Notes under the pieces: generated by a model
Seen by the model: only the letters and a program-made list of their open reading frames with translations
Databases searched by the model: none
What the model was told of the DNA's origin: nothing
NCBI GenBank assembly: GCA_037443365.1
Contig: JBBIOM010000001.1
Span: forward strand, 91,485 to 155,484
Length of the DNA: 64,000 nucleotides
Reading direction: 5' to 3'
DNA from: Armatimonadota bacterium
GTDB taxonomy: Bacteria; Sysuimicrobiota; Sysuimicrobiia; Sysuimicrobiales; Humicultoraceae
Program-made: the position numbers and the translations under genes
Shown here: positions 1 through 64,000 of the stretch, one piece after another
How positions within the stretch are numbered: position 1 is the stretch's first letter
Layout: every line of letters begins with the position of its first letter

Positions 1-478
1 CTATCGCCTGCTCGCGCGACCGGATGCTCCACTCGCGCCAGGGGGCGATGACCGGCAGGTGCGGAGCGAGCGCCTGATACGCCAGCTCGAACCGGACCTG
101 GTCGTTGCCCTTGCCGGTGCATCCGTGGGCTAGGGCATCGGCACCCTCGGCGAGGGCGACCTCGACCTGCGTCTGCGCGATCAGTGGCCGCGCCAGCGCC
201 GTTCCAAGGAGGTAACGTCCCTCGTAGACCGCGCCTGCCTGCACCATGGGCACGATGTAGTCGGTCACGAAGGCCTGCCGCACATCCACGACGTGCGCCG
301 ACGATGCGCCGCTCGCCAGGGCCTTGGCGCGGATCGCGTCGAGGTCCTCGCCCTGGCCCACATCCACGATCACCGCCGCGACCTCGCACCCGTAGGTCTC
401 GCGCAGCCACGGTATGGCCACCGAGGTGTCAAGCCCTCCCGAGTACGCCAACGCCGCCTTCTTGATCTTCATGCTCAT
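1..478 (-). CDS. argG: argininosuccinate synthase, N-terminal part (gene runs off the left window edge)
   Basis: Absent from the ORF track because there is no stop in the window. Reverse-strand translation from ATG 478 reads [33 protein letters not shown]...[16 protein letters not shown] (Arg[10 protein letters not shown] and GCTGKGNDQ motifs). GGAGGAG lies about 10 nt upstream. Confidence 0.9.
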
Positions 479-518
479 GATCTCGATGCTCCTCCCTCTT
501 TGGTCCGCGTCCCCGACG

Positions 519-1733
519 CTAGCCGGGCGGCGCCTCGGCCTGCTTGGGCTCTCGGGCCGCCGACAGCACGCGGCCGAGGATCTCCAGGGCCTGCTCGATC
601 TCGGTTCGATCCACGACGAGCGGAGGCGCGAAGCGCAGCGCCGTGGGCGCCACGGCGTTGGTGAGCAGACCGGCGGCGCGGCACGCGTCCACAACCGGGG
701 CGGCCTGGCCCTCTAACTCGAGCGCCAGCAGCAGCCCTCGCCCGCGGACGGCCTTGGCTAGGCCCGCGTCCACGAACCCCTGCAGGCCCGCCGCAAACAG
801 CGCGCCCATCTGGGCGGCGCGCTCGGCCAGGCGCTCGCGCGAGATCACCCTGAGCACCGCCATGGCTGCGGCGCAGGCCAGCGGGTTGCCCCCGAAGGTG
901 CTGCCGTGATCGCCGGGCGCGAACGTTACCGCCGACTCCCTGGCCAGCATCGCCCCGATGGGGAAGCCTCCCCCCAACCCCTTGGCCAGGGTCAGCACGT
1001 CGGGCGTGATGCCGTACTGCTCATATGCGAACAGGGTTCCGGTGCGCGCGATCCCGGTCTGCACCTCATCCAGCATGAGGAGCAGCCCGCGCTCGTCGCA
1101 CAGGGCACGCAGCCCGGCGAGGTACTCGGGGGTCGCCTGCTGGATCCCGCTCTCGCCCTGGATCGGCTCGAGCAACACGGCGCAGGTGCGGTCCGTGACG
1201 GCCCCCCGCGCCGCCTCCAGGTCGTTGAACGGCACTGGCACGAATCCTGGCGGGAGAGGGTTGAACGGTTCCTGGTACTTGGACTGCATCGTCGCGGCCA
1301 GGGTAGCCATCGTGCGGCCGTGGAAGGACTGGTGGGCCACGATGATCTCGTAGCGGTTCGCGCCGTCACGCTTTCCCCACTTGCGCGAGAGCTTGATCGC
1401 CGCCTCGTTGGCCTCGGCCCCGCTGTTGCAGAAGAAGGCGCGGTCGCAGGCCGAGTGCTCGACAAGCCACTGCGCCAACTGCGCCTGCTCGGCTATGTGA
1501 AACAGGTTCGAGACGTGCAGCATCCTGGCGGCCTGGTTCTGGATCGCGGCCACAAGCTCCGGATGGGCATGCCCCAGCGCGCTGACGGCGATACCGCCGA
1601 TGAAATCAAGGTATCGCCTGCCCTCGAGATCCACCAGCCACACGCCCTCGCCGTGAGAGAAGGCCACCGGCGCGCGGCGGTAGGTCGGCATCAGGTATTG
1701 AGCCGTCAGGGCAATCGTCTGCTCGGTGGTCAT
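519..1733 (-). CDS. argD: acetylornithine aminotransferase
   Basis: 404-aa ORF with class-III aminotransferase hallmarks ([29 protein letters not shown]). Lies between argB and argG. Confidence 0.9.
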
Positions 1734-1736
1734 ACC

Positions 1737-2633
1737 TCACCCCGCCTGCGATGTGATCATCGTGCCAATGCCGGACTCGGTGAACAGCTCGATCAGGAGC
1801 GCGTGCGGCACACCGGTTCCTATGATGTGGGCGCTCGGCACCCCACCGTCGAGGGCGTTCAGGCAGGCCTCCACCTTGGGAATCATGCCGCGCGAGATCG
1901 TGCCGTCGCTCATCAACTGCCGGACCTCTTCCACGGACAGGGTGGACAGCAGCTCCGGCGCGCCCGGACCCGCGCGCATGACGCCGGGCACATCGGTCAG
2001 AATGACCAGCTTGCTCGCGCCCAGCGCCGCCGCGAGGGCGCCGGCCGCGTGGTCGGCGTTCAGGTTGAAGCTCTCCCCAACCTCGCCGATCCCGACCGAG
2101 GCGACAACCGGGATGTGCCCGGCGTCGCTGATCGTCTGGATGATGCCTCCCTGAACCGCCACCACCTCGCCGACGTACCCCAGGCCCTCGGGCGACTCGA
2201 GGCGGCGGGCCCGCAGGAGGCCGGCATCCTTGCCCGAGAGCCCGACCGCGCTGCCCCCGGCCGTGGAGATCATCGTCACCAACGCCTTGTTGGCGCGCCC
2301 GGCCAGGACCATCTCGACGATCTCGATGGTCTCGGCGTCGGTCACGCGAAGGCCCTGCACGAACCGCGTTTCCTTGCCCAGCCGCTCGAGCATGCGTGTG
2401 ATCTCGGGCCCTCCGCCGTGCACCAGCACCGGGTTGACGCCGGCGCCCTTGAGGAGCACCAGGTCCTCAACAACGGTACCGGCGCTTCCGGCGTCGAGCA
2501 CGCTCCCGCCGTACTTCACGACCACGGTCCTGCCGCGCCAGGCCGCTGCGTAGCGCAGCCCAAGGGCTATCATCTTCCCCTCTTCCGCCGGCTCAATGGG
2601 TGGCATCGGCCCCTGTTCCTCCTCGTCGTTCAC
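1737..2633 (-). CDS. argB: acetylglutamate kinase
   Basis: 298-aa ORF with amino-acid kinase motifs (VVKYGGS, LVHGGGP, NLNADHAAGALA). Adjacent to argJ and argD. Confidence 0.9.
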   Translation of the reverse strand: MNDEEEQGPMPPIEPAEEGKMIALGLRYAAAWRGRTVVVKYGGSVLDAGSAGTVVEDLVLLKGAGVNPVLVHGGGPEITRMLERLGKETRFVQGLRVTDAETIEIVEMVLAGRANKALVTMISTAGGSAVGLSGKDAGLLRARRLESPEGLGYVGEVVAVQGGIIQTISDAGHIPVVASVGIGEVGESFNLNADHAAGALAAALGASKLVILTDVPGVMRAGPGAPELLSTLSVEEVRQLMSDGTISRGMIPKVEACLNALDGGVPSAHIIGTGVPHALLIELFTESGIGTMITSQAG

Positions 2634-3853
2634 GAAAGATACCCGCTGTTGATCCTCACGTAGGATTCCGAGAGGTCGCAGGTCCAGCCCGTGAAGGAGC
2701 CGTCTCCCAGGCCAAGATCAATCGTCACGCGTACCTCGGGCGCCCTGACGAGGGGTTCGGCATCGGGATAGGCCTGAAGAATGCCCACGCCCCCTCGCAC
2801 GACCCAGACGCCGCCGATGGCGATGCCCAGGCGGTCGGGTGCGACCTGTGCGCCGCTGCGCCCCAGCGCCGCGGCGATCCTGCCCCAGTTGAGCTCGGCG
2901 CCGTGAAACGCGGTCTTGACCAGGGGCGAGGTCATCACGGCCCCTGCCGCGCGGCGGGCGTCGGCGTCAGAGGCCGCCCCCGCCACCACCACCTCTATCA
3001 CGCGCGTGGTCCCCTCGCCGTCCTTGACTATGAGCCGGGCGAGCCGGCCCGCCACCTCGGTCAGGCCGGCCCGGAAGGCCTCGAAGCGCGGGCTGCCTTC
3101 GGCCAGCGGGGAGATGCCGGCGGCGCCGTTGGCGAGCAGGAAGACGCTGTCGCTGGTGCTGGTGTCGCCGTCCACGCTGATGCAGTTGAAGGAGCGGTCC
3201 ACGGCGCCACGCAGCGCCACTCGGAGCGCACCCGCTCCCAGGGGAGCATCGGTCGTCATGACAGCGATCATTGTGGCCATGTTGGGGTGGATCATACCGG
3301 CACCCTTCGCGATCCCGCCGATTGTCGCGACCCCGTCGCCCAGGTCAACCTGAACGCCCGCGGTCTTGGGGAACGCGTCGGTGGTCATGATAGCGTGGGC
3401 CGCGGTCATGCCATCCTGGCCTAGCGCCGCGACCAGCGCCGGGATCCCGGCGACGATGCGCTCGATCGGAAGCGGGCGGCCTATGACGCCGGTGCTGGCC
3501 ACCACCACCATGTCCTCGGGCACGCCCAGCGCGGCGGCCGCGGCCGCGGTCATGGCGAGCGCATCCGTATTCCCTTGGGGCCCGGTGCAGGCGTTGGAGT
3601 TGCCGCTGTTCACCAGCACCGCCTGCGCGCGCCCCGATGCGAGCCTGGATTCGCTGAGGGCGACCGGCGCCGAGCGCATCTTGTTCTGGGTGAACGTCCC
3701 GGCCGCCGCGGCCGGGAGATCAGAGACCACCAGCGCCAGGTCGGGCTGGCTGGCCTTGATGCCGCAGTGGATCCCGGCCGCCCGATAACCGCGCGGACTG
3801 GTCACGGTGCCGTCTATCGAGGTCACATGCTCGCCTGCCTGCATCGTGGTCAC
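2630..3853 (-). CDS. argJ: bifunctional glutamate N-acetyltransferase / amino-acid acetyltransferase
   Basis: 407-aa ORF with the ArgJ self-processing region GMIHPNMATMIAVMTTDA. Overlaps the argB start by 4 nt. Confidence 0.9.
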   Translation of the reverse strand: MTTMQAGEHVTSIDGTVTSPRGYRAAGIHCGIKASQPDLALVVSDLPAAAAGTFTQNKMRSAPVALSESRLASGRAQAVLVNSGNSNACTGPQGNTDALAMTAAAAAALGVPEDMVVVASTGVIGRPLPIERIVAGIPALVAALGQDGMTAAHAIMTTDAFPKTAGVQVDLGDGVATIGGIAKGAGMIHPNMATMIAVMTTDAPLGAGALRVALRGAVDRSFNCISVDGDTSTSDSVFLLANGAAGISPLAEGSPRFEAFRAGLTEVAGRLARLIVKDGEGTTRVIEVVVAGAASDADARRAAGAVMTSPLVKTAFHGAELNWGRIAAALGRSGAQVAPDRLGIAIGGVWVVRGGVGILQAYPDAEPLVRAPEVRVTIDLGLGDGSFTGWTCDLSESYVRINSGYLS

Positions 3854-3902
3854 GCTCCCGCAGCCGGCCGCATGGTCCGGCCGTGTGTCATCCCGGAACT
3901 GC

Positions 3903-4940
3903 CTAGGGATAGAGAGGCGGCTCCCGCAGCCCTGCGTCCTCCGGGTAGCCGCACATCAGGTTCATGTTCTGAATCGCCTGGCCGGCGGCGCCCTTCACGA
4001 GATTGTCGAGCGCCGCCATTGCGATGACCGCGCCGGCGTGCGTGTCCACGCGCACGGCCACATCACAGTAGTTCGAACCGCAGGTGGCCTTGGTCTCGGG
4101 GATTCCGCCCGGCAGAACACGCACGAACGGCTCCGAGGCATAGGCGTCAACGAGGATCTGCTCGGCCTCCGCGGTGTCGAGCGCGCGCGCCGGCCGCATG
4201 TATACCGTGGCGAGGATGCCCCTGGTCATGGGGATGAGGTGCGGCGTGAAGACCACCGAGACAGGCGCGCCGGCGACTCCTGAGAGTTCCTGCTCGATCT
4301 CGGGTGTGTGTCTGTGTCCCACGACGTTGTACGGCCTCACGTTCTCGTTGACCTCGCTGAAGTGCGTACCCAGCGACGCGCCCCGCCCGGCCCCTGACAC
4401 ACCGGACTTGGCGTCCACGATGATGTCCCCGGGCTGCACAGCGGCGGCCTTGAGGAAGGGGGCAATGGCGATCAGCGCGGCCGTCGGGTAGCAGCCGGGG
4501 TTGCCTACCACGCGGGACATCCTGATGCGGTCGCGGTGCAGCTCGGGCTGGCCGTAGGCCGCCTCGCCGAGCAGATCAGGGCAGGCATGCTCGGCCTTGT
4601 ACCACCTGGCGTAGGTCGCCGGATCGCGGAACCTGAAGTCCGCGCCCAGGTCAATCACCTTCACGCGCGGGGGAAGCCTGGGGACCATTGTCATCGCGAT
4701 CCCGTTGGGCAGCGCGATGAACACGACGTCGGAATCGGCGCCGATGGCCTCGAGGTCGGCTTCCTCTGTCGAGTGCGCCACGAACCCGCGCAGGTTGGGA
4801 AAGACCTCGCCGTAGGCCTCCAGCTTGCGGCTCTCCGCCGTCAGGTGGACGAGCGTCGCGCTGGGATGGCCGACCAGGAAGCGGACCAGCTCTCCGCCGC
4901 CGTATCCGGATGCGCCTATGATGCTGACTCGTGTCCCCAT
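3903..4940 (-). CDS. argC: N-acetyl-gamma-glutamyl-phosphate reductase
   Basis: ORF 3903..5201 trimmed to ATG 4940, giving the Rossmann N-terminus MGTRVSIIGASGYGGGELVRFL. The active-site Cys context GNPGCYPTA is present. The upstream 87 codons are Arg-rich and non-protein-like. Confidence 0.9.
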   Translation of the reverse strand: MGTRVSIIGASGYGGGELVRFLVGHPSATLVHLTAESRKLEAYGEVFPNLRGFVAHSTEEADLEAIGADSDVVFIALPNGIAMTMVPRLPPRVKVIDLGADFRFRDPATYARWYKAEHACPDLLGEAAYGQPELHRDRIRMSRVVGNPGCYPTAALIAIAPFLKAAAVQPGDIIVDAKSGVSGAGRGASLGTHFSEVNENVRPYNVVGHRHTPEIEQELSGVAGAPVSVVFTPHLIPMTRGILATVYMRPARALDTAEAEQILVDAYASEPFVRVLPGGIPETKATCGSNYCDVAVRVDTHAGAVIAMAALDNLVKGAAGQAIQNMNLMCGYPEDAGLREPPLYP

Positions 4941-5011
4941 GTAATCTTTATACACCATGATGCATGAATGTGCAAGCCCCAGGTAGCAGGTTCTCGGGTG
5001 TCGGGAGGGCT

Positions 5012-5734
5012 TCAGGCCCTGGGGCGCAGCAGGCGCTCGTACAGCAGCATGGCGGCGGCAACCAGCCCGGCGGTCTCGGTGCGCAGGAGCAGCGCGCCGA
5101 GCGAGACGGTGTGCCCTCCCGCGGCGCGCGCCGCGGCGACGTCGGCCGGGGTGAGCCCGCCCTCGGGTCCGATCAAGATGGCGGCCGAGGAGAACGCGCA
5201 TCCCGACGCCACCACGCCTATGGGACGCGCCTCATCCTCCCAGGGCACGACGAACAGGTCCACCGGGGCCAGGGCGGCCAGCGCCGCTTCAAGACGCGCA
5301 GGGGCGCATATCTCGGGGCTGTCGGCCCGCCCGCACTGCCGGGCCGCCTCCAGCGCTACCCGGCGCCAGCGGTCGAGGCGCGACGAACCCGGCTCCGTCA
5401 CCGTGCGGTCCGTCAGCACCGGGTGGATGCTCGACAGGCCTATCTCGGTGCCCATCCTCACGATCAGGTCCATCTTGGCGCCGCGCGGCACGCCCTGGAG
5501 CAGCGCGATGTCCACCGGCCGCCGCGCCACGCAGGGCGCCGCTACGCGCCGGGCAACCACGCCGGACCGACCGGCCTCGACAATCTCCACCTCTGCCTCG
5601 CGCTGCCCGTCGAAGGCCACCAGCCTGGCGCCGGGCCGCAGCCGCAGCACCCTTGCGATGTGGTGGGCTTCGCGCGGCGCGAAGGCGAAGGACTCCTGAT
5701 CGAGCGCCTGTGGCGGCGCGTAGAAGCGCCGCAT
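5012..5734 (-). CDS. rsmE: 16S rRNA (uracil1498-N3)-methyltransferase
   Basis: ORF trimmed to the MRRFYAPP start at 5734, which shares one nt with the prmA stop (TGATG coupling). It has an RsmE-type N-terminus and a SPOUT C-terminal GPEGGLT motif. Confidence 0.8.
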   Translation of the reverse strand: MRRFYAPPQALDQESFAFAPREAHHIARVLRLRPGARLVAFDGQREAEVEIVEAGRSGVVARRVAAPCVARRPVDIALLQGVPRGAKMDLIVRMGTEIGLSSIHPVLTDRTVTEPGSSRLDRWRRVALEAARQCGRADSPEICAPARLEAALAALAPVDLFVVPWEDEARPIGVVASGCAFSSAAILIGPEGGLTPADVAAARAAGGHTVSLGALLLRTETAGLVAAAMLLYERLLRPRA

Positions 5735-6600
5735 CAGGACCTCCTCGCTACGCCGCGCACAGCGTGCACGGCGCACCAGCCCCGTAGCGCCTCTATCCTC
5801 CCCAAGCGCAGGCCGGCCGCCTTGACCAGGCGACTAACCTCCGCGACGCGCGCGCGGCCGAAGCCGCTCCCCACGAAGCGGCCGCCCGGAGCCAGGCACC
5901 GCACAACGTGGGGAAGGACTCCGACCAGAAGCTCGGCCGTGAGGTTCGCCACGATCAGGTCCGCGCGCAGACGCACGCGCCCCAGGCCCCGCGCCCGGCG
6001 CACCGTGACGCTGTGCGCCACGCCGTTCGCGCGCGCGTTGGCCCGCGCCACGGAAGTGGCGATGGGATCGTCGTCTATCGCCAGCACGCGCCGCGCGCCC
6101 AGGCGGGCGGCCGCTATGCCCAGGATGCCTGAGCCGGTGCCCAGATCGAGCACCGTCTCCCCTCCCGTGACATGCCGCTCCACCGCGGCCAGGCAGAGCC
6201 GCGTCGTGGGATGCTCTCCGCTGCCAAAGGCCTGACCGGCGTCGAGCCGCACCAGCACCTGCCCGGGGAGCGCCTGCGGCCGCGTCCGTGTCGGCGTCAC
6301 CACGAGACGGCCGACCCGCACCGGTCTGGCGTATCTGTGCCACGCGCCGGTCCAATCCGCGTCGTCCACCACGCGCGTCGCCGGGGCGGCTGAGCCCACC
6401 CGGCGCTCTAGCTCGCGCCAGAGCCGGGTGAGGGCAGCGCGGCCGGCCCTCGTACAGGGCAGGTATGCGCGCAGGATCCGGCGGCTTCCTCCCCGGGCCT
6501 TGTCCTCACAGAGCCCGGACGGGCAACAGCGCAGCAGGCAGTCACCCGCTGCCTCAAGATCCGAGCGCGGCACTTCGAGGGAGATCTCGATCCAGCGCAA
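5734..6600 (-). CDS. prmA: ribosomal protein L11 methyltransferase
   Basis: 288-aa ORF with N-terminus MRWIEISLEV and SAM-binding VLDLGTGSGILGIAAA. Sits in the conserved dnaJ-prmA-rsmE order. Confidence 0.85.
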   Translation of the reverse strand: MRWIEISLEVPRSDLEAAGDCLLRCCPSGLCEDKARGGSRRILRAYLPCTRAGRAALTRLWRELERRVGSAAPATRVVDDADWTGAWHRYARPVRVGRLVVTPTRTRPQALPGQVLVRLDAGQAFGSGEHPTTRLCLAAVERHVTGGETVLDLGTGSGILGIAAARLGARRVLAIDDDPIATSVARANARANGVAHSVTVRRARGLGRVRLRADLIVANLTAELLVGVLPHVVRCLAPGGRFVGSGFGRARVAEVSRLVKAAGLRLGRIEALRGWCAVHAVRGVARRS

Positions 6601-6616
6601 GACGGCAGCCTGCCGG

Positions 6617-7756
6617 TCAGACCTGCTCGAGCAGGTCCTTCATCTTCTTGAGAATCGGCTTGCGCCTGCCCGATCGCTTCTTGTCTTCGGGTTGGCGCTC
6701 GCCGCCCAGGCGCGCCAGCTCCTCGAGCAGCGCCCGCTGTTGCGGTGTCAGATGCGTCGGGATCGTGACCCGGGCAGACAGGTGCAGCCCGCCCCGGCCG
6801 CCGCGCAGATCGGGCAGCCCCTTGCCACGGACCGTGATCGTCGCGCCCGGCTGCGTGCCGGCGGGCACCGTCGCGAAGACCGGTCCGTCGAGACCCGTTA
6901 TCTCGATCTCGGCGCCCAGCGCCGCCTGCGTCACGGTGACCTCCAGGTCCCGATAGAGGTCGCGCCCGCGCCGGGCGAACACCCGGTGCGGCGCGACGTG
7001 GACCACGACAAACAGGTCGCCGCGTCCGCCCCCGCGCACCCCGGCCTCGCCCTCGCCGGCCAGGCGCAGGTGCATGCCGTCCTCTACGCCGGCAGGGATC
7101 GTAACCGTGATCTCCCGCCTGGCCTCTGACTGACCCGCGCCTCGACAGTTCGCACACGGATGGGCTATGTACGTGCCTGTCCCCCTGCACTGCCCGCAGG
7201 TCACCACCTGCGTGAGGTGACCGAAGATCGTGCGGGCGGCGTGGCGGACCTCCCCGGTGCCATGGCAGGACGGGCAGCGCTGCGGGCTCGAGCCCTGCTC
7301 GGAGCCGGTACCGAAGCAGGCCGGGCACGTCTCGAGGCGTTCCACCGCGATCCGTCGCTCCGCGCCCGAGACGACCTCCTCCAGTGTAACCTCAAGATCG
7401 TAGCGCATGTCGGCGCCGCGCACAGGCCCTTCCCGCTCGGACCCTGCCGCCCTGCCGCGACCGCCGAAGAACATCTCGAACAGGTCCTCGAAAGGACCGA
7501 CACCGCCCCCAAACGGGCCGGGCTCTGATCCCACGAAGCCAAACCGGTCGTACTGGCTCCGCTTGACCGGGTCGCTCAGCACCGCGTAGGCCTCGTTCAC
7601 GTCCTTGAACCGCTCTCCGGCCAGGGGATCGTCGCGCCGGACGTCCGGATGCGTCTCACGCGCGAGGCGGCGGTATGCCTGCTTTATCTCGTCCTGCGTG
7701 GCACGGCGGTCAACGCCCAGTATCTCGTAGAGGTCCCTGGTGTCTCCGGAAGTCAT
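6617..7756 (-). CDS. dnaJ: molecular chaperone DnaJ
   Basis: 379-aa ORF with a J domain (DLYEILGV...HPD), a Gly-rich linker, and four CxxCxGxG zinc-finger repeats. Confidence 0.95.
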
Positions 7757-7792
7757 CTGTGCTGATATGCCCGCCTGAAGAAAGCCGCCGGC

Positions 7793-8824
7793 CTAGGCCG
7801 ACGACCTCATTGCCTCGCTGAGACCCTCGGCAACGTGACGCACTGCGGCGACCGTGCTGCGGTAGCGCATCCTGGTGGGCCCTATCACGCCGATCGTACC
7901 GCAGCGCTGCTCGCCCGCGCGGTAGGCCGTCATGACCAGACTGCACAGACGCAGCTGCTCGAGCTGATTCTCCTGCCCGATGAAGATCCACACGCCCTGC
8001 TCGGGTACCGAGGAGAGCACGCGCTCGAGCAGCGGCTCGTTCTCCAGGATCTCGAACAGCCGGGTGGCCCGGTCCGGAGTCCTGAACTCCGGCTCGGCCA
8101 GGAGGTGACGCGCACCGGCCACACGGATCTGCGACCGGGCGCTCCTTGCCAGGTCGCGCAGCAACCAGGCCCTGACCTCCTCAAGCCAGCGGTGCTGGCG
8201 CGAGGCCTCGCCCAGCACCTGCTCCAGCCGCTGATAGGTTAGGTCGGCCACCCTGGTGCCCCGCAGGCGGTAGGTGATCGCCCTCGACAGGTGCTCAAGG
8301 TCGTCGGGCGCGACCCCGTCCGGGAGCTCGACCGGGTGTCCCAGCAGCGCGCCCGAGTCGGCCGCTATCACGGCCAGGGCGCGACGCTCACCCATCGGGA
8401 CCAGATGCAGCGACGCGAACGCCTGCGCCTGCATCCTGGGGGCCGCCGCGACCGACGCGTAGCCGGTCATGCCTGCGAGCAGCCGCGCGGCCTCGCCCAC
8501 GACACCACCGGGCTCCTCGTCCGGGGCGCCCAGCCGGCGGCGAATGCTCTCGGTGGCCGGGCCCCCAAGCGGGTCGGCCTTCGGCAGCATGTCAACGTAG
8601 ACGCGGTACCCCCAGTCCGTGGGGATCCTGCCGGCGGAGGTGTGCGGGTGCGTCAGCAGGCCCAACTCCTCCATGCTGGCCAGCGCGCTGCGGATCGTGG
8701 CAGGGCTCACGCTCAGCCGCCCCCGCAGGGCGGCGTGCCTTGAGCCCACGGGCTCGGCCGTGCGGACGTGTTCCTCCACGACCGTGCGGAGCAGGATTCG
8801 CCTGCGGGCGTCAAGTCTGAGCAT
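7793..8824 (-). CDS. hrcA: heat-inducible transcription repressor HrcA
   Basis: 350-aa ORF trimmed to ATG 8824 because the CIRCE palindrome covers the track start at 8845. AGGTGG lies 4 nt upstream of 8824. The protein has an HrcA winged-helix N-terminus and C-terminal domain, and lies directly upstream of dnaJ. Confidence 0.85.
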   Translation of the reverse strand: MLRLDARRRILLRTVVEEHVRTAEPVGSRHAALRGRLSVSPATIRSALASMEELGLLTHPHTSAGRIPTDWGYRVYVDMLPKADPLGGPATESIRRRLGAPDEEPGGVVGEAARLLAGMTGYASVAAAPRMQAQAFASLHLVPMGERRALAVIAADSGALLGHPVELPDGVAPDDLEHLSRAITYRLRGTRVADLTYQRLEQVLGEASRQHRWLEEVRAWLLRDLARSARSQIRVAGARHLLAEPEFRTPDRATRLFEILENEPLLERVLSSVPEQGVWIFIGQENQLEQLRLCSLVMTAYRAGEQRCGTIGVIGPTRMRYRSTVAAVRHVAEGLSEAMRSSA

Positions 8825-8838
8825 GCGTCCACCTGAGG

Positions 8839-8865
8839 CTGGCACTCGTCTGCCCTGAGTGCCAG
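8839..8865 (-). promoter_or_regulatory. CIRCE-like operator (HrcA binding site)
   Basis: Perfect inverted repeat CTGGCACTC-N9-GAGTGCCAG. The CIRCE consensus is TTAGCACTC-N9-GAGTGCTAA, so the GCACTC/GAGTGC core and 9-nt spacer are conserved. It sits 15 nt upstream of the hrcA ATG. Confidence 0.75.
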
Positions 8866-8902
8866 CGAGCGCTCTCAGCGTAGCATCGGCGTTTTTGGGG
8901 TG

Positions 8903-10489
8903 TCAAGGAACAGGGCGAGCCTCTCCGCGCCGCAGAAGGCCGCGCACCAGATTCAGTTCCTCCGCGCGCAGCAAGGCGCACACGATCAGGTACGTGACTC
9001 CCGCCGCCCCAAGGCCGGCCGCTATGAGCAGCAGGTCGGCGCGCTCCGTCACGCGTCCATCTATCAGGCCGCGCTGCGCGATCATCCATCCCACCCACAC
9101 CGCGGCCAGGGCCGCGGCCAGCACGCGCGCGGCAGACCGGGCAATCCGCCCTGCCCCCAGCGGCCCCAGATCCCTCGCCAGCATCCAGAGCAGCAGCCCC
9201 ACGTTCGCGAAGGCCACCGCGGCGGATGCCAGGGCGATCCCTGCCACGCCCACCACGCGCATGAACGCGTAGGCCAGCACCGCGTTTAGAAGCACCATGG
9301 CCGCGCCGATGGCCACCGGCGTGCGCATGTTCTTGAGGGAGTAGAAGGTCCGGGTGACGACGTAGTATGCCGCCACCGGCACCAGGCCCACCGCGTAGGC
9401 AGCCAGACAGGCAGCCACCACCAGGGTCGCCGGCGGCCCGAACTCGCCGCGCTCGAAGACGACCTGGACCAGCGGACGGGCAAAGACAATGAGGCACAGC
9501 GACACCGGGGCCGTCAGGAACAAGAGACTGCGCAGTCCGAGCGATGCCATCTCGCGCAGCGCCACCCGATCGCCGGCGGCGGCGAGCCGGCTCATCCCGG
9601 GAAAGAGCACCGTCGCCACGGATATCGCCAGGACACCCACCGGCGCCTGGACCATCTCATAGGCGTAGTCGAGCGCCGCAACCGCGTTCACGCCAGAGGC
9701 AACCGGGAGGAGCGAGGCCAGGAACCTGCCCACATAGGCGTTGATCTCCACGATGGCCAGACCCAGCATCGCCGGGGGCGCCAGACGGAGCAGCGTGCGG
9801 ATGACGGGGTGCGACCAGTCGAATCCCAGGCGGTAGCGAAACCCGGCCGCGTGCAGAGCCGGCGCTTGCACCAGGAACTGAACGGCGGTCCCAGCCACCC
9901 AGGCGGCGGCCAGCCCCGCAATCCCCATGCGCGGACCCAGTAGAACCGTCCCGGCGATGATGGTGAGGTTGAAGGCCAGCGGGGCCATCGCCGGCGCGGC
10001 GAACCTGCGAAGCGCCTGCAGGTATGCCGTGGCGAACACCGCAAGGGCCAGGAAGAACATCGCCAGGAAGTTGATCCTGGTCAGCGCGATCGTGCGGATG
10101 AACTGCGCTGGATCAGCAGCGAAGCCAGGCGCAGCCAGGCGGACCAGCGCGGGCGCGGCGATCTGTCCGGCCGCCACCATCCCCACACCGAACGCCACGA
10201 CGAGCGCGAACAGCCGCGAGGAGACCTGGCGCACCTCTGATTCATCCCCGCGCGCGACGGCGTCGGATATGGCCGGGATCAACACGATGCTGAGTGTGCC
10301 GCCGATGAGAAGACGCTGGACGAAGAACGGGACGTAGTATCCGATCACGAAGGCGGCGCGCTCATCGGAGGCGCCGAACAGCGCGGCCACGACTATCTCC
10401 CGTATCAGCCCCAGGGCGCGGCTGCCCACCGTGGCGCCGGCTATGAGCGTGGCCGCGTGCGCAAGGCGCTGCGGTACCCGCCCGTTCAA
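8903..10489 (-). CDS. murJ: lipid II flippase MurJ (MviN family)
   Basis: 528-aa polytopic membrane ORF with the MurJ-type N-terminus GATVGSRALGLIREIVVAALFGAS. Confidence 0.85.
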   Translation of the reverse strand: MNGRVPQRLAHAATLIAGATVGSRALGLIREIVVAALFGASDERAAFVIGYYVPFFVQRLLIGGTLSIVLIPAISDAVARGDESEVRQVSSRLFALVVAFGVGMVAAGQIAAPALVRLAAPGFAADPAQFIRTIALTRINFLAMFFLALAVFATAYLQALRRFAAPAMAPLAFNLTIIAGTVLLGPRMGIAGLAAAWVAGTAVQFLVQAPALHAAGFRYRLGFDWSHPVIRTLLRLAPPAMLGLAIVEINAYVGRFLASLLPVASGVNAVAALDYAYEMVQAPVGVLAISVATVLFPGMSRLAAAGDRVALREMASLGLRSLLFLTAPVSLCLIVFARPLVQVVFERGEFGPPATLVVAACLAAYAVGLVPVAAYYVVTRTFYSLKNMRTPVAIGAAMVLLNAVLAYAFMRVVGVAGIALASAAVAFANVGLLLWMLARDLGPLGAGRIARSAARVLAAALAAVWVGWMIAQRGLIDGRVTERADLLLIAAGLGAAGVTYLIVCALLRAEELNLVRGLLRRGEARPVP

Positions 10490-10587
10490 GATCGGCGCCC
10501 TCGCGCGGCGACTTGTGACGATGGTACCGGCGTGCTAGAATCGCCCAGGACTGCCGCGCCTGATGCGCGGCGGCCGGAGGGATTGGA

Positions 10588-10827
10588 GTGGCCAAGCGTA
10601 TCAAGTCCGGACTCAAGCACCTGCGGAAGTCGGCCAGGCGCGCCCGGGCCAACGTTTCCGTCAAGTCCAGGGTCAAGTCGCTCGTGCGCGGTGGGACCAG
10701 CCCGGAGGCGATCGCGGGGGCGCAGTCCGCCCTTGACAAGGCCGCGGCGCGCCGTGTGATTCATCCCAACACCGCGGCCCGCAGGAAGTCTCGCATGATG
10801 CGCCGCGCCTCGGGCAAGCCCGGCTAG
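10588..10827 (+). CDS. rpsT: 30S ribosomal protein S20
   Basis: 79-aa basic ORF, MAKRIKSGLKHLRKSARRARANVSVKS...HPNTAARRKSR. It is convergent with holA, as in many Firmicutes. Confidence 0.9.
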   Translation: MAKRIKSGLKHLRKSARRARANVSVKSRVKSLVRGGTSPEAIAGAQSALDKAAARRVIHPNTAARRKSRMMRRASGKPG

Positions 10828-11813
10828 CCCCGGGGAGGAGCCCACCGCTGCGCCGCAGGAGACCTGCGGCCGGCGAGGTTGACGATCAGGGTCTCCAGGG
10901 CGAGGCGCGGAGCGCTCCCTGACTTGACGGCGCGGTCCGCGGCCTCGAGCACGCCGAAGATCCCCGCGAACTGGTCGGCCCTATAACCGCGTGCCTGTTC
11001 TGCGATCTTGCGCGCGACGAATGGCGGCACGCCCAGGCGCGCGGCCAGGCCCTCGGACGAGCGGTCCCCCACGGCGGCCTGCGCGCGGGCGATCAGGCGG
11101 AACTGCCGGGCTATCATGAACAGCACCTGAAGCGGCTCGTGCGTCTCCAAGTTGTCGTGCAGGGCGCGAAGAGCACCGGCCACGTCTCCCCCGCCCACCG
11201 CGTCCACCAGCACGAACATCGAGGCTTCGCCCATCTGGCTCGCGATCGCCTCCACGTCCGCCGTGCTCACTTCCGGGCGCTCGCCGACGTAGGCGGCCAC
11301 CTTCGCCACCTCGTTGTGCAGGTCTCGCAGGCTACCCCCTGATATTGCCACCAGCCGCTCCGCCACACCCGGTCCCGGACGCTTGCCCTCCGCCGCAAAC
11401 AGCTTCTCCACCCATTCAGGCCTGTCGCGCGCGGGTATGGGGCGGCACTCTATGACCGCTCCCACGCGCTTGAACGTCAGGAAGAGCCGGCGGCGCCGGT
11501 CCATCTCGCGCGCCATGAAGATGCCGGTGGTGGGGCTGTCGCCTCGCTCGAGATAGGCGATCATCCCCTCGTGGTCGGCCTCGCGCATCGCCTCCATGCG
11601 GCGGACGACGACCACGCGGCGGGGGCCGAAGAACGCCGCCGTGTCCAGCCGGGTCAGCAGCTCGCCCAGGGGCGTCGAGGCGTCGAGTACGTCCAGGTTG
11701 AGCTGCCGGTCGGCGGGCGCGAGCGCCTCATCGAGCAGCCGCGCCAGCGTCGCCTCGGCCAGGTACTCCTCTTCGCCGATGATCAGGATTGGCGCTCTAG
11801 CGCCCTGCTGCAC
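10824..11813 (-). CDS. holA: DNA polymerase III subunit delta
   Basis: 329-aa ORF with HolA length and domain pattern. It sits in the conserved comEC-holA position and overlaps the comEC stop. Confidence 0.75.
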   Translation of the reverse strand: MQQGARAPILIIGEEEYLAEATLARLLDEALAPADRQLNLDVLDASTPLGELLTRLDTAAFFGPRRVVVVRRMEAMREADHEGMIAYLERGDSPTTGIFMAREMDRRRRLFLTFKRVGAVIECRPIPARDRPEWVEKLFAAEGKRPGPGVAERLVAISGGSLRDLHNEVAKVAAYVGERPEVSTADVEAIASQMGEASMFVLVDAVGGGDVAGALRALHDNLETHEPLQVLFMIARQFRLIARAQAAVGDRSSEGLAARLGVPPFVARKIAEQARGYRADQFAGIFGVLEAADRAVKSGSAPRLALETLIVNLAGRRSPAAQRWAPPRG

Positions 11814-14208
11814 CTGCGCGGCTCCTCATCGTGGTTACCTGCCAACGGACCCCATCGCTGTGAAGCGTCACGGCGCCGTCCCTGTCCGTGCGGTAGATCG
11901 TTGCGCCCGCGGCCTCCAGCGTTGCCAGTGTGCCGGGGTGGGGATGCCCGAAGCGGTTGTCGGCCCCCACCGAGATCACGGCGACGCTGGGCCGCACGCC
12001 GGCCACGAACTCCGGCGTGGTCGAGGTGCGGCTGCCGTGGTGCGCCACCTTCAACACCTGGCTGCTCAGCACAACCCCCCGATCCAGGAGATGACGCTCG
12101 ACCCCTGCCTCCACGTCGGCTGTCAGCAGCGCCGCCGTCGCGCCGTAGGTGATTCGGGCCACCGCCGCGTCCGCGTGCGCCGCCTCACCCTCAAGGCGAG
12201 GAGCCGGATCGCACGGATGGAGGATCGCCAGCCCCACCCCCGCTCCCAGGTCGAGGCGCACACCTTCCCTCACACTGCGATGGGCAACCCGCCTGGCCTC
12301 GGCAATCTGGATGAAGCGGGCATACGCAGGGGTAGGTTGGGCAACACCCGGGCCCAGCACGAGTCCGACCGGGATGTTCGTCAGAATGGCGGCCAGTCCT
12401 CCCACGTGATCATCATGGGCGTGAGTGACGATCACCGCATCGAGCCGGCGCACGCCCATCCGGCGCAGGGCCGGCACGACGCGCATCAGGCCCACATCCC
12501 ATCCTGACCGCGCGTCTCCGGGGCCGCCACCTCCGTCGAGCAGCACGGCGCGACCGGCCGGGCTCTGCACCAGGATGGCGTCGCCCTGTCCCACGTCTAG
12601 CACCATGACCACGAGTCCATCCGGCGGACGAAGGCCCGCCGCGCACCAGAGCGCAAGCGAGCAGGCTCCGGCCCCGACAAGCGCCAGCACCTGCGCGCGG
12701 CGCGGCCGCCAGGATCCCGACAGCGCAGCCACCCAGGCCCCCAGGTACATGTACATGACCGCTGCAGCAGCCGGGGATACGACCGGTATCGGCACCACGG
12801 CCCAGCCAAGCGTTCCGAAGCGCGAGCCGATCCAGAGAACGGCGTCCAGCGGCAGGAGCAGCGTCCCGAGCAGGAGATCCCCGAGCGCAGGCACCGCGAT
12901 CGCCACCGCCAGGAGCGCTAGGCCAACCGGGACCAGCGCGGCGATCACCGGTAGGACCAGGGCGTTGGCAAGGACGCCTGCAACGAGCAGCACCTGGAAG
13001 TGGGCGGCGAGCAGGGGCGCCACCGCGATCTGCGCGCCCAGCGTGGCCGCAAGCGCCGGCGCCACCAGCGGTCCCAGCCGGTTCAGGCCGGGGCGCAGCA
13101 CCGGCGCCACGTAGAGCAGGCCCCACGTAGCCGCGAACGAGAGCTGGAAACCGACGTCGAAGAGCACGCGCGGCTGGCTCACCATGAGCACGAGCGCGGC
13201 CGCCCCCAGCGTCGCCGCGCGGTCGGGTCCGCGCCCCACGACCGCGGCGGCCAGGCCGGTGAACGTCATGATCGCGGCCCGCGCCACCGAGGGCGCCCAG
13301 CCAACGAGCAGCGCGAAGAGGCCCACCCCCAGGATGCCTGCGGCCGCGGACGGGAGCAGCGGCAGACCCACCATGCGAACCGCCCATGCGCAGGCAGCGG
13401 CGACGATCGCCACCTGCGCGCCCGAGACCACCATCAGGTGAACCAGCCCGGCGCGCGAGAACGCCTGGTACAGTTCGGGCGGGAGATGGTTCTCGATGCC
13501 AAGGAGCAGGCTGAGCAGCAGGCCGCCGTGAGGCTGGCGAAGCGCCCGCAAGATCCCTGCGACCGCGCGCTCGCGCAGCGCGGCCACGGCCCCGCGCACC
13601 GACCACGTACCCGGGCGAAGCACCGTGATCCCGCCCCCTGGGGAAACACGGATCACGCCCAGCAGTCCCCTGCGTCGCAGCGCTTCGAGCTCGGCGCGCT
13701 CCCCGGGGTTCCCAGCAGGGCGCCCCAGGCGGAAGCGTCCGCGTACGAGGACCTCCGCGCCTACCCCGGCGGAGGGAGGATGGCCTGGGCCCGCAAGCCT
13801 CACCATTCCACCTGCTGGCGGCAGCGGCGGTGCGCGTGGGGACTGCCAGGGCTCCAGCGCCTGGACGCGCATCACCGCGCGCCAGCCCGGCCCAACCGCT
13901 TCGGGCGGGGCCACCACGACGCCGCGCGCCTCTATGTACCGGCCGTCCGCGGCGGCCGGCCACGAGGGCACTAGGCCGGCGAGCAGGATGGCTTGCGCAT
14001 ACGCGAGCCCGGCGAAACAGAGGAGTGAGGCGATCTCACCGGCGCGCGCGGCGCGCGCCAGGAGCGCGCCGGCCCACATTGCCGCGCAGGCTGCGCACAG
14101 GGCGCAGGCTGCGCTGGAGGGCAAGGGCCAGCGATCGGCTGCCAGAAGGCCCAACGCGAACGCCATGGCAGCCCAGGCAATGGGCGGCAGCACCCGAAGC
14201 AGAGGCAC
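11797..14208 (-). CDS. comEC: DNA internalization-related competence protein ComEC/Rec2
   Basis: 803-aa ORF with a multi-TM ComEC domain and a C-terminal metallo-beta-lactamase domain (VLDVGQGDA, THAHDDHVGG, KVAHHGS). Confidence 0.85.
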   Translation of the reverse strand: MPLLRVLPPIAWAAMAFALGLLAADRWPLPSSAACALCAACAAMWAGALLARAARAGEIASLLCFAGLAYAQAILLAGLVPSWPAAADGRYIEARGVVVAPPEAVGPGWRAVMRVQALEPWQSPRAPPLPPAGGMVRLAGPGHPPSAGVGAEVLVRGRFRLGRPAGNPGERAELEALRRRGLLGVIRVSPGGGITVLRPGTWSVRGAVAALRERAVAGILRALRQPHGGLLLSLLLGIENHLPPELYQAFSRAGLVHLMVVSGAQVAIVAAACAWAVRMVGLPLLPSAAAGILGVGLFALLVGWAPSVARAAIMTFTGLAAAVVGRGPDRAATLGAAALVLMVSQPRVLFDVGFQLSFAATWGLLYVAPVLRPGLNRLGPLVAPALAATLGAQIAVAPLLAAHFQVLLVAGVLANALVLPVIAALVPVGLALLAVAIAVPALGDLLLGTLLLPLDAVLWIGSRFGTLGWAVVPIPVVSPAAAAVMYMYLGAWVAALSGSWRPRRAQVLALVGAGACSLALWCAAGLRPPDGLVVMVLDVGQGDAILVQSPAGRAVLLDGGGGPGDARSGWDVGLMRVVPALRRMGVRRLDAVIVTHAHDDHVGGLAAILTNIPVGLVLGPGVAQPTPAYARFIQIAEARRVAHRSVREGVRLDLGAGVGLAILHPCDPAPRLEGEAAHADAAVARITYGATAALLTADVEAGVERHLLDRGVVLSSQVLKVAHHGSRTSTTPEFVAGVRPSVAVISVGADNRFGHPHPGTLATLEAAGATIYRTDRDGAVTLHSDGVRWQVTTMRSRAGAAGR

Positions 14209-14265
14209 CGGCAGTAGCCTCCCCTACAAGAGGTCGGCCCCTGCCGGCGCGAATTGCGGTGTGTG

Positions 14266-16185
14266 CTAGGCCTTGGCGGCGATCTCGTCCGCTAGGCGCT
14301 TCACTAGCAGAGGTGCGGGAATCGGGCCCAGGTCGCCCTCGGCGCGGCCACGCACGGCCACGGCCCCGGATGCGGCCTCCTTGTCCCCCACGACGAGCAT
14401 GTAGGGAATCTGATCCACCTGCGCCTGGCGGATCTTGTAGCTTATGCGCTGGTTAGTGCCGTCAATGCTAGCGCGTATTCCGGCCGCCTCAAGCTGCGCC
14501 AGCACCGCCGCGGCATAGGCGGCATGCCGGTCCGCGATGGGCAGTATCCTCGCCTGCTCCGGCGACAGCCACAGGGGAAACCGGCCCTCGTACGTCTCGA
14601 TCAGAAACGCCACCCACCGTTCCATGGTGCTGGTGACCGCGCGGTGGATCATGACCGGCCGGTGCGCCCGCCCGTCCTCGCCGATGTACTCGAGCGCGAA
14701 CCGCTCGGGCAGCAGGAAGTCGAGCTGGACCGTTGAGAGCGTCTCGTCCTTGCCGGTCGCCGTCGGAACCTGCACGTCAATCTTGGGCCCATAGAACGCG
14801 GCTTCACCCACGGCCTCCCGGTAGGCGACGCCCAGCTCAGCCAGTGCCTCGCGCAGCATGCTCTCGGCCTGGTCCCACAGCGCGTCGTTCTGGATGAACT
14901 TCTCGCGGTCCGCCGGGTCCCGCAGCGAGAGCTGATACCAGCCGCTCGTGATCTTGAAGTCAGCGTACACGCGCTGAATCAGCCGAACCACCCGGATGAT
15001 CTCGTCCTTGATCTGGTCGGCGCGGCAGAAGATGTGGGCGTCGTTCATCAGCATGCCGCGAACGCGGTGCAGCCCGGTCAGGACGCCGGAACGCTCGTAC
15101 CTGTACACCTTGCCCAGCTCGGCGATCCGCACGGGCAGATCGCGATAGGAGCGCTGCTCGTGCAGGTAGATCATGATGTGGTGCGGGCAGTTCATGGGAC
15201 GGAGCACCAGCTCTTCGCTCTCGAGCTTCATCGCGGGATACATGTTCTCGCGGTAGTGATCCCAGTGCCCGGACATCTTGTAGAGCTGCGTGCTGGCGAT
15301 CTCCTGGCTGTAGACGTGCTCGTAGCCGGACGCGAGCTCCAGGTCCACGATGTAGCGCTCGATGACGCGCCGGATCGTCGCGCCCCTGGGCAGCCACAGC
15401 GGCAACCCCTGCCCCACCTCGGGAGAGAGGTGAAACAGCCGCAGCTCCCTGCCGATCCGGCGGTGATCCCTCCGCCGCGCCTCCTCCAGGCGCTGCAGAT
15501 AGCCGTCGAGCTGCTCACTCGTTGGAAAGGAAACCCCGTAGATGCGCGCCAGCATGGGGCGGCGCTCGTCGCCCCGCCAGTAGGCGCCGGAGGTTGACAG
15601 GAGCTTGAAGGCGCGGATGGCGCCCGTGCTCAGCACGTGCGGCCCCCGGCACATGTCGGCAAAACCGTCCTGTCGGTAGAAGGCCACCTCGCCATCAGGG
15701 ATCTCGTCGAGCAGCTCCAGCTTGTAGTCCTCGCCCTGCTCCTCGAAGAGCCGCCGGGCCTCCTCGCGGGAAAGCACCAGGCGTTCGATCGGCATGTCGG
15801 CCTCGGCCAGCTCGCGCATGCGCGCCTCGATGCGAGCCAGATCCTCGGGGCTGAACGGACGCCCCGCGTCGAAATCGTAGTAGAATCCCTCGTCTATCGG
15901 TGGCCCGATCGCCAGCCTGGCCCCGGGAAACAACTGCTTCACGGCCTGCGCCATGAGGTGCGAGGACGAGTGCCAGTACACCTCGCGGCCTGCCGGATCG
16001 TCGAACGTCACGAACTCGACACGCGCGTCGGAGTCGAGCCGCCACCGGAGATCGCGGAGTCGTCCGTCAACCAACGCCGCGAGCGCCCCGTCGGGACCAA
16101 ACCGCGCGGCGAGTTCCCCGGCGGTGATCCCGACAGGCACCTCGTGCTTGGCGCCGCCCGGCAGCGTGACGTGAATCAATTCCAT
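14266..16185 (-). CDS. thrS: threonine--tRNA ligase
   Basis: ORF 14266..16317 trimmed to MELIHVTLPGG at ATG 16185. It has a TGS domain, the editing-domain HSSSHLMAQA motif, a class-II catalytic core and an anticodon-binding domain. Confidence 0.9.
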   Translation of the reverse strand: MELIHVTLPGGAKHEVPVGITAGELAARFGPDGALAALVDGRLRDLRWRLDSDARVEFVTFDDPAGREVYWHSSSHLMAQAVKQLFPGARLAIGPPIDEGFYYDFDAGRPFSPEDLARIEARMRELAEADMPIERLVLSREEARRLFEEQGEDYKLELLDEIPDGEVAFYRQDGFADMCRGPHVLSTGAIRAFKLLSTSGAYWRGDERRPMLARIYGVSFPTSEQLDGYLQRLEEARRRDHRRIGRELRLFHLSPEVGQGLPLWLPRGATIRRVIERYIVDLELASGYEHVYSQEIASTQLYKMSGHWDHYRENMYPAMKLESEELVLRPMNCPHHIMIYLHEQRSYRDLPVRIAELGKVYRYERSGVLTGLHRVRGMLMNDAHIFCRADQIKDEIIRVVRLIQRVYADFKITSGWYQLSLRDPADREKFIQNDALWDQAESMLREALAELGVAYREAVGEAAFYGPKIDVQVPTATGKDETLSTVQLDFLLPERFALEYIGEDGRAHRPVMIHRAVTSTMERWVAFLIETYEGRFPLWLSPEQARILPIADRHAAYAAAVLAQLEAAGIRASIDGTNQRISYKIRQAQVDQIPYMLVVGDKEAASGAVAVRGRAEGDLGPIPAPLLVKRLADEIAAKA

Positions 16186-16207
16186 CGCGTCTCCCCCCAC
16201 ACCACCC

Positions 16208-16693
16208 CTAGCGGTAGTGGCGCGTGTTCTGGCGCCACACCTCGGCCACGACGCCGCCGCCCACCAAGAAGACCTTGACGACGGGCATGAACATCTCGTC
16301 GGGCGGGATGCCCGCATCTACCCTGACCTTCTGGAACCCCGCGGCCAGGTCCAACGCCCACCGGTTGCGCGCCTCCTCCGGCTGCTCTACCCAGGTATCC
16401 GGAACAACCGCGCGCAGGATGGACGGGGTGTCAAGCGACAGCTCGCGCAGCGTCGGATCGGCCTTCTTCTTCTCCGCGATGAACCGGTCCACCGCTGCCT
16501 TGTACTCGGCGCTGCCCTCGATCTGCTGGACGCGCGCGAAGCCGGCTCGTCCGGCCGGGGTCGCTGCGCCGCCGCTCGGCGCCGCCGGCTGCGGACCCGA
16601 CCGGCAGCCCGAGGTTGCCATCGTCATCGCCAGGAGGACGGCCACCAACAGGACACGCCCTCCGAACCGACCTGCATGGCCCACTCCGGTCAC
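16208..16693 (-). CDS. putative lipoprotein (hypothetical)
   Basis: ORF 16208..16858 trimmed to GTG 16693. This gives a signal peptide plus lipobox: VTGVGHAGRFGGRVLLVAVLLAMTMATSG-C. No family recognised. Confidence 0.5.
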   Translation of the reverse strand: MTGVGHAGRFGGRVLLVAVLLAMTMATSGCRSGPQPAAPSGGAATPAGRAGFARVQQIEGSAEYKAAVDRFIAEKKKADPTLRELSLDTPSILRAVVPDTWVEQPEEARNRWALDLAAGFQKVRVDAGIPPDEMFMPVVKVFLVGGGVVAEVWRQNTRHYR

Positions 16694-17153
16694 GTCGTTG
16701 CCTCCCCTCGTATGGCGCTCCTGGAAGCCAGCAAACAGACGCGCCCGCCCCAGTGAGGGGCGGGCGCGCCGCGGTTCCACCCTCGCAACCGCCCGGGACC
16801 ACTTCGCCGCGCCCTCTGCGGCCGTTCCCAGACGCTCATCGCGCGTTCTCGGGCGCACCCGGCGGCCTGGGCGATGATCGCCTCTGCGATCACCCTTCGT
16901 CCGCTGCTCAGAGGGGGTATTCCGCCGGCCCGTCCGGCAGGGCTCTCAGCCAGGACCCTGCCTCTCTCGTCCCACCCGCCCCCGGGCGGCCAGAACGGCT
17001 CCTCGGCGTACTCGTCCTCGTCGTCGCCGGTCTTCAGGGTCATATTAGGCACCCCATCCTGCGGTGTCAATTCGCCGGGCCAGAGGTCGCTGCAAGAGGC
17101 GCAGTCCCATCGTGGATTGCAGGAGTCCACGCCGGCGTACCGAACAGCCCGGC

Positions 17154-17546
17154 ATGTGCACCACGGCGCTCGCCCTGGTATCCGTCTTCCTGACCGCAAC
17201 GGCGGTTCCAGCCCTCGCAACTGAGGACCGTGCCACAATCGCCAGGAACCTGGCCGAGAACGTCCTGGGCAAGGGAACGGTACGCACCAGCAGGATGGCG
17301 AACGGCGAGCGGACCGTAATGATGGTCTGGGAATCGGCCACCTACAAACCCGCCAACCCGCAAGCCAGGACACGAGACCTGCTGCGAGCCGAGGTGCATC
17401 TCGTAACCGAAGGGATCTTCCGGGTGATGACCTCGGTGCAGGACGTGCAGTTCGAGATCGTGCTGGGCAAGAGGTCGCTGGCCTCAGGGGCCGCCCGACG
17501 CGCCCAGCCCATGAGCATCACCTACGCCCGCGATCTGGGCGGGTAG
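17154..17546 (+). CDS. hypothetical secreted protein
   Basis: ORF 17064..17546 trimmed to MCTTALALVSVFLTATAVPALA, a signal-peptide-like N-terminus. No family recognised. Confidence 0.45.
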   Translation: MCTTALALVSVFLTATAVPALATEDRATIARNLAENVLGKGTVRTSRMANGERTVMMVWESATYKPANPQARTRDLLRAEVHLVTEGIFRVMTSVQDVQFEIVLGKRSLASGAARRAQPMSITYARDLGG

Positions 17547-17577
17547 CTCAAACGACCTTCCCTTCCGAACTCCCGGG

Positions 17578-17652
17578 TGGTGGGCGCTGCAGGGCTTGAA
17601 CCTGCGACCTCCTCTGCGTCAGAGAGGCGCTCTTCCACTGAGCTAAGCGCCC
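17578..17652 (-). tRNA. tRNA-Val (anticodon GAC), CCA encoded
   Basis: The reverse strand GGGCGCTTAGCTCAGTGGAAGAGCGCCTCTCTGACGCAGAGGAGGTCGCAGGTTCAAGCCCTGCAGCGCCCACCA folds as a cloverleaf. It has a 7-bp acceptor stem, a GCAGG/CCTGC T-stem with a TTCAAGC loop, and an anticodon loop CTGACGC. Confidence 0.9.
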
Positions 17653-17777
17653 GGGCAGTCGTGGCGTTGCACGCGATGCGACTCCATTATAGGGACGGGC
17701 CGCACCGGAGGCAACCTGCCCCGGGCGTTCGCCCGATCACAGGAAAGCGGACGGCACGGCGCGAACGTGGCAGCATC

Positions 17778-19634
17778 ATGAGAACACTCCTGGTACTCCT
17801 TGCTGTCCTGGCGGCCGTAGGCGGACCCGCGGCCGAGGCCTGGGGCAAGTCCTACGACCACCCTGCGATTGATGTCTTATTCCGCCTTCTCCCCGACGGG
17901 GATGCGGAGGTCGAGGAGATACGCGCGTTCCGGTTCCAGGGATCGTTCTCGTGGGCGGAGATCCGGCGCAGGACGGCCGGGCAGTACGGGACCTACGGCA
18001 TCAGGTACGCCGGGGTCTGGGACGCCGACAGCGGCGAGGCGATGATGTTCAAGCAGTCCTCCGACGGGGCCGAGGAGGTCCTGCGGTGGAGCTACAGCGC
18101 CGCGGACACCACGAAGCGCTTTCGGATTCGGTACCGCATCTCGGGCGCGGTGCAGCGCTACGCCGACGTGGCGCAGTTCTACTGGCAGGCGATCGAGGGG
18201 GACCACGCGCCCATCGGACGGGTCAGGATCACCTTGCGGGCGCCGGAGGCCAGCCCCAACCTGTTCAAGGTCTTCGTGCACGGCAAGGCCCGTCCGGGTG
18301 AACTCCGAATCGCCCAGGACCACAAGAGTGCTGAGATCACGCAGTCAGACATCCCCGAGACCTCTTTCGTCGAGGTGCGGGTCCTGCTGGATCCCGCGCT
18401 CTTCCCGCGCGCGGCGCTGCGTGAGGGCCAAAGCCACGAGAGCCTGCTCGCGGACGAGCGCCGCCAGTCCGAGGGAGACCGGCGGCAGATGCTGTGGATC
18501 CTGGCGGCCGTGGCCGCGGCGCTGGTTGTTACGGGAGGCCTCATCGGCGCATACGCGTGGACATACGCGCGCTACGGCCGAGAGCCGCAGGTGGCCTACG
18601 AGGGGATCTACGAGCGCGAGCCTCCGCGGGCGATCCCGCCCGCGGTCGTGCCCGCGATCCTCACGCAGTCGGGTGTCAGGAACACCGACATGCCACAGGG
18701 CTTCGCAGCCACCCTGCTCGAGGCCGCACGCCTCGGATACCTCGAGATCGAGCACCGGCAGGGGCGCGGGCTGCTGGGCACGGGCCTGCTGCGCGACGAC
18801 GACCTGATCTACCGGCTCACCGACAAGGGACGCGACCTCCTGTCCGGGCAAGCGCCGCAGGGTCCGGCCCGGGGTCGGGCCCTCGAGGAGTTCGAGGTGA
18901 AGGTCCTGGAGGCAGCCTTCCGCGACGCCGGCAAGGACGACGAGGTGACCAGCGACGAGATCGAGGCATGGGGCAAGCGCATCACCGGGAGCAAGAGCAA
19001 CTTCCTGCGCTTCATCGAGGGATGGGGGCCTGACCTGCGCAAGTGGTTCGAGCACAAGTACTTCCGCCTGGACGACGCGGCCAGCGAGCGGGCCAAGGTG
19101 CGGTTCATCGTGGGCACGGTCATCGCAATGATCGCGGCCTCCGTCTTGACGATGGGCGCCGCCGCGTTCGCGGCCGTTCCCGTGGGCGTGGTGCTCGTCC
19201 TCATGGCTGTCAAGGCGCTCTCGCGCCGCACCCCGGAGGCCGCCCTCGAGGTCAAGCGCTGGGAAGCCTTCCGACGCTTCATGGCCGACTTCTCGGCCAT
19301 GAAGGAAGCCGGGCCGGGCCTGCTCGCGCTGTGGGAGACCTACCTCGTGTACGCCACGGCACTGGGCGTGGCCGAGGAGCTGCTCAAGAACCTGAAGCTC
19401 GTGGCCGCGGAGTTCGGCACGAGCGCGTTCCATCCGATCTGGATGCGCGCCGCCTCGGCTGATGGTCGCAGCGGGCAGGCGCTCGCCGGGTTGGGGTCGC
19501 TGGAGACGCTGGCCAAGTCGCTTCAGAACTTCCAGAACCTGTCGCGCGCGCTGTCCAGTTCGTCGGGCAGCGGCGGGGGTTTCAGCGGAGGCGGCGGGGG
19601 CGGAGGCGGCGGAGGCAGCAGCCGGGCCGGGTAG
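17778..19634 (+). CDS. DUF2207 domain-containing membrane protein
   Basis: ORF 17577..19634 trimmed to MRTLLVLLAVLAAVGGPAAEA at ATG 17778, because the 5' extension overlaps the tRNA. It has an N-terminal extracytoplasmic domain, TM helices, and the family-typical Gly-rich tail SGGGFSGGGGGGGGGGSS. Confidence 0.7.
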   Translation: MRTLLVLLAVLAAVGGPAAEAWGKSYDHPAIDVLFRLLPDGDAEVEEIRAFRFQGSFSWAEIRRRTAGQYGTYGIRYAGVWDADSGEAMMFKQSSDGAEEVLRWSYSAADTTKRFRIRYRISGAVQRYADVAQFYWQAIEGDHAPIGRVRITLRAPEASPNLFKVFVHGKARPGELRIAQDHKSAEITQSDIPETSFVEVRVLLDPALFPRAALREGQSHESLLADERRQSEGDRRQMLWILAAVAAALVVTGGLIGAYAWTYARYGREPQVAYEGIYEREPPRAIPPAVVPAILTQSGVRNTDMPQGFAATLLEAARLGYLEIEHRQGRGLLGTGLLRDDDLIYRLTDKGRDLLSGQAPQGPARGRALEEFEVKVLEAAFRDAGKDDEVTSDEIEAWGKRITGSKSNFLRFIEGWGPDLRKWFEHKYFRLDDAASERAKVRFIVGTVIAMIAASVLTMGAAAFAAVPVGVVLVLMAVKALSRRTPEAALEVKRWEAFRRFMADFSAMKEAGPGLLALWETYLVYATALGVAEELLKNLKLVAAEFGTSAFHPIWMRAASADGRSGQALAGLGSLETLAKSLQNFQNLSRALSSSSGSGGGFSGGGGGGGGGGSSRAG

Positions 19635-19678
19635 GTCCGGCTGCCCAGGACGCCTGGGGATCGCACTGTCGGGGACGA

Positions 19679-20527
19679 CTACCTGCCTGCCTTGGCCCAG
19701 CGCTCGAGCGCCCGGACGCCCGCTGACCCGACCAGCGTCATCATCAGGTAGAGCAGCGCCACCATGTTATAGGTCTCGAAGGCGCGGAAGGTCCGGGCCG
19801 AGAGCAGTCGGCCTGCCTGCGTCAACTCCGGTACGGCTATCGCCGAGGCCAGGGCCGAGTCCTTCAGCAGCGCGATGAGGTCGTTGCCCAGCGGCGGCAG
19901 GACGACGCGCAGCGCCTGGGGCAGGATCACAAAGCGCATCGCCTGCCCGTAGGAGAGACCCAACGAGCGGGCGGCCTCGGTCTGCCCCTTGGGAATGGAC
20001 TCGATCCCGGCGCGGTAGATCTCGGCCAGGTACGCCCCGTATCCGATCGCCAGACCCAGTATCGCCCTGTTGAGGTCGCTCCGGATGAGCCGGGTAATGA
20101 TCTCGGCCGCGCCGTGGAAGCCCAACGCCCGGGCGGCTCCGGAGAGCGCGGCCGAGACAAGGGGCGCGGCCACGAACGCGATGTAGATCAGCAGAACGAG
20201 CAGGGGAACCCCGCGCACAACCTCCACGTACAGGGTCGCCGCGGTGTTGATGACAGGCCGCCGGGACAGCCGCATCAGCCCTGCCACCAGCCCGATCACC
20301 AGGGCCAGCGCGTAGGCCGCGAACGTCAGGCGCAGGGTGAGAAGCACCCCGTCCCACAGGAAGGCCAGGGTCTCCTGATAGACGCGGGAGCCGGCTACCA
20401 CAAAGGCGATGCCGGCTCCCGCCGTCAGCAGCACGAGCACCCACCAGGGAAACCGCTCGAGGGCGGACGGGGCAAGCCTGCTGTGGCCGCCGAGGCCGCC
20501 TGCGGACGGTGGGTGACCGGTGGTCAC
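19679..20527 (-). CDS. amino acid ABC transporter permease (HisM/GlnP type)
   Basis: 282-aa ORF with a polar amino-acid permease signature (EAARSLGLSYGQAMRFVILPQALRVVLPPLGN). Follows the binding-protein gene. Confidence 0.85.
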   Translation of the reverse strand: MTTGHPPSAGGLGGHSRLAPSALERFPWWVLVLLTAGAGIAFVVAGSRVYQETLAFLWDGVLLTLRLTFAAYALALVIGLVAGLMRLSRRPVINTAATLYVEVVRGVPLLVLLIYIAFVAAPLVSAALSGAARALGFHGAAEIITRLIRSDLNRAILGLAIGYGAYLAEIYRAGIESIPKGQTEAARSLGLSYGQAMRFVILPQALRVVLPPLGNDLIALLKDSALASAIAVPELTQAGRLLSARTFRAFETYNMVALLYLMMTLVGSAGVRALERWAKAGR

Positions 20528-20534
20528 GCGCTCC

Positions 20535-21377
20535 CTACTGAGTCGGCGCGCGCTCCACGAACCACTTCTTGTAGAGGGCGTCGAGCGTGCCGTCGTTCCT
20601 CATCTGCGCCAGGGCCGCATCGAACGCCTGCTTGAGTGCCGCATCGCCCTTCTTGATCGCGATCCCCAGGGCCTCGCTCGTGAACGGCTCGCCCACCTTC
20701 TTGAGCTTGCCAGGGTTCACGTTGATGAACCCGTCGGCGGCATAGCTGTCAATGATGACGGCGTCCACGTCCTTGTTGATGAGCGCCTTCACCGCCAGCG
20801 CGAAACTATCGTAGCGGCGCACGTCACCGACCTTCCCCTCCTTCTGCAGGGCGCTGGCCTTCTCATCGTTGGTGGTCCCGGTCTGCACCGCGACCCTCTT
20901 GCCGGTCAGGGTGTCAACCCCGGTGACGGCCGCCTCGTCCTCGCGCACGAGGACGACCTGACCGTAGCGCAGGTAGGGCTCGCTGAAGTCAAGGGTCTTG
21001 CTCCGCTCCTCAGTGATCGTCACGCCCGAGGCCACGGCGTCGAACTGCCCCTGATCCAGGGCCACGAATATGCCGTCCCAGGCGGTCGTCGTGAATACCG
21101 CCTTGCAGTTTGCGCGCTTGCAGATCTCGGCCAGAAGATCGGGGTCGAAACCGATGATCTGCTTGTTCTCGTCCACGTACTCGAACGGCGGATAGGTCGT
21201 GTCGCTGCCGACCTTGATCTCCCGACCGCCCAGGTCAGCCACCGCGGCGGGCGCCGCGGCCGGCTCCGGAACGGCGGGTGGCACGGTGGCCCGGCGGGGG
21301 CCGCGATACATGTAGAACAGCGCCGCGACCACGACGACGACAAGCACAACTATGTAGGTCACTGTGCGTCCTCTCAT
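20535..21377 (-). CDS. amino acid ABC transporter substrate-binding protein
   Basis: 280-aa ORF with an N-terminal TM/signal anchor and family-3 solute-binding protein features (GSDTTYPPFEY, GFDPDL). No ATPase gene is adjacent. Confidence 0.8.
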   Translation of the reverse strand: MRGRTVTYIVVLVVVVVAALFYMYRGPRRATVPPAVPEPAAAPAAVADLGGREIKVGSDTTYPPFEYVDENKQIIGFDPDLLAEICKRANCKAVFTTTAWDGIFVALDQGQFDAVASGVTITEERSKTLDFSEPYLRYGQVVLVREDEAAVTGVDTLTGKRVAVQTGTTNDEKASALQKEGKVGDVRRYDSFALAVKALINKDVDAVIIDSYAADGFINVNPGKLKKVGEPFTSEALGIAIKKGDAALKQAFDAALAQMRNDGTLDALYKKWFVERAPTQ

Positions 21378-21531
21378 GTGTCTGCCTCCTGGTGGATCAC
21401 TGGTGGACGTGCACGGATGACATGCCTATCCGTTCGCGGCCGACTCCGGGCCTCCTGCCCGCGGACGTCGCTGCACCTTGACGCGGCGCGAGGGGTGAGG
21501 AATCCGCCCACGCCGCGGCGAATCACGCGGC

Positions 21532-22002
21532 ATGACCTGGTGGGCTTGGGGCAAGACGGTGCTACTGGTCACTTGCGTCGCTGCCGCCTCAGCGGCGGGC
21601 GCACCAGCGGTACCGCTGGAAGTCCCCTCGCCGCGGCCCGATCTCGACAGGGCCCTGGCCGGCGACTACCGGCGCGCCCTGGAAGGCCAGGGGTTCCAGG
21701 TGGTCTCCGTGGTCATCACCGACCGCCGGGCCGCGGGCGGGGCGCGCGGCGCGCAGGTCGCCTACCGCACGCGCACGGATGGAACGCCCTCTGCGCTGAG
21801 GCCCGAGGTCGTGCGCGTCATTGCGCCGGCGGCCAACCCCCGCCTGGCGCTCGATGTCATCACCGTCCGGGTGATGCGGCGTGACGGCTCCCTGGCGGCG
21901 ACAATCACGGTCTCCGTGACCGTCCTCGACCGCTGGCTCAAGGCGCAGATGAGCGACGACGAGTTCTTCGGACGGTGGTCCGTGCGCCGGGGCTCACCCT
22001 AG
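21532..22002 (+). CDS. hypothetical secreted protein
   Basis: 156-aa ORF with a signal-like N-terminus MTWWAWGKTVLLVTCVAAASAAGA. No family recognised. Confidence 0.4.
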   Translation: MTWWAWGKTVLLVTCVAAASAAGAPAVPLEVPSPRPDLDRALAGDYRRALEGQGFQVVSVVITDRRAAGGARGAQVAYRTRTDGTPSALRPEVVRVIAPAANPRLALDVITVRVMRRDGSLAATITVSVTVLDRWLKAQMSDDEFFGRWSVRRGSP

Positions 22003-23352
22003 GGCGTCGCGCTCGAGGGTAGCGACGGCCTCGACGTGGTGCGTCTGGGGGAACAGGTCGAACGGCTGTACGTCCACCAGCCTGTACCCGAACGGCGCGA
22101 GCTCCTTCAGGTCGGGCGCGAGCGTGGTAGGGTTGCACGACACGTAGATGACCCTGCGTGCGCCGCTTCGACCTATCTTGCGCATGACCTTGCCGCCGGC
22201 GCCGGCGCGGGGTGGGTCCAGCACCAGCACGTCCGGCGCGCCATGCGACGCGACCACCGCGGGGAGCACCAGCCGCGCATCGCCGGCTGCGAACTCTGCC
22301 CCGTGCAGGTCGTTGAGGGCTGCGTTCGCAGCCGCGGCATCCGCCGAGGCGCGCACCAATTCGACGCCGACAACGCGCGCGCCCGCACGTGCCAGCGGCA
22401 GCGCGAAGGTGCCAACCCCGCAGTAGAGGTCCACCACGCGGGCGCCGGCAAGCGGCCCGGCGCGTTCGATCACGTGCTCTATCATCTTGGCGGCCTGCGC
22501 GGTGTTCGTCTGGAAGAAGGTATCGAGCCCGATCCGAAAGCGCAGGCCTGCCAGTTGCTCCTCAAGGAAACCGCTACCGTGGAGGGTCTCGACCGACGAG
22601 GGTGGGGCGCCGTCGGAGGCCGCCGTCACCACTCCCCGCACGACGCCGGTGATCCCGGGCACCGTCTGAACTACTTCCTCGACGAACGCACGCGACGCCG
22701 GAAACGGTCCCACTGACGTCAACAGTCCGACCAGGCGGTCGCCGGTCCCTTTGGCCTCGCGGATCACGAGCGAGCGCAGGAACCCAGCGTGGGTCCTCGG
22801 ATCGTAGGGAGCCAGGCCGCTTCGTCGAACGAACTCCCGCACCGCGGCTACGAGCGCGACCGACTCGCTCGACTGCAGGAAGCAGGCCTCGACTGGCACG
22901 ATCCGGTTCCACTCCCCACGGCGGTGGAGCCCCAGCACACCGTCGGGATGAAACGAGAACTCCATCTTGTTGCGGTAGTACCAGGGGGCCGGCGCCGGCA
23001 CGATCGGGCGCACGGCGGCCTCGACGATGCCGCCCAGGTGAGCCAGGCTCTCCCGAACGATCGCCTCCTTGGCGCGGGCCTGCGCCGCGTAGGCGATGTG
23101 CTGCCAGATGCAGCCCCCGCAGGGGCCGAAGTGAGGACAGCGTGGCTGGATGCGGTCGTTCGATGCGACCTCGACCGCGACGACCTCGGCCTCAACGTAG
23201 GACCTCCTTGCGCGCAGGACGCGCGCCCGCACCACATCGCCCGGCACGGCGCCGGCCACGAACACGACCAGCCCGCCCAGGCGGCCAACCCCTCTCCCCC
23301 CGTAGGCGAGACGGTCCACCACCACCCTGATCTCATCGCCGCGCTTCAGCAT
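21994..23352 (-). CDS. 23S rRNA (uracil-5-)-methyltransferase, RumA/RlmD family
   Basis: ORF trimmed to MLKRGDEIRVVVDRLAYGGRGVG (TRAM domain). It has an Fe-S Cys cluster (CPHFGPCGGC), the SAM site DLYCGVGTFALPLA, and the C-terminal SCNPTTLA. Confidence 0.85.
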   Translation of the reverse strand: MLKRGDEIRVVVDRLAYGGRGVGRLGGLVVFVAGAVPGDVVRARVLRARRSYVEAEVVAVEVASNDRIQPRCPHFGPCGGCIWQHIAYAAQARAKEAIVRESLAHLGGIVEAAVRPIVPAPAPWYYRNKMEFSFHPDGVLGLHRRGEWNRIVPVEACFLQSSESVALVAAVREFVRRSGLAPYDPRTHAGFLRSLVIREAKGTGDRLVGLLTSVGPFPASRAFVEEVVQTVPGITGVVRGVVTAASDGAPPSSVETLHGSGFLEEQLAGLRFRIGLDTFFQTNTAQAAKMIEHVIERAGPLAGARVVDLYCGVGTFALPLARAGARVVGVELVRASADAAAANAALNDLHGAEFAAGDARLVLPAVVASHGAPDVLVLDPPRAGAGGKVMRKIGRSGARRVIYVSCNPTTLAPDLKELAPFGYRLVDVQPFDLFPQTHHVEAVATLERDALG

Positions 23353-23452
23353 TCCGACCTCCGGGCGCAATCGTACCACTCGCGGAGGGGCGTGCCCATC
23401 CGGGTTGCGCCCCCAGCAGGCACGGCCACCGCTGCCCGCGAACTAGCCGGGC

Positions 23453-23986
23453 ATGGACCTCTATCGCTGCGTTGTCAGCAAGCGCGACCTGCGGACGTTC
23501 ACCGATCAGCCCATTGATCCGGACGCCCTGCGACGGATACTGGAGGCCGGCCGGCGGTCCGGCAGCGCGCGCAACCGGCAGCCATGGCAGTTCGTCGCCG
23601 TCACCGAGCGCGACCTGCTGCGGCGCCTTGCCGCGTGCGGCCGCTTCGCCGCGCACCTGGCGTCGTCCGCCGCCGCGGTAGTGGTTCTGGTTGAGGACCG
23701 CGGCCAGATGTTCGACGCCGGGCGATGCGCGCAGTCTATGATGCTGGCGGCATGGAGCATGGGGGTGGCCTCGTGCCCTGTAACGCTGCACCACGAGGCA
23801 AAGACCCGCGCGGCGCTGGGCATACCCGAAGGCCCTGTGGTGGCCACGGCGATCGCCCTGGGCTACCCCGACCCGAGAGGGCGCGGGCGCCTGGAGCGGA
23901 TCTCGCTGCGCGTCCTCGTCGGAAGGGGCCGCAAACCGCTGGCGGAACTGGTGCACTGGAACCAATATGGCCGGCGTCTGCTATAA
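23453..23986 (+). CDS. nitroreductase family protein
   Basis: 177-aa ORF containing RRSGSARNRQPWQFVAV, typical of the NADH/FMN nitroreductase fold. Confidence 0.75.
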   Translation: MDLYRCVVSKRDLRTFTDQPIDPDALRRILEAGRRSGSARNRQPWQFVAVTERDLLRRLAACGRFAAHLASSAAAVVVLVEDRGQMFDAGRCAQSMMLAAWSMGVASCPVTLHHEAKTRAALGIPEGPVVATAIALGYPDPRGRGRLERISLRVLVGRGRKPLAELVHWNQYGRRLL

Positions 23987-23996
23987 TACTGCCGCA

Positions 23997-24797
23997 ATGG
24001 GACGCCGCTCATGCCGGTTGGCCTTCACAGCGCTCGTCGTCCTGGTGCTGACCATTCCGTCCCTGGCCCAGGGACTCTCGATAGACACGCTCATCGCGCG
24101 CATCCTCACCGATCCCTACCCGCAGCCCTACACCATGACCGCGGACTTCTCGGCGCGCATGATCTTCAACATGACCACGGGGCGAATTGACGTCTTTGCC
24201 GCGGGCACCATTCTCGAGTCGCGCGCGGCGGCCGGCGAGCCCCGCCGACGCAAGGCCACGCTCACCCGGCTCGACATCCCGCTGCTGCTGCGGCCGTTCG
24301 CGAGCTCGATCAGGCGAACGGTCACCGATCTGGTCGAGGCCGAGCCCAGGCCTGCTGAGTTCTTGCCGACCATGGACGTGTTCATCGTCGAGGAGCGCCC
24401 CGGAGGCCGCGCCCTGGTAGGCGGCGTCCGGCAGGACATCGTAACCGACACCATGGTTCGGTACAACCAGGCTGCCAACCTGAAGGACCCCGCTTCGAGG
24501 CGGGCGATCGCCCGATGGCTGTGGTCCCCGCCCAAGCGCCCCTCGATCGTGCGCGGGGGGCCCGGCCCGTACATGATCTCGGCCATGGCTGATGAAGCAG
24601 GTCTCCTGCACCAGCTCTCGCTGTTCTACGACTGGGGCGAGCTTTCGAACAGGTTCGCCTTCGCGAGCGTGTCAGGCCGGCCCTTCTGGCGCGAGATCGT
24701 CACCGACACCTCGTCGGAGTTCGTGGGGCTCGGGCGCGTGGACGCTACGATCGCGCTGCAGATAACGAACCACTGCCTGAACTGCCCGGCGCGATAA
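23997..24797 (+). CDS. hypothetical secreted protein
   Basis: ORF trimmed to MGRRSCRLAFTALVVLVLTIPSLAQG, a signal peptide. No family recognised. Confidence 0.45.
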   Translation: MGRRSCRLAFTALVVLVLTIPSLAQGLSIDTLIARILTDPYPQPYTMTADFSARMIFNMTTGRIDVFAAGTILESRAAAGEPRRRKATLTRLDIPLLLRPFASSIRRTVTDLVEAEPRPAEFLPTMDVFIVEERPGGRALVGGVRQDIVTDTMVRYNQAANLKDPASRRAIARWLWSPPKRPSIVRGGPGPYMISAMADEAGLLHQLSLFYDWGELSNRFAFASVSGRPFWREIVTDTSSEFVGLGRVDATIALQITNHCLNCPAR

Positions 24798-24804
24798 TAC
24801 CGCC

Positions 24805-25134
24805 GTGCGTATCGAGTTCCTGTACTGGGAGGACTGCCCCTCGCACACCGAAGCCCTGGAGCGGCTGCGGCAGGTGATGCTCGAAGAAGGCCTCCCCGAC
24901 CGGGTGGAACTGGTGCGCATCGCCTCGCAGGATGACGCGGTCCGCCACGGCTTTCCAGGATCACCCACTGTCCGCATCAACGGCGAGGACCTTCAACCCG
25001 AGGGTGCACGGGGAGGCGCGGTGCTGACCTGCCGCACCTATCGCACGGAGGACGACCGGCTCTCGCCGCTGCCCACGGCAACCATGCTCCGGAGGGCTCT
25101 TCGGGCGGCCCGCCGGGAGACCCAAGGAGGATGA
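24805..25134 (+). CDS. small thioredoxin-fold protein (CPSH motif)
   Basis: 109-aa ORF MRIEFLYWEDCPSH...GSPTVRINGEDL, resembling glutaredoxin-like small redox proteins. Overlaps the next gene by 4 nt. Confidence 0.45.
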   Translation: MRIEFLYWEDCPSHTEALERLRQVMLEEGLPDRVELVRIASQDDAVRHGFPGSPTVRINGEDLQPEGARGGAVLTCRTYRTEDDRLSPLPTATMLRRALRAARRETQGG

Positions 25135-25670
25135 TCATGCCCCTGGCCATTGGCGAGGAGATCGTGCACTTCACGCTGCCGGCAACCGACGGCTCGAGCG
25201 TCTCACCCGACCAGTTCGCCGACCGACCGGTGCTGGGCGTTGTGTTCTGGTGCAACCACTGCCCCTACGTCAAGGCGTGGGAGGACAGGCTGATCGCGAT
25301 CCAGCGCGAGTACGCCGGAAGAGGCGCGTCGCTGGTCCTGATCAATAGCAACGATCCGGTGGCGTACCCTGACGACTCATTCGAGGCCATGAAGATTCGC
25401 TCGCAGGAGAAGGCCTACCCCTTCCCCTACCTGTTCGACGAGTCGCAGCAGGCCGCCCGGGGCTACGGCGCGACGCGCACGCCCGAGATCTTCCTGTTCG
25501 ATCGTGCGCGCGTCCTGCGCTACCACGGAGCGCCCGACGACAACTTCGAGCGCGCCGAGGCGGTGACCGAGCACTACCTGAGGGACGCCCTCGACGCGCT
25601 GCTGGCCGGCCGCGCTCCGTCGAAGGCGACCACGCCTCCCAAGGGTTGCACGATCAAGTGGCGCCCGTAG
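25131..25670 (+). CDS. thioredoxin/redoxin family protein (CxxC)
   Basis: 179-aa ORF with WCNHCPYV (CxxC) in an AhpC/TSA-thioredoxin-like context. Confidence 0.7.
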   Translation: MIMPLAIGEEIVHFTLPATDGSSVSPDQFADRPVLGVVFWCNHCPYVKAWEDRLIAIQREYAGRGASLVLINSNDPVAYPDDSFEAMKIRSQEKAYPFPYLFDESQQAARGYGATRTPEIFLFDRARVLRYHGAPDDNFERAEAVTEHYLRDALDALLAGRAPSKATTPPKGCTIKWRP

Positions 25671-25692
25671 GAAGGCCTGGCCCTCTGCCGGG

Positions 25693-26688
25693 CTAGGGCC
25701 GCAGCACCGCCGCGGCGCGCAGTTCGCGTCGCTTCAGGCGCGCCAGCACCTCGTTGGCCGCCTCCAGCGGATGCGCCTCCGCCTCCACGCGCAAGGGGAC
25801 CTGTGCGGCCAAGCGCATGAAGCCCACCGCGTCGGCGCGCGTCAGGTGGCTGACGGTGCGCAAGACGCGCTCACCGTACAGCGCCGCGTAGGGCATCTCT
25901 GGTATGCGGTCCAGCGTCACGGCATTGATGGCGACCACGCCGCCTGGCCGCACGCCGCGCAAGGCCTCGACCACGACGTCGCCCGCAGGCGCGAACACCA
26001 CGGCGCGATCGAAGGGTCGCTCGGGCGCCGTCCCAGGATGGCCCACCCAGGCGGCGCCGAGAGCAGCGGCCAGGCCGCGGTGCTCCTCGCCGCGGGTGAC
26101 CACGCCGACCTCGCATCCCCAGTGGTGCGCGACCTGGATCGCCAGATGGGCGGACGCGCCGAAGCCGTAGAGCCCCAGGCGCTCGCCCGGGCGCAGTCCG
26201 GCGACGCGCAGCGAGCGGAAGCCGATCACGCCCGCGCAGAGCAGAGGCGCCGCGCGCACATCGTCGAAGCGATCGGGTACCGGCACGACGAAGCCGGCAT
26301 CGGCGACCGCATGGACGGCGAAGCCGCCGTCCACGTCGTAGCCGGTGAACGAGGCGTGCGGGCAGAGGTTCTCCTCCCCCCTGGCGCAGGAGGCACAGGA
26401 TCCGCAGGCGCGGGCCAGCCAGGTCACGCCCACTCGCCTCCCCTCCAGATCAGGAGGCGCGCCCGGGCCGAGCCGGTCGATCTCCCCCACGATCTGGTGC
26501 CCTGGGATCACGTGCGGCCGGCGGGGCGGCAGGTCGCCCTCTACGATGTGCAGATCGGTGTGACAGACCCCGCACGCTCTCACGCGGATGCGCACCTGGC
26601 CGCTGCCCGGGAGCGGCGCCTCGCACTCCCCGAGCACGAGCGGCGCGGCCTCGATCGGTGCGGGCGCGAGCAGCCGGGCGGCCAGCAC
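25693..26688 (-). CDS. zinc-binding alcohol dehydrogenase family protein
   Basis: ORF 25693..26880 trimmed to GTG 26688, just after the upstream gene's stop at 26697. It has GVCHTDLH, structural-zinc Cys residues (CGSCASCARGEENLC), and a Rossmann GFGASAH motif. Confidence 0.8.
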   Translation of the reverse strand: MLAARLLAPAPIEAAPLVLGECEAPLPGSGQVRIRVRACGVCHTDLHIVEGDLPPRRPHVIPGHQIVGEIDRLGPGAPPDLEGRRVGVTWLARACGSCASCARGEENLCPHASFTGYDVDGGFAVHAVADAGFVVPVPDRFDDVRAAPLLCAGVIGFRSLRVAGLRPGERLGLYGFGASAHLAIQVAHHWGCEVGVVTRGEEHRGLAAALGAAWVGHPGTAPERPFDRAVVFAPAGDVVVEALRGVRPGGVVAINAVTLDRIPEMPYAALYGERVLRTVSHLTRADAVGFMRLAAQVPLRVEAEAHPLEAANEVLARLKRRELRAAAVLRP

Positions 26689-26696
26689 TGTGGCGC

Positions 26697-27362
26697 CTAC
26701 CGCAGCCCGCTCTGCGCAATCGCGCCGCCGGCGAACCGCTCGATCCGGGAGGCGGCGACGGCGGCGTGTCCCTCGAGCCGTGCAGGCGCGTAGCTGGCCG
26801 GCGCGTAGATGATCATCAGGCAGCGCCTGGTCTCCGGCGTGATCATCGTCCGGCGCGAATCGCTCGTCGGGCTGCCGCACGGGCCATCATCGTCGGCGAC
26901 GGTGAGGCGGCCATCTACGCTGTAGGTCCCCTTGCCGATGGCCTCGTATCCCTCACCCGGCAGTCCGCGGCGCACAACAAGCGCCCCCCGGACGCGGTCG
27001 AGATCGTGCAGCCCGATCGGCAGCAGGAAGTCGAGCGAGCAGAGGTTGTTGATGTCAACGAGCGTGCCTATCCTGGGCAGCCCGTCGCCCCGCAGGACAC
27101 GCCGCAGCAGCGCCTCGGAGGACGGCCGCAGCTTGGTGGGGTCCACGCCGATCCGATGGTACAGCTCCCTGGCAGGACGCAGCCCCTCGATCTGCGCTGG
27201 CTCGCACCCTGCGTACGCGCTCCGGAGCCGCGCGCTGGTCGCCTCGATCTCGTCCCAGAGCGCCTGGCTGTGCTCCGCCGCGGTCACGCCTTCGGCTTCC
27301 ACGATGGCGATGCGCACGCTGGCGGCGAGCGTCGGATCCACCCGCACCTCGATCACAGCCAT
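26697..27362 (-). CDS. B3/B4 tRNA-binding domain protein (PheT-related)
   Basis: ORF trimmed to MAVIEVRVDP at ATG 27362. The pattern RPSSEALLRRVLRG..LPRI..LVDINN...LP.G.HD is typical of stand-alone B3/4 domain proteins. Confidence 0.65.
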   Translation of the reverse strand: MAVIEVRVDPTLAASVRIAIVEAEGVTAAEHSQALWDEIEATSARLRSAYAGCEPAQIEGLRPARELYHRIGVDPTKLRPSSEALLRRVLRGDGLPRIGTLVDINNLCSLDFLLPIGLHDLDRVRGALVVRRGLPGEGYEAIGKGTYSVDGRLTVADDDGPCGSPTSDSRRTMITPETRRCLMIIYAPASYAPARLEGHAAVAASRIERFAGGAIAQSGLR

Positions 27363-28345
27363 CCCCTCCTGCGTCGCTGGTCCAGTCTCCGGATGCCGGC
27401 GCTGTTGGCCAGTGCTATGGCTTCGCGATACTCCTCGCGGGTTATGCGGCGGTTCAACTCCGGGAAGCGATCCCCGCTCACCCTGCACGCGGGAGCATAC
27501 TGATCCATCAGGTTGACATATGTGTCAGGGGACACCTCCACGGCCAGCCAGCGCATGACCTGGGCGGTCCCGGCAAGGCCCCCAGGCAGCACGAGGTGCC
27601 GGACGAGCACGCCCCGCAGCGCCAGCCCACGCTCGTCAATGACGAGATCACCGGTCTGCCGGTGCATCTCGCAGATGCACGCCCGCGCCGCCTCCGGGTA
27701 GTCCGGGGCCAGAAGGTAGCGACGGGCGACCTCGCGATCCCAGCACTTGAAGTCGGGCATGTAGATGTCCACTATCCCGTCGAGCAGACGCAGGCATTCC
27801 ACTGAGTCGTACGCGCTGGTGTTGTACACCAGGGGCAGGCGCAGTCCTGCCTCGATGGCCAGGGGCAGCGCCTCCAGGATCTGCGGCACGACGTGCTCGG
27901 GCGTCACCAGGTTGATGTTGTGGCAGCCGGCCTCCTGGAGGTGGAGCATCATGGCCGCCAACGCCTGGGGCGAGACCGGTCGTCCCTCGCCCAGGTGGCT
28001 GATGGCGTGGTTCTGGCAGAAGACGCACTTCAACGGGCAGTACGCGAAGAAGATCGTACCGCTCCCCTGCCAACCTCTCAAGCAGTCCTCCTCGCCCATG
28101 TGGGGCGAGAAGGAGCTCACGATGGCGTGACGGCCGGTCTTGCAGACCGCCCAGCGCCCCTCCAGGCGATCCACACCGCATGCGCGCGGGCAGGCGCGGC
28201 ACTCGCGCAGCAGATCGAGCGCGGCCAGGGCGCGGCGGTGCAACTCGCCCGCATCCATCCGGCAGTACGCCGGCTCGGATGCCTCGAGTGGCGTCCGGTG
28301 CCTATCAGGACCCGCGGCCATGCGCAACCATCCCGAGGCCATCAT
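27353..28345 (-). CDS. radical SAM protein, PflX-like (putative activating enzyme)
   Basis: 330-aa ORF containing CRACPRACGVDRL...GSGTIFFAYCPLKCVFCQNHAIS (a CX3CX2C radical SAM cluster with an upstream Cys motif). The start is uncertain (28345 or an internal Met). Confidence 0.75.
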   Translation of the reverse strand: MMASGWLRMAAGPDRHRTPLEASEPAYCRMDAGELHRRALAALDLLRECRACPRACGVDRLEGRWAVCKTGRHAIVSSFSPHMGEEDCLRGWQGSGTIFFAYCPLKCVFCQNHAISHLGEGRPVSPQALAAMMLHLQEAGCHNINLVTPEHVVPQILEALPLAIEAGLRLPLVYNTSAYDSVECLRLLDGIVDIYMPDFKCWDREVARRYLLAPDYPEAARACICEMHRQTGDLVIDERGLALRGVLVRHLVLPGGLAGTAQVMRWLAVEVSPDTYVNLMDQYAPACRVSGDRFPELNRRITREEYREAIALANSAGIRRLDQRRRRGWL

Positions 28346-28429
28346 GCAACGACCGCGTCATCTCGACAAGCCATGCCCTGAGCGATCAACCGGGGAGGCT
28401 TCGGCCTGGCGCCCGGCGTAGAAGTCCAC

Positions 28430-29002
28430 GTGGCCATGGCTCGATTGGCGATTATGCTCGCAATGCTGCTGGCGGCGTCCGCGGCTCCGCCAGGACATCT
28501 GGCCAGCAGCGGCGTGGCCATTGGCGGCGGCGGATTCGCAAGCGTCACGGCGCTGTGGGTGACCCCGGGCGTGGTGGACCATGCATACTACCACGCGCTG
28601 GTCCCGGCGGAACACCGCGCCTGGCAGCGGGCGGCGGCCCAGGCCTTCACGCTGATCCGGCTGGACGTGGAGAACCACTCCGATCTGACCCTGGAGGGCT
28701 ACCTGGCTCTGAACCTGCGCCTGTCGGCAGGCGGCGTCCTTCACCCGGTGGTGGGGGGCGCCACCGCGCTCGCGCCCCACAGCCGCCTGGTCCCTGACCT
28801 CGGACGGCAGGTGCTTCCGCCCCGAACGCGATTCGGGGCGCTGTACGCGTTCCCCCGCGTGCCCAGGAGCACACGCGAGGTGGGTCTGGTCATCCGCCCG
28901 CTGTGGGCCTTTGCGCGCGGGGTAGGACAGGTGGAGTCCCTTCCGGAGTTCGTCCTTCGCTTCGATCCCGCAGCCCTGACCTATCCTCCGGACGATCCCT
29001 AG
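28430..29002 (+). CDS. hypothetical secreted protein
   Basis: 190-aa ORF with signal peptide MAMARLAIMLAMLLAASAAPPG. No family recognised. Confidence 0.45.
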   Translation: MAMARLAIMLAMLLAASAAPPGHLASSGVAIGGGGFASVTALWVTPGVVDHAYYHALVPAEHRAWQRAAAQAFTLIRLDVENHSDLTLEGYLALNLRLSAGGVLHPVVGGATALAPHSRLVPDLGRQVLPPRTRFGALYAFPRVPRSTREVGLVIRPLWAFARGVGQVESLPEFVLRFDPAALTYPPDDP

Positions 29003-29007
29003 CCCCT

Positions 29008-29937
29008 CTATCCCAACAGGATCATTGCCGTGCCCGTCAGCGCGATCACCGTGCCGGCTACGATCCACGGCGTGACTGTCTCATGGCCGCGCAGCAGGAA
29101 CGGGCTTGCGATCAGCACCACGAGCGCCTGAAGGTTGTAGAGCACCGACGCGATGGCCACGGGAGCGTGCCGGAGAGCCGTGAACAGAAGCAGGATGGCC
29201 ATGGTGTTGCACAGCGCGCTGCCAAGCACGTCGCCGCGCAGCCACGCCCGCCCGGCCGGCCACCGCGCCGCGGGGCGAAAGGCCGACCACAGCAGGTGCG
29301 CGAGCAGCGCCGTGACCGCGCCCACCGCGGCGCCCAGGACCGGCGCCGGGGTCAGGATCAGCCCGAACCGGCGCGCGGTGTCGCCTATCGCGAACGAGGC
29401 GGCTCCTGCCAGCGCCATGGCCACTCCCACCGGGTCGAGGGTGCGCCGGCCCCGAGCGCCGGCGCGGCGTCCTGGCCAGAGGCTCACCCACAGACCTGCC
29501 GTCACCGTGGCCAGGCCCACGACCTGCAACGAGCGGGGCATCTCTCCCAGGAGCAGGTAGCCGAACAGGAGCGTGAAGACGCTGTTGCTCAGGCGGATGG
29601 CCGTGGAGAGCGCGGGGCCGAGCCGGCGGATGGTCTGGTACGCCAGGTTTCGACCCAGCAGCGTTCCAGCAATGCCGCCGGCAGCGAACATGCCCACCGA
29701 GATCAGGTGAACCGGCGGCAGCATCCGGCCCAGGGCTGACGCCGCCAGGAAGGTCGAGTAGACCAGGACGTTCATCGCGATGCTGACCAGGACGCCCGAC
29801 TCGGGCGCGACAGCCACCATGAAGCGCCTGGCCAGCACAGTGCTGATTCCAAACGACAGCGCGGCAGCCAGGGCCGCGAGCTCGCCAATCACTGGACGGC
29901 ACGCCGGGCGGCGGCCCCCCCGCAGAAGTCGGCACAC
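29008..29937 (-). CDS. EamA/DMT family transporter
   Basis: 309-aa ORF with about 10 TM helices and the duplicated EamA-like architecture. Confidence 0.7.
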   Translation of the reverse strand: MCRLLRGGRRPACRPVIGELAALAAALSFGISTVLARRFMVAVAPESGVLVSIAMNVLVYSTFLAASALGRMLPPVHLISVGMFAAGGIAGTLLGRNLAYQTIRRLGPALSTAIRLSNSVFTLLFGYLLLGEMPRSLQVVGLATVTAGLWVSLWPGRRAGARGRRTLDPVGVAMALAGAASFAIGDTARRFGLILTPAPVLGAAVGAVTALLAHLLWSAFRPAARWPAGRAWLRGDVLGSALCNTMAILLLFTALRHAPVAIASVLYNLQALVVLIASPFLLRGHETVTPWIVAGTVIALTGTAMILLG

Positions 29938-30005
29938 TCGGCCGATAGCGATGGTGCAGAGCGTGGTCGCGAGGGGGAAGCCGCGTGGGCACCATGCCCG
30001 GGCAC

Positions 30006-30674
30006 ATGGCCCGCGGTCGGCGGGGCGTTCAGGAGGGCGTATCGCTCGCTGAACTTGTGGTGGCGCTGGGGCTGATGGCCGTGGCGGCGGCAGGCCTGTT
30101 GGGGCTTGTGCGCATGACCGTGCAGGCGGTGGCCCTCATCGGGGACGGGCTCGATGGCCAGCAGGGCGCTCGAAGAGCCCTGGAGAGGATCACCGAAGAG
30201 CTGCGCTGGGGGGAGAGCGTGGTGCCCGATGCCACGTGCGCTCCCACCGGCCTGTGTCAGAACCGTGTGAGTGTGCGCATCCCCGCGGGCAATCCCTACC
30301 GGCGCGCCGAGGCCTACGAGGTCGCGTTTCAGCACAACCCAAGGCAGCGCGAGGTCGAGCGCAGGCTGGGACGCGGGGTCAACAACCTGGCCTCGCGAAT
30401 CGATGCGTTCGAGGTCACCTACCACGACGCACAGGGCGTCCCCACGCCTGACCCCATGGCAGTGGCGCGCGTCCGGATCACGCTCGTGGCCCGGTCGCAG
30501 GCCGGGCGTACGGTGCAGGCGCAGAACACCGTCTCCCTTCGAAACCGGCAGATCCCCTTTGCTCCACCCACGTACGCGCCCGCATGGAGGCCTTCCCCTG
30601 CGGGGTACGGGGATCCACCCGCCCCTGGCCCAGGCGCCCCGCCGGGCCGTCCCGGACCCGGGAACGCGCGCTAG
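30006..30674 (+). CDS. prepilin-type N-terminal cleavage/methylation domain protein (pseudopilin-like)
   Basis: ORF trimmed to MARGRRGVQEG/VSLAELVVALGLMAVAAAGLL. This is a basic leader ending in Gly, Glu at +5, and a hydrophobic helix (class III signal). The C-terminus is Pro/Gly-rich. Confidence 0.6.
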   Translation: MARGRRGVQEGVSLAELVVALGLMAVAAAGLLGLVRMTVQAVALIGDGLDGQQGARRALERITEELRWGESVVPDATCAPTGLCQNRVSVRIPAGNPYRRAEAYEVAFQHNPRQREVERRLGRGVNNLASRIDAFEVTYHDAQGVPTPDPMAVARVRITLVARSQAGRTVQAQNTVSLRNRQIPFAPPTYAPAWRPSPAGYGDPPAPGPGAPPGRPGPGNAR

Positions 30675-30700
30675 CGTTCTTCCAGGCCTCACGACGCAGG

Positions 30701-31834
30701 CTACACGCAGTAGGTGTCGCGCCCGGAAGCGCACGGCGGTCCCGCCGCCACCAGCGCGTGACCGGCGTGCAGATCCATCAGCATCGAGACCCCGGTCTGG
30801 TAGCGGTCGGCCTCGGGCAGCGCCGGGTTGGGATGCCGGCAGATTGACTCCGGCTGGCCGTCGTGATCCCGCAGGATCGCCAGAAGCGCGTCCGATGGGA
30901 TCGGGCCACGGCCGGCGGCCTCCTCCAAGAGCCGCTCTGCGCGCGCGCACCTGTGGAAGGTCGAGCGCCACTCTTCGGTGATCGGCTGCCAGACTCCAAG
31001 CCGGTCGGGGTCCCGGAAGTGATTGGCGTGCGCCAAGGTCCCACGGGCAGGACTCAGCGCGCAGACCCCGTATGGTGCCACCTCCAGGTCAACAACCGTT
31101 CCCTTTCCCGCGCCCTCTGCATGGCCCAGCAGGAAGTTAGCGGAGCAGGCGTGACCTCCCTGTGTAACGGCCCAGAGCGCAGCCTCCAGCGTCGCGCTGC
31201 ACAGCGCCTCCCATGTGCGCAGGTGAAAGGGGCGTCCCGGGCGCGTCCAGTCGTCGTCGGCGGATGTGAGGCCGCTGACAGCAAGGCCGATCCCGGCGCT
31301 GTTCAGCCCGATCTTCCCTCCCGCTATCCCGGCCTCGGTGAAGCACAGCACGCGAAGCCCGTCCGGGCGCGTGACGTGCACGAGCAAGCCCGCAACCCCG
31401 GGTATCCAGTCCCAGTTCTCGCCAATCCAGAGGTGGCCGTCGCCCGAGGCTTCCGGGGCAACCGCCACAAGCGTGCACTCCTGGCCCGGCGCCGACGTCC
31501 CACCCAGCTCTTGCCTCGCCAGCCGCGAGAACTCGCCGTAGAACAGCTCATAGCGCAGGTTCAGCGCGGCTATCTCCAGCACAGGCTGGCCCGCGCCGTC
31601 TGCCAGGCCCTCAACCATCTCCGCGAAGGCAGCGCTCGAGGCGCGCACGCCGGGCCACATCCGCTCTGTTCGCCCCAGCACCTCGTCCCGTGAAAGGCAC
31701 ACCTCGCCGGCGAACCGGCGGAAGTAGAGGTCGAGGTTGTGCGCGACCAGATCGGCGGCGGCCCTCCCGTGGCCCTCCCCGATCTGGCGCGGTCCGCCCG
31801 CCAGCCGGAGCAGCGGCAGCGATGCCTCGCTCAC
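30701..31834 (-). CDS. C45 family peptidase / acyl-CoA:6-APA acyltransferase-like protein
   Basis: 377-aa ORF. The pattern GECTLVAV...GENWDW...HANHF is typical of Ntn-type IAT/C45 proteins. Confidence 0.65.
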   Translation of the reverse strand: MSEASLPLLRLAGGPRQIGEGHGRAAADLVAHNLDLYFRRFAGEVCLSRDEVLGRTERMWPGVRASSAAFAEMVEGLADGAGQPVLEIAALNLRYELFYGEFSRLARQELGGTSAPGQECTLVAVAPEASGDGHLWIGENWDWIPGVAGLLVHVTRPDGLRVLCFTEAGIAGGKIGLNSAGIGLAVSGLTSADDDWTRPGRPFHLRTWEALCSATLEAALWAVTQGGHACSANFLLGHAEGAGKGTVVDLEVAPYGVCALSPARGTLAHANHFRDPDRLGVWQPITEEWRSTFHRCARAERLLEEAAGRGPIPSDALLAILRDHDGQPESICRHPNPALPEADRYQTGVSMLMDLHAGHALVAAGPPCASGRDTYCV

Positions 31835-32853
31835 GGCGCGGCCGGCGGCTCCAGAGCAGCCTCGTAGCTGATCCAGGCCGGCTGTCGGGCAAACCCCAGA
31901 CGCGCGTTGATCGCCAGCATGTCCGCGTTCTGCGACGCGTTCCAGGTGCGTATTTCCAGGTAGCCGTGCCGGCGTCCGTAGGAGATCGTCGCCAGCTTGA
32001 GCCCCATCGCGATGCCGCGCCCCCTGTGCGCGGGGAGCACGCCGGTTATTCCATGGTAGAGGTGGGTCCCCAGGGCGGGCCGCTGCAGGTCGGCCACGCC
32101 CACGTAGGCGCTGTCTGCGACGGCCAGGAAGTGCGCGTCGGGCAGTGCCCTGGACGACTCGACAGCGCTGTAGGCGTACAGGTCGTACGAGATGGGCGTG
32201 TACGGGATCGGCATCGGAATGTCCGCGACCACGGCGTTGTGCAGTTCGTAGGCGCGGCGCAGCGCGGAAGGATCGCGCCGGAGCTCGTCTTGGAGCGTCA
32301 CTATCGCGACGCCTTCTCGCCGCAGGCGGTCGTCGTAGTGCTCAAACGGAGCAGGATCGAACCGTGCCAGTTCGAGCCGGACCTCCCAGGTCCGCATCGT
32401 CTCACGGAACCCCCTCTGGAGCAGGAACCGGATCGCCTCGGGCGCAGTCTCGCGGGCCGACGATTCGAGCACTCGGGCGCCCTGCGCCGCCAGCAGGTGG
32501 CGTGCGTGGGCGTAGAGCGCGGAGCCGACTCCCTGATTCCGCCAGGCGGGGTCGGTGTAGACGCCCACGCGGTAGCGCGCGGGATCGAACTGCCCTGGCA
32601 TGTGGTGGGCGTGCGAGTACCCGACAACCAGCCCCGAGGGGATCTGCGCGACCACCAGGTGGGACGCGTAGCCCCCCTCCCGCAGGCGCGCCTCGAACTC
32701 CCGGAACTCCTCCAGTGTGTCGCGGTACTCCGGGTAGACCGCGTTGTGGATCTCCAGGATCCGCGCCTCGTCGGTGTCCTGGCAGGCGCGCACAACAAGC
32801 GGCGTCACGATCCGGGGGCGGTCCCCACGCGCGTCCTGGCTAGGCGAGCCCAT
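31831..32853 (-). CDS. GNAT family N-acetyltransferase (tandem GNAT domains)
   Basis: 340-aa ORF with two acetyl-CoA binding-like motifs (WRNQGVGSALY and HRGRGIAMGLK). Overlaps the C45 gene start by 4 nt. Confidence 0.7.
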   Translation of the reverse strand: MGSPSQDARGDRPRIVTPLVVRACQDTDEARILEIHNAVYPEYRDTLEEFREFEARLREGGYASHLVVAQIPSGLVVGYSHAHHMPGQFDPARYRVGVYTDPAWRNQGVGSALYAHARHLLAAQGARVLESSARETAPEAIRFLLQRGFRETMRTWEVRLELARFDPAPFEHYDDRLRREGVAIVTLQDELRRDPSALRRAYELHNAVVADIPMPIPYTPISYDLYAYSAVESSRALPDAHFLAVADSAYVGVADLQRPALGTHLYHGITGVLPAHRGRGIAMGLKLATISYGRRHGYLEIRTWNASQNADMLAINARLGFARQPAWISYEAALEPPAAP

Positions 32854-34180
32854 GCTTCTTCACGAATCCGTCCAGCACGTCCGCGAGATCGGGGTGGCCG
32901 ATCTCCTCCAGCCGATAGCGCACGCGTGTCGAGGGCCTGTTGATCCTGATGATGCGGCCCAGATTGACGGGCGTTCCGATGACCACCGCGTCGCATTCGG
33001 TCCGGTTGATCGTGGCTTCCAGATCCCGGAGCATCGCCTCTCCGTAGCCCATGGCCGGCAGCAGGGCGCCGATCTCGGGGTAGGCCTGGAAGGCGTCTAT
33101 GAGGGTCCCTGTGATGTACGGGCGTGGATCCACGAGCTCGGCGGCGCCGAACCTCCTGGCCGCGACGACGCCCGCGCCCATCTTCATCTGGCCGTGCGTC
33201 AGGGTTGGGCCGTCCTCGATCACGAGCACCCTCTTGCCCCGGATCACCGAGGGGTCGTCCACCTCAACCGGCGAGGCCGCGTGGATGACAACCGCCTTCG
33301 GGCACACCGCGGCGATGTTGCGGCGCACTGTCGCCAGCCCTTCCTGGCCGGCGCTGTCCACCTTGTTGATTACCACCACGTCGGCCATCCTGAGGGTGAC
33401 CGCCCCGGGCCAGTAGCTGGTCTCGTGCCCCGGCCGCAAGGGATCAACGACCGTAATCTGGAGATCGGGCCGGTAGAATGAGAAATCGTTGTTGCCGCCG
33501 TCCCAGAGGATCACGTCACAGCCCCTGGGATCGTCCTCGGCGGCCCGAAGCACGGCCTCGCAGTCCACCCCAGAGTAGATCACGTTGCCGCGCTCGAGGT
33601 GGGGCTCGTATTCCTCCATCTCCTCCAGCGTGCACCTGTGCTTGTGGAGGTCGGCGGGCTCGGCGAACCGCTGCACCTTCTGGGCGACGAGATCGCCATA
33701 GGGCATGGGGTGGCGGACGGCCACCACGCGCAGTCCCCAGGCCATCAGCAGCTCGATGATCCGCCGCGATGTCTGGCTCTTGCCGGCCCCGGTGCGCACC
33801 GCGCACACCGCGATCACCGGCCGCTTGCTCCTGATCTGGGTATCCCTGGGCCCCAGCATCACGAAGTTGGCCCCTGCCGCCTGTACTATCGCGGCAACGG
33901 TCAGGACGTGCTGGAAGGAGACGTCGCTGTAGGAGAAGACGCAGTCGTCCACCTCGAGATCCCGGATCAGCGAGGGGAGGGCCTCCTCCGGGTAAACGGG
34001 AATGCCGTCCGGATACAGCTGGCCTGCGAGTTCCGGGGGGTACTTCCTGCCTTCGATGTTCGGGATCTGGGCCGCGGTGAAGGCCACAACCCTGTAGTCC
34101 CTGTTCTCCCTGAAGAAGGTGTTGAAGTTGTGGAAGTCCCTCCCCGCCGCGCCAATGACGATCACGTTTCTCCTGGCCAT
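32840..34180 (-). CDS. P-loop protein of the COG2403 / cyclic 2,3-diphosphoglycerate synthetase-like family
   Basis: 446-aa ORF with N-terminus VIVIGAAGRDFHNFN and a Walker A motif VRTGAGKSQTS. Family assignment is from remembered sequence patterns, not a search. Confidence 0.55.
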   Translation of the reverse strand: MARRNVIVIGAAGRDFHNFNTFFRENRDYRVVAFTAAQIPNIEGRKYPPELAGQLYPDGIPVYPEEALPSLIRDLEVDDCVFSYSDVSFQHVLTVAAIVQAAGANFVMLGPRDTQIRSKRPVIAVCAVRTGAGKSQTSRRIIELLMAWGLRVVAVRHPMPYGDLVAQKVQRFAEPADLHKHRCTLEEMEEYEPHLERGNVIYSGVDCEAVLRAAEDDPRGCDVILWDGGNNDFSFYRPDLQITVVDPLRPGHETSYWPGAVTLRMADVVVINKVDSAGQEGLATVRRNIAAVCPKAVVIHAASPVEVDDPSVIRGKRVLVIEDGPTLTHGQMKMGAGVVAARRFGAAELVDPRPYITGTLIDAFQAYPEIGALLPAMGYGEAMLRDLEATINRTECDAVVIGTPVNLGRIIRINRPSTRVRYRLEEIGHPDLADVLDGFVKKHGLA

Positions 34181-34188
34181 CCGAAGGG

Positions 34189-35190
34189 CTAGCTCCCCAG
34201 GGTGGCCACCATCACGGCCTTGATCGTGTGCACCCTGTTCTCGGCCTCGTCGAACACGACCGAGGCGCCGGATTCAAAGACCTCATCCGTCACCTCCATG
34301 GCCTCGAGACCGAACTTCTGGTAGATCTCCTCGCCGATCTTGGTTTCGCGATTGTGGAAGGAGGGCAGGCAATGCAGGAACTTCACGTTTGGGTTGCCGC
34401 TCTTCTGCATGACGGCCCGGTTGACCTGGTAGGGGGCAAGCAGCTTGATGCGCTCCCCCCAGACCTCCGGCGGCTCGCCCATCGAGACCCAGACGTCCGT
34501 CGCGATGAAGTCGCACCCCCGCACCCCCTCGTCCACGTCCTCGGTGAGGGTGATCCTGGCGCCTGTCTCCCTTGCGATCTCGCGCGCCTGCTCCACAAGA
34601 GCCGGGCTCTGCTGAAGGCTGCGGGGCGCCACGGACCGGAAGTCCATGCCCATCTTGGCAGCCCCCACCAGGTACGAGTTGCCCATGTTGAACCGCGCGT
34701 CGCCCAGATACGCGAACGCGATCTGGCTCAACGGCTTATCGCTGTGCTCCATCATGGTCAGCAGATCGGCCAGGATCTGCGTGGGGTGGAACTCGTTGGT
34801 TAGGCCGTTCCAGACCGGCACGCCGGCGTGCCTGGCCAGGTCCTCCACGATCTGCTGGGAGAACCCCCTGTACTCGATCCCATCGTACATCCGACCAAGG
34901 ACCCGGGCCGTATCCTTGATTGACTCCTTGGACCCCATCTGTGAACCCGTGGGCTCGAGGTAGGTGACGCGCGCGCCCTGATCGTAGGCGGCGGTCTCGA
35001 AGGCGCACCGGGTTCGAGTGGAGGCCTTCTCGAAGATCAGCACGATGTTCTTGCCGCGCAGGCGCTGCTGCTCGGTCCCGGCGTAGCGGGCCTTCTTCAA
35101 GTCCGCCGAAAGGTCCAGCAGGAATCTGAGCTCCTGGGGCGTGAAGTCGAGCTCCTTCAGGAAGCTCCTGTTCCTCAGGTTGAAGGGCAT
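34189..35190 (-). CDS. argF: ornithine carbamoyltransferase
   Basis: 333-aa ORF with carbamoyl-phosphate site [17 protein letters not shown], the ornithine site DVWVSMGE, and HCLPSFH. Confidence 0.9.
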
Positions 35191-35354
35191 GTCCAGACCT
35201 CCTTCGGGTGACCGCGGGCCGACGCGCCGCAGGAAGCCATGTTTCGACGGCGCCTACTGCCCTCCTCCTCTGGCTGTCCTTGCCGCGGACGTTTTCACTG
35301 AACGCCTACGGGGTGACAGAATCACAGAACGTTCACAAGAGCCACTACGGCGGA

Positions 35355-35383
35355 TTGACGATGGCGCCCGGGCGTGCTATCTT
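35355..35383 (+). promoter_or_regulatory. candidate sigma-70 type promoter (TTGACG-17-TATCTT)
   Basis: TTGACG at 35355..35360, a 17-nt spacer, then TATCTT at 35378..35383. It lies in the lower-GC gap between divergent argF and the amidohydrolase gene. Confidence 0.4.
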
Positions 35384-35563
35384 CCTCAACGAACGTACTC
35401 CTTTAAGGAGCCGTCCTGCGAGACGGACAAGGAGGATGCGATGACAGACGGCACCCTACCGCGCCCGCCGCTAGAGCGGCGGGCGTTTCGCTGTCCCCGG
35501 GCGGGGACGGTACCCCGGCAACTCCCAAGAACGCTAAGTGCCCCAGACGAAGACTAAGGGAGA

Positions 35564-36772
35564 GTGGCGCCGACCATGGACACCCACACGGACAGGGTAG
35601 AGCACGGCAACTGGGACAGGGCGCTCGAGCAGGCCGCCCGCGCATTCGGCGGCTGGCTCAATGCGCACACGCACCTTGACCGGGCCAACACCTTCGCGCC
35701 CGAGTTCCTGCAGCATGCCAACATCGATCCGATGGGCGCGGCGGGCCTCTCGCTCCCGGTCAAGCAGATCCTGGTGGGCGAGCTGCACAAGGGCCTCGCC
35801 TACCAGCCCGAGAGCCTCTATGCCCGCATGCGGGCCGAGCTGGAGCGCATGGAGGCAATGCACACGCGCGAGGTCATCTCGTTCGTGGACGCCACCCCGG
35901 ACATCGGGCTGGTGGCCATCGAGCAGGCGGCGCGGCTGCGCGAGGAGTTCCGGGGCCGGCTTGCGCTCCGGATCGCGGTTTCGCCGATATTCGGCTTCAA
36001 GAACCCCAGGACCAACCCGGACCGTTGGGACGTGTACAGGCAGGCGGCCGAGATCGCCGACGTGCTGGGCGGGCTGCCCTCTCGGGACCGCGCGGAGGGC
36101 CGCGTGGGCTTCGACGGACACGTCCGAATGGTCCTGGAGCTCGGAAAGGCGCTGCGCAAGCCCGTGCACTTCCAGGTGGACCAGGACAACGATCCGAGGG
36201 AATCCGAGACCGAGCAGCTCGTGCAGGCGGTGAGGTGGCTGGGATCGCCCGCGGCGGACGGGGAGAACGGTCCCACGGTATGGGCCGTACACGCCATCTC
36301 GCCATCGTGCTACGAGGAGGGCCGCTTCCAGCGCCTGGTGGAGGACCTGCTGGCCCACCGCGTGGGCGTCATCTCCTGTCCGACGGCGGCGCTGTCCATG
36401 TTCCAGCTCCGCCCCATGGTGGCGCCGCTGCACAACTCCGTGGCGCGGCTGCTGGACATGATGGCCGCCGGCGTGCCCGTGCGCATCGGAACGGATAACA
36501 TCTGCGACATCTTCATCCCCAACGGCGACGGCAGCGCGCGCAGCGAGCTGTGGGTGGCGGCCTCTGCGCTGCGGTTCTATCACACGGTGGTCTGGGCGAA
36601 GATCGGGGCCGGTGTGGCCCTTAACGAGGGCGACCGCGAGTGGATCCGGCAGGCCCTGGCGAGGGCGCGCGACACCTGGTCCACGGTGCGGGCGACGCTC
36701 GCAACAGCGGCGTCAGACGGCAACCGCCGGGACCACGCCGAGGACAGAACGCACCTGGCCGCGGCGCGGTAG
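35564..36772 (+). CDS. amidohydrolase family protein (cytosine deaminase-like)
   Basis: 402-aa ORF with metal-ligand motif NAHTHLD and the later HFQVDQ and AVHAIS segments. The start may be ATG 35576 rather than GTG 35564. Confidence 0.6.
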   Translation: MAPTMDTHTDRVEHGNWDRALEQAARAFGGWLNAHTHLDRANTFAPEFLQHANIDPMGAAGLSLPVKQILVGELHKGLAYQPESLYARMRAELERMEAMHTREVISFVDATPDIGLVAIEQAARLREEFRGRLALRIAVSPIFGFKNPRTNPDRWDVYRQAAEIADVLGGLPSRDRAEGRVGFDGHVRMVLELGKALRKPVHFQVDQDNDPRESETEQLVQAVRWLGSPAADGENGPTVWAVHAISPSCYEEGRFQRLVEDLLAHRVGVISCPTAALSMFQLRPMVAPLHNSVARLLDMMAAGVPVRIGTDNICDIFIPNGDGSARSELWVAASALRFYHTVVWAKIGAGVALNEGDREWIRQALARARDTWSTVRATLATAASDGNRRDHAEDRTHLAAAR

Positions 36773-36903
36773 CCTCACGGAGGAATCAGCGCGCGCAGAC
36801 CTGAAGTGTATCGGTTGGCGGGCAGCGGCGGCGTGCTCCGAACGCCGTGCCTGACTGGGAGCCATCGCCGTCGCGCCAAGTCATCTGCGAGGAGGTTCCA
36901 GCC

Positions 36904-38184
36904 GTGAGGAAGGTCTGGACTGCGATAGCCGTCGCCGCCGCGGTCCTTGCGATGCCGGCCGCCGGCGCAGGGCAACCGCGAGTGACAATCACCTACTGGC
37001 AGTACTTCTTCGAGAGCAAGGTCAAGCTCGTTGACCAGCTCATAACCCAGTTCGAGGCCCAGTTCCCAAACATCAAGGTGGCGCACGAGCACTTCCCCTA
37101 CGACGCCTACAACCAGAAGGTGGCCAGCGCCGTCCCGGCCGGCACAGGGCCGGACGTGGTGAACCTGTTCTACGGGTGGGTGCCGCTCTACGTGGACAGC
37201 GGCTACCTGCAGCCGCTGCCGGTCGAGGCGTTCCCGCCTGTGCAGCTCGAGCGCGACTACATCCCGATGATCAGGGGGTCGAAGCTGGACGGCAAGTACT
37301 GGGCGATCCCCACGGCCGTGCGCAGCCTGGCACTGTTCTACAACGCCGATCTGTTCCGCGCGGCCAATGTGGTGCGGCCGCCGGTCACCTGGGATGAGTT
37401 TCAGGCCGCCGCCGAGCGCATGACCGCGCGCGACGACCGCGGCCGGATCACGACGATGGGCTTCGGGATCGCGCCTTCCGGGCAGGACCATCACCTGCTG
37501 CGCGAGGTGCTGTTCCGGCAGTGGGGAGCGTCGCCGTACAGCTCGAACAACCAGCGCGTGACATACGCGACGGACGCCGGCGCCGAGGCCCTGCGCTGGT
37601 ACACCGACCTGATCACCAAGTCCAAGGTCGGCGCCATCGACTTCTTCCCGGGCGCCGGGGGATACCGCAACGCCTTCATGGCGGGCAGGGCGGGCATGAT
37701 CGTTGACGGCTCCTTTGCCATCGCCGCGATCCGGCGCGGGACGCGGGCCGCCTGGGGAGTTGCGCCGCTGCCCGGGCGCACGGTGGGCGGCGCGCCTTCC
37801 AACTTCGGCTCCTACTGGGTGCACGGCCTGACGAAGCGGGCGCAGGGACCTCGCCGCGATGCCGCGATCCAGTTCCTCAAGTTCCTGGTCTCGGAGCAGA
37901 CGCAGCGGTTGTGGCTGGACGCGGTGGGCGAACTCCCGGCGTACAAGCGCCTGGTCGACGACCCGCGACTCGTCGCCGATCCGGTCTTTGGCCCGTTCGT
38001 CTCGGCGCTCCCTCACGCGCGCGCCACGTTCTTCGTGGATGAGGCCGCGCAGCGGCAGGTGCTGGTGGACGCGGTCAACGAGGTGGTGCTGAACAACAGG
38101 CCGCCCAGGCAGGCACTCGAGGAGGCAGCGGCCAAGGAGCAAAAGGTACTCGACGAGTTCTGGGCCAAGCGCAAGCGCCCGTAG
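36904..38184 (+). CDS. sugar ABC transporter substrate-binding protein
   Basis: ORF trimmed to GTG 36904 (VRKVWTAIAVAAAVLAMPAAGAG signal) with GAGGAGG upstream. It has family-1 solute-binding protein features. Confidence 0.8.
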   Translation: MRKVWTAIAVAAAVLAMPAAGAGQPRVTITYWQYFFESKVKLVDQLITQFEAQFPNIKVAHEHFPYDAYNQKVASAVPAGTGPDVVNLFYGWVPLYVDSGYLQPLPVEAFPPVQLERDYIPMIRGSKLDGKYWAIPTAVRSLALFYNADLFRAANVVRPPVTWDEFQAAAERMTARDDRGRITTMGFGIAPSGQDHHLLREVLFRQWGASPYSSNNQRVTYATDAGAEALRWYTDLITKSKVGAIDFFPGAGGYRNAFMAGRAGMIVDGSFAIAAIRRGTRAAWGVAPLPGRTVGGAPSNFGSYWVHGLTKRAQGPRRDAAIQFLKFLVSEQTQRLWLDAVGELPAYKRLVDDPRLVADPVFGPFVSALPHARATFFVDEAAQRQVLVDAVNEVVLNNRPPRQALEEAAAKEQKVLDEFWAKRKRP

Positions 38185-38205
38185 GGTGGCCCTCGGGCGG
38201 GCGGG

Positions 38206-39132
38206 ATGACATCCGGGGTCGCCGCGGCGAGTCCTGCGCGACGCGGGTTGCGCATAGGGCAGCAGAGGGCGCTGTGGGGCTACGCGTTCCTGGCGATCCC
38301 CCTGCTGTTCTTCGCGACCATCCGGGTGCTGCCGGCCTTCTCCTCGCTGTACATCAGCGTCCACGAGTGGAACATCATCTCGCCCAACCGCCCGTACGTG
38401 GGCCTGGCCAACTTCCACGCGCTGGCCGCCGACCCCCGGTTCCTGCGCGCCGCAATCAACACCGTTCGCTATGTCCTTGTTGGTATCCCGGCGCAGATGA
38501 TCCTGGGGCTGGGCCTCGCGTTGCTGCTCCGGCGCATCGTCAGGCTTCGCGGGCTGTACCGGGCGCTATACTTCATGCCGTTCATCACGCCCATCGTGGC
38601 TGCCAGCTGGGTGTGGCAGTGGATGTACTCGCAGCACCTCGGTCCCCTCAACAGGATCCTGCAGGCCGCAGGCATCCCGGCCCAGGGGTTCCTGCGCGAT
38701 CCTGACCAGGCCCTCTACGCCGTAACGGCCATGGTCGTCTGGCAGTACTTGGGGTTCCAGGTGGTTATCTTCCTGGCCGGGCTCGAGGCCATACCGCGCG
38801 TCTACTACGAGGCCGCCGAGGTGGACGGGGCCACCGGAGGGCAGCTCTTCTGGCGAATCACGCTGCCGCTGCTGAATCCGACCCTCGTCTTTTCCATCGT
38901 CTACAGCACGATCGTCTACCTGCAGCTCTTCACCCAGGTGCTCAACATGACGTTCCAGGACCAGGGCGGTCCCCTCGCCAGCACGCTCACGCTGGTCCTC
39001 TACGTCTATCACCTAGGGTTCCACCGCTTCAGGATGGGCGAGGCCGCCGCCGCGACCGCGGTCCTGTTCGTGGTAATCCTGACGATCACGCTGCTGCAGA
39101 TGAAGTTCCTGAGCAGGCCGGTGGAGTACTGA
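38206..39132 (+). CDS. carbohydrate ABC transporter permease
   Basis: 308-aa ORF with a MalF/UgpA-type EAA loop (YEAAEVDGATGGQLFWRITLPLL). Confidence 0.85.
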   Translation: MTSGVAAASPARRGLRIGQQRALWGYAFLAIPLLFFATIRVLPAFSSLYISVHEWNIISPNRPYVGLANFHALAADPRFLRAAINTVRYVLVGIPAQMILGLGLALLLRRIVRLRGLYRALYFMPFITPIVAASWVWQWMYSQHLGPLNRILQAAGIPAQGFLRDPDQALYAVTAMVVWQYLGFQVVIFLAGLEAIPRVYYEAAEVDGATGGQLFWRITLPLLNPTLVFSIVYSTIVYLQLFTQVLNMTFQDQGGPLASTLTLVLYVYHLGFHRFRMGEAAAATAVLFVVILTITLLQMKFLSRPVEY

Positions 39133-39959
39133 TGGGCGCCCGCGCGCGGATCGATCCGAGAACCGCGGCCGGCTACCTCATCCTGACCGCGGGTGGCCTG
39201 GTTGTCGCGTTCCCCTTCCTGTGGATGGTCGCGAGCTCCCTGAAGCCGCTGGCGGAGATATTCGACGTGCGCTTCCTCCCGGTGGAGCCCACGCTGGAGA
39301 ACTACACGGAGGTGCTCACTCGCACGCAGTTCCCGCGCTGGTTCGCCAACAGCCTGATCATTGCGGCCATCACCACGGCGAGCGTGGCCTTCTTCGATTC
39401 GCTCGTCGGCTACGCCCTGGCCAAGTTGCGCTTTCCCGGCCGCGACCTGATCTTCGTGCTGATCCTGGCCACGCTGATGATCCCCACGGAGATGCTGGTG
39501 ATACCCTGGTACATCATGTCCAGCGCCAACGGGTGGATCAACACCTATTGGGGCATCATGTTCCCGGGATTGATCACCGCCTTCGGCATCTTCCTGATAC
39601 GGCAGTTCATGTCGGGCGTGCCCGACGAGCTGCTGGATGCCGGGCGCATGGACGGTGTCGGCGAGTTCGGGCTCTTCTGGCGAATCGCGCTGCCGCAGAT
39701 CAAGCCGGCGGTGGCGGCGCTGTGCATCTTCACCTTCCTGGGGAACTGGAACGCGTTCCTGTGGCCCATGATCGTGATTCAGACGCCCAACATGCGCACG
39801 CTCCCGGTCGGGCTCGCGCTCTTCTCGGGTGAAGCCGGCTCGTCATGGAACCTGATCATGGCGGGGTCGGCGCTGGCGATAATCCCGGTCCTGATCGTGT
39901 TCGTCGTGCTGCAGCGCCAGATCATCGAGGGCATCGTCCTGACAGGGCTTCGCAGCTGA
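39132..39959 (+). CDS. carbohydrate ABC transporter permease
   Basis: 275-aa ORF with a MalG/UgpE-type EAA loop (LDAGRMDGVGEFGLFWRIALPQIKP). Confidence 0.85.
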   Translation: MGARARIDPRTAAGYLILTAGGLVVAFPFLWMVASSLKPLAEIFDVRFLPVEPTLENYTEVLTRTQFPRWFANSLIIAAITTASVAFFDSLVGYALAKLRFPGRDLIFVLILATLMIPTEMLVIPWYIMSSANGWINTYWGIMFPGLITAFGIFLIRQFMSGVPDELLDAGRMDGVGEFGLFWRIALPQIKPAVAALCIFTFLGNWNAFLWPMIVIQTPNMRTLPVGLALFSGEAGSSWNLIMAGSALAIIPVLIVFVVLQRQIIEGIVLTGLRS

Positions 39960-40975
39960 TGGGAGGAGCAGACCACGCGCCGGGCCGTGCGACCGGGCTC
40001 CCGGTGCCGGTGCTCGACTTCCACGCGCACTTCCCCGTGGGGCCGGCCTCCCCCAAAGCCGATCCCGTGCGGAGCGAGTACGTGAGGCGCCACGGCGAGG
40101 CCAGGTGGGCCATCGTCCAGGGGTGGCTCGATGCCGACCAGGCCGCCTGGCGCGCGGCCTGGGGGTTCGCGGAGCCCGAGCCTCCGGGGGACGACGCCGA
40201 GATGGCGGCGCGGTGGGCAGAGGAAGTGGACCGGCACGGATTGGCGCGCGTGGTATTCGTTACAGGGGGAGGGAACGACCGGCTGGCCTCGATCGTGGGG
40301 ATGCGTCCGGATCGCTTTGTCGGCTTCGCGCACCACGATCCCTTTGCGCCCGGGGCGGCCGCCGAGCTGGCTCGGGCGATAGTGGACCTGGGGCTGCGCG
40401 GGTACAAGATCCTCGCCCCGCTCCACGCGCAGCGCCTTGACGACGAGCGCCTCGCACCGCTGTGGGAAACGGCGGAGCGCCTGGGGATCCCGGTGCTGGT
40501 GCACTTCGGCCCGCTGCGGCATCGGGGCATCGTGGCGGGCCCCAACATCAGCCCTCTCGTGCTCCAGGACGTGGCGCGGGGGTTCCCGGGCATCCCCTTT
40601 GTCGTCCCGCACCTGGGATGCGGCTACCCGCGCGAGTTACTTCACCTGATGTGGGCCTGCGGCAACGTGCTTGTGGACACGTCCGGCAGCAACGAGTGGA
40701 TGCGGTGGATGCCCTACGATGTCAGCCTCGCCTCACTCCTTCGCCGGTTCCTGGACACGGTGGGCGCGGGGCGCATCATCTTCGGCTCGGACTCATCGTG
40801 GTTCCCGCGGGGATTCGCGCGCCAGTACCTCGACCTGCAGTTCGAGACGTGCCGCGCGCTCGGGCTATCGGACGATGACCTGCGCCTGGTCTTCTACGGA
40901 AACGCGGCCCGCCTGCTGGGCGTTGAGCCGCGCGACCGGTGCGGCCAGGAAGGAAGCAAAGCGGCCTCCGGCTAA
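39959..40975 (+). CDS. amidohydrolase-2 (TIM-barrel metal-dependent hydrolase) family protein
   Basis: ORF trimmed to ATG 39959, which shares one nt with the permease stop. It contains VLDFHAHF, and later IPVLVHFG and FGSDSSWFP. Confidence 0.65.
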   Translation: MGGADHAPGRATGLPVPVLDFHAHFPVGPASPKADPVRSEYVRRHGEARWAIVQGWLDADQAAWRAAWGFAEPEPPGDDAEMAARWAEEVDRHGLARVVFVTGGGNDRLASIVGMRPDRFVGFAHHDPFAPGAAAELARAIVDLGLRGYKILAPLHAQRLDDERLAPLWETAERLGIPVLVHFGPLRHRGIVAGPNISPLVLQDVARGFPGIPFVVPHLGCGYPRELLHLMWACGNVLVDTSGSNEWMRWMPYDVSLASLLRRFLDTVGAGRIIFGSDSSWFPRGFARQYLDLQFETCRALGLSDDDLRLVFYGNAARLLGVEPRDRCGQEGSKAASG

Positions 40976-41035
40976 CCCTGCGATAGCGAAGCCGCCACGT
41001 CACAGCGCTGCCGGACGGCGACAAGGAGGCACGCC

Positions 41036-41512
41036 ATGCGGTCACGGCTGGAGTTCGGTCGGGCCTTCGAGACCCTGAGGGCATCCAAGAACCTCTCGCG
41101 CGAGGAGGTCGCCACGCTGGCCGGGATCTCGCACTCGTACCTGGCCGAGATCGAGCGCGGGCTGAAGCGCCCGTCCACGGACATCGTCGCCAAGATCGCA
41201 CGGGCCTTCGGCATGAAGGGCAGTTCCCTTCTCCAGTACGTGGAGGAGCTGTCCGCCCCGCTGCCCGAGGAGCAGCCGCCCGACAGGGCCGTGCAACTCC
41301 CGCTGAAGCGCGGGCGTCCCATGGTGCTGTTCTCCAACGACCAGGCGGGCGAGGCCGGGGCCCGGCGCAGGAGCCGCGCCGCCAGGGCAGCCCCTGCTGA
41401 CCAGGGAGACCTGGCGCTGTACGAGCTGCTGGTGATAGCCCGGCGGCTCCCTGAGGGCGATCGCGCGGCGCTGCTGCGTCTGGCCAGGCACCTCCTCCAC
41501 CGCAAGGCGTAA
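41036..41512 (+). CDS. XRE family helix-turn-helix transcriptional regulator
   Basis: 158-aa ORF with the HTH LSREEVATLAGISHSYLAEIERGLKRPSTDIVAKIARAF. Confidence 0.8.
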   Translation: MRSRLEFGRAFETLRASKNLSREEVATLAGISHSYLAEIERGLKRPSTDIVAKIARAFGMKGSSLLQYVEELSAPLPEEQPPDRAVQLPLKRGRPMVLFSNDQAGEAGARRRSRAARAAPADQGDLALYELLVIARRLPEGDRAALLRLARHLLHRKA

Positions 41513-41526
41513 GGAGCCATCGGCGC

Positions 41527-42474
41527 ATGGGATCGCCGGACGGGACCAGGCATCCCGAGGTCCTCGTCGCCGGGGGAATCTACTGCGATCTGGTATTCTC
41601 CGGACTGGCCGGGATGCCGGCCCTGGGCGAGGAGACGCGCACGCGGCAGTTCACCATGACCGTGGGCGGAGGCGCGTTCATTACCGCATCCGGCCTGGCG
41701 CGCCTGCGCGTGCATACGGGCCTGCTCGCCTACGTGGGCAAAGACCTGCTGGGACGCTTTCAACTCCAGAACCTGCGCCGGGCCGGCGTGGACACCTCGC
41801 GCGTCGTGCGGCACCCCGAGCTGGGCGCCGGCCTATCCGTGGCCTTCTCCACCGCCTCTGACCGCGGCTTCCTCACGTACCCGGGATGCGCGGCCAGCAC
41901 AGGCGATCTGCTCGACGCCTGGCCTAGCGGGGGCGATCCTCCGGTAAGGCACGTGCACTTCGCGGGCATGCCGCCTCCGTTTGCCGCCCGGCTGCCGCTG
42001 CTGGAGCGACTCCGGTCCGCGGGAACGACCACTTCGCTGGACATCGGGTGGAACCCGGCGCAGTACGACTCGCCCGGGTTCCGCGAGGTCGCACGGCGCG
42101 TGACGATCTTCATGCCCTCCTGGCGCGACGCCGCCTGGTTCACCGGATGCGATGATCCTGGAGCCGCCCTGGAGGCGCTGGCCGAGTTCGTGGAGGTGCC
42201 GGTAGTCAAGCTGGGGCCCGAGGGCGCAATCGCGATGCGCGACGGGCGTGCGTTCCGCGCCAGCCCACCCCCGGTCACCGCGGTGGAGACCACCGGAGCG
42301 GGCGACGCGTTCGACGCGGGCTTCCTGTGGGCGTTCCTGCGCGGTGAGCCCATCGCCCGGTGTCTTTCGGCGGGGTGCGTGTGCGGGGCGCTCTCGACGC
42401 GCGCGCCGGGCGGGACCGCGGCGTTTCCCTCCCTGCGAGAGCTGCGCGCGGCAATGGCAGGAGGCGCGGCTTGA
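41527..42474 (+). CDS. PfkB family carbohydrate kinase
   Basis: 315-aa ORF with the C-terminal PfkB signature VETTGAGDAFDAGFL. Confidence 0.8.
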   Translation: MGSPDGTRHPEVLVAGGIYCDLVFSGLAGMPALGEETRTRQFTMTVGGGAFITASGLARLRVHTGLLAYVGKDLLGRFQLQNLRRAGVDTSRVVRHPELGAGLSVAFSTASDRGFLTYPGCAASTGDLLDAWPSGGDPPVRHVHFAGMPPPFAARLPLLERLRSAGTTTSLDIGWNPAQYDSPGFREVARRVTIFMPSWRDAAWFTGCDDPGAALEALAEFVEVPVVKLGPEGAIAMRDGRAFRASPPPVTAVETTGAGDAFDAGFLWAFLRGEPIARCLSAGCVCGALSTRAPGGTAAFPSLRELRAAMAGGAA

Positions 42475-43817
42475 CGCTGACCGTCATCGGCGGAGGGGGC
42501 ATGCGCACCCCGCTTCTGATCGGCGGGCTCATTGAGCGCCGGGAGCGTCTCTCTGTGGAGAGGGTGATCCTCCAGGACGTCGATGCGGAGGCGCTGGACT
42601 TGGTGCGGACGGTCGCAGGCGCGATGCTCGAGCGGGCCGGGTGGCCATTCGAGTTAGTGACGACCACCTCCGTGGAAGAGGCGCTCGATTCGCCCTCCTG
42701 GATCATAACCAGCATCCGGGTAGGCGGCCTGGCAGGCCGCGCCATTGACGAACGCGTGCCGCTGGCGTGGGGCGTCGTAGGGCAGGAGACGACCGGCCCA
42801 GGGGGATGGGCCATGGCGCTGCGCACGATCCCTGTTCTGCTCGAGATTGCCGCACGGGTCCGCGACCGCCAGCCGTCGGCGTGGATCGTCAACTTCACGA
42901 ACCCGGCCGGGTTGATAACGCAGGCCCTCACCGACCAGGGGCACCTCGCCATCGGCATCTGCGACAGCCCGCCTGCCCTGGGAGATCGGATTGCGGCGGC
43001 GCTGGGCGTGCCGCCGGCCGGATTGCGGCTGGACTACCTGGGGCTCAACCATCTGGGCTGGGTGCGCGGCGTGCACCTGGGCGGCGTGGATCGGCTGCCC
43101 GAGATCCTCGCCAGCGACGAGCTGATCCGGGCCGTCTACGGAAGGCCGCTGTTCGATCCCGCGGAGATACGGCGCCTGGGGCTGCTGCCCAACGAGTACC
43201 TGCGCTACTACTACCACCACGAGGAGATGGTCAGGCGTCTGCGCGAGTCGGCCCGTACGCGCGCCGAGGCGATCAGCGCTCTGGCCGAGGAACTGCGCGA
43301 ATCGGTCAAGCAGGCCGTCCAGCGTGGTCAGGATCCCCTGCCCTGCTACATGGCAGCCATCCTGGCGCGGCGGTCATCGTACATGGCAGTAGAGACCGGC
43401 CAGAACCGCGACCTCGGCCTGATGGGCGGGCGCGTGGAAGGCGGCTACGCCCGCGCCGCGCTGACCGTCATCGAGGCGATGTGCCGGCCGACACCCGGCG
43501 AACTGATCGTCAACACGCGCAATCAGGGGGCCATCCCCGACCTCGCGCCAGGCGACGTGGTGGAGGTGCCGTGTCGCTTCGGCGCCTCGGGGCCCGAGCC
43601 CCTGGGCATGGGCCCGTTGCCCGAGGCGGCGCGCGATCTGGTGCTGCGCGTGAAGGCCTACGAGCGTGCGGCCGCAGAAGCCGCGGTGGCGCGTTCGTGG
43701 CGAGCAGCGGTGGCCGCCCTGGCGATGCACCCGCTGATCCCTTCGCTTGAGGTCGCCTCGCGGATCGCGGACGAGTACAGGCGGCAGCACTCGCCTCACC
43801 TGGACTACCTCCACTAG
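42471..43817 (+). CDS. glycoside hydrolase family 4 (6-phospho-glucosidase-like)
   Basis: ORF trimmed to TTG 42471, which overlaps the kinase stop. It has the NAD-binding N-terminus LTVIGGGGMRTP, and the motifs VGQETTGPGG, NFTNPAG and ICDSP. Confidence 0.75.
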   Translation: MTLTVIGGGGMRTPLLIGGLIERRERLSVERVILQDVDAEALDLVRTVAGAMLERAGWPFELVTTTSVEEALDSPSWIITSIRVGGLAGRAIDERVPLAWGVVGQETTGPGGWAMALRTIPVLLEIAARVRDRQPSAWIVNFTNPAGLITQALTDQGHLAIGICDSPPALGDRIAAALGVPPAGLRLDYLGLNHLGWVRGVHLGGVDRLPEILASDELIRAVYGRPLFDPAEIRRLGLLPNEYLRYYYHHEEMVRRLRESARTRAEAISALAEELRESVKQAVQRGQDPLPCYMAAILARRSSYMAVETGQNRDLGLMGGRVEGGYARAALTVIEAMCRPTPGELIVNTRNQGAIPDLAPGDVVEVPCRFGASGPEPLGMGPLPEAARDLVLRVKAYERAAAEAAVARSWRAAVAALAMHPLIPSLEVASRIADEYRRQHSPHLDYLH

Positions 43818-43875
43818 CGGCCGCTCCCGGCCGCCTCTGAAGGGATTTCTTCAAATCGCGCCGAAATCACCTATC

Positions 43876-44778
43876 ATGCAGAAATCGCTGCGTGCCCGGC
43901 CGTTCCCTGAGGCGATCGAGGCGGCCTACACGCGCCTCTCCCCTAGCCAGCGACGCCTGGCCGAGTACCTGCTGGCAGGATACGATGAGGCGGCGTTTCT
44001 TGCCTCAACCGAGCTTGCGCGGCGCGTTCGGACCAGCGACTCCACGGTCGTCAGATTCGCCCGCGCCCTGGGCTACCAGGGCTATCCTGCCATGCGCGCG
44101 GCCCTGGCCGACCTTGTGCGTGCCGGCAGAGCGACGCACAGCGGACGCATGGCCTCCGCCCTGCGCCGCCTGAGCACGGAGGCCTCCCCGCTGGCGCGGC
44201 TCCTGGACCAGGATCTGGCCGCACTCGGCGAACTGCGCCGCACGCTGCCGCCCTCGCTGATCGCGCAGGTCGCAGGGCGCCTGCGCGCGGCCCGCACGGT
44301 GTACGTGATCGGCCTGGGCATATCGCGGTCGCTGGCGCACTTCGTGGCCTTCCGGCTGCGCCGCACCGGAATCCGCGTAGAGACGATCACGCACGGCGGG
44401 AGCGAGGCGTGGGAGGTGCTGTTCGGCATCTCACGCCGGGATGTGATGCTCGCCGTGGGGTTCTTCCGGGGCTACCAGGACATAGTGCGGGCGCTGCGCT
44501 ACGCCCAGAGCAAGGGGGTGCACACAGTCGTCTTCACCGACACCCCTGATTCGCCGCTGGCCGCGCACGCGGCGCGCCTCGTGGTGGCCCGGCGTGGGGA
44601 TCTGGCTGTTGTCAACTCGCTCGTTGTTCCCATGGCGGTGCTCAATCTCCTGACGGTGGCGGTGGCCCTGCAGTCGCCCCGCACCGCCGTGGGCAGACTC
44701 CGGGCATGGGACCGCCTGAGGTCGGTTTTCGAGGATTCCCCCGAACCGGCGCGCGATGGCCGCGGCGGGAACGAGTAG
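43876..44778 (+). CDS. MurR/RpiR family transcriptional regulator (HTH + SIS)
   Basis: ORF trimmed to MQKSLRARPF at ATG 43876. It has the RpiR HTH (LSPSQRRLAEYLL...STELARRVRTSDSTVVRFARALGYQGY) and a SIS domain. Confidence 0.8.
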   Translation: MQKSLRARPFPEAIEAAYTRLSPSQRRLAEYLLAGYDEAAFLASTELARRVRTSDSTVVRFARALGYQGYPAMRAALADLVRAGRATHSGRMASALRRLSTEASPLARLLDQDLAALGELRRTLPPSLIAQVAGRLRAARTVYVIGLGISRSLAHFVAFRLRRTGIRVETITHGGSEAWEVLFGISRRDVMLAVGFFRGYQDIVRALRYAQSKGVHTVVFTDTPDSPLAAHAARLVVARRGDLAVVNSLVVPMAVLNLLTVAVALQSPRTAVGRLRAWDRLRSVFEDSPEPARDGRGGNE

Positions 44779-44809
44779 CGAGAGCACGATGCCGATGGAG
44801 GTGAGCCGG

Positions 44810-45805
44810 ATGCGCAAGTGGAGTATGGTGACGATCGCCCTGCTGATCGCAAGCGTGGGGGCGGCGGTGGCCCCGCCCGCGGGCGCCCAACCTGCCTCGG
44901 GCACCATCGTCCTCTACACGTCGGTTCCCCAGGAGCTGGCGACCGAGTTCGCCGGCGCGTTCATGCGCAGGCAGCCCCAGATCAAACTCGAGGTGCTGCG
45001 GTCGGGCAGCACCGAGATCGAGAAGCGGATATTCGCCGAGCTCGAGACCGGAGGCATCCGGGCCGACCTGCTGTGGCTGGCCGACGCGCCGATCTTCATC
45101 ACCCTGCGCGATCGGGGGCTGCTGCTGCCCTACCGGTCCCCTGACGCGCGAAACGTGCCCGCGGCGTTTCGCGATCCAGGCAACCACTTCATCGCCGGGC
45201 GCCTGATAAACATGATAATCGCAACCAACACCACGCTGATCCCGGTACGCGCCGCACCCAAGTCGTGGTCCGACTTCCCCAAGTACGGCAAGACCGCATC
45301 CATGCCGAATCCGCTCTTCTCCGGCTCGGTCTTCGTGACCGTGGCCACCTTCGTGCAGAAGTACGGCTGGGCCTGGTTTGAGCGCGCGCGCAAGGAGAAC
45401 ATCCAGGTGCTGCGCGGGAACACCGAGGTGGCGCGCGCGCTGGCCGCGCGCGAGTTCGGGGTGGGCATGACCCTGGACTTCATGGTCTACGGCCTGATCC
45501 AGGACGGCGCGCCGCTTGCCATCATCTGGCCCGAGGAAGGCGCGGTCTCCGTTCCCAGCCCGGTCGCTATAGTGAAGACCAGCAAGAACCCCGAGGCCGC
45601 GCGACGCTTCGTGGACTTCGTCATCAGCGTGGAGGGGCAGAAGTTCCTGGCCTCCCAGGGCGTTGTGCCGGTGCGCGAGGACGTGGATCCCCCCAAGGGC
45701 CAGCCGCGCGCCTCGGAGATCAAGACGCTGCCGATCCCGTTCGAGTGGGCGGCGAAGAACGCCGCCGACATCCGCACGCGGTTCGAGCAGATCATGATGC
45801 GCTAG
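44810..45805 (+). CDS. ABC transporter substrate-binding protein, Fe3+/AfuA-type
   Basis: ORF trimmed to MRKWSMVTIALLIASVGAAVA, with GGAGGTGA 6 nt upstream. The mature part, GTIVLYTSVPQE..., is typical of FbpA/AfuA-like solute-binding proteins. Confidence 0.75.
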   Translation: MRKWSMVTIALLIASVGAAVAPPAGAQPASGTIVLYTSVPQELATEFAGAFMRRQPQIKLEVLRSGSTEIEKRIFAELETGGIRADLLWLADAPIFITLRDRGLLLPYRSPDARNVPAAFRDPGNHFIAGRLINMIIATNTTLIPVRAAPKSWSDFPKYGKTASMPNPLFSGSVFVTVATFVQKYGWAWFERARKENIQVLRGNTEVARALAAREFGVGMTLDFMVYGLIQDGAPLAIIWPEEGAVSVPSPVAIVKTSKNPEAARRFVDFVISVEGQKFLASQGVVPVREDVDPPKGQPRASEIKTLPIPFEWAAKNAADIRTRFEQIMMR

Positions 45806-45811
45806 CCCGAG

Positions 45812-47524
45812 GTGCCGCGGATGCCGACAGAGGCCCCGCCCGTCCGCCCATCCCGCGGCCGGGCGCCGGGGAACGGGCTGGACATGCGCGTGCCGCTGCT
45901 GGCCGTGGTGGCGGTGGCGGTGGCGTTCATCGTGGTCTGGCCCGTAGCGCAGGTGGTCTACCGCAGCCTCATCGTGGATGGCGGACTGGGGCTGCAGCAC
46001 TACCACAGGGCCATAGTCCAGCCCGGCAATCTCCGAGCCCTGTCCAACACCATCTGGGTAGGCGTGGCCTCCGCGCTCGGAGCGATGATCGCGGGCGCCG
46101 TGCTGGCCTTCCTGGTGATGCGCACCGACATACCGGGCAAGGCCGCCCTGCGCACCCTGCTCGTCATGCCCTACGCGGTGCCGCCCTTCTTCGGGGCGAT
46201 CGCATGGGCCCAACTGCTCGGACCGCAGGGCTACATCACGCGCCCGCTCCTCGCCCTGCTGGGCCTGGAGCAGGCCCCCTTCTCGATTTACAGCGGCTGG
46301 GGGATCGTCTTCGTGATGGCGATCCACGACTTCCCGCTCGTCTTCTTGACGGTCAGCGGAGCGCTCGAGCGGATGGACGCCAGCCTGGAGGAGTCCGCGC
46401 GCACGGCCGGCGCCGGCAGCCTGCGCGTGATGCGCGACGTCACGATTCCGCTGGTACTCCCGGCGCTGCTGGCCGGGGGATTGCTGGCCTTCATCTCCTC
46501 GATCGCCAATTTCGGGATTCCTGCGCTGCTGGGGCTCCGTGCCCGGTTCTATGTCCTCACGACAAGCATCTACGCCTCGCTGAACGTCCCCGACTTCCCG
46601 CTTGCCACGGCCAAGTCGGTGCTGCTCGCGGGGGTCGGCGCCGCGGCGCTGGTGCTCCAGTGGCGGCTCCAGCGCGGGGGACAGCGTTACACTGTCATCG
46701 CCGGCAAGTCCATCCACCCGCAGATTATCCGCCTGGGGTCGCTCCGCCGCCCGGCGTTCGCCCTGGCGGTCGCGTTCGCCGTGGTGATCTCGATCCTCCC
46801 ACTCCTCTCCCTGCTGCTGACCTCCTTCCTGAGATACTACGGCGCGCCCCTGGCCGCGGCGAGCCTGACGCTGAAGCACTACGCGTACGTCGCGAACCAG
46901 GAGATGATTCGCCGTGCGCTCGCAAACAGCGCGCTGCTGGGCATATCCGCCGCCACGATAACCATGGTACTGGGAACGTTCGTGGCCTACGCCCGGATAC
47001 GCGCCAGGCTGCGGGGAGCCGCGGTCCTCGACACGCTGGGCATGCTCCCCTACGGCATCCCCCACACCGTCATCGCCATAGCGATGATCCTGGCCTGGGC
47101 CCGCCCCCCGCTGGCGCTCTACGGCACGCTCTGGATCATTCTGCTCGCGTACGTCATGGCCTACATGCCCCTTGCCCTGCGTACGACCTCCGCGACGTTG
47201 CAGCAGGTGCACGAGTCGCTGGAGGAGGCCGCCCGCGCGTCGGGTGCGGGGCCGCTCAGAGCCATGCGCGACATAATCGTCCCGCTCGTGCGCCCAGGAA
47301 TGGTGGCCGGCTGGATCCTGGTCTTCATGCCGGCGTTCCGCGAACTGACAATGTCAATACTGCTGTTCGGGCTTCGAACCGAGACGATAGGCGTGATCAT
47401 CTTCAACATGCAGGATTCGGGGTACACGCAGATTGCGGCCGCGCTCTCGGTCCTCGTGATGCTGCTGATACTGGGCAGCAACTTGATCGTTCGGCGGGCC
47501 ACAAGGGGCCAGGTGGGGTTCTAG
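45812..47524 (+). CDS. ABC transporter permease, duplicated (FbpB/AfuB-type)
   Basis: 570-aa ORF with two permease halves, each with an EAA-like loop (EESARTAGAGSLRVMRDVTIP and EEAARASGAGPLRAMRDIIVP). Confidence 0.85.
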   Translation: MPRMPTEAPPVRPSRGRAPGNGLDMRVPLLAVVAVAVAFIVVWPVAQVVYRSLIVDGGLGLQHYHRAIVQPGNLRALSNTIWVGVASALGAMIAGAVLAFLVMRTDIPGKAALRTLLVMPYAVPPFFGAIAWAQLLGPQGYITRPLLALLGLEQAPFSIYSGWGIVFVMAIHDFPLVFLTVSGALERMDASLEESARTAGAGSLRVMRDVTIPLVLPALLAGGLLAFISSIANFGIPALLGLRARFYVLTTSIYASLNVPDFPLATAKSVLLAGVGAAALVLQWRLQRGGQRYTVIAGKSIHPQIIRLGSLRRPAFALAVAFAVVISILPLLSLLLTSFLRYYGAPLAAASLTLKHYAYVANQEMIRRALANSALLGISAATITMVLGTFVAYARIRARLRGAAVLDTLGMLPYGIPHTVIAIAMILAWARPPLALYGTLWIILLAYVMAYMPLALRTTSATLQQVHESLEEAARASGAGPLRAMRDIIVPLVRPGMVAGWILVFMPAFRELTMSILLFGLRTETIGVIIFNMQDSGYTQIAAALSVLVMLLILGSNLIVRRATRGQVGF

Positions 47525-47562
47525 CGCGCGGGGCTCGGCCGGAGCCCGCTCGGGGGGTTGCC

Positions 47563-48612
47563 ATGGACGCAGTAGCAGTCTCGGATCTCTGGAAGACCTT
47601 CGACGGGGTCGTCGCCGTGCGGGCGGTGTCCTTCTCGATTGGACCAGAGGAGTTCTTCACGCTGCTGGGCCCCAGCGGGTGCGGAAAGACCACGACGCTG
47701 CGCTGCGTGGCCGGCCTGGAGATCCCCACGCGCGGCCAGATCAGGATCGGGGGGCGGGTCGTCAGCCATCCTGAGGCCGGGCAGTTCGTCCCACCGGAAG
47801 GCCGCCGCCTGGGAATGGTGTTCCAGAACTACGCGGTCTGGCCGCACATGAGCGTGTTCGACAACGTGGCCTATCCACTGCGCGTGGCCGGCGAGCCGAG
47901 GAAGGCGATCACCGCGCGGGTGGCCGAGGTGCTCGACCTGGTGGAGTTGGAGGGCCTGGGCGGGCGCTTCCCGCACCAGCTCTCCGGAGGCCAGCAGCAG
48001 CGCGTCGCGCTGGGACGCGCGCTGGCCGGCCGCCCAGAGATCCTGCTGCTCGATGAGCCGCTGTCGAATCTCGACGCCAAGCTGCGGGAGCAGATGCGCT
48101 TCGAGCTCAAGGAGCTTCAGCGCCGCATGCGCATCCCGGTCCTGTACGTCACCCACGATCAGGCCGAGGCGATGGCCCTGTCGGACCGCCTGGCCGTCAT
48201 GGCGGAGGGGCAGATCGCGCAAATGGGCAGGCCGGCTGAGATCTACAGGAACCCGGCGACGCGGTTCGTGGCAGACTTCATCGGGCAGATGAACTTCCTT
48301 CCGGCGCAGATCATCGCCGCGGAGCCGGGCACCGCCCGCGTCATCGTTGATGGCTACGAGTGCCGTGCCGAGAATCCCTCCGGCATCCTCGGCCAGGCGG
48401 CAATGGCGGTGCGCCCCGAGGACATGACCCTGGGAGACGAGGGACTGCCCGGCCGGATCGGGGTCCGGAACTTCCTGGGCAACCTGGTGGAGTACAAGGT
48501 CGAGTTGGAGGGAGGGCTGACAGTACGCGTGCAGGCGCCGCCCGGGGAGTTCCACGAGGAAGGTGCGCCTGTCCGGGTCGGCATCCGCCGGGCACTGCTC
48601 TTCGAGTCATGA
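47563..48612 (+). CDS. ABC transporter ATP-binding protein
   Basis: This is the C-terminal 349 codons of track ORF 45745..48612, starting at MDAVAVSDLWKTF. It has Walker A GPSGCGKTT, signature LSGGQQQR, and Walker B LLLDEP. Confidence 0.9.
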   Translation: MDAVAVSDLWKTFDGVVAVRAVSFSIGPEEFFTLLGPSGCGKTTTLRCVAGLEIPTRGQIRIGGRVVSHPEAGQFVPPEGRRLGMVFQNYAVWPHMSVFDNVAYPLRVAGEPRKAITARVAEVLDLVELEGLGGRFPHQLSGGQQQRVALGRALAGRPEILLLDEPLSNLDAKLREQMRFELKELQRRMRIPVLYVTHDQAEAMALSDRLAVMAEGQIAQMGRPAEIYRNPATRFVADFIGQMNFLPAQIIAAEPGTARVIVDGYECRAENPSGILGQAAMAVRPEDMTLGDEGLPGRIGVRNFLGNLVEYKVELEGGLTVRVQAPPGEFHEEGAPVRVGIRRALLFES

Positions 48613-49403
48613 AGATAGCGGCGTCCACGGCGACGACACGCGAGCTGCCCCTGCTTGAGGCCGTGGGCCTCGTGCGCGACCTGGGATATGCGGCCCTGGA
48701 GGTATGGGCCGAACACATCCGGGATCAGGGCTTCTCCCCTGCTCGCCTCAGGAGCGAAGCCGAGGCCCGCGGCCTGGCCGTGACGCTGCACGGGCCTTCG
48801 CACGACCTCAACATCACGTCCACCAACCCCGGCGTCCGGCTGGAGTCCCAGCGGCAGTACCTGGCCTCTCTGGAGACCGCCGCCAAGATGGCTGCCGGGA
48901 TCGTGGTCATGCACCCCGGCGCGCGCTCCTCGAGCGGCGACGATCCTGCCGACTTCTGGGCCCCGATGGAGGACTTCTTCGGTCTTGCGGCCGCCAGGGC
49001 CGCACAACTGGGGCTCTGCGTGGGAGTCGAGAACATGGAGCGCCGGGCGCTGGAGTTGGTTACGGATCTCGATCTGGCGGCACGCCTCGTGCGCCGGGTG
49101 GGCGCACCGTCACTTGGGCTGACGCTGGACCTGGCGCACCTGCTCTACAACGGCAGCCCGGCTGCCCTCGACGGGCTGGAGCAGCACATCTATCACGTCC
49201 ACGTCTCCGGATCTACCCACGAGAGGGCCCACGTCCCCCTTGCCCAGGGTATCTTCGATCCACGGCCGGCGCTGGAGAGCCTGCGCCGGTTCTACGGCGG
49301 CATCGTGGCCATCGAAGGCTTCGTGCGCGCCCGTGCGCGCGAGGTGCTGGCCGAGAACCTCGATATCATGACGGCGTGGCTGGGCCGGACGCCGTCCGCC
49401 TAG
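48609..49403 (+). CDS. sugar phosphate isomerase/epimerase (xylose isomerase-like TIM barrel)
   Basis: ATG 48609 overlaps the ATPase stop (ATGA). MKIAAST...ALEVW...VMHPG...GVENM...HVHVS matches the AP-endonuclease-2/xylose-isomerase-like fold pattern. Confidence 0.7.
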   Translation: MKIAASTATTRELPLLEAVGLVRDLGYAALEVWAEHIRDQGFSPARLRSEAEARGLAVTLHGPSHDLNITSTNPGVRLESQRQYLASLETAAKMAAGIVVMHPGARSSSGDDPADFWAPMEDFFGLAAARAAQLGLCVGVENMERRALELVTDLDLAARLVRRVGAPSLGLTLDLAHLLYNGSPAALDGLEQHIYHVHVSGSTHERAHVPLAQGIFDPRPALESLRRFYGGIVAIEGFVRARAREVLAENLDIMTAWLGRTPSA

Positions 49404-49427
49404 TCCGGCGCCGCTTCTCCCACCCAA

Positions 49428-50612
49428 TCAGGTCCTGGCAGGCCTGTAGAGCGGGAGCGCCTCGCGCATGCGCCGCATCCCCTCGCGGATGTTGCCCTGA
49501 CTGTTGGCGTAGGAGAACCGTAGGTAGCCCCTGCCATGCGTGCCGAACGACGTTCCTGCCAGGCACGCTACCCCTGCCTCCTCCAGGAGGAAGATGGCCA
49601 GGCGGTGCACATCGGTATCGATCGCCGACACGTTGGGGAAGGCGTAGAACGCGCCGCTTGGCATCTGGCAGGTCACGCCCCTCATCCCGTTCAACTCGCC
49701 CACTATCAGGTCCCGGCGGCGCCGGAACTCCGCGACCATCGCGTCCACCGAGTCCTGCGGGCCGGTCAGCGCGGCGATCGTGGCCACCTGCGCGAAGGCG
49801 GCCGCGCACGAGCTGGAGTTGATCAGGAGCTGCGCCATGCGCTCGATCAGGTCGGCCCGCATGACGCCGTAGCCGATCCGCCATCCGGTCATAGCGTACG
49901 CCTTGGACAGGCCGTCCATGACTATCGTGCGGTCCGCCATGCCCGGAACGCTCGCAATGCTCGAATGCCGCCCCTCGTAGACGATCCGGCCGTAGATCTC
50001 GTCGGTCAGCACGAAGGCGCGCGTCGGCAGGACGGCCTCGGCCACGGCCTCCAGATCGGCGCGCGTCAGCATCGAGCCGCACGGGTTGTGGGGCGAGTTG
50101 AGCACCACCAGGCGCGTGCGGGGGGACAGCAAGGCGCGGAACTCATCCGGGTCGAATCGAAAGCCGGATTCCTCGCGAAGGCGGATGGGCCGCAGCGTCG
50201 CCCCGGCGAACTGGGCCGCCGACTGGTAGATCGGATACCCGGGGTCCGGGTAGACCACCTCGTCGCCGGGGTTCACGAGGGAGAGCATGGCGAAAAGGAG
50301 CACGTTCTTGGAGCCGGGCGTGATGACGACGTTGGATGCGTCCACCTTCATGCCGCGCTCGCGGGCCACGTGGTCAGCCACGGCCTGCCTGGCCTCCCAT
50401 ATCCCGGCGGCCGGCGTGTAGTGCGTGTACCCATCGCGTAGGGCCCGCACGGCCGCCTCGGTGATGTGGGGCGGCGTGTCGAAGTCGGGTTCGCCGATCT
50501 CCAGGTGGATCACGTGACGCCCCCTTGCCTCGAGCTGCTGGGCCCTGGCCAGCATCTCGAACGCCGTCTCGGTTCCCAGCGTGCTCATGCGCGCTGCCAG
50601 ATCAAGGCTCAC
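49428..50612 (-). CDS. pyridoxal phosphate-dependent aminotransferase (class I, AspC-like)
   Basis: ORF 49428..51077 trimmed to GTG 50612, with GAAGGAGG 6 nt upstream. The PLP-lysine context is LSKAYAMTGWRIGY. Confidence 0.85.
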   Translation of the reverse strand: MSLDLAARMSTLGTETAFEMLARAQQLEARGRHVIHLEIGEPDFDTPPHITEAAVRALRDGYTHYTPAAGIWEARQAVADHVARERGMKVDASNVVITPGSKNVLLFAMLSLVNPGDEVVYPDPGYPIYQSAAQFAGATLRPIRLREESGFRFDPDEFRALLSPRTRLVVLNSPHNPCGSMLTRADLEAVAEAVLPTRAFVLTDEIYGRIVYEGRHSSIASVPGMADRTIVMDGLSKAYAMTGWRIGYGVMRADLIERMAQLLINSSSCAAAFAQVATIAALTGPQDSVDAMVAEFRRRRDLIVGELNGMRGVTCQMPSGAFYAFPNVSAIDTDVHRLAIFLLEEAGVACLAGTSFGTHGRGYLRFSYANSQGNIREGMRRMREALPLYRPART

Positions 50613-50763
50613 GGGCTGCCTCCTTCGTCCTCCCGGCGAACTCGGTGCGTGAATGCTTTCCGCGCCGCGGAATGCACTCCTGCCCCGATTGGCCGGGTGA
50701 GACGCCTCTGCTACAATTGGGCCGCTCGTGCACCGCACATCCCATGAGAGGTGGTTCTTCGAG

Positions 50764-51726
50764 GTGGCTGAGACGGCGGCAACGCAGACAACGGTTCTCT
50801 CGTACGGATTGGGACCCATAGGAGCCGGCATCGCGGGACTGGCGCTCGACCGCGGGTACCGGATTGTCTCGGCGGTCGACATATCGCCCGACAAGGCCGG
50901 GAGCGACCTGGGCGTCCTGCTGGGACGCGCGAGACTTGGGGTGACGGTGACCGCTGATGTCGCCGCGGCCCTTGCCTGCAAGCCCAGGGTCGTCCTGCAC
51001 TCAACCCAATCGCACATCCCGCAGGTCATGCCCCAGCTCATGGCGTGCATCGAGGCAGGCGCCTGCGTCGTCTCCACATGCGAAGAGCTGGCGTTCCCGT
51101 GGTACCGTCACGACCACGAGGCCAGGCGCCTCGACGCGGCCGCGAAGGCCCACGGCGTCACGATCGTGGGCGTGGGCGTGAACCCCGGATTCGTGATGGA
51201 CCTGCTGCCCATCGTGCTAACGGCGCCCTGCCGCAAGGTGCGCGCCATCCGCGTCACGCGCGTGGTGGATGCGGGGTTGCGCCGCAAGCCCCTCCAGCAG
51301 AAGGTGGGCGACGGCCTCGACCGGGCCACCTTTGAGAAGGGTGTCGCGGAAGGCCGAATGGGGCACGTGGGGCTGCCCGAGTCCGTGGCGATGATCGCCG
51401 ATGCCCTGGGATGGCCGCTCGACTCAATCGAGGAGACGATCGAGCCGGTCATGGAGGGAGCCACGGTGCGCGGCCTGCACCAGGTGGCGAACGGCCTGCA
51501 GAGCAAGGAACCGGTCATCTCGCTGGACCTGACCATGGCCGTGGGCGCGGCGAATCCGCGGGACTCGGTGACAATCGAAGGCGAGCCGCCCATCGCCCTG
51601 ACCGTGTCCGGAGGCATTCACGGCGACGTCGCAACGTGCGCGATATCGGTGAACGCTATCCCGATGGTGCTGGCGTCGCCCCCAGGCCTGACCGCGCCCC
51701 ACCGCCTACCTGCGATCCATCGCTGA
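50764..51726 (+). CDS. NAD(P)-dependent amine dehydrogenase / dihydrodipicolinate reductase-like family protein
   Basis: The ORF has Rossmann motif YGLGPIGAG and later VGVNPGFVMD. It resembles the DapB-related amine dehydrogenase family. The start (50728 or 50764) is uncertain. Confidence 0.55.
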   Translation: MAETAATQTTVLSYGLGPIGAGIAGLALDRGYRIVSAVDISPDKAGSDLGVLLGRARLGVTVTADVAAALACKPRVVLHSTQSHIPQVMPQLMACIEAGACVVSTCEELAFPWYRHDHEARRLDAAAKAHGVTIVGVGVNPGFVMDLLPIVLTAPCRKVRAIRVTRVVDAGLRRKPLQQKVGDGLDRATFEKGVAEGRMGHVGLPESVAMIADALGWPLDSIEETIEPVMEGATVRGLHQVANGLQSKEPVISLDLTMAVGAANPRDSVTIEGEPPIALTVSGGIHGDVATCAISVNAIPMVLASPPGLTAPHRLPAIHR

Positions 51727-52605
51727 TCGGGCGGCGGCTCGCAGAGCGCGTGCGCCCAGGTTGATGAGGTAGGCACCATCGGTCCCGGGCACCGGTAGGA
51801 GGTTCCAGGCAACGCGCAGGAGCGCCGCGGCGGCAAGCAGCGCCGCGGCCTCTCTTTGCGCCGGCAGAGCCAGCCCGGCAATGAGGGCTACTGAACCCAC
51901 CGCGGCATCGCAGAGCGGCCCCCAGGCAGCGATCCTTGCCCGCGCGCGAGGGGGCAGGAGCGCGGCGCCGGCGAGGTGCACGCGGAATCCGATGCTCCAG
52001 GGGGCGGCCTCCACCACGAGCGCGGCCGCGCGGGCGCCCGCGGTCAGCGCCGCAGCGGCGTGGGCCATCTCGTGGGTAAGCCCAAGGATCCAGACCAGGA
52101 ACGCCAGCGCCAGCAGGCGCGACACCTCTGGCTCCGAGTAGAGAGCGCGAAGCCAGCCAGCGTGCTGTGCGCCCAAGACCGCGCCCGCAACCAGCAGCGC
52201 GGCAACCCCGAAAGCCCGCACCCATGCCGGAATCCTGTGCAGCAACCGGCAGAGCGGCAGCATAGCGGCCGCGTTGGCGATGACCACTCGTGACGAGAAG
52301 GGCCTGAGCACTTGCGGCGCCTCGGCGCCGCAGGACACCAGACCAGCATCGACCAGACGTCTCACGAACCGCGCCACGTCCGCCGCGTCCAGTCGCGGCG
52401 CCGCCCCGGCCACATCGCGCGACAGCTCTTCGAGCCCGCGCGTACCGTCCATCAGGGCCAGCAAGGACGCCTCGGGCTCGCCCGCCTGGAAGCAGCGCCC
52501 CCCGGAGGCGTGGACGATCCAGCGCGCACCCCCCTGCCCCCCGACTTCCCTGGTGACGCGCACGCCCGGGAGCAGGCACGGTCGCGCCTGGCTCAGGTCG
52601 TCCAC
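51706..52605 (-). CDS. M50 (site-2 protease-like) zinc metalloprotease with PqqD-like N-terminal domain; putative RiPP leader peptidase
   Basis: This is the C-terminal 300 codons of track ORF 51706..53307, from GTG 52605 (13-nt overlap with the permease stop). It has HExxH inside a TM helix (LGLTHEMAHAAA) and the second M50 motif NxxPxxxxDG (NLLPVPGTDG). The N-terminal about 85 aa follow the PqqD/RRE pattern (LLPGVRVTRE...LLALMDGTRGLEELSRDV). Confidence 0.7.
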   Translation of the reverse strand: MDDLSQARPCLLPGVRVTREVGGQGGARWIVHASGGRCFQAGEPEASLLALMDGTRGLEELSRDVAGAAPRLDAADVARFVRRLVDAGLVSCGAEAPQVLRPFSSRVVIANAAAMLPLCRLLHRIPAWVRAFGVAALLVAGAVLGAQHAGWLRALYSEPEVSRLLALAFLVWILGLTHEMAHAAAALTAGARAAALVVEAAPWSIGFRVHLAGAALLPPRARARIAAWGPLCDAAVGSVALIAGLALPAQREAAALLAAAALLRVAWNLLPVPGTDGAYLINLGARALRAAARSAMDRR

Positions 52606-53318
52606 CTGAACCGCCGCACGGATACAACTGCTCCGATCAGTCCCCACAGCGCCAGCACCCCCAACTCGGTGACGACCGAGGACGCGTCCCCACCGCGGGC
52701 GGCCGCCCTGAGCCCGCGCAAGAAGTATGTCAGCGGAAGCGCGCCGGAGAGGCGCGCCAGCGCGGCGGGCAGCATCTCTACCGGGAAGTAGGCGCCACTC
52801 AGGAACGTCATGGGGAAGAACAGGAAGGCGGCGATCGAGTTCGCGGCCTCGACCGAGCGCGCCAGGACGCCCACCGCGAACCCGGTAGCCAGGAAGGCTG
52901 GTACGCCTACGCACATGACCGCCGCGAGCGTACCCGGCCGAGCAGAGAACCGGACGTCGAAGAGCCCCGCTCCTATGGCCAGCAGCTCCACGCCCACGGC
53001 GAGCACAACCGCCCCGCGCACCAGCATCTGAGCCAGTACGAGCTGCCAGGCCGGGATCGGGACGAGGACCAGGCGCTTGAGGAACCCGCTGCTGCGGTAG
53101 TGGGTCACGACCACACCGATGCTGTAGTAGGCCGTGGATGCCAGCACCATCCCGAGCACGCCCGGGACAAGAAAGACCATCTGCCCGGGTTCGCGCGCGA
53201 ACACGCTGCCCAGCAGCACCAGCAGGAAGGCCGGAAAGAAGAAGGTCCAGAAGGCGGCCTGCGGCGTGCGCCAGAACAGCCTGGCCTCCATCAGGACGAG
53301 GCGCCACAAGCCCGTCAT
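52593..53318 (-). CDS. ABC-2 type transporter permease
   Basis: ORF 52593..53513 trimmed to MTGLWRLVLMEARLFWR at ATG 53318, a 4-nt overlap with the ATPase stop. It has six predicted TM helices typical of ABC-2 exporters. Confidence 0.8.
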   Translation of the reverse strand: MTGLWRLVLMEARLFWRTPQAAFWTFFFPAFLLVLLGSVFAREPGQMVFLVPGVLGMVLASTAYYSIGVVVTHYRSSGFLKRLVLVPIPAWQLVLAQMLVRGAVVLAVGVELLAIGAGLFDVRFSARPGTLAAVMCVGVPAFLATGFAVGVLARSVEAANSIAAFLFFPMTFLSGAYFPVEMLPAALARLSGALPLTYFLRGLRAAARGGDASSVVTELGVLALWGLIGAVVSVRRFRWTT

Positions 53319-54052
53319 GTCGGTCCTCCTGGGAGCGGGGAATCCTGGGTCAGTTCCAGGAAGGTTTCTTCGAGCCCGCCGCGGCCAGCACGCGCCAGCG
53401 CTGCCACGGTGCCCTGCGCGAGTACCCTGCCGCGGTGGATGATGGCCACCCTGTCGCACAGCGACTCGGCCTCGTCCAGGTGATGCGTGGCCAGAAGCAC
53501 GGTGCGCCCGCATGCCCGCGCCTCGTGAATGAGATCCCAGAGATCCCGGCGCGCGTGCGCATCGAGCCCTGCCGTGGGCTCGTCCAGGATCAGGAGCTCG
53601 GGATCTCCGACCAGGGCCAGCGCCAGCAGGAACCGTCGCCGCTGCCCGCCTGAGAGCTGGCCGTACATGGCCGCCGAACGGTCGCCCAGACCTGTCCGGG
53701 CGAGCAGCCGGTGCGCCTCGATACGGCGCGGGTAGAAACCCCCGAGGAACTCCAGCGCCTCCCCCAGGCGCAGGTAAGGGTGGAAGACCGCCTCCTGCAG
53801 CTGCACGCCTATGCGCCGCCGCAGGCCCAGCGCCCCGCCCCGAGGATCGAGCCCCAGCACACGCGCCCGGCCCGCATCAGGGCGCTGCAGCCCCACCAGT
53901 ATCTCGATGGTCGTGGTCTTGCCGGCGCCGTTGCGCCCCAGGAGCCCGAATACCTCGCCTTCCTTGACCTCCAGGTCAAGCCCGTCCAGAGCCACGACGC
54001 TGCCGTACCGCCTGCGCAGGCCTTCCACCTCGATTGCCAGCGCGTCAGGCAT
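53315..54052 (-). CDS. ABC transporter ATP-binding protein (DrrA/SagG-like exporter ATPase)
   Basis: ORF trimmed to MPDALAIEVEGLRRRYG at ATG 54052. It has Walker A GRNGAGKTT, signature LSGGQRRR, and Walker B LILDEP. Confidence 0.9.
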   Translation of the reverse strand: MPDALAIEVEGLRRRYGSVVALDGLDLEVKEGEVFGLLGRNGAGKTTTIEILVGLQRPDAGRARVLGLDPRGGALGLRRRIGVQLQEAVFHPYLRLGEALEFLGGFYPRRIEAHRLLARTGLGDRSAAMYGQLSGGQRRRFLLALALVGDPELLILDEPTAGLDAHARRDLWDLIHEARACGRTVLLATHHLDEAESLCDRVAIIHRGRVLAQGTVAALARAGRGGLEETFLELTQDSPLPGGPT

Positions 54053-54872
54053 CTCCCCGGCCTCCTCGCTCGGGCAGGCAGTCCGGGGGGGGATGCCCCA
54101 CGGCCAGCGCATAGAGGACGCTCGCACGCGTTCCATCGAGCCCCAGCAGCGCGTCCACAAGCGCGTCGTCGAGCCCGCCCAGGGCGACCACGCCAAGGCC
54201 CATCGCAGCGGCTGCCAGGTAGACGTTCTGGGCCGCGTGTCCTGCCTCCAGGAGAACGAAGCGGTATCCCCTGGCCCCGTACCTGTCGATGGTCCGGGCG
54301 AAGACGCCTGCCAGCGCGATCAGCAGACCGGCCTGCAGGACAAGCGCCGGAAACGCTGACGCGGCCGCGAGGTCGCGCATGCTCTGCTCCGGAGGATCCA
54401 GCGCCACGAGCGAGGCGCCTCCTCCGATGGCATCGTAGTGGTATGGGCCGGGATGAACCCCTGCCGGTGGAACAGGAAGCCAGAAGTAGGCATCAATCGG
54501 ATAGCAGGCGCCGGCAGACGGCACCGTTCGGCGCAGGTGGGCGCGGTCCGTGCCTGCGCCGACCGATCCGGCAGACGTCCAGAGCAGCGTCGCGGTCTCC
54601 TGCAGGGCCAGAGGAAGGCCGGCGAACTCCCGGGCAGACCTGCGGCGTTGGAGCACGACGTCCAGCCCGGCGTTGAGGTGGACGCCCGGCTCCGGCCCGG
54701 GAAGAGGCAGGCGGCATCCTCGGCGCGCGCGCGCCGGCGGCGAGCCTCCGGCCCTGGAGTGGGCCGCGGCGCGCCGCGATACCTCGGCCCAATCCGACGG
54801 CCTCCACTTGCTGCTCTCATGGAAGACCTCCCAGAGGGGGTGGCCGGGCATGACACAAGGCTCAAGGGGCAT
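54045..54872 (-). CDS. SagB/ThcOx-type FMN-dependent dehydrogenase (azoline oxidase)
   Basis: ORF trimmed to MPLEPCVMPGHPLWEVFHESSKW at ATG 54872, 11 nt after the ycaO stop. It has nitroreductase-fold motifs RRSAREF, PSAGACYP and LLEAGHAAQN, and the SagB-typical N-terminus FHE.SK. Confidence 0.85.
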   Translation of the reverse strand: MPLEPCVMPGHPLWEVFHESSKWRPSDWAEVSRRAAAHSRAGGSPPARARRGCRLPLPGPEPGVHLNAGLDVVLQRRRSAREFAGLPLALQETATLLWTSAGSVGAGTDRAHLRRTVPSAGACYPIDAYFWLPVPPAGVHPGPYHYDAIGGGASLVALDPPEQSMRDLAAASAFPALVLQAGLLIALAGVFARTIDRYGARGYRFVLLEAGHAAQNVYLAAAAMGLGVVALGGLDDALVDALLGLDGTRASVLYALAVGHPPPDCLPERGGRGDA

Positions 54873-54883
54873 CTGCGCTCCCT

Positions 54884-56218
54884 CTAGGGAAAAGGATGCG
54901 GATGCGTGTTCAGTCCCCCACATCCGGTGAACCCAAGGCGCTCAGGGGCTTCCCAGAGGCGCGTGTATCCCAGGAACCGGTGGGCGTGCGACGGCGCGAT
55001 GTCCAGCAGGCCCGGCACGAGCACCTTGACCGCGAAGAAGCCGCAGGCCGCCAGGTCGGGCGTGGTGACGTCCACCGCCAGCACACGCATGCCGCGCTGA
55101 TCGAGGGACTCCAGGCAGCGCGCAAGGTCGGCCTGGGGTGAGCCGCTCGCGGCGGGTAGGTCCTCCAGGCGCACAGGCTGGGCAGCCGGGTTCACCAGGA
55201 AGTCAAGGTAGGGCAGCGACCCGGGCTGTCCGTAGAGGCGCACGTGATCCGAGAAGCGCCGGACATTGGAGAAGTCCCTTCCGGGATCGAAGCCTGCTCC
55301 TCCGCCCATCTGGCGCAGCCAGGCCCGCGTCTGGACGGCCTCGAGGAGGGCCTTGAGCAGCGCGGCCTCGGGGTCGAGGCGCGCGGCCGCGCCCACGCTC
55401 GCAACACTGGTGCCAGCCCCGGGATCGAGCACGATGCACACGATGACGCTCGCCCCCAGATCAGTGGGCAGCAACCGGCAGAGGAACTGAAGACCGCTGC
55501 GCTCGAGGCGCTCGCGCACGACGCGGGCCAGGGGGCCGCAACGCGGGAGGGGCACCGGCTGCGCGGGCAAACGCCGCCACCAGCAAAGGGCGAAGGCGTC
55601 GCGCTCGATGACCTCGAGCAGGGCCGCCAGGAGGGCCGCGCTGCGCGTGCGGGCGCAGGCGAGCCCCGTGGAGATCGCCGGGCCGATGTTGGCGCACCAG
55701 GGCTCCTCGGGTTCTGCGAGGAACACGCGCTTGGCCGGCACCCAGGCCTCCCTGCCCGTCGCGACGTCGAGCCCGGCCACCCACTCGATCACGGTGTCCT
55801 CCTCGAACCGGGCGTAGGGGAGCCCTGCCTGCCACTGCTCGGGCGAGAACAGCGCATATTCGTCGGGATGCGGGCCGCGCATCTCGCGCCAGGTCGCCCG
55901 CACGATACGGGCGGAATCCGGAAACGAGGCCGCGTAGCGCTCGAGCACCTCTCCGGTGGCCCTGGCCGCGGCGTGCTCGCGCACCAGCCCCACGCCGCTC
56001 GCTGAAAGGACAAACGACTGCCGACGCCCGGGCAGCGCGGTGCGCGCGGCATCGGTGCCGGCCGCGGCCACGCAGGCCACGTCCGGCTCGTCAGGCGGAA
56101 ACTGAATCGCGGCCAGTCCTCCGAGGACGCCAGCCACCGGGTTCGTCAGGCGCCCGGCCTGCTCCAGGGTGCCGGCGGCGTCGCCAGGGTCGAGCTCGGC
56201 TACAACCGCGGCGTGCAC
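54884..56218 (-). CDS. YcaO-type cyclodehydratase (TOMM D protein)
   Basis: 444-aa ORF with YcaO-domain segments (GEVLERYAA, ISTGLACA, ALLEVIERDAF). Its extreme C-terminus HPHPFP gives the PxPxP motif of azoline-forming YcaOs. It overlaps the C-protein stop by 19 nt. Confidence 0.9.
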   Translation of the reverse strand: MHAAVVAELDPGDAAGTLEQAGRLTNPVAGVLGGLAAIQFPPDEPDVACVAAAGTDAARTALPGRRQSFVLSASGVGLVREHAAARATGEVLERYAASFPDSARIVRATWREMRGPHPDEYALFSPEQWQAGLPYARFEEDTVIEWVAGLDVATGREAWVPAKRVFLAEPEEPWCANIGPAISTGLACARTRSAALLAALLEVIERDAFALCWWRRLPAQPVPLPRCGPLARVVRERLERSGLQFLCRLLPTDLGASVIVCIVLDPGAGTSVASVGAAARLDPEAALLKALLEAVQTRAWLRQMGGGAGFDPGRDFSNVRRFSDHVRLYGQPGSLPYLDFLVNPAAQPVRLEDLPAASGSPQADLARCLESLDQRGMRVLAVDVTTPDLAACGFFAVKVLVPGLLDIAPSHAHRFLGYTRLWEAPERLGFTGCGGLNTHPHPFP

Positions 56219-57174
56219 TGCACCGGAGCCTCACGACGAAACGGCCGGGCCGAAGCACACGCCGGGCAGCGCGGCAGGCGGAGCACGTCGGCCCGGGTCC
56301 ACGACAGGGTGCGCACGTGGAGCCGGATCACGGCGTCCTCAAGCGCAGGCCGATCGACTCCGAGCAGGGCCTTGAGCGCTTCTACCGCCGCGATGCCGGA
56401 TGCGACCGCCACCACGGCCGGAAGCACGGGCCGGCTGCCCACGCGAATCAGGCGCATAGGGCCTGACGAGAGGGCCTCGGCCCTGACCCGCAGGCAGACC
56501 AGGCACGCCGAGCGACCCGGCACGACGAGCGGGCCGAGCGTGATCTCGGAGGCGTCGGATGCGACCGGGAGCCAGGGCGTCCCGGTCGCGAGACTGATGG
56601 CGTTGAGCCGCTCGAGCGAGGCGTCGCGCATGCCGGCTCCACAGCCCACCAAGAGATCCGCTTCGTCGCAAACGCCGGTCGCTTCCTCTTGGAGGCCATC
56701 CCTTCCGTTGCGGGGGAAAGCGACAACGCGCACCCCGCAGCCGCGCAGCATCTGCAGGACGGCAGCGGACATTCGATCAGATCCCCACAGGCAGACCGTG
56801 GCGCCTTCCACGCGCGCTCTCAGGCGGTCTTCATCGGATGGGCTCGCCAGTGACCGGAGGAACCCCGCGATGCCCGAGCCGTCGTCCTCAAGTTCGACCG
56901 GACGCCCGCGCTCGGACAGCAGGCCGCCTGCGACGAGGCGGGCGATGAGGCACTCTATCTCTTCCGGGGCGCGGTCGGGCGCCGCCTCACATATCTCGCC
57001 TGTTGTGTGCCTTCCGTCCAGCACCGGGAGCAGACCCGGAAGGAGGGCCCCCAGCCTGGATCCAGACAACCGAACGCTTCTCCCGGGCGAACGCATCTCC
57101 ACGTCGTCCTCCCCGACCGTGTACACCGACCAGAAGTCAGGCAGGAACGGCTTGACATCTCCGGGCGTGTCCAC
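56200..57174 (-). CDS. E1/ThiF-like cyclodehydratase partner (TOMM C protein) with N-terminal RRE
   Basis: 324-aa ORF. The N-terminus follows the PqqD-like RRE pattern (VRLSGSRLGALLPGLLPVLDGRHTTGEICE). The Rossmann-like core carries two CxxC pairs (CLVC...CPAC), a Zn-tetrathiolate arrangement as in E1-like proteins. Confidence 0.8.
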   Translation of the reverse strand: MDTPGDVKPFLPDFWSVYTVGEDDVEMRSPGRSVRLSGSRLGALLPGLLPVLDGRHTTGEICEAAPDRAPEEIECLIARLVAGGLLSERGRPVELEDDGSGIAGFLRSLASPSDEDRLRARVEGATVCLWGSDRMSAAVLQMLRGCGVRVVAFPRNGRDGLQEEATGVCDEADLLVGCGAGMRDASLERLNAISLATGTPWLPVASDASEITLGPLVVPGRSACLVCLRVRAEALSSGPMRLIRVGSRPVLPAVVAVASGIAAVEALKALLGVDRPALEDAVIRLHVRTLSWTRADVLRLPRCPACASARPFRREAPVQCTPRL

Positions 57175-57249
57175 TGCTCGCCTCCACCTGCATGCCAGGT
57201 GAGCCTCTCACGCCGCTCTCACGCCGGCGCGTACCGTGACATCGGCCCT

Positions 57250-57288
57250 GGGGGCGGCCGCCGGCAGCGATGGCACCCCGCCGCCCCC
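57250..57288 (-). promoter_or_regulatory. GC-rich hairpin between precursor gene and modification genes (possible processing/attenuation structure)
   Basis: On the reverse strand, GGGGGCGGC (57288..57280) pairs perfectly with GCCGCCCCC (57258..57250) around a 21-nt loop. It begins 15 nt after the precursor stop and has no U-tract. Confidence 0.45.
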
Positions 57289-57302
57289 GTGGGCTGGGCG
57301 AC

Positions 57303-64000: not shown

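Follow-up and report, generated by a model that had tools for sequence, protein, structure and literature searches.

The 64,000-nucleotide stretch of Armatimonadota DNA analysed here (the window) carries a gene cassette for a Cys-rich peptide of the linear azol(in)e type. When azole-peptide clusters are transferred to other hosts for expression, it is often the removal of the leader that is lacking. In a Pfam analysis of the cluster genes, no protease was found other than the M50 protein encoded by the last of them. The CAAX protease of sag-type clusters, which the earlier note on this DNA had described as replaced here, is indeed absent from the cluster, and the genome's only CAAX/CPBP gene is unlinked and located on another contig. 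Likewise, no TldD/PmbA homologue was detected in the genome. Five further M50 genes are present elsewhere in the genome, which argues against a housekeeping role for the M50 protein of the cassette. The features discussed below are collected in Table 1.

Table 1. Position of the cassette genes, and of the domains and motifs of the M50 protein, within the window.
Feature	Position	Strand	Basis or remark
Protease gene, 299 aa, PqqD-like + M50 intramembrane metalloprotease fusion	51706..52605	(-)	GTG start; open frame
PqqD-like, predicted leader-binding domain, residues about 8-95	52321..52584	(-)	Family profile, fold
M50 site-2-protease-type membrane core, residues 127-299	51709..52227	(-)	Pfam, profile, Foldseek, hydropathy, secondary structure
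HEMAH, predicted zinc-binding/catalytic motif, H178 E179 H182 (residues 178-182)	52060..52074	(-)	Alignment
Predicted beta-hairpin, residues 195-210, between HExxH helix and next membrane helix	51976..52023	(-)	Model strands 195-201, 204-210
NLLPVPGTDG, residues 268-277; D276 = predicted third zinc ligand	51775..51804	(-)	Alignment
ABC-2 permease, 241 aa	52593..53318	(-)	PF01061, E value 7e-25; own Shine-Dalgarno sequence
ABC transporter ATPase, 245 aa, DrrA-type	53315..54052	(-)	PF00005, E value 1.3e-26
SagB-type azoline dehydrogenase	54045..54872	(-)	TIGR03605, E value 9e-32
YcaO cyclodehydratase (D protein)	54884..56218	(-)	PF02624, E value 1.6e-64; TIGR03604, 262 bits, over cut-off
C protein (E1/ThiF-like), first leader-binding domain of cluster	56200..57174	(-)	TIGR03882, 64 bits, over cut-off
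Precursor peptide VELQIVELESMTLFDRGGDIIIACCCCCCCSGGGGGGGENM, presumed substrate, 41 aa	57303..57428	(-)	Six variants compared

The cassette is arranged in the order poly-Cys precursor, C protein, YcaO, SagB, ABC ATPase, ABC-2 permease and protease, the start of SagB having been set at Met18 of the longest frame by comparison with L001. As had been proposed, its last gene is a real frame, with a translation of 299 codons, and it ends the conserved cassette. Where the contig was long enough for the order to be read, the seven genes are found in identical order in the window and in L001/L002, L004, L033 and L034, which belong to one genus, as well as in L006, which belongs to another; on the short contigs of L003 and L005, only the end of the cassette is present. 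The flanks of the L006 cassette encode a 3-hydroxyacyl-CoA dehydrogenase and an Lhr helicase, replacing AdoHcyase and DAP dehydrogenase. The conserved co-location with YcaO, the C protein, SagB and the Cys-rich precursor makes the protease gene a component of a linear azol(in)e peptide (TOMM) cluster. The aminotransferase and DAP-dehydrogenase genes that follow downstream are missing beside the L006 cassette and were rejected as cluster members.

Among 94 genomes of the phylum, full-length orthologues of the protease are present in seven of the eight genomes of the genus and in one genome of another genus. Neighbouring cassette genes were seen in seven of the eight orthologue genomes besides G000, while in G031 the permease was seen together with no more than a weak match to the ATPase. 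Such a patchy distribution is typical of accessory biosynthetic clusters. A metagenome scan returned distant M50 relatives only, which have two cNMP-binding domains in place of the leader-binding domain and no YcaO gene nearby, and a search for expression evidence for the locus found it in DNA runs only, from a subsurface metagenome. Amino acid identity between orthologues is 50-56% for the protease and 82-85% for the permease. No other protein of the cassette diverges as fast as the protease, while the leader hardly varies in the genus; an enzyme that strictly reads the leader would not obviously be expected to show this combination.

The start of the gene, GTG GAC GA(N) CTG, is identical in the five orthologous loci and in the 37%-identical homologue of L006 (the G027 and G030 copies were left out of this comparison), and MDDL forms the N-terminus of all orthologues compared as proteins, which are 53-56% identical to the window protein. 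The earlier note had allowed for a downstream start at Met52. This was rejected because the PqqD profile alignment of the protease family begins already at profile position 8, so that the PqqD domain would be cut, and because residues 1-51 are conserved together with the GTG codon; over these residues the conservation among orthologues is at the protein level, with 38-67% of the differing codons being synonymous. The existence of full-length relatives (E values 1e-70 to 1e-28), along with a fold predicted by AlphaFold on the family alignment with a mean pLDDT of 90.4, indicates that the gene is more than a chance frame. From the single sequence the model was unusable (pLDDT 46), and the alignment-based model was used instead.

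The protease gene shares its first 13 nt with the 3' end of the ABC-2 permease gene, an overlap that is conserved, with the GTG positioned 10 nt ahead of the permease stop codon. It is also the sole gene in the cluster without a Shine-Dalgarno sequence. Both the conserved overlap and the missing Shine-Dalgarno sequence are consistent with the translational coupling to the exporter that had been suggested for this gene. Because the GTG precedes the permease stop so closely and has no ribosome binding sequence of its own, the data suggest that translation of the protease depends on reinitiation, which would keep its amount low and in fixed proportion to that of the permease.

The first 85 or so residues of the protein had been read as PqqD- or RRE-like from the strings LLPGVRVTRE, LLALMDGTRGLEELSRDV and VRRLVDAGLV, all of which are found in the translated frame. 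Searches with Pfam PqqD (PF05402) gave a divided result. The window protein alone remains below threshold (12.9 bits, E value 0.14; gathering score 23.4 bits), whereas PqqD similarity is indicated by the broad family profile and by the fold, which together favour the original reading. In particular, the profile of the 41-member family alignment (A2) matches PqqD in the PDB (3g2b, E value 6.9e-7; 5sxy, E value 1e-4), and it also matches the RiPP leader-binding proteins PbtF, TbiB1 and TfuB1. PF05402 itself matches five of the 41 family members (best E value 3e-6) and the 37%-identical L006 orthologue (E value 7e-4). The profile of the narrow, 10-member subfamily alignment (A3) gave marginal PDB matches only (E values about 0.07-0.08; PbtF, 0.079), and a phmmer search of the PDB with the window protein alone produced chance matches only, e.g., an epoxide hydrolase (E value 0.15).

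In the AlphaFold model the N-terminal domain consists of strands 16-20, 28-32 and 38-41, followed by helices 43-50, 58-65 and 74-86, and this succession of three strands and three helices is the topology of leader-binding domains. Using Foldseek, the domain was matched to PqqD (5sxy; TM 0.63, rmsd 2.9 over 87 columns) and TbiB1 (TM 0.66-0.72), as well as to TruD, LynD and MibB. For the whole model, Foldseek E values were weak (at least 0.014), with probabilities of 0.95-1.0. The C protein aligns with TruD (E value 4.9e-8) and LynD from residue 41, within their N-terminal leader-binding domain, which bears out the proposal that the cluster contains two such modules.

The remainder of the protein had been assigned to the M50 site-2 proteases, and the family profile, Pfam matches in relatives and fold comparisons all agree with this assignment. 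With Pfam Peptidase_M50 (PF02163), the window protein alone scores 17 bits (E value 0.0039), the gathering threshold of 27.2 bits not being reached, while the L006 orthologue scores 29 bits and 34 of the 41 family members are matched (E value of 0.01 or lower). Since the window protein alone falls below the Pfam thresholds, support for both domains comes from family profiles and predicted fold and, in the case of M50 membership, also from the motifs. The 41-member profile matches MJ0392 (3b4r, E value 4.6e-9), SpoIVFB (E value 2.5e-5) and RseP in the PDB, and in the Foldseek comparison the M50 core matches SpoIVFB (8vjl/8vjm) and RseP (7w6y).

According to the AlphaFold model and hydropathy, the M50 core is composed of four membrane helices, the beta-hairpin and a basic C-terminal helix. 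Both site-2-protease motifs named in the earlier note are present. HEMAH sits within a hydrophobic helix (residues 161-188; hydropathy and model) and aligns with HELGH of MJ0392 and of SpoIVFB, while NLLPVPGTDG, at a distance of 86 residues, aligns with NLIPAFPMDG of MJ0392, in both cases by comparison of the profile with the PDB. In the alignments with these proteases, the zinc ligands and the catalytic Glu correspond to H178, E179, H182 and D276, so that the predicted zinc-binding and catalytic residues are intact in the window protein. These four residues, together with N268, P271 and G277, are invariant in A3, and all seven are at least 90% conserved in A2. Three of the 41 family members additionally carry HlyD domains; the window protein is without a periplasmic adaptor domain. 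A beta-hairpin after the HExxH helix is common to the model of the window protein and to the prokaryotic site-2 proteases. By analogy with the latter, the hairpin would be membrane-reentrant and would provide a substrate-docking edge strand, a role suggested by the structures of SpoIVFB and RseP. The N-terminal part of the protease contains 15 Lys/Arg residues and the C-terminal helix five, and by the positive-inside rule the active site would be on the cytoplasmic side of the membrane. The product of this gene is a two-domain protein, in which a PqqD-type domain, predicted to be cytoplasmic and to bind the leader, is joined to a minimal four-helix M50 core.

Given this architecture and genetic context, we propose that the protein is probably an intramembrane leader peptidase that is guided by the leader and dedicated to the poly-thiazole peptide of the cluster. 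In the proposed pathway, the C protein, YcaO and SagB would turn the Cys run into thiazoles in the cytoplasm, after which the N-terminal domain of the protease would bind the conserved leader, ELQIVELES.TLFD, which is shared with five further precursor variants from related loci and is nearly invariant within the genus. The variable Gly/Ala-rich linker would be fed into the active site at the cytoplasmic membrane face, the leader would be removed by the M50 core, and the hydrophobic core peptide would be freed at the membrane beside the ABC-2 exporter, which would then remove it. With regard to the position of the cut, the earlier suggestion of cleavage after DIIIA was not supported, as this segment is variable between orthologous precursors. 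A cut right before Cys1 would also conflict with azole formation at Cys1, because azole formation consumes the preceding carbonyl.

As a further step, we tentatively consider, and think rather unlikely, that the M50 protease and the ABC-2 exporter form one cut-and-export unit, in which the RREs of the C protein and of the protease contend for one leader and thereby time the hand-over of the peptide from modification to cleavage, and in which reinitiation fixes the stoichiometry. Such a unit would correspond to the peptidase-containing ABC transporters, but in split form and without homology to them. If this were true, the 299-residue enzyme would represent a minimal and tractable model for leader-guided intramembrane proteases.

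The proximity to the exporter might also be read in terms of self-protection or quality control, with the enzyme clearing unexported or leader-bearing peptide, or spent leaders, together with the ABC-2 pump. The protease gene is encoded with the ABC-2 transporter genes, which it overlaps, and not with the modification genes, and EpeP, an M50 protein tied to processing and export, can be deleted while product formation persists (PMC10885120). However, an enzyme with a leader-binding domain should act on the precursor that still has its leader, and this precursor is the substrate of maturation; the daptide precedent gives leader removal as the task of the same architecture, and the cassette holds no other protease; a role limited to clearance is accordingly unlikely. 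It is less likely still that the RRE docks the precursor while the M50 core trims its C-terminal tail, GG[D/E]xM, the leader being cut by an unlinked host protease. The membrane M50 proteins TglG and TmoG do cut at the C-terminus of their RiPP substrates (PMC10885120), and the similar tail of all six precursor variants, each of which ends in Met (ENM, DMM, DMCM, DIM), implies some constraint on this part of the peptide. Nevertheless, among annotated families the daptide leader peptidase is closer than TglG, the domain is linked to the first membrane helix by a tether of only about 30 residues, which brings the post-leader segment rather than the far C-terminus near the active site, and the cluster is without another protease for the leader. 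Finally, the N-terminal domain could be a generic winged helix for DNA or a signal and the protein a regulatory site-2 protease that is not directed at peptides, as weak matches of the family profile to Fur, MarR and Lrp-type regulators (E values 0.03-0.2) and the cNMP-binding and FHA sensors at the N-terminus of distant M50 relatives might suggest, but this is highly improbable in that PqqD and RiPP leader-binding proteins outscore every regulator in sequence-profile and fold searches, three strands followed by three helices is an order characteristic of leader-binding domains and not of classical winged helices, and the cassette contains neither an anti-sigma factor nor a regulator gene.

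A leader peptidase of the proposed kind may be compared with several known systems. The structurally solved site-2 proteases MJ0392 (3b4r), SpoIVFB (8vjl) and RseP (7w6x/7w6y) share with the window protein an HExxH motif in a membrane helix and NxxPxxxxDG in a later one. Unlike these enzymes, the window protein has no PDZ or CBS domain, a PqqD-type domain replacing the substrate-selecting module, and it presumably acts on a small modified peptide, in contrast to the membrane-anchored regulators cleaved by that class. SpoIVFB also removes an N-terminal pro-sequence from a substrate that is not a transmembrane protein.

The daptide clusters were found in 2023 through the RRE-M50 fusion MpaP/DapP, NF041824 (bioRxiv 10.1101/2023.03.08.531785, PMC10036551), and in the same paper the role of MpaP was assigned without assay. 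NF041824 (daptide intramembrane metalloprotease) matches the window protein with 67 bits (E value 1.6e-18), residues 24-294 being aligned to profile positions 14-295 across both domains. As the cut-off of 300 bits is not reached, the window protein is a homologue, not an equivalog, of DapP/MpaP. In both cases an N-terminal leader-binding domain precedes an M50 membrane core, the gene shares its RiPP cluster with genes for an ABC transporter, and a second leader-binding domain is found on a modification protein, DapB in the daptides and the C protein here; some daptide clusters likewise hold YcaO and azoline dehydrogenase genes (PMC10036551). In contrast, the window protein has 299 residues compared with the 379 positions of the NF041824 model, the C-terminal part being absent, and its cluster lacks the genes that define daptides, namely those for the DUF-RRE protein DapB, the oxidative decarboxylase, the class III aminotransferase and the methyltransferase. 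The precursors end in Met and not in the invariant Thr of the daptide precursors, and the host is a member of the Armatimonadota, while daptides are from Actinomycetota or Bacillota. Since score, neighbouring genes and precursor all disagree, membership in the daptide family was rejected.

Membrane M50 proteins also occur in the RiPP clusters of epipeptides (EpeP/YydH) and pearlins (TglG/TmoG), some of them beside ABC transporters (PMC10885120). Compared by description, these differ in that no leader-binding fusion is described for them in that review, and in that cleavage by TglG and TmoG is C-terminal. The lasso peptide B protein, an RRE with a transglutaminase-like Cys protease, either fused or split into B1 and B2, follows the same logic of leader delivery, and its representatives TbiB1 and TfuB1 are among the matches of the N-terminal domain; the protease, however, is a soluble cysteine protease of another fold, whose action is coupled to macrolactam formation (PMC10885120). 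TldD/E of microcin B17 (M103) and the CAAX/CPBP proteases of sag-type clusters have the same presumed task for the same class of peptide but, unlike the window protein, belong to unrelated protease families and have no leader-binding domain.

The RRE-Finder paper makes no mention of an RRE-M50 fusion, and literature searches on PqqD together with site-2 proteases, and on metalloproteases of daptides, found nothing. The RRE-M50 architecture is nonetheless already published for the daptides, including the presence of two leader-binding domains per cluster, and the window provides a new example of it. For linear azol(in)e peptides, M103 is the sole metalloprotease listed in a review of RiPP proteases from 2023 (PMC10885120). 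A likely in-cluster leader peptidase is now identified for this poly-thiazole family, of a type that is absent from the review for this class of peptide, and the 299-residue protease, with its confident model and its presumed 41-residue substrate, would offer a compact test system for the way in which a cytoplasmic RRE feeds a peptide into an intramembrane site. In other respects, the window protein is an expected extension of the RRE-M50 architecture published for daptides.

The last gene of the azole-peptide cassette, which closes the co-directional gene row as the earlier note described, is an uninterrupted frame of 299 residues with a GTG start, and both site-2-protease motifs read there, HEMAH inside a hydrophobic stretch and NLLPVPGTDG, are present. 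The possibility, also raised, that the true start lies downstream at Met52 is not borne out. The gene begins with GTG GAC GA(N) CTG in the window, in four orthologous loci and also in the more distant copy from another genus (L006), and six of six database relatives (300–307 aa; 53–56% identity over the full length) share the MDDL N-terminus. In codons 6–51, 38–67% of differing codons are synonymous, with codons 52–95 much alike, and the PqqD alignment of the family starts at profile position 8. A start at Met52 would truncate this conserved N-terminal domain and was therefore rejected.

Coordinates of the cluster genes, precursor variants and protease features
Feature	Nucleotides	Strand	Residues	Remark
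Precursor VELQIVELESMTLFDRGGDIIIACCCCCCCSGGGGGGGENM	window 57303-57428	(-)		first in co-directional cluster
C protein	window 56200-57174	(-)		second
YcaO	window 54884-56218	(-)		third
SagB dehydrogenase	window 54045-54872	(-)		fourth
ABC ATPase	window 53315-54052	(-)		fifth
ABC-2 permease	window 52593-53318	(-)		sixth
Protease	window 51706-52605	(-)		last
N-terminal domain			strands 16-20, 28-32, 38-41; helices 43-50, 58-65, 74-86	model; leader-binding topology
Strand and short helix			105-123	model
Membrane helix			127-147	model
HExxH helix			161-188	model; hydrophobic
HEMAH	window 52060-52074	(-)	178-182	within 161-188
Beta-hairpin			195-210	model
Membrane helices			219-246, 248-268	model; second ends in N268
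NLLPVPGTDG	window 51775-51804	(-)	268-277	second protease motif
DG turn				model; after helix 248-268, before C-terminal helix
Basic C-terminal helix			276-298	model
Other precursor variants	L001:5124-5255; L004:1208-1336; L006:3797-3982; L033:10572-10703; L034:10043-10177			related loci

Compared alone with Pfam, the protease scores below the curated thresholds for Peptidase_M50 (17 bits; gathering score 27.2), Peptidase_M50B (16.8 bits) and PqqD (12.9 bits, E value 0.14, residues 46–90). The NCBIfam model NF041824, "daptide biosynthesis intramembrane metalloprotease", is a much clearer lead (E value 1.6e-18; residues 24–294, profile positions 14–295 of 379), at a score of 67 bits that is far under the 300-bit equivalog cut-off. 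An exhaustive search with phmmer over 1.84 billion representatives returned 38 relatives, and the family alignment (A2) comprises 41 members. Scanned singly against Pfam, 34 of the 41 contain Peptidase_M50 (best E value 5.8e-11) and five contain PqqD (best E value 3e-6), while a few have additional HlyD or FHA domains. Both halves of the A2 profile match PDB sequences, each in the expected place: the C-terminal half (A2 positions 173–349) matches the site-2 protease MJ0392 (3b4r; E value 4.6e-9), SpoIVFB (8vjl; E value 2.5e-5) and RseP-type proteases (E values 3e-4 to 4e-3), and the N-terminal part (positions 8–77) matches PqqD (3g2b, E value 6.9e-7; 5sxy, E value 1e-4), PbtF (E value 0.0055), TbiB1 (E value 0.02) and TfuB1 (E value 0.056). 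With the narrower profile (A3, 10 members) the matches are no more than marginal (3b4r, E value 0.072; PbtF, E value 0.079), and the subfamily of the window is therefore a diverged branch. The L006 orthologue, 37% identical, scores above the Pfam threshold for M50 (29 bits), and its PqqD match has an E value of 7e-4.

AlphaFold gave a poor model without an alignment (pLDDT 46), and one of mean pLDDT 90.4 and pTM 0.82 with A2. In Foldseek searches of the PDB, this model matches PqqD (5sxy; TM 0.63 on the target, rmsd 2.9 Å over 87 columns) and TbiB1 (TM 0.66–0.72), as well as TruD, LynD, ThcOx, MibB, MadB, TglHI and TigE, all known carriers of leader-binding domains; the membrane part matches SpoIVFB (8vjl, 8vjm) and RseP (7w6y). 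Probabilities are 0.95–1.0; the weak E values (0.014 or higher) are to be expected of a two-domain query whose hits each cover a single domain. The fold thus agrees with the PqqD-like N-terminus proposed earlier, and the protein is almost certainly a fusion of a leader-binding domain with an M50 protease. The N-terminal domain was matched best by two enzymes, carbamoyltransferase GdmN (7vzu, 7vx0) and methyltransferase Rv2067c, which suggests that these too have a domain of leader-binding shape. Fifteen Lys/Arg residues precede the first membrane helix and five lie in the last helix; by the positive-inside rule, the N-terminal domain and the hairpin would be cytoplasmic, as would the DG motif and the HExxH-bearing end of helix 161–188.

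A second leader-binding module in the cluster, as had been suggested, is upheld. From residue 41 onward the C protein aligns with TruD (E value 4.9e-8) and LynD (E value 5e-6) from residue 34–35 onward, which lies inside the N-terminal leader-binding domain of these cyanobactin heterocyclases. When the two N-termini from the cluster are compared directly by BLAST, LLPVLDGRHTTGEI...LIARLVAGGLLS aligns with LLALMDGTRGLEEL...FVRRLVDAGLVS (E value 0.008).

The same gene set, in the same order, is found in other genomes of the genus (L001/L002, L004, L033, L034), at least one of which is labelled Candidatus Nitrosymbiomonas (phylum Armatimonadota); on the short contigs L003 and L005 just the end of the cassette is present. 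In L006 the cassette has other flanks (a 3-hydroxyacyl-CoA dehydrogenase fusion and Lhr helicase), from which we conclude that it moves as one block, protease included. Among 94 genomes of the phylum, full-length protease orthologues are present in seven of the eight that belong to the genus and in a single genome from another genus. Among the orthologous cassettes (L001, L004, L033, L034, L006) the protease is the fastest-diverging protein (49–56% identity, versus 82–85% for the permease, 74–76% for YcaO and about 61% for the C protein), whereas the leader peptide is almost invariant within the genus. A longer, more divergent protease of the same genus (L035, G031:C56, 13747–14784; 313 bits against A3) has a C-terminal extension like P0011–P0014 and adjoins a 65%-identical ABC-2 permease on a contig that stops before any YcaO gene. 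Distant M50-core relatives from soil metagenomes (L036:2483–4477, L042:9011–11155; 29–32% identity), adjoined by ATP-grasp genes, carry two cyclic-nucleotide-binding domains in place of the PqqD-like domain; together with the FHA and HlyD relatives, these make the cytoplasmic N-terminal module of the M50 clade look interchangeable.

The protease start codon (GTG) precedes the permease TGA by 10 nt, and five orthologous loci as well as L006 share the resulting 13-nt overlap (window 52593–52605). When the starts of all cluster genes were compared, a GGAGG/GAGG element was found 5–10 nt upstream in all six others and none before the protease, where the upstream sequence GTGCGGCGGTTCAG is kept within the genus. 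This arrangement fits translation of the protease by reinitiation from the permease. At its 3' end the gene overlaps by 21 nt (window 51706–51726) a convergent plus-strand gene (50728–51726), leaving no room for a terminator between them; the same overlap exists in L001, where that gene belongs to the DAP dehydrogenase C-terminal domain family.

The leader (M)ELQIVELES[V/M]TLFDRG is common to six precursor variants, the L006 version being MDLEILELEEGDVLFDG. It is followed by a variable linker of 5–8 residues that always ends in Gly or Ala (GDIIIA, GEPGIG, GEFSPG, DKGEGFAG, DGGGAG), and then by the Cys run; thus "DIIIA", after which the earlier note placed the cut, is not a conserved recognition element. 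In the established YcaO mechanism the Cys side chain adds to the carbonyl of the residue before it. If cyclisation includes Cys1, no Ala(-1)-Cys1 amide remains, so a cut exactly there would require an unmodified Cys1, and cleavage somewhere in the linker is more likely. All six precursors share a conserved C-terminal tail, in which a stretch of Gly and then an acidic residue lead up to the final Met (GGGENM, GGDMM, GGDMCM, GGDIM).

The genome has five other M50 genes elsewhere, including a strong RseP-like one (208 bits), and one CPBP/CAAX protease on another contig, and we were unable to detect TldD/PmbA in it; the present gene is thus the one protease with a link to the cluster. We propose that it is probably the leader peptidase of the cluster. 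The fusion first read from the sequence is thus confirmed and its interpretation as a leader protease supported; the cut site is not.

For linear azole peptides, a 2023 review of RiPP leader proteases gives M103 enzymes, listing M50 only for epipeptides and pearlins (PMC10885120), and the RRE-Finder paper does not mention a PqqD/RRE–M50 fusion. [quoted passage not shown] 2023, PMC10036551). A 2025 follow-up paper does not mention MpaP. The RRE–M50 architecture and the logic of two leader-binding domains per cluster are therefore not new, having been published for daptides (MpaP/DapP); the present protein belongs to that protease family as a shorter, diverged member that a poly-Cys azole-peptide cluster of Armatimonadota has recruited.
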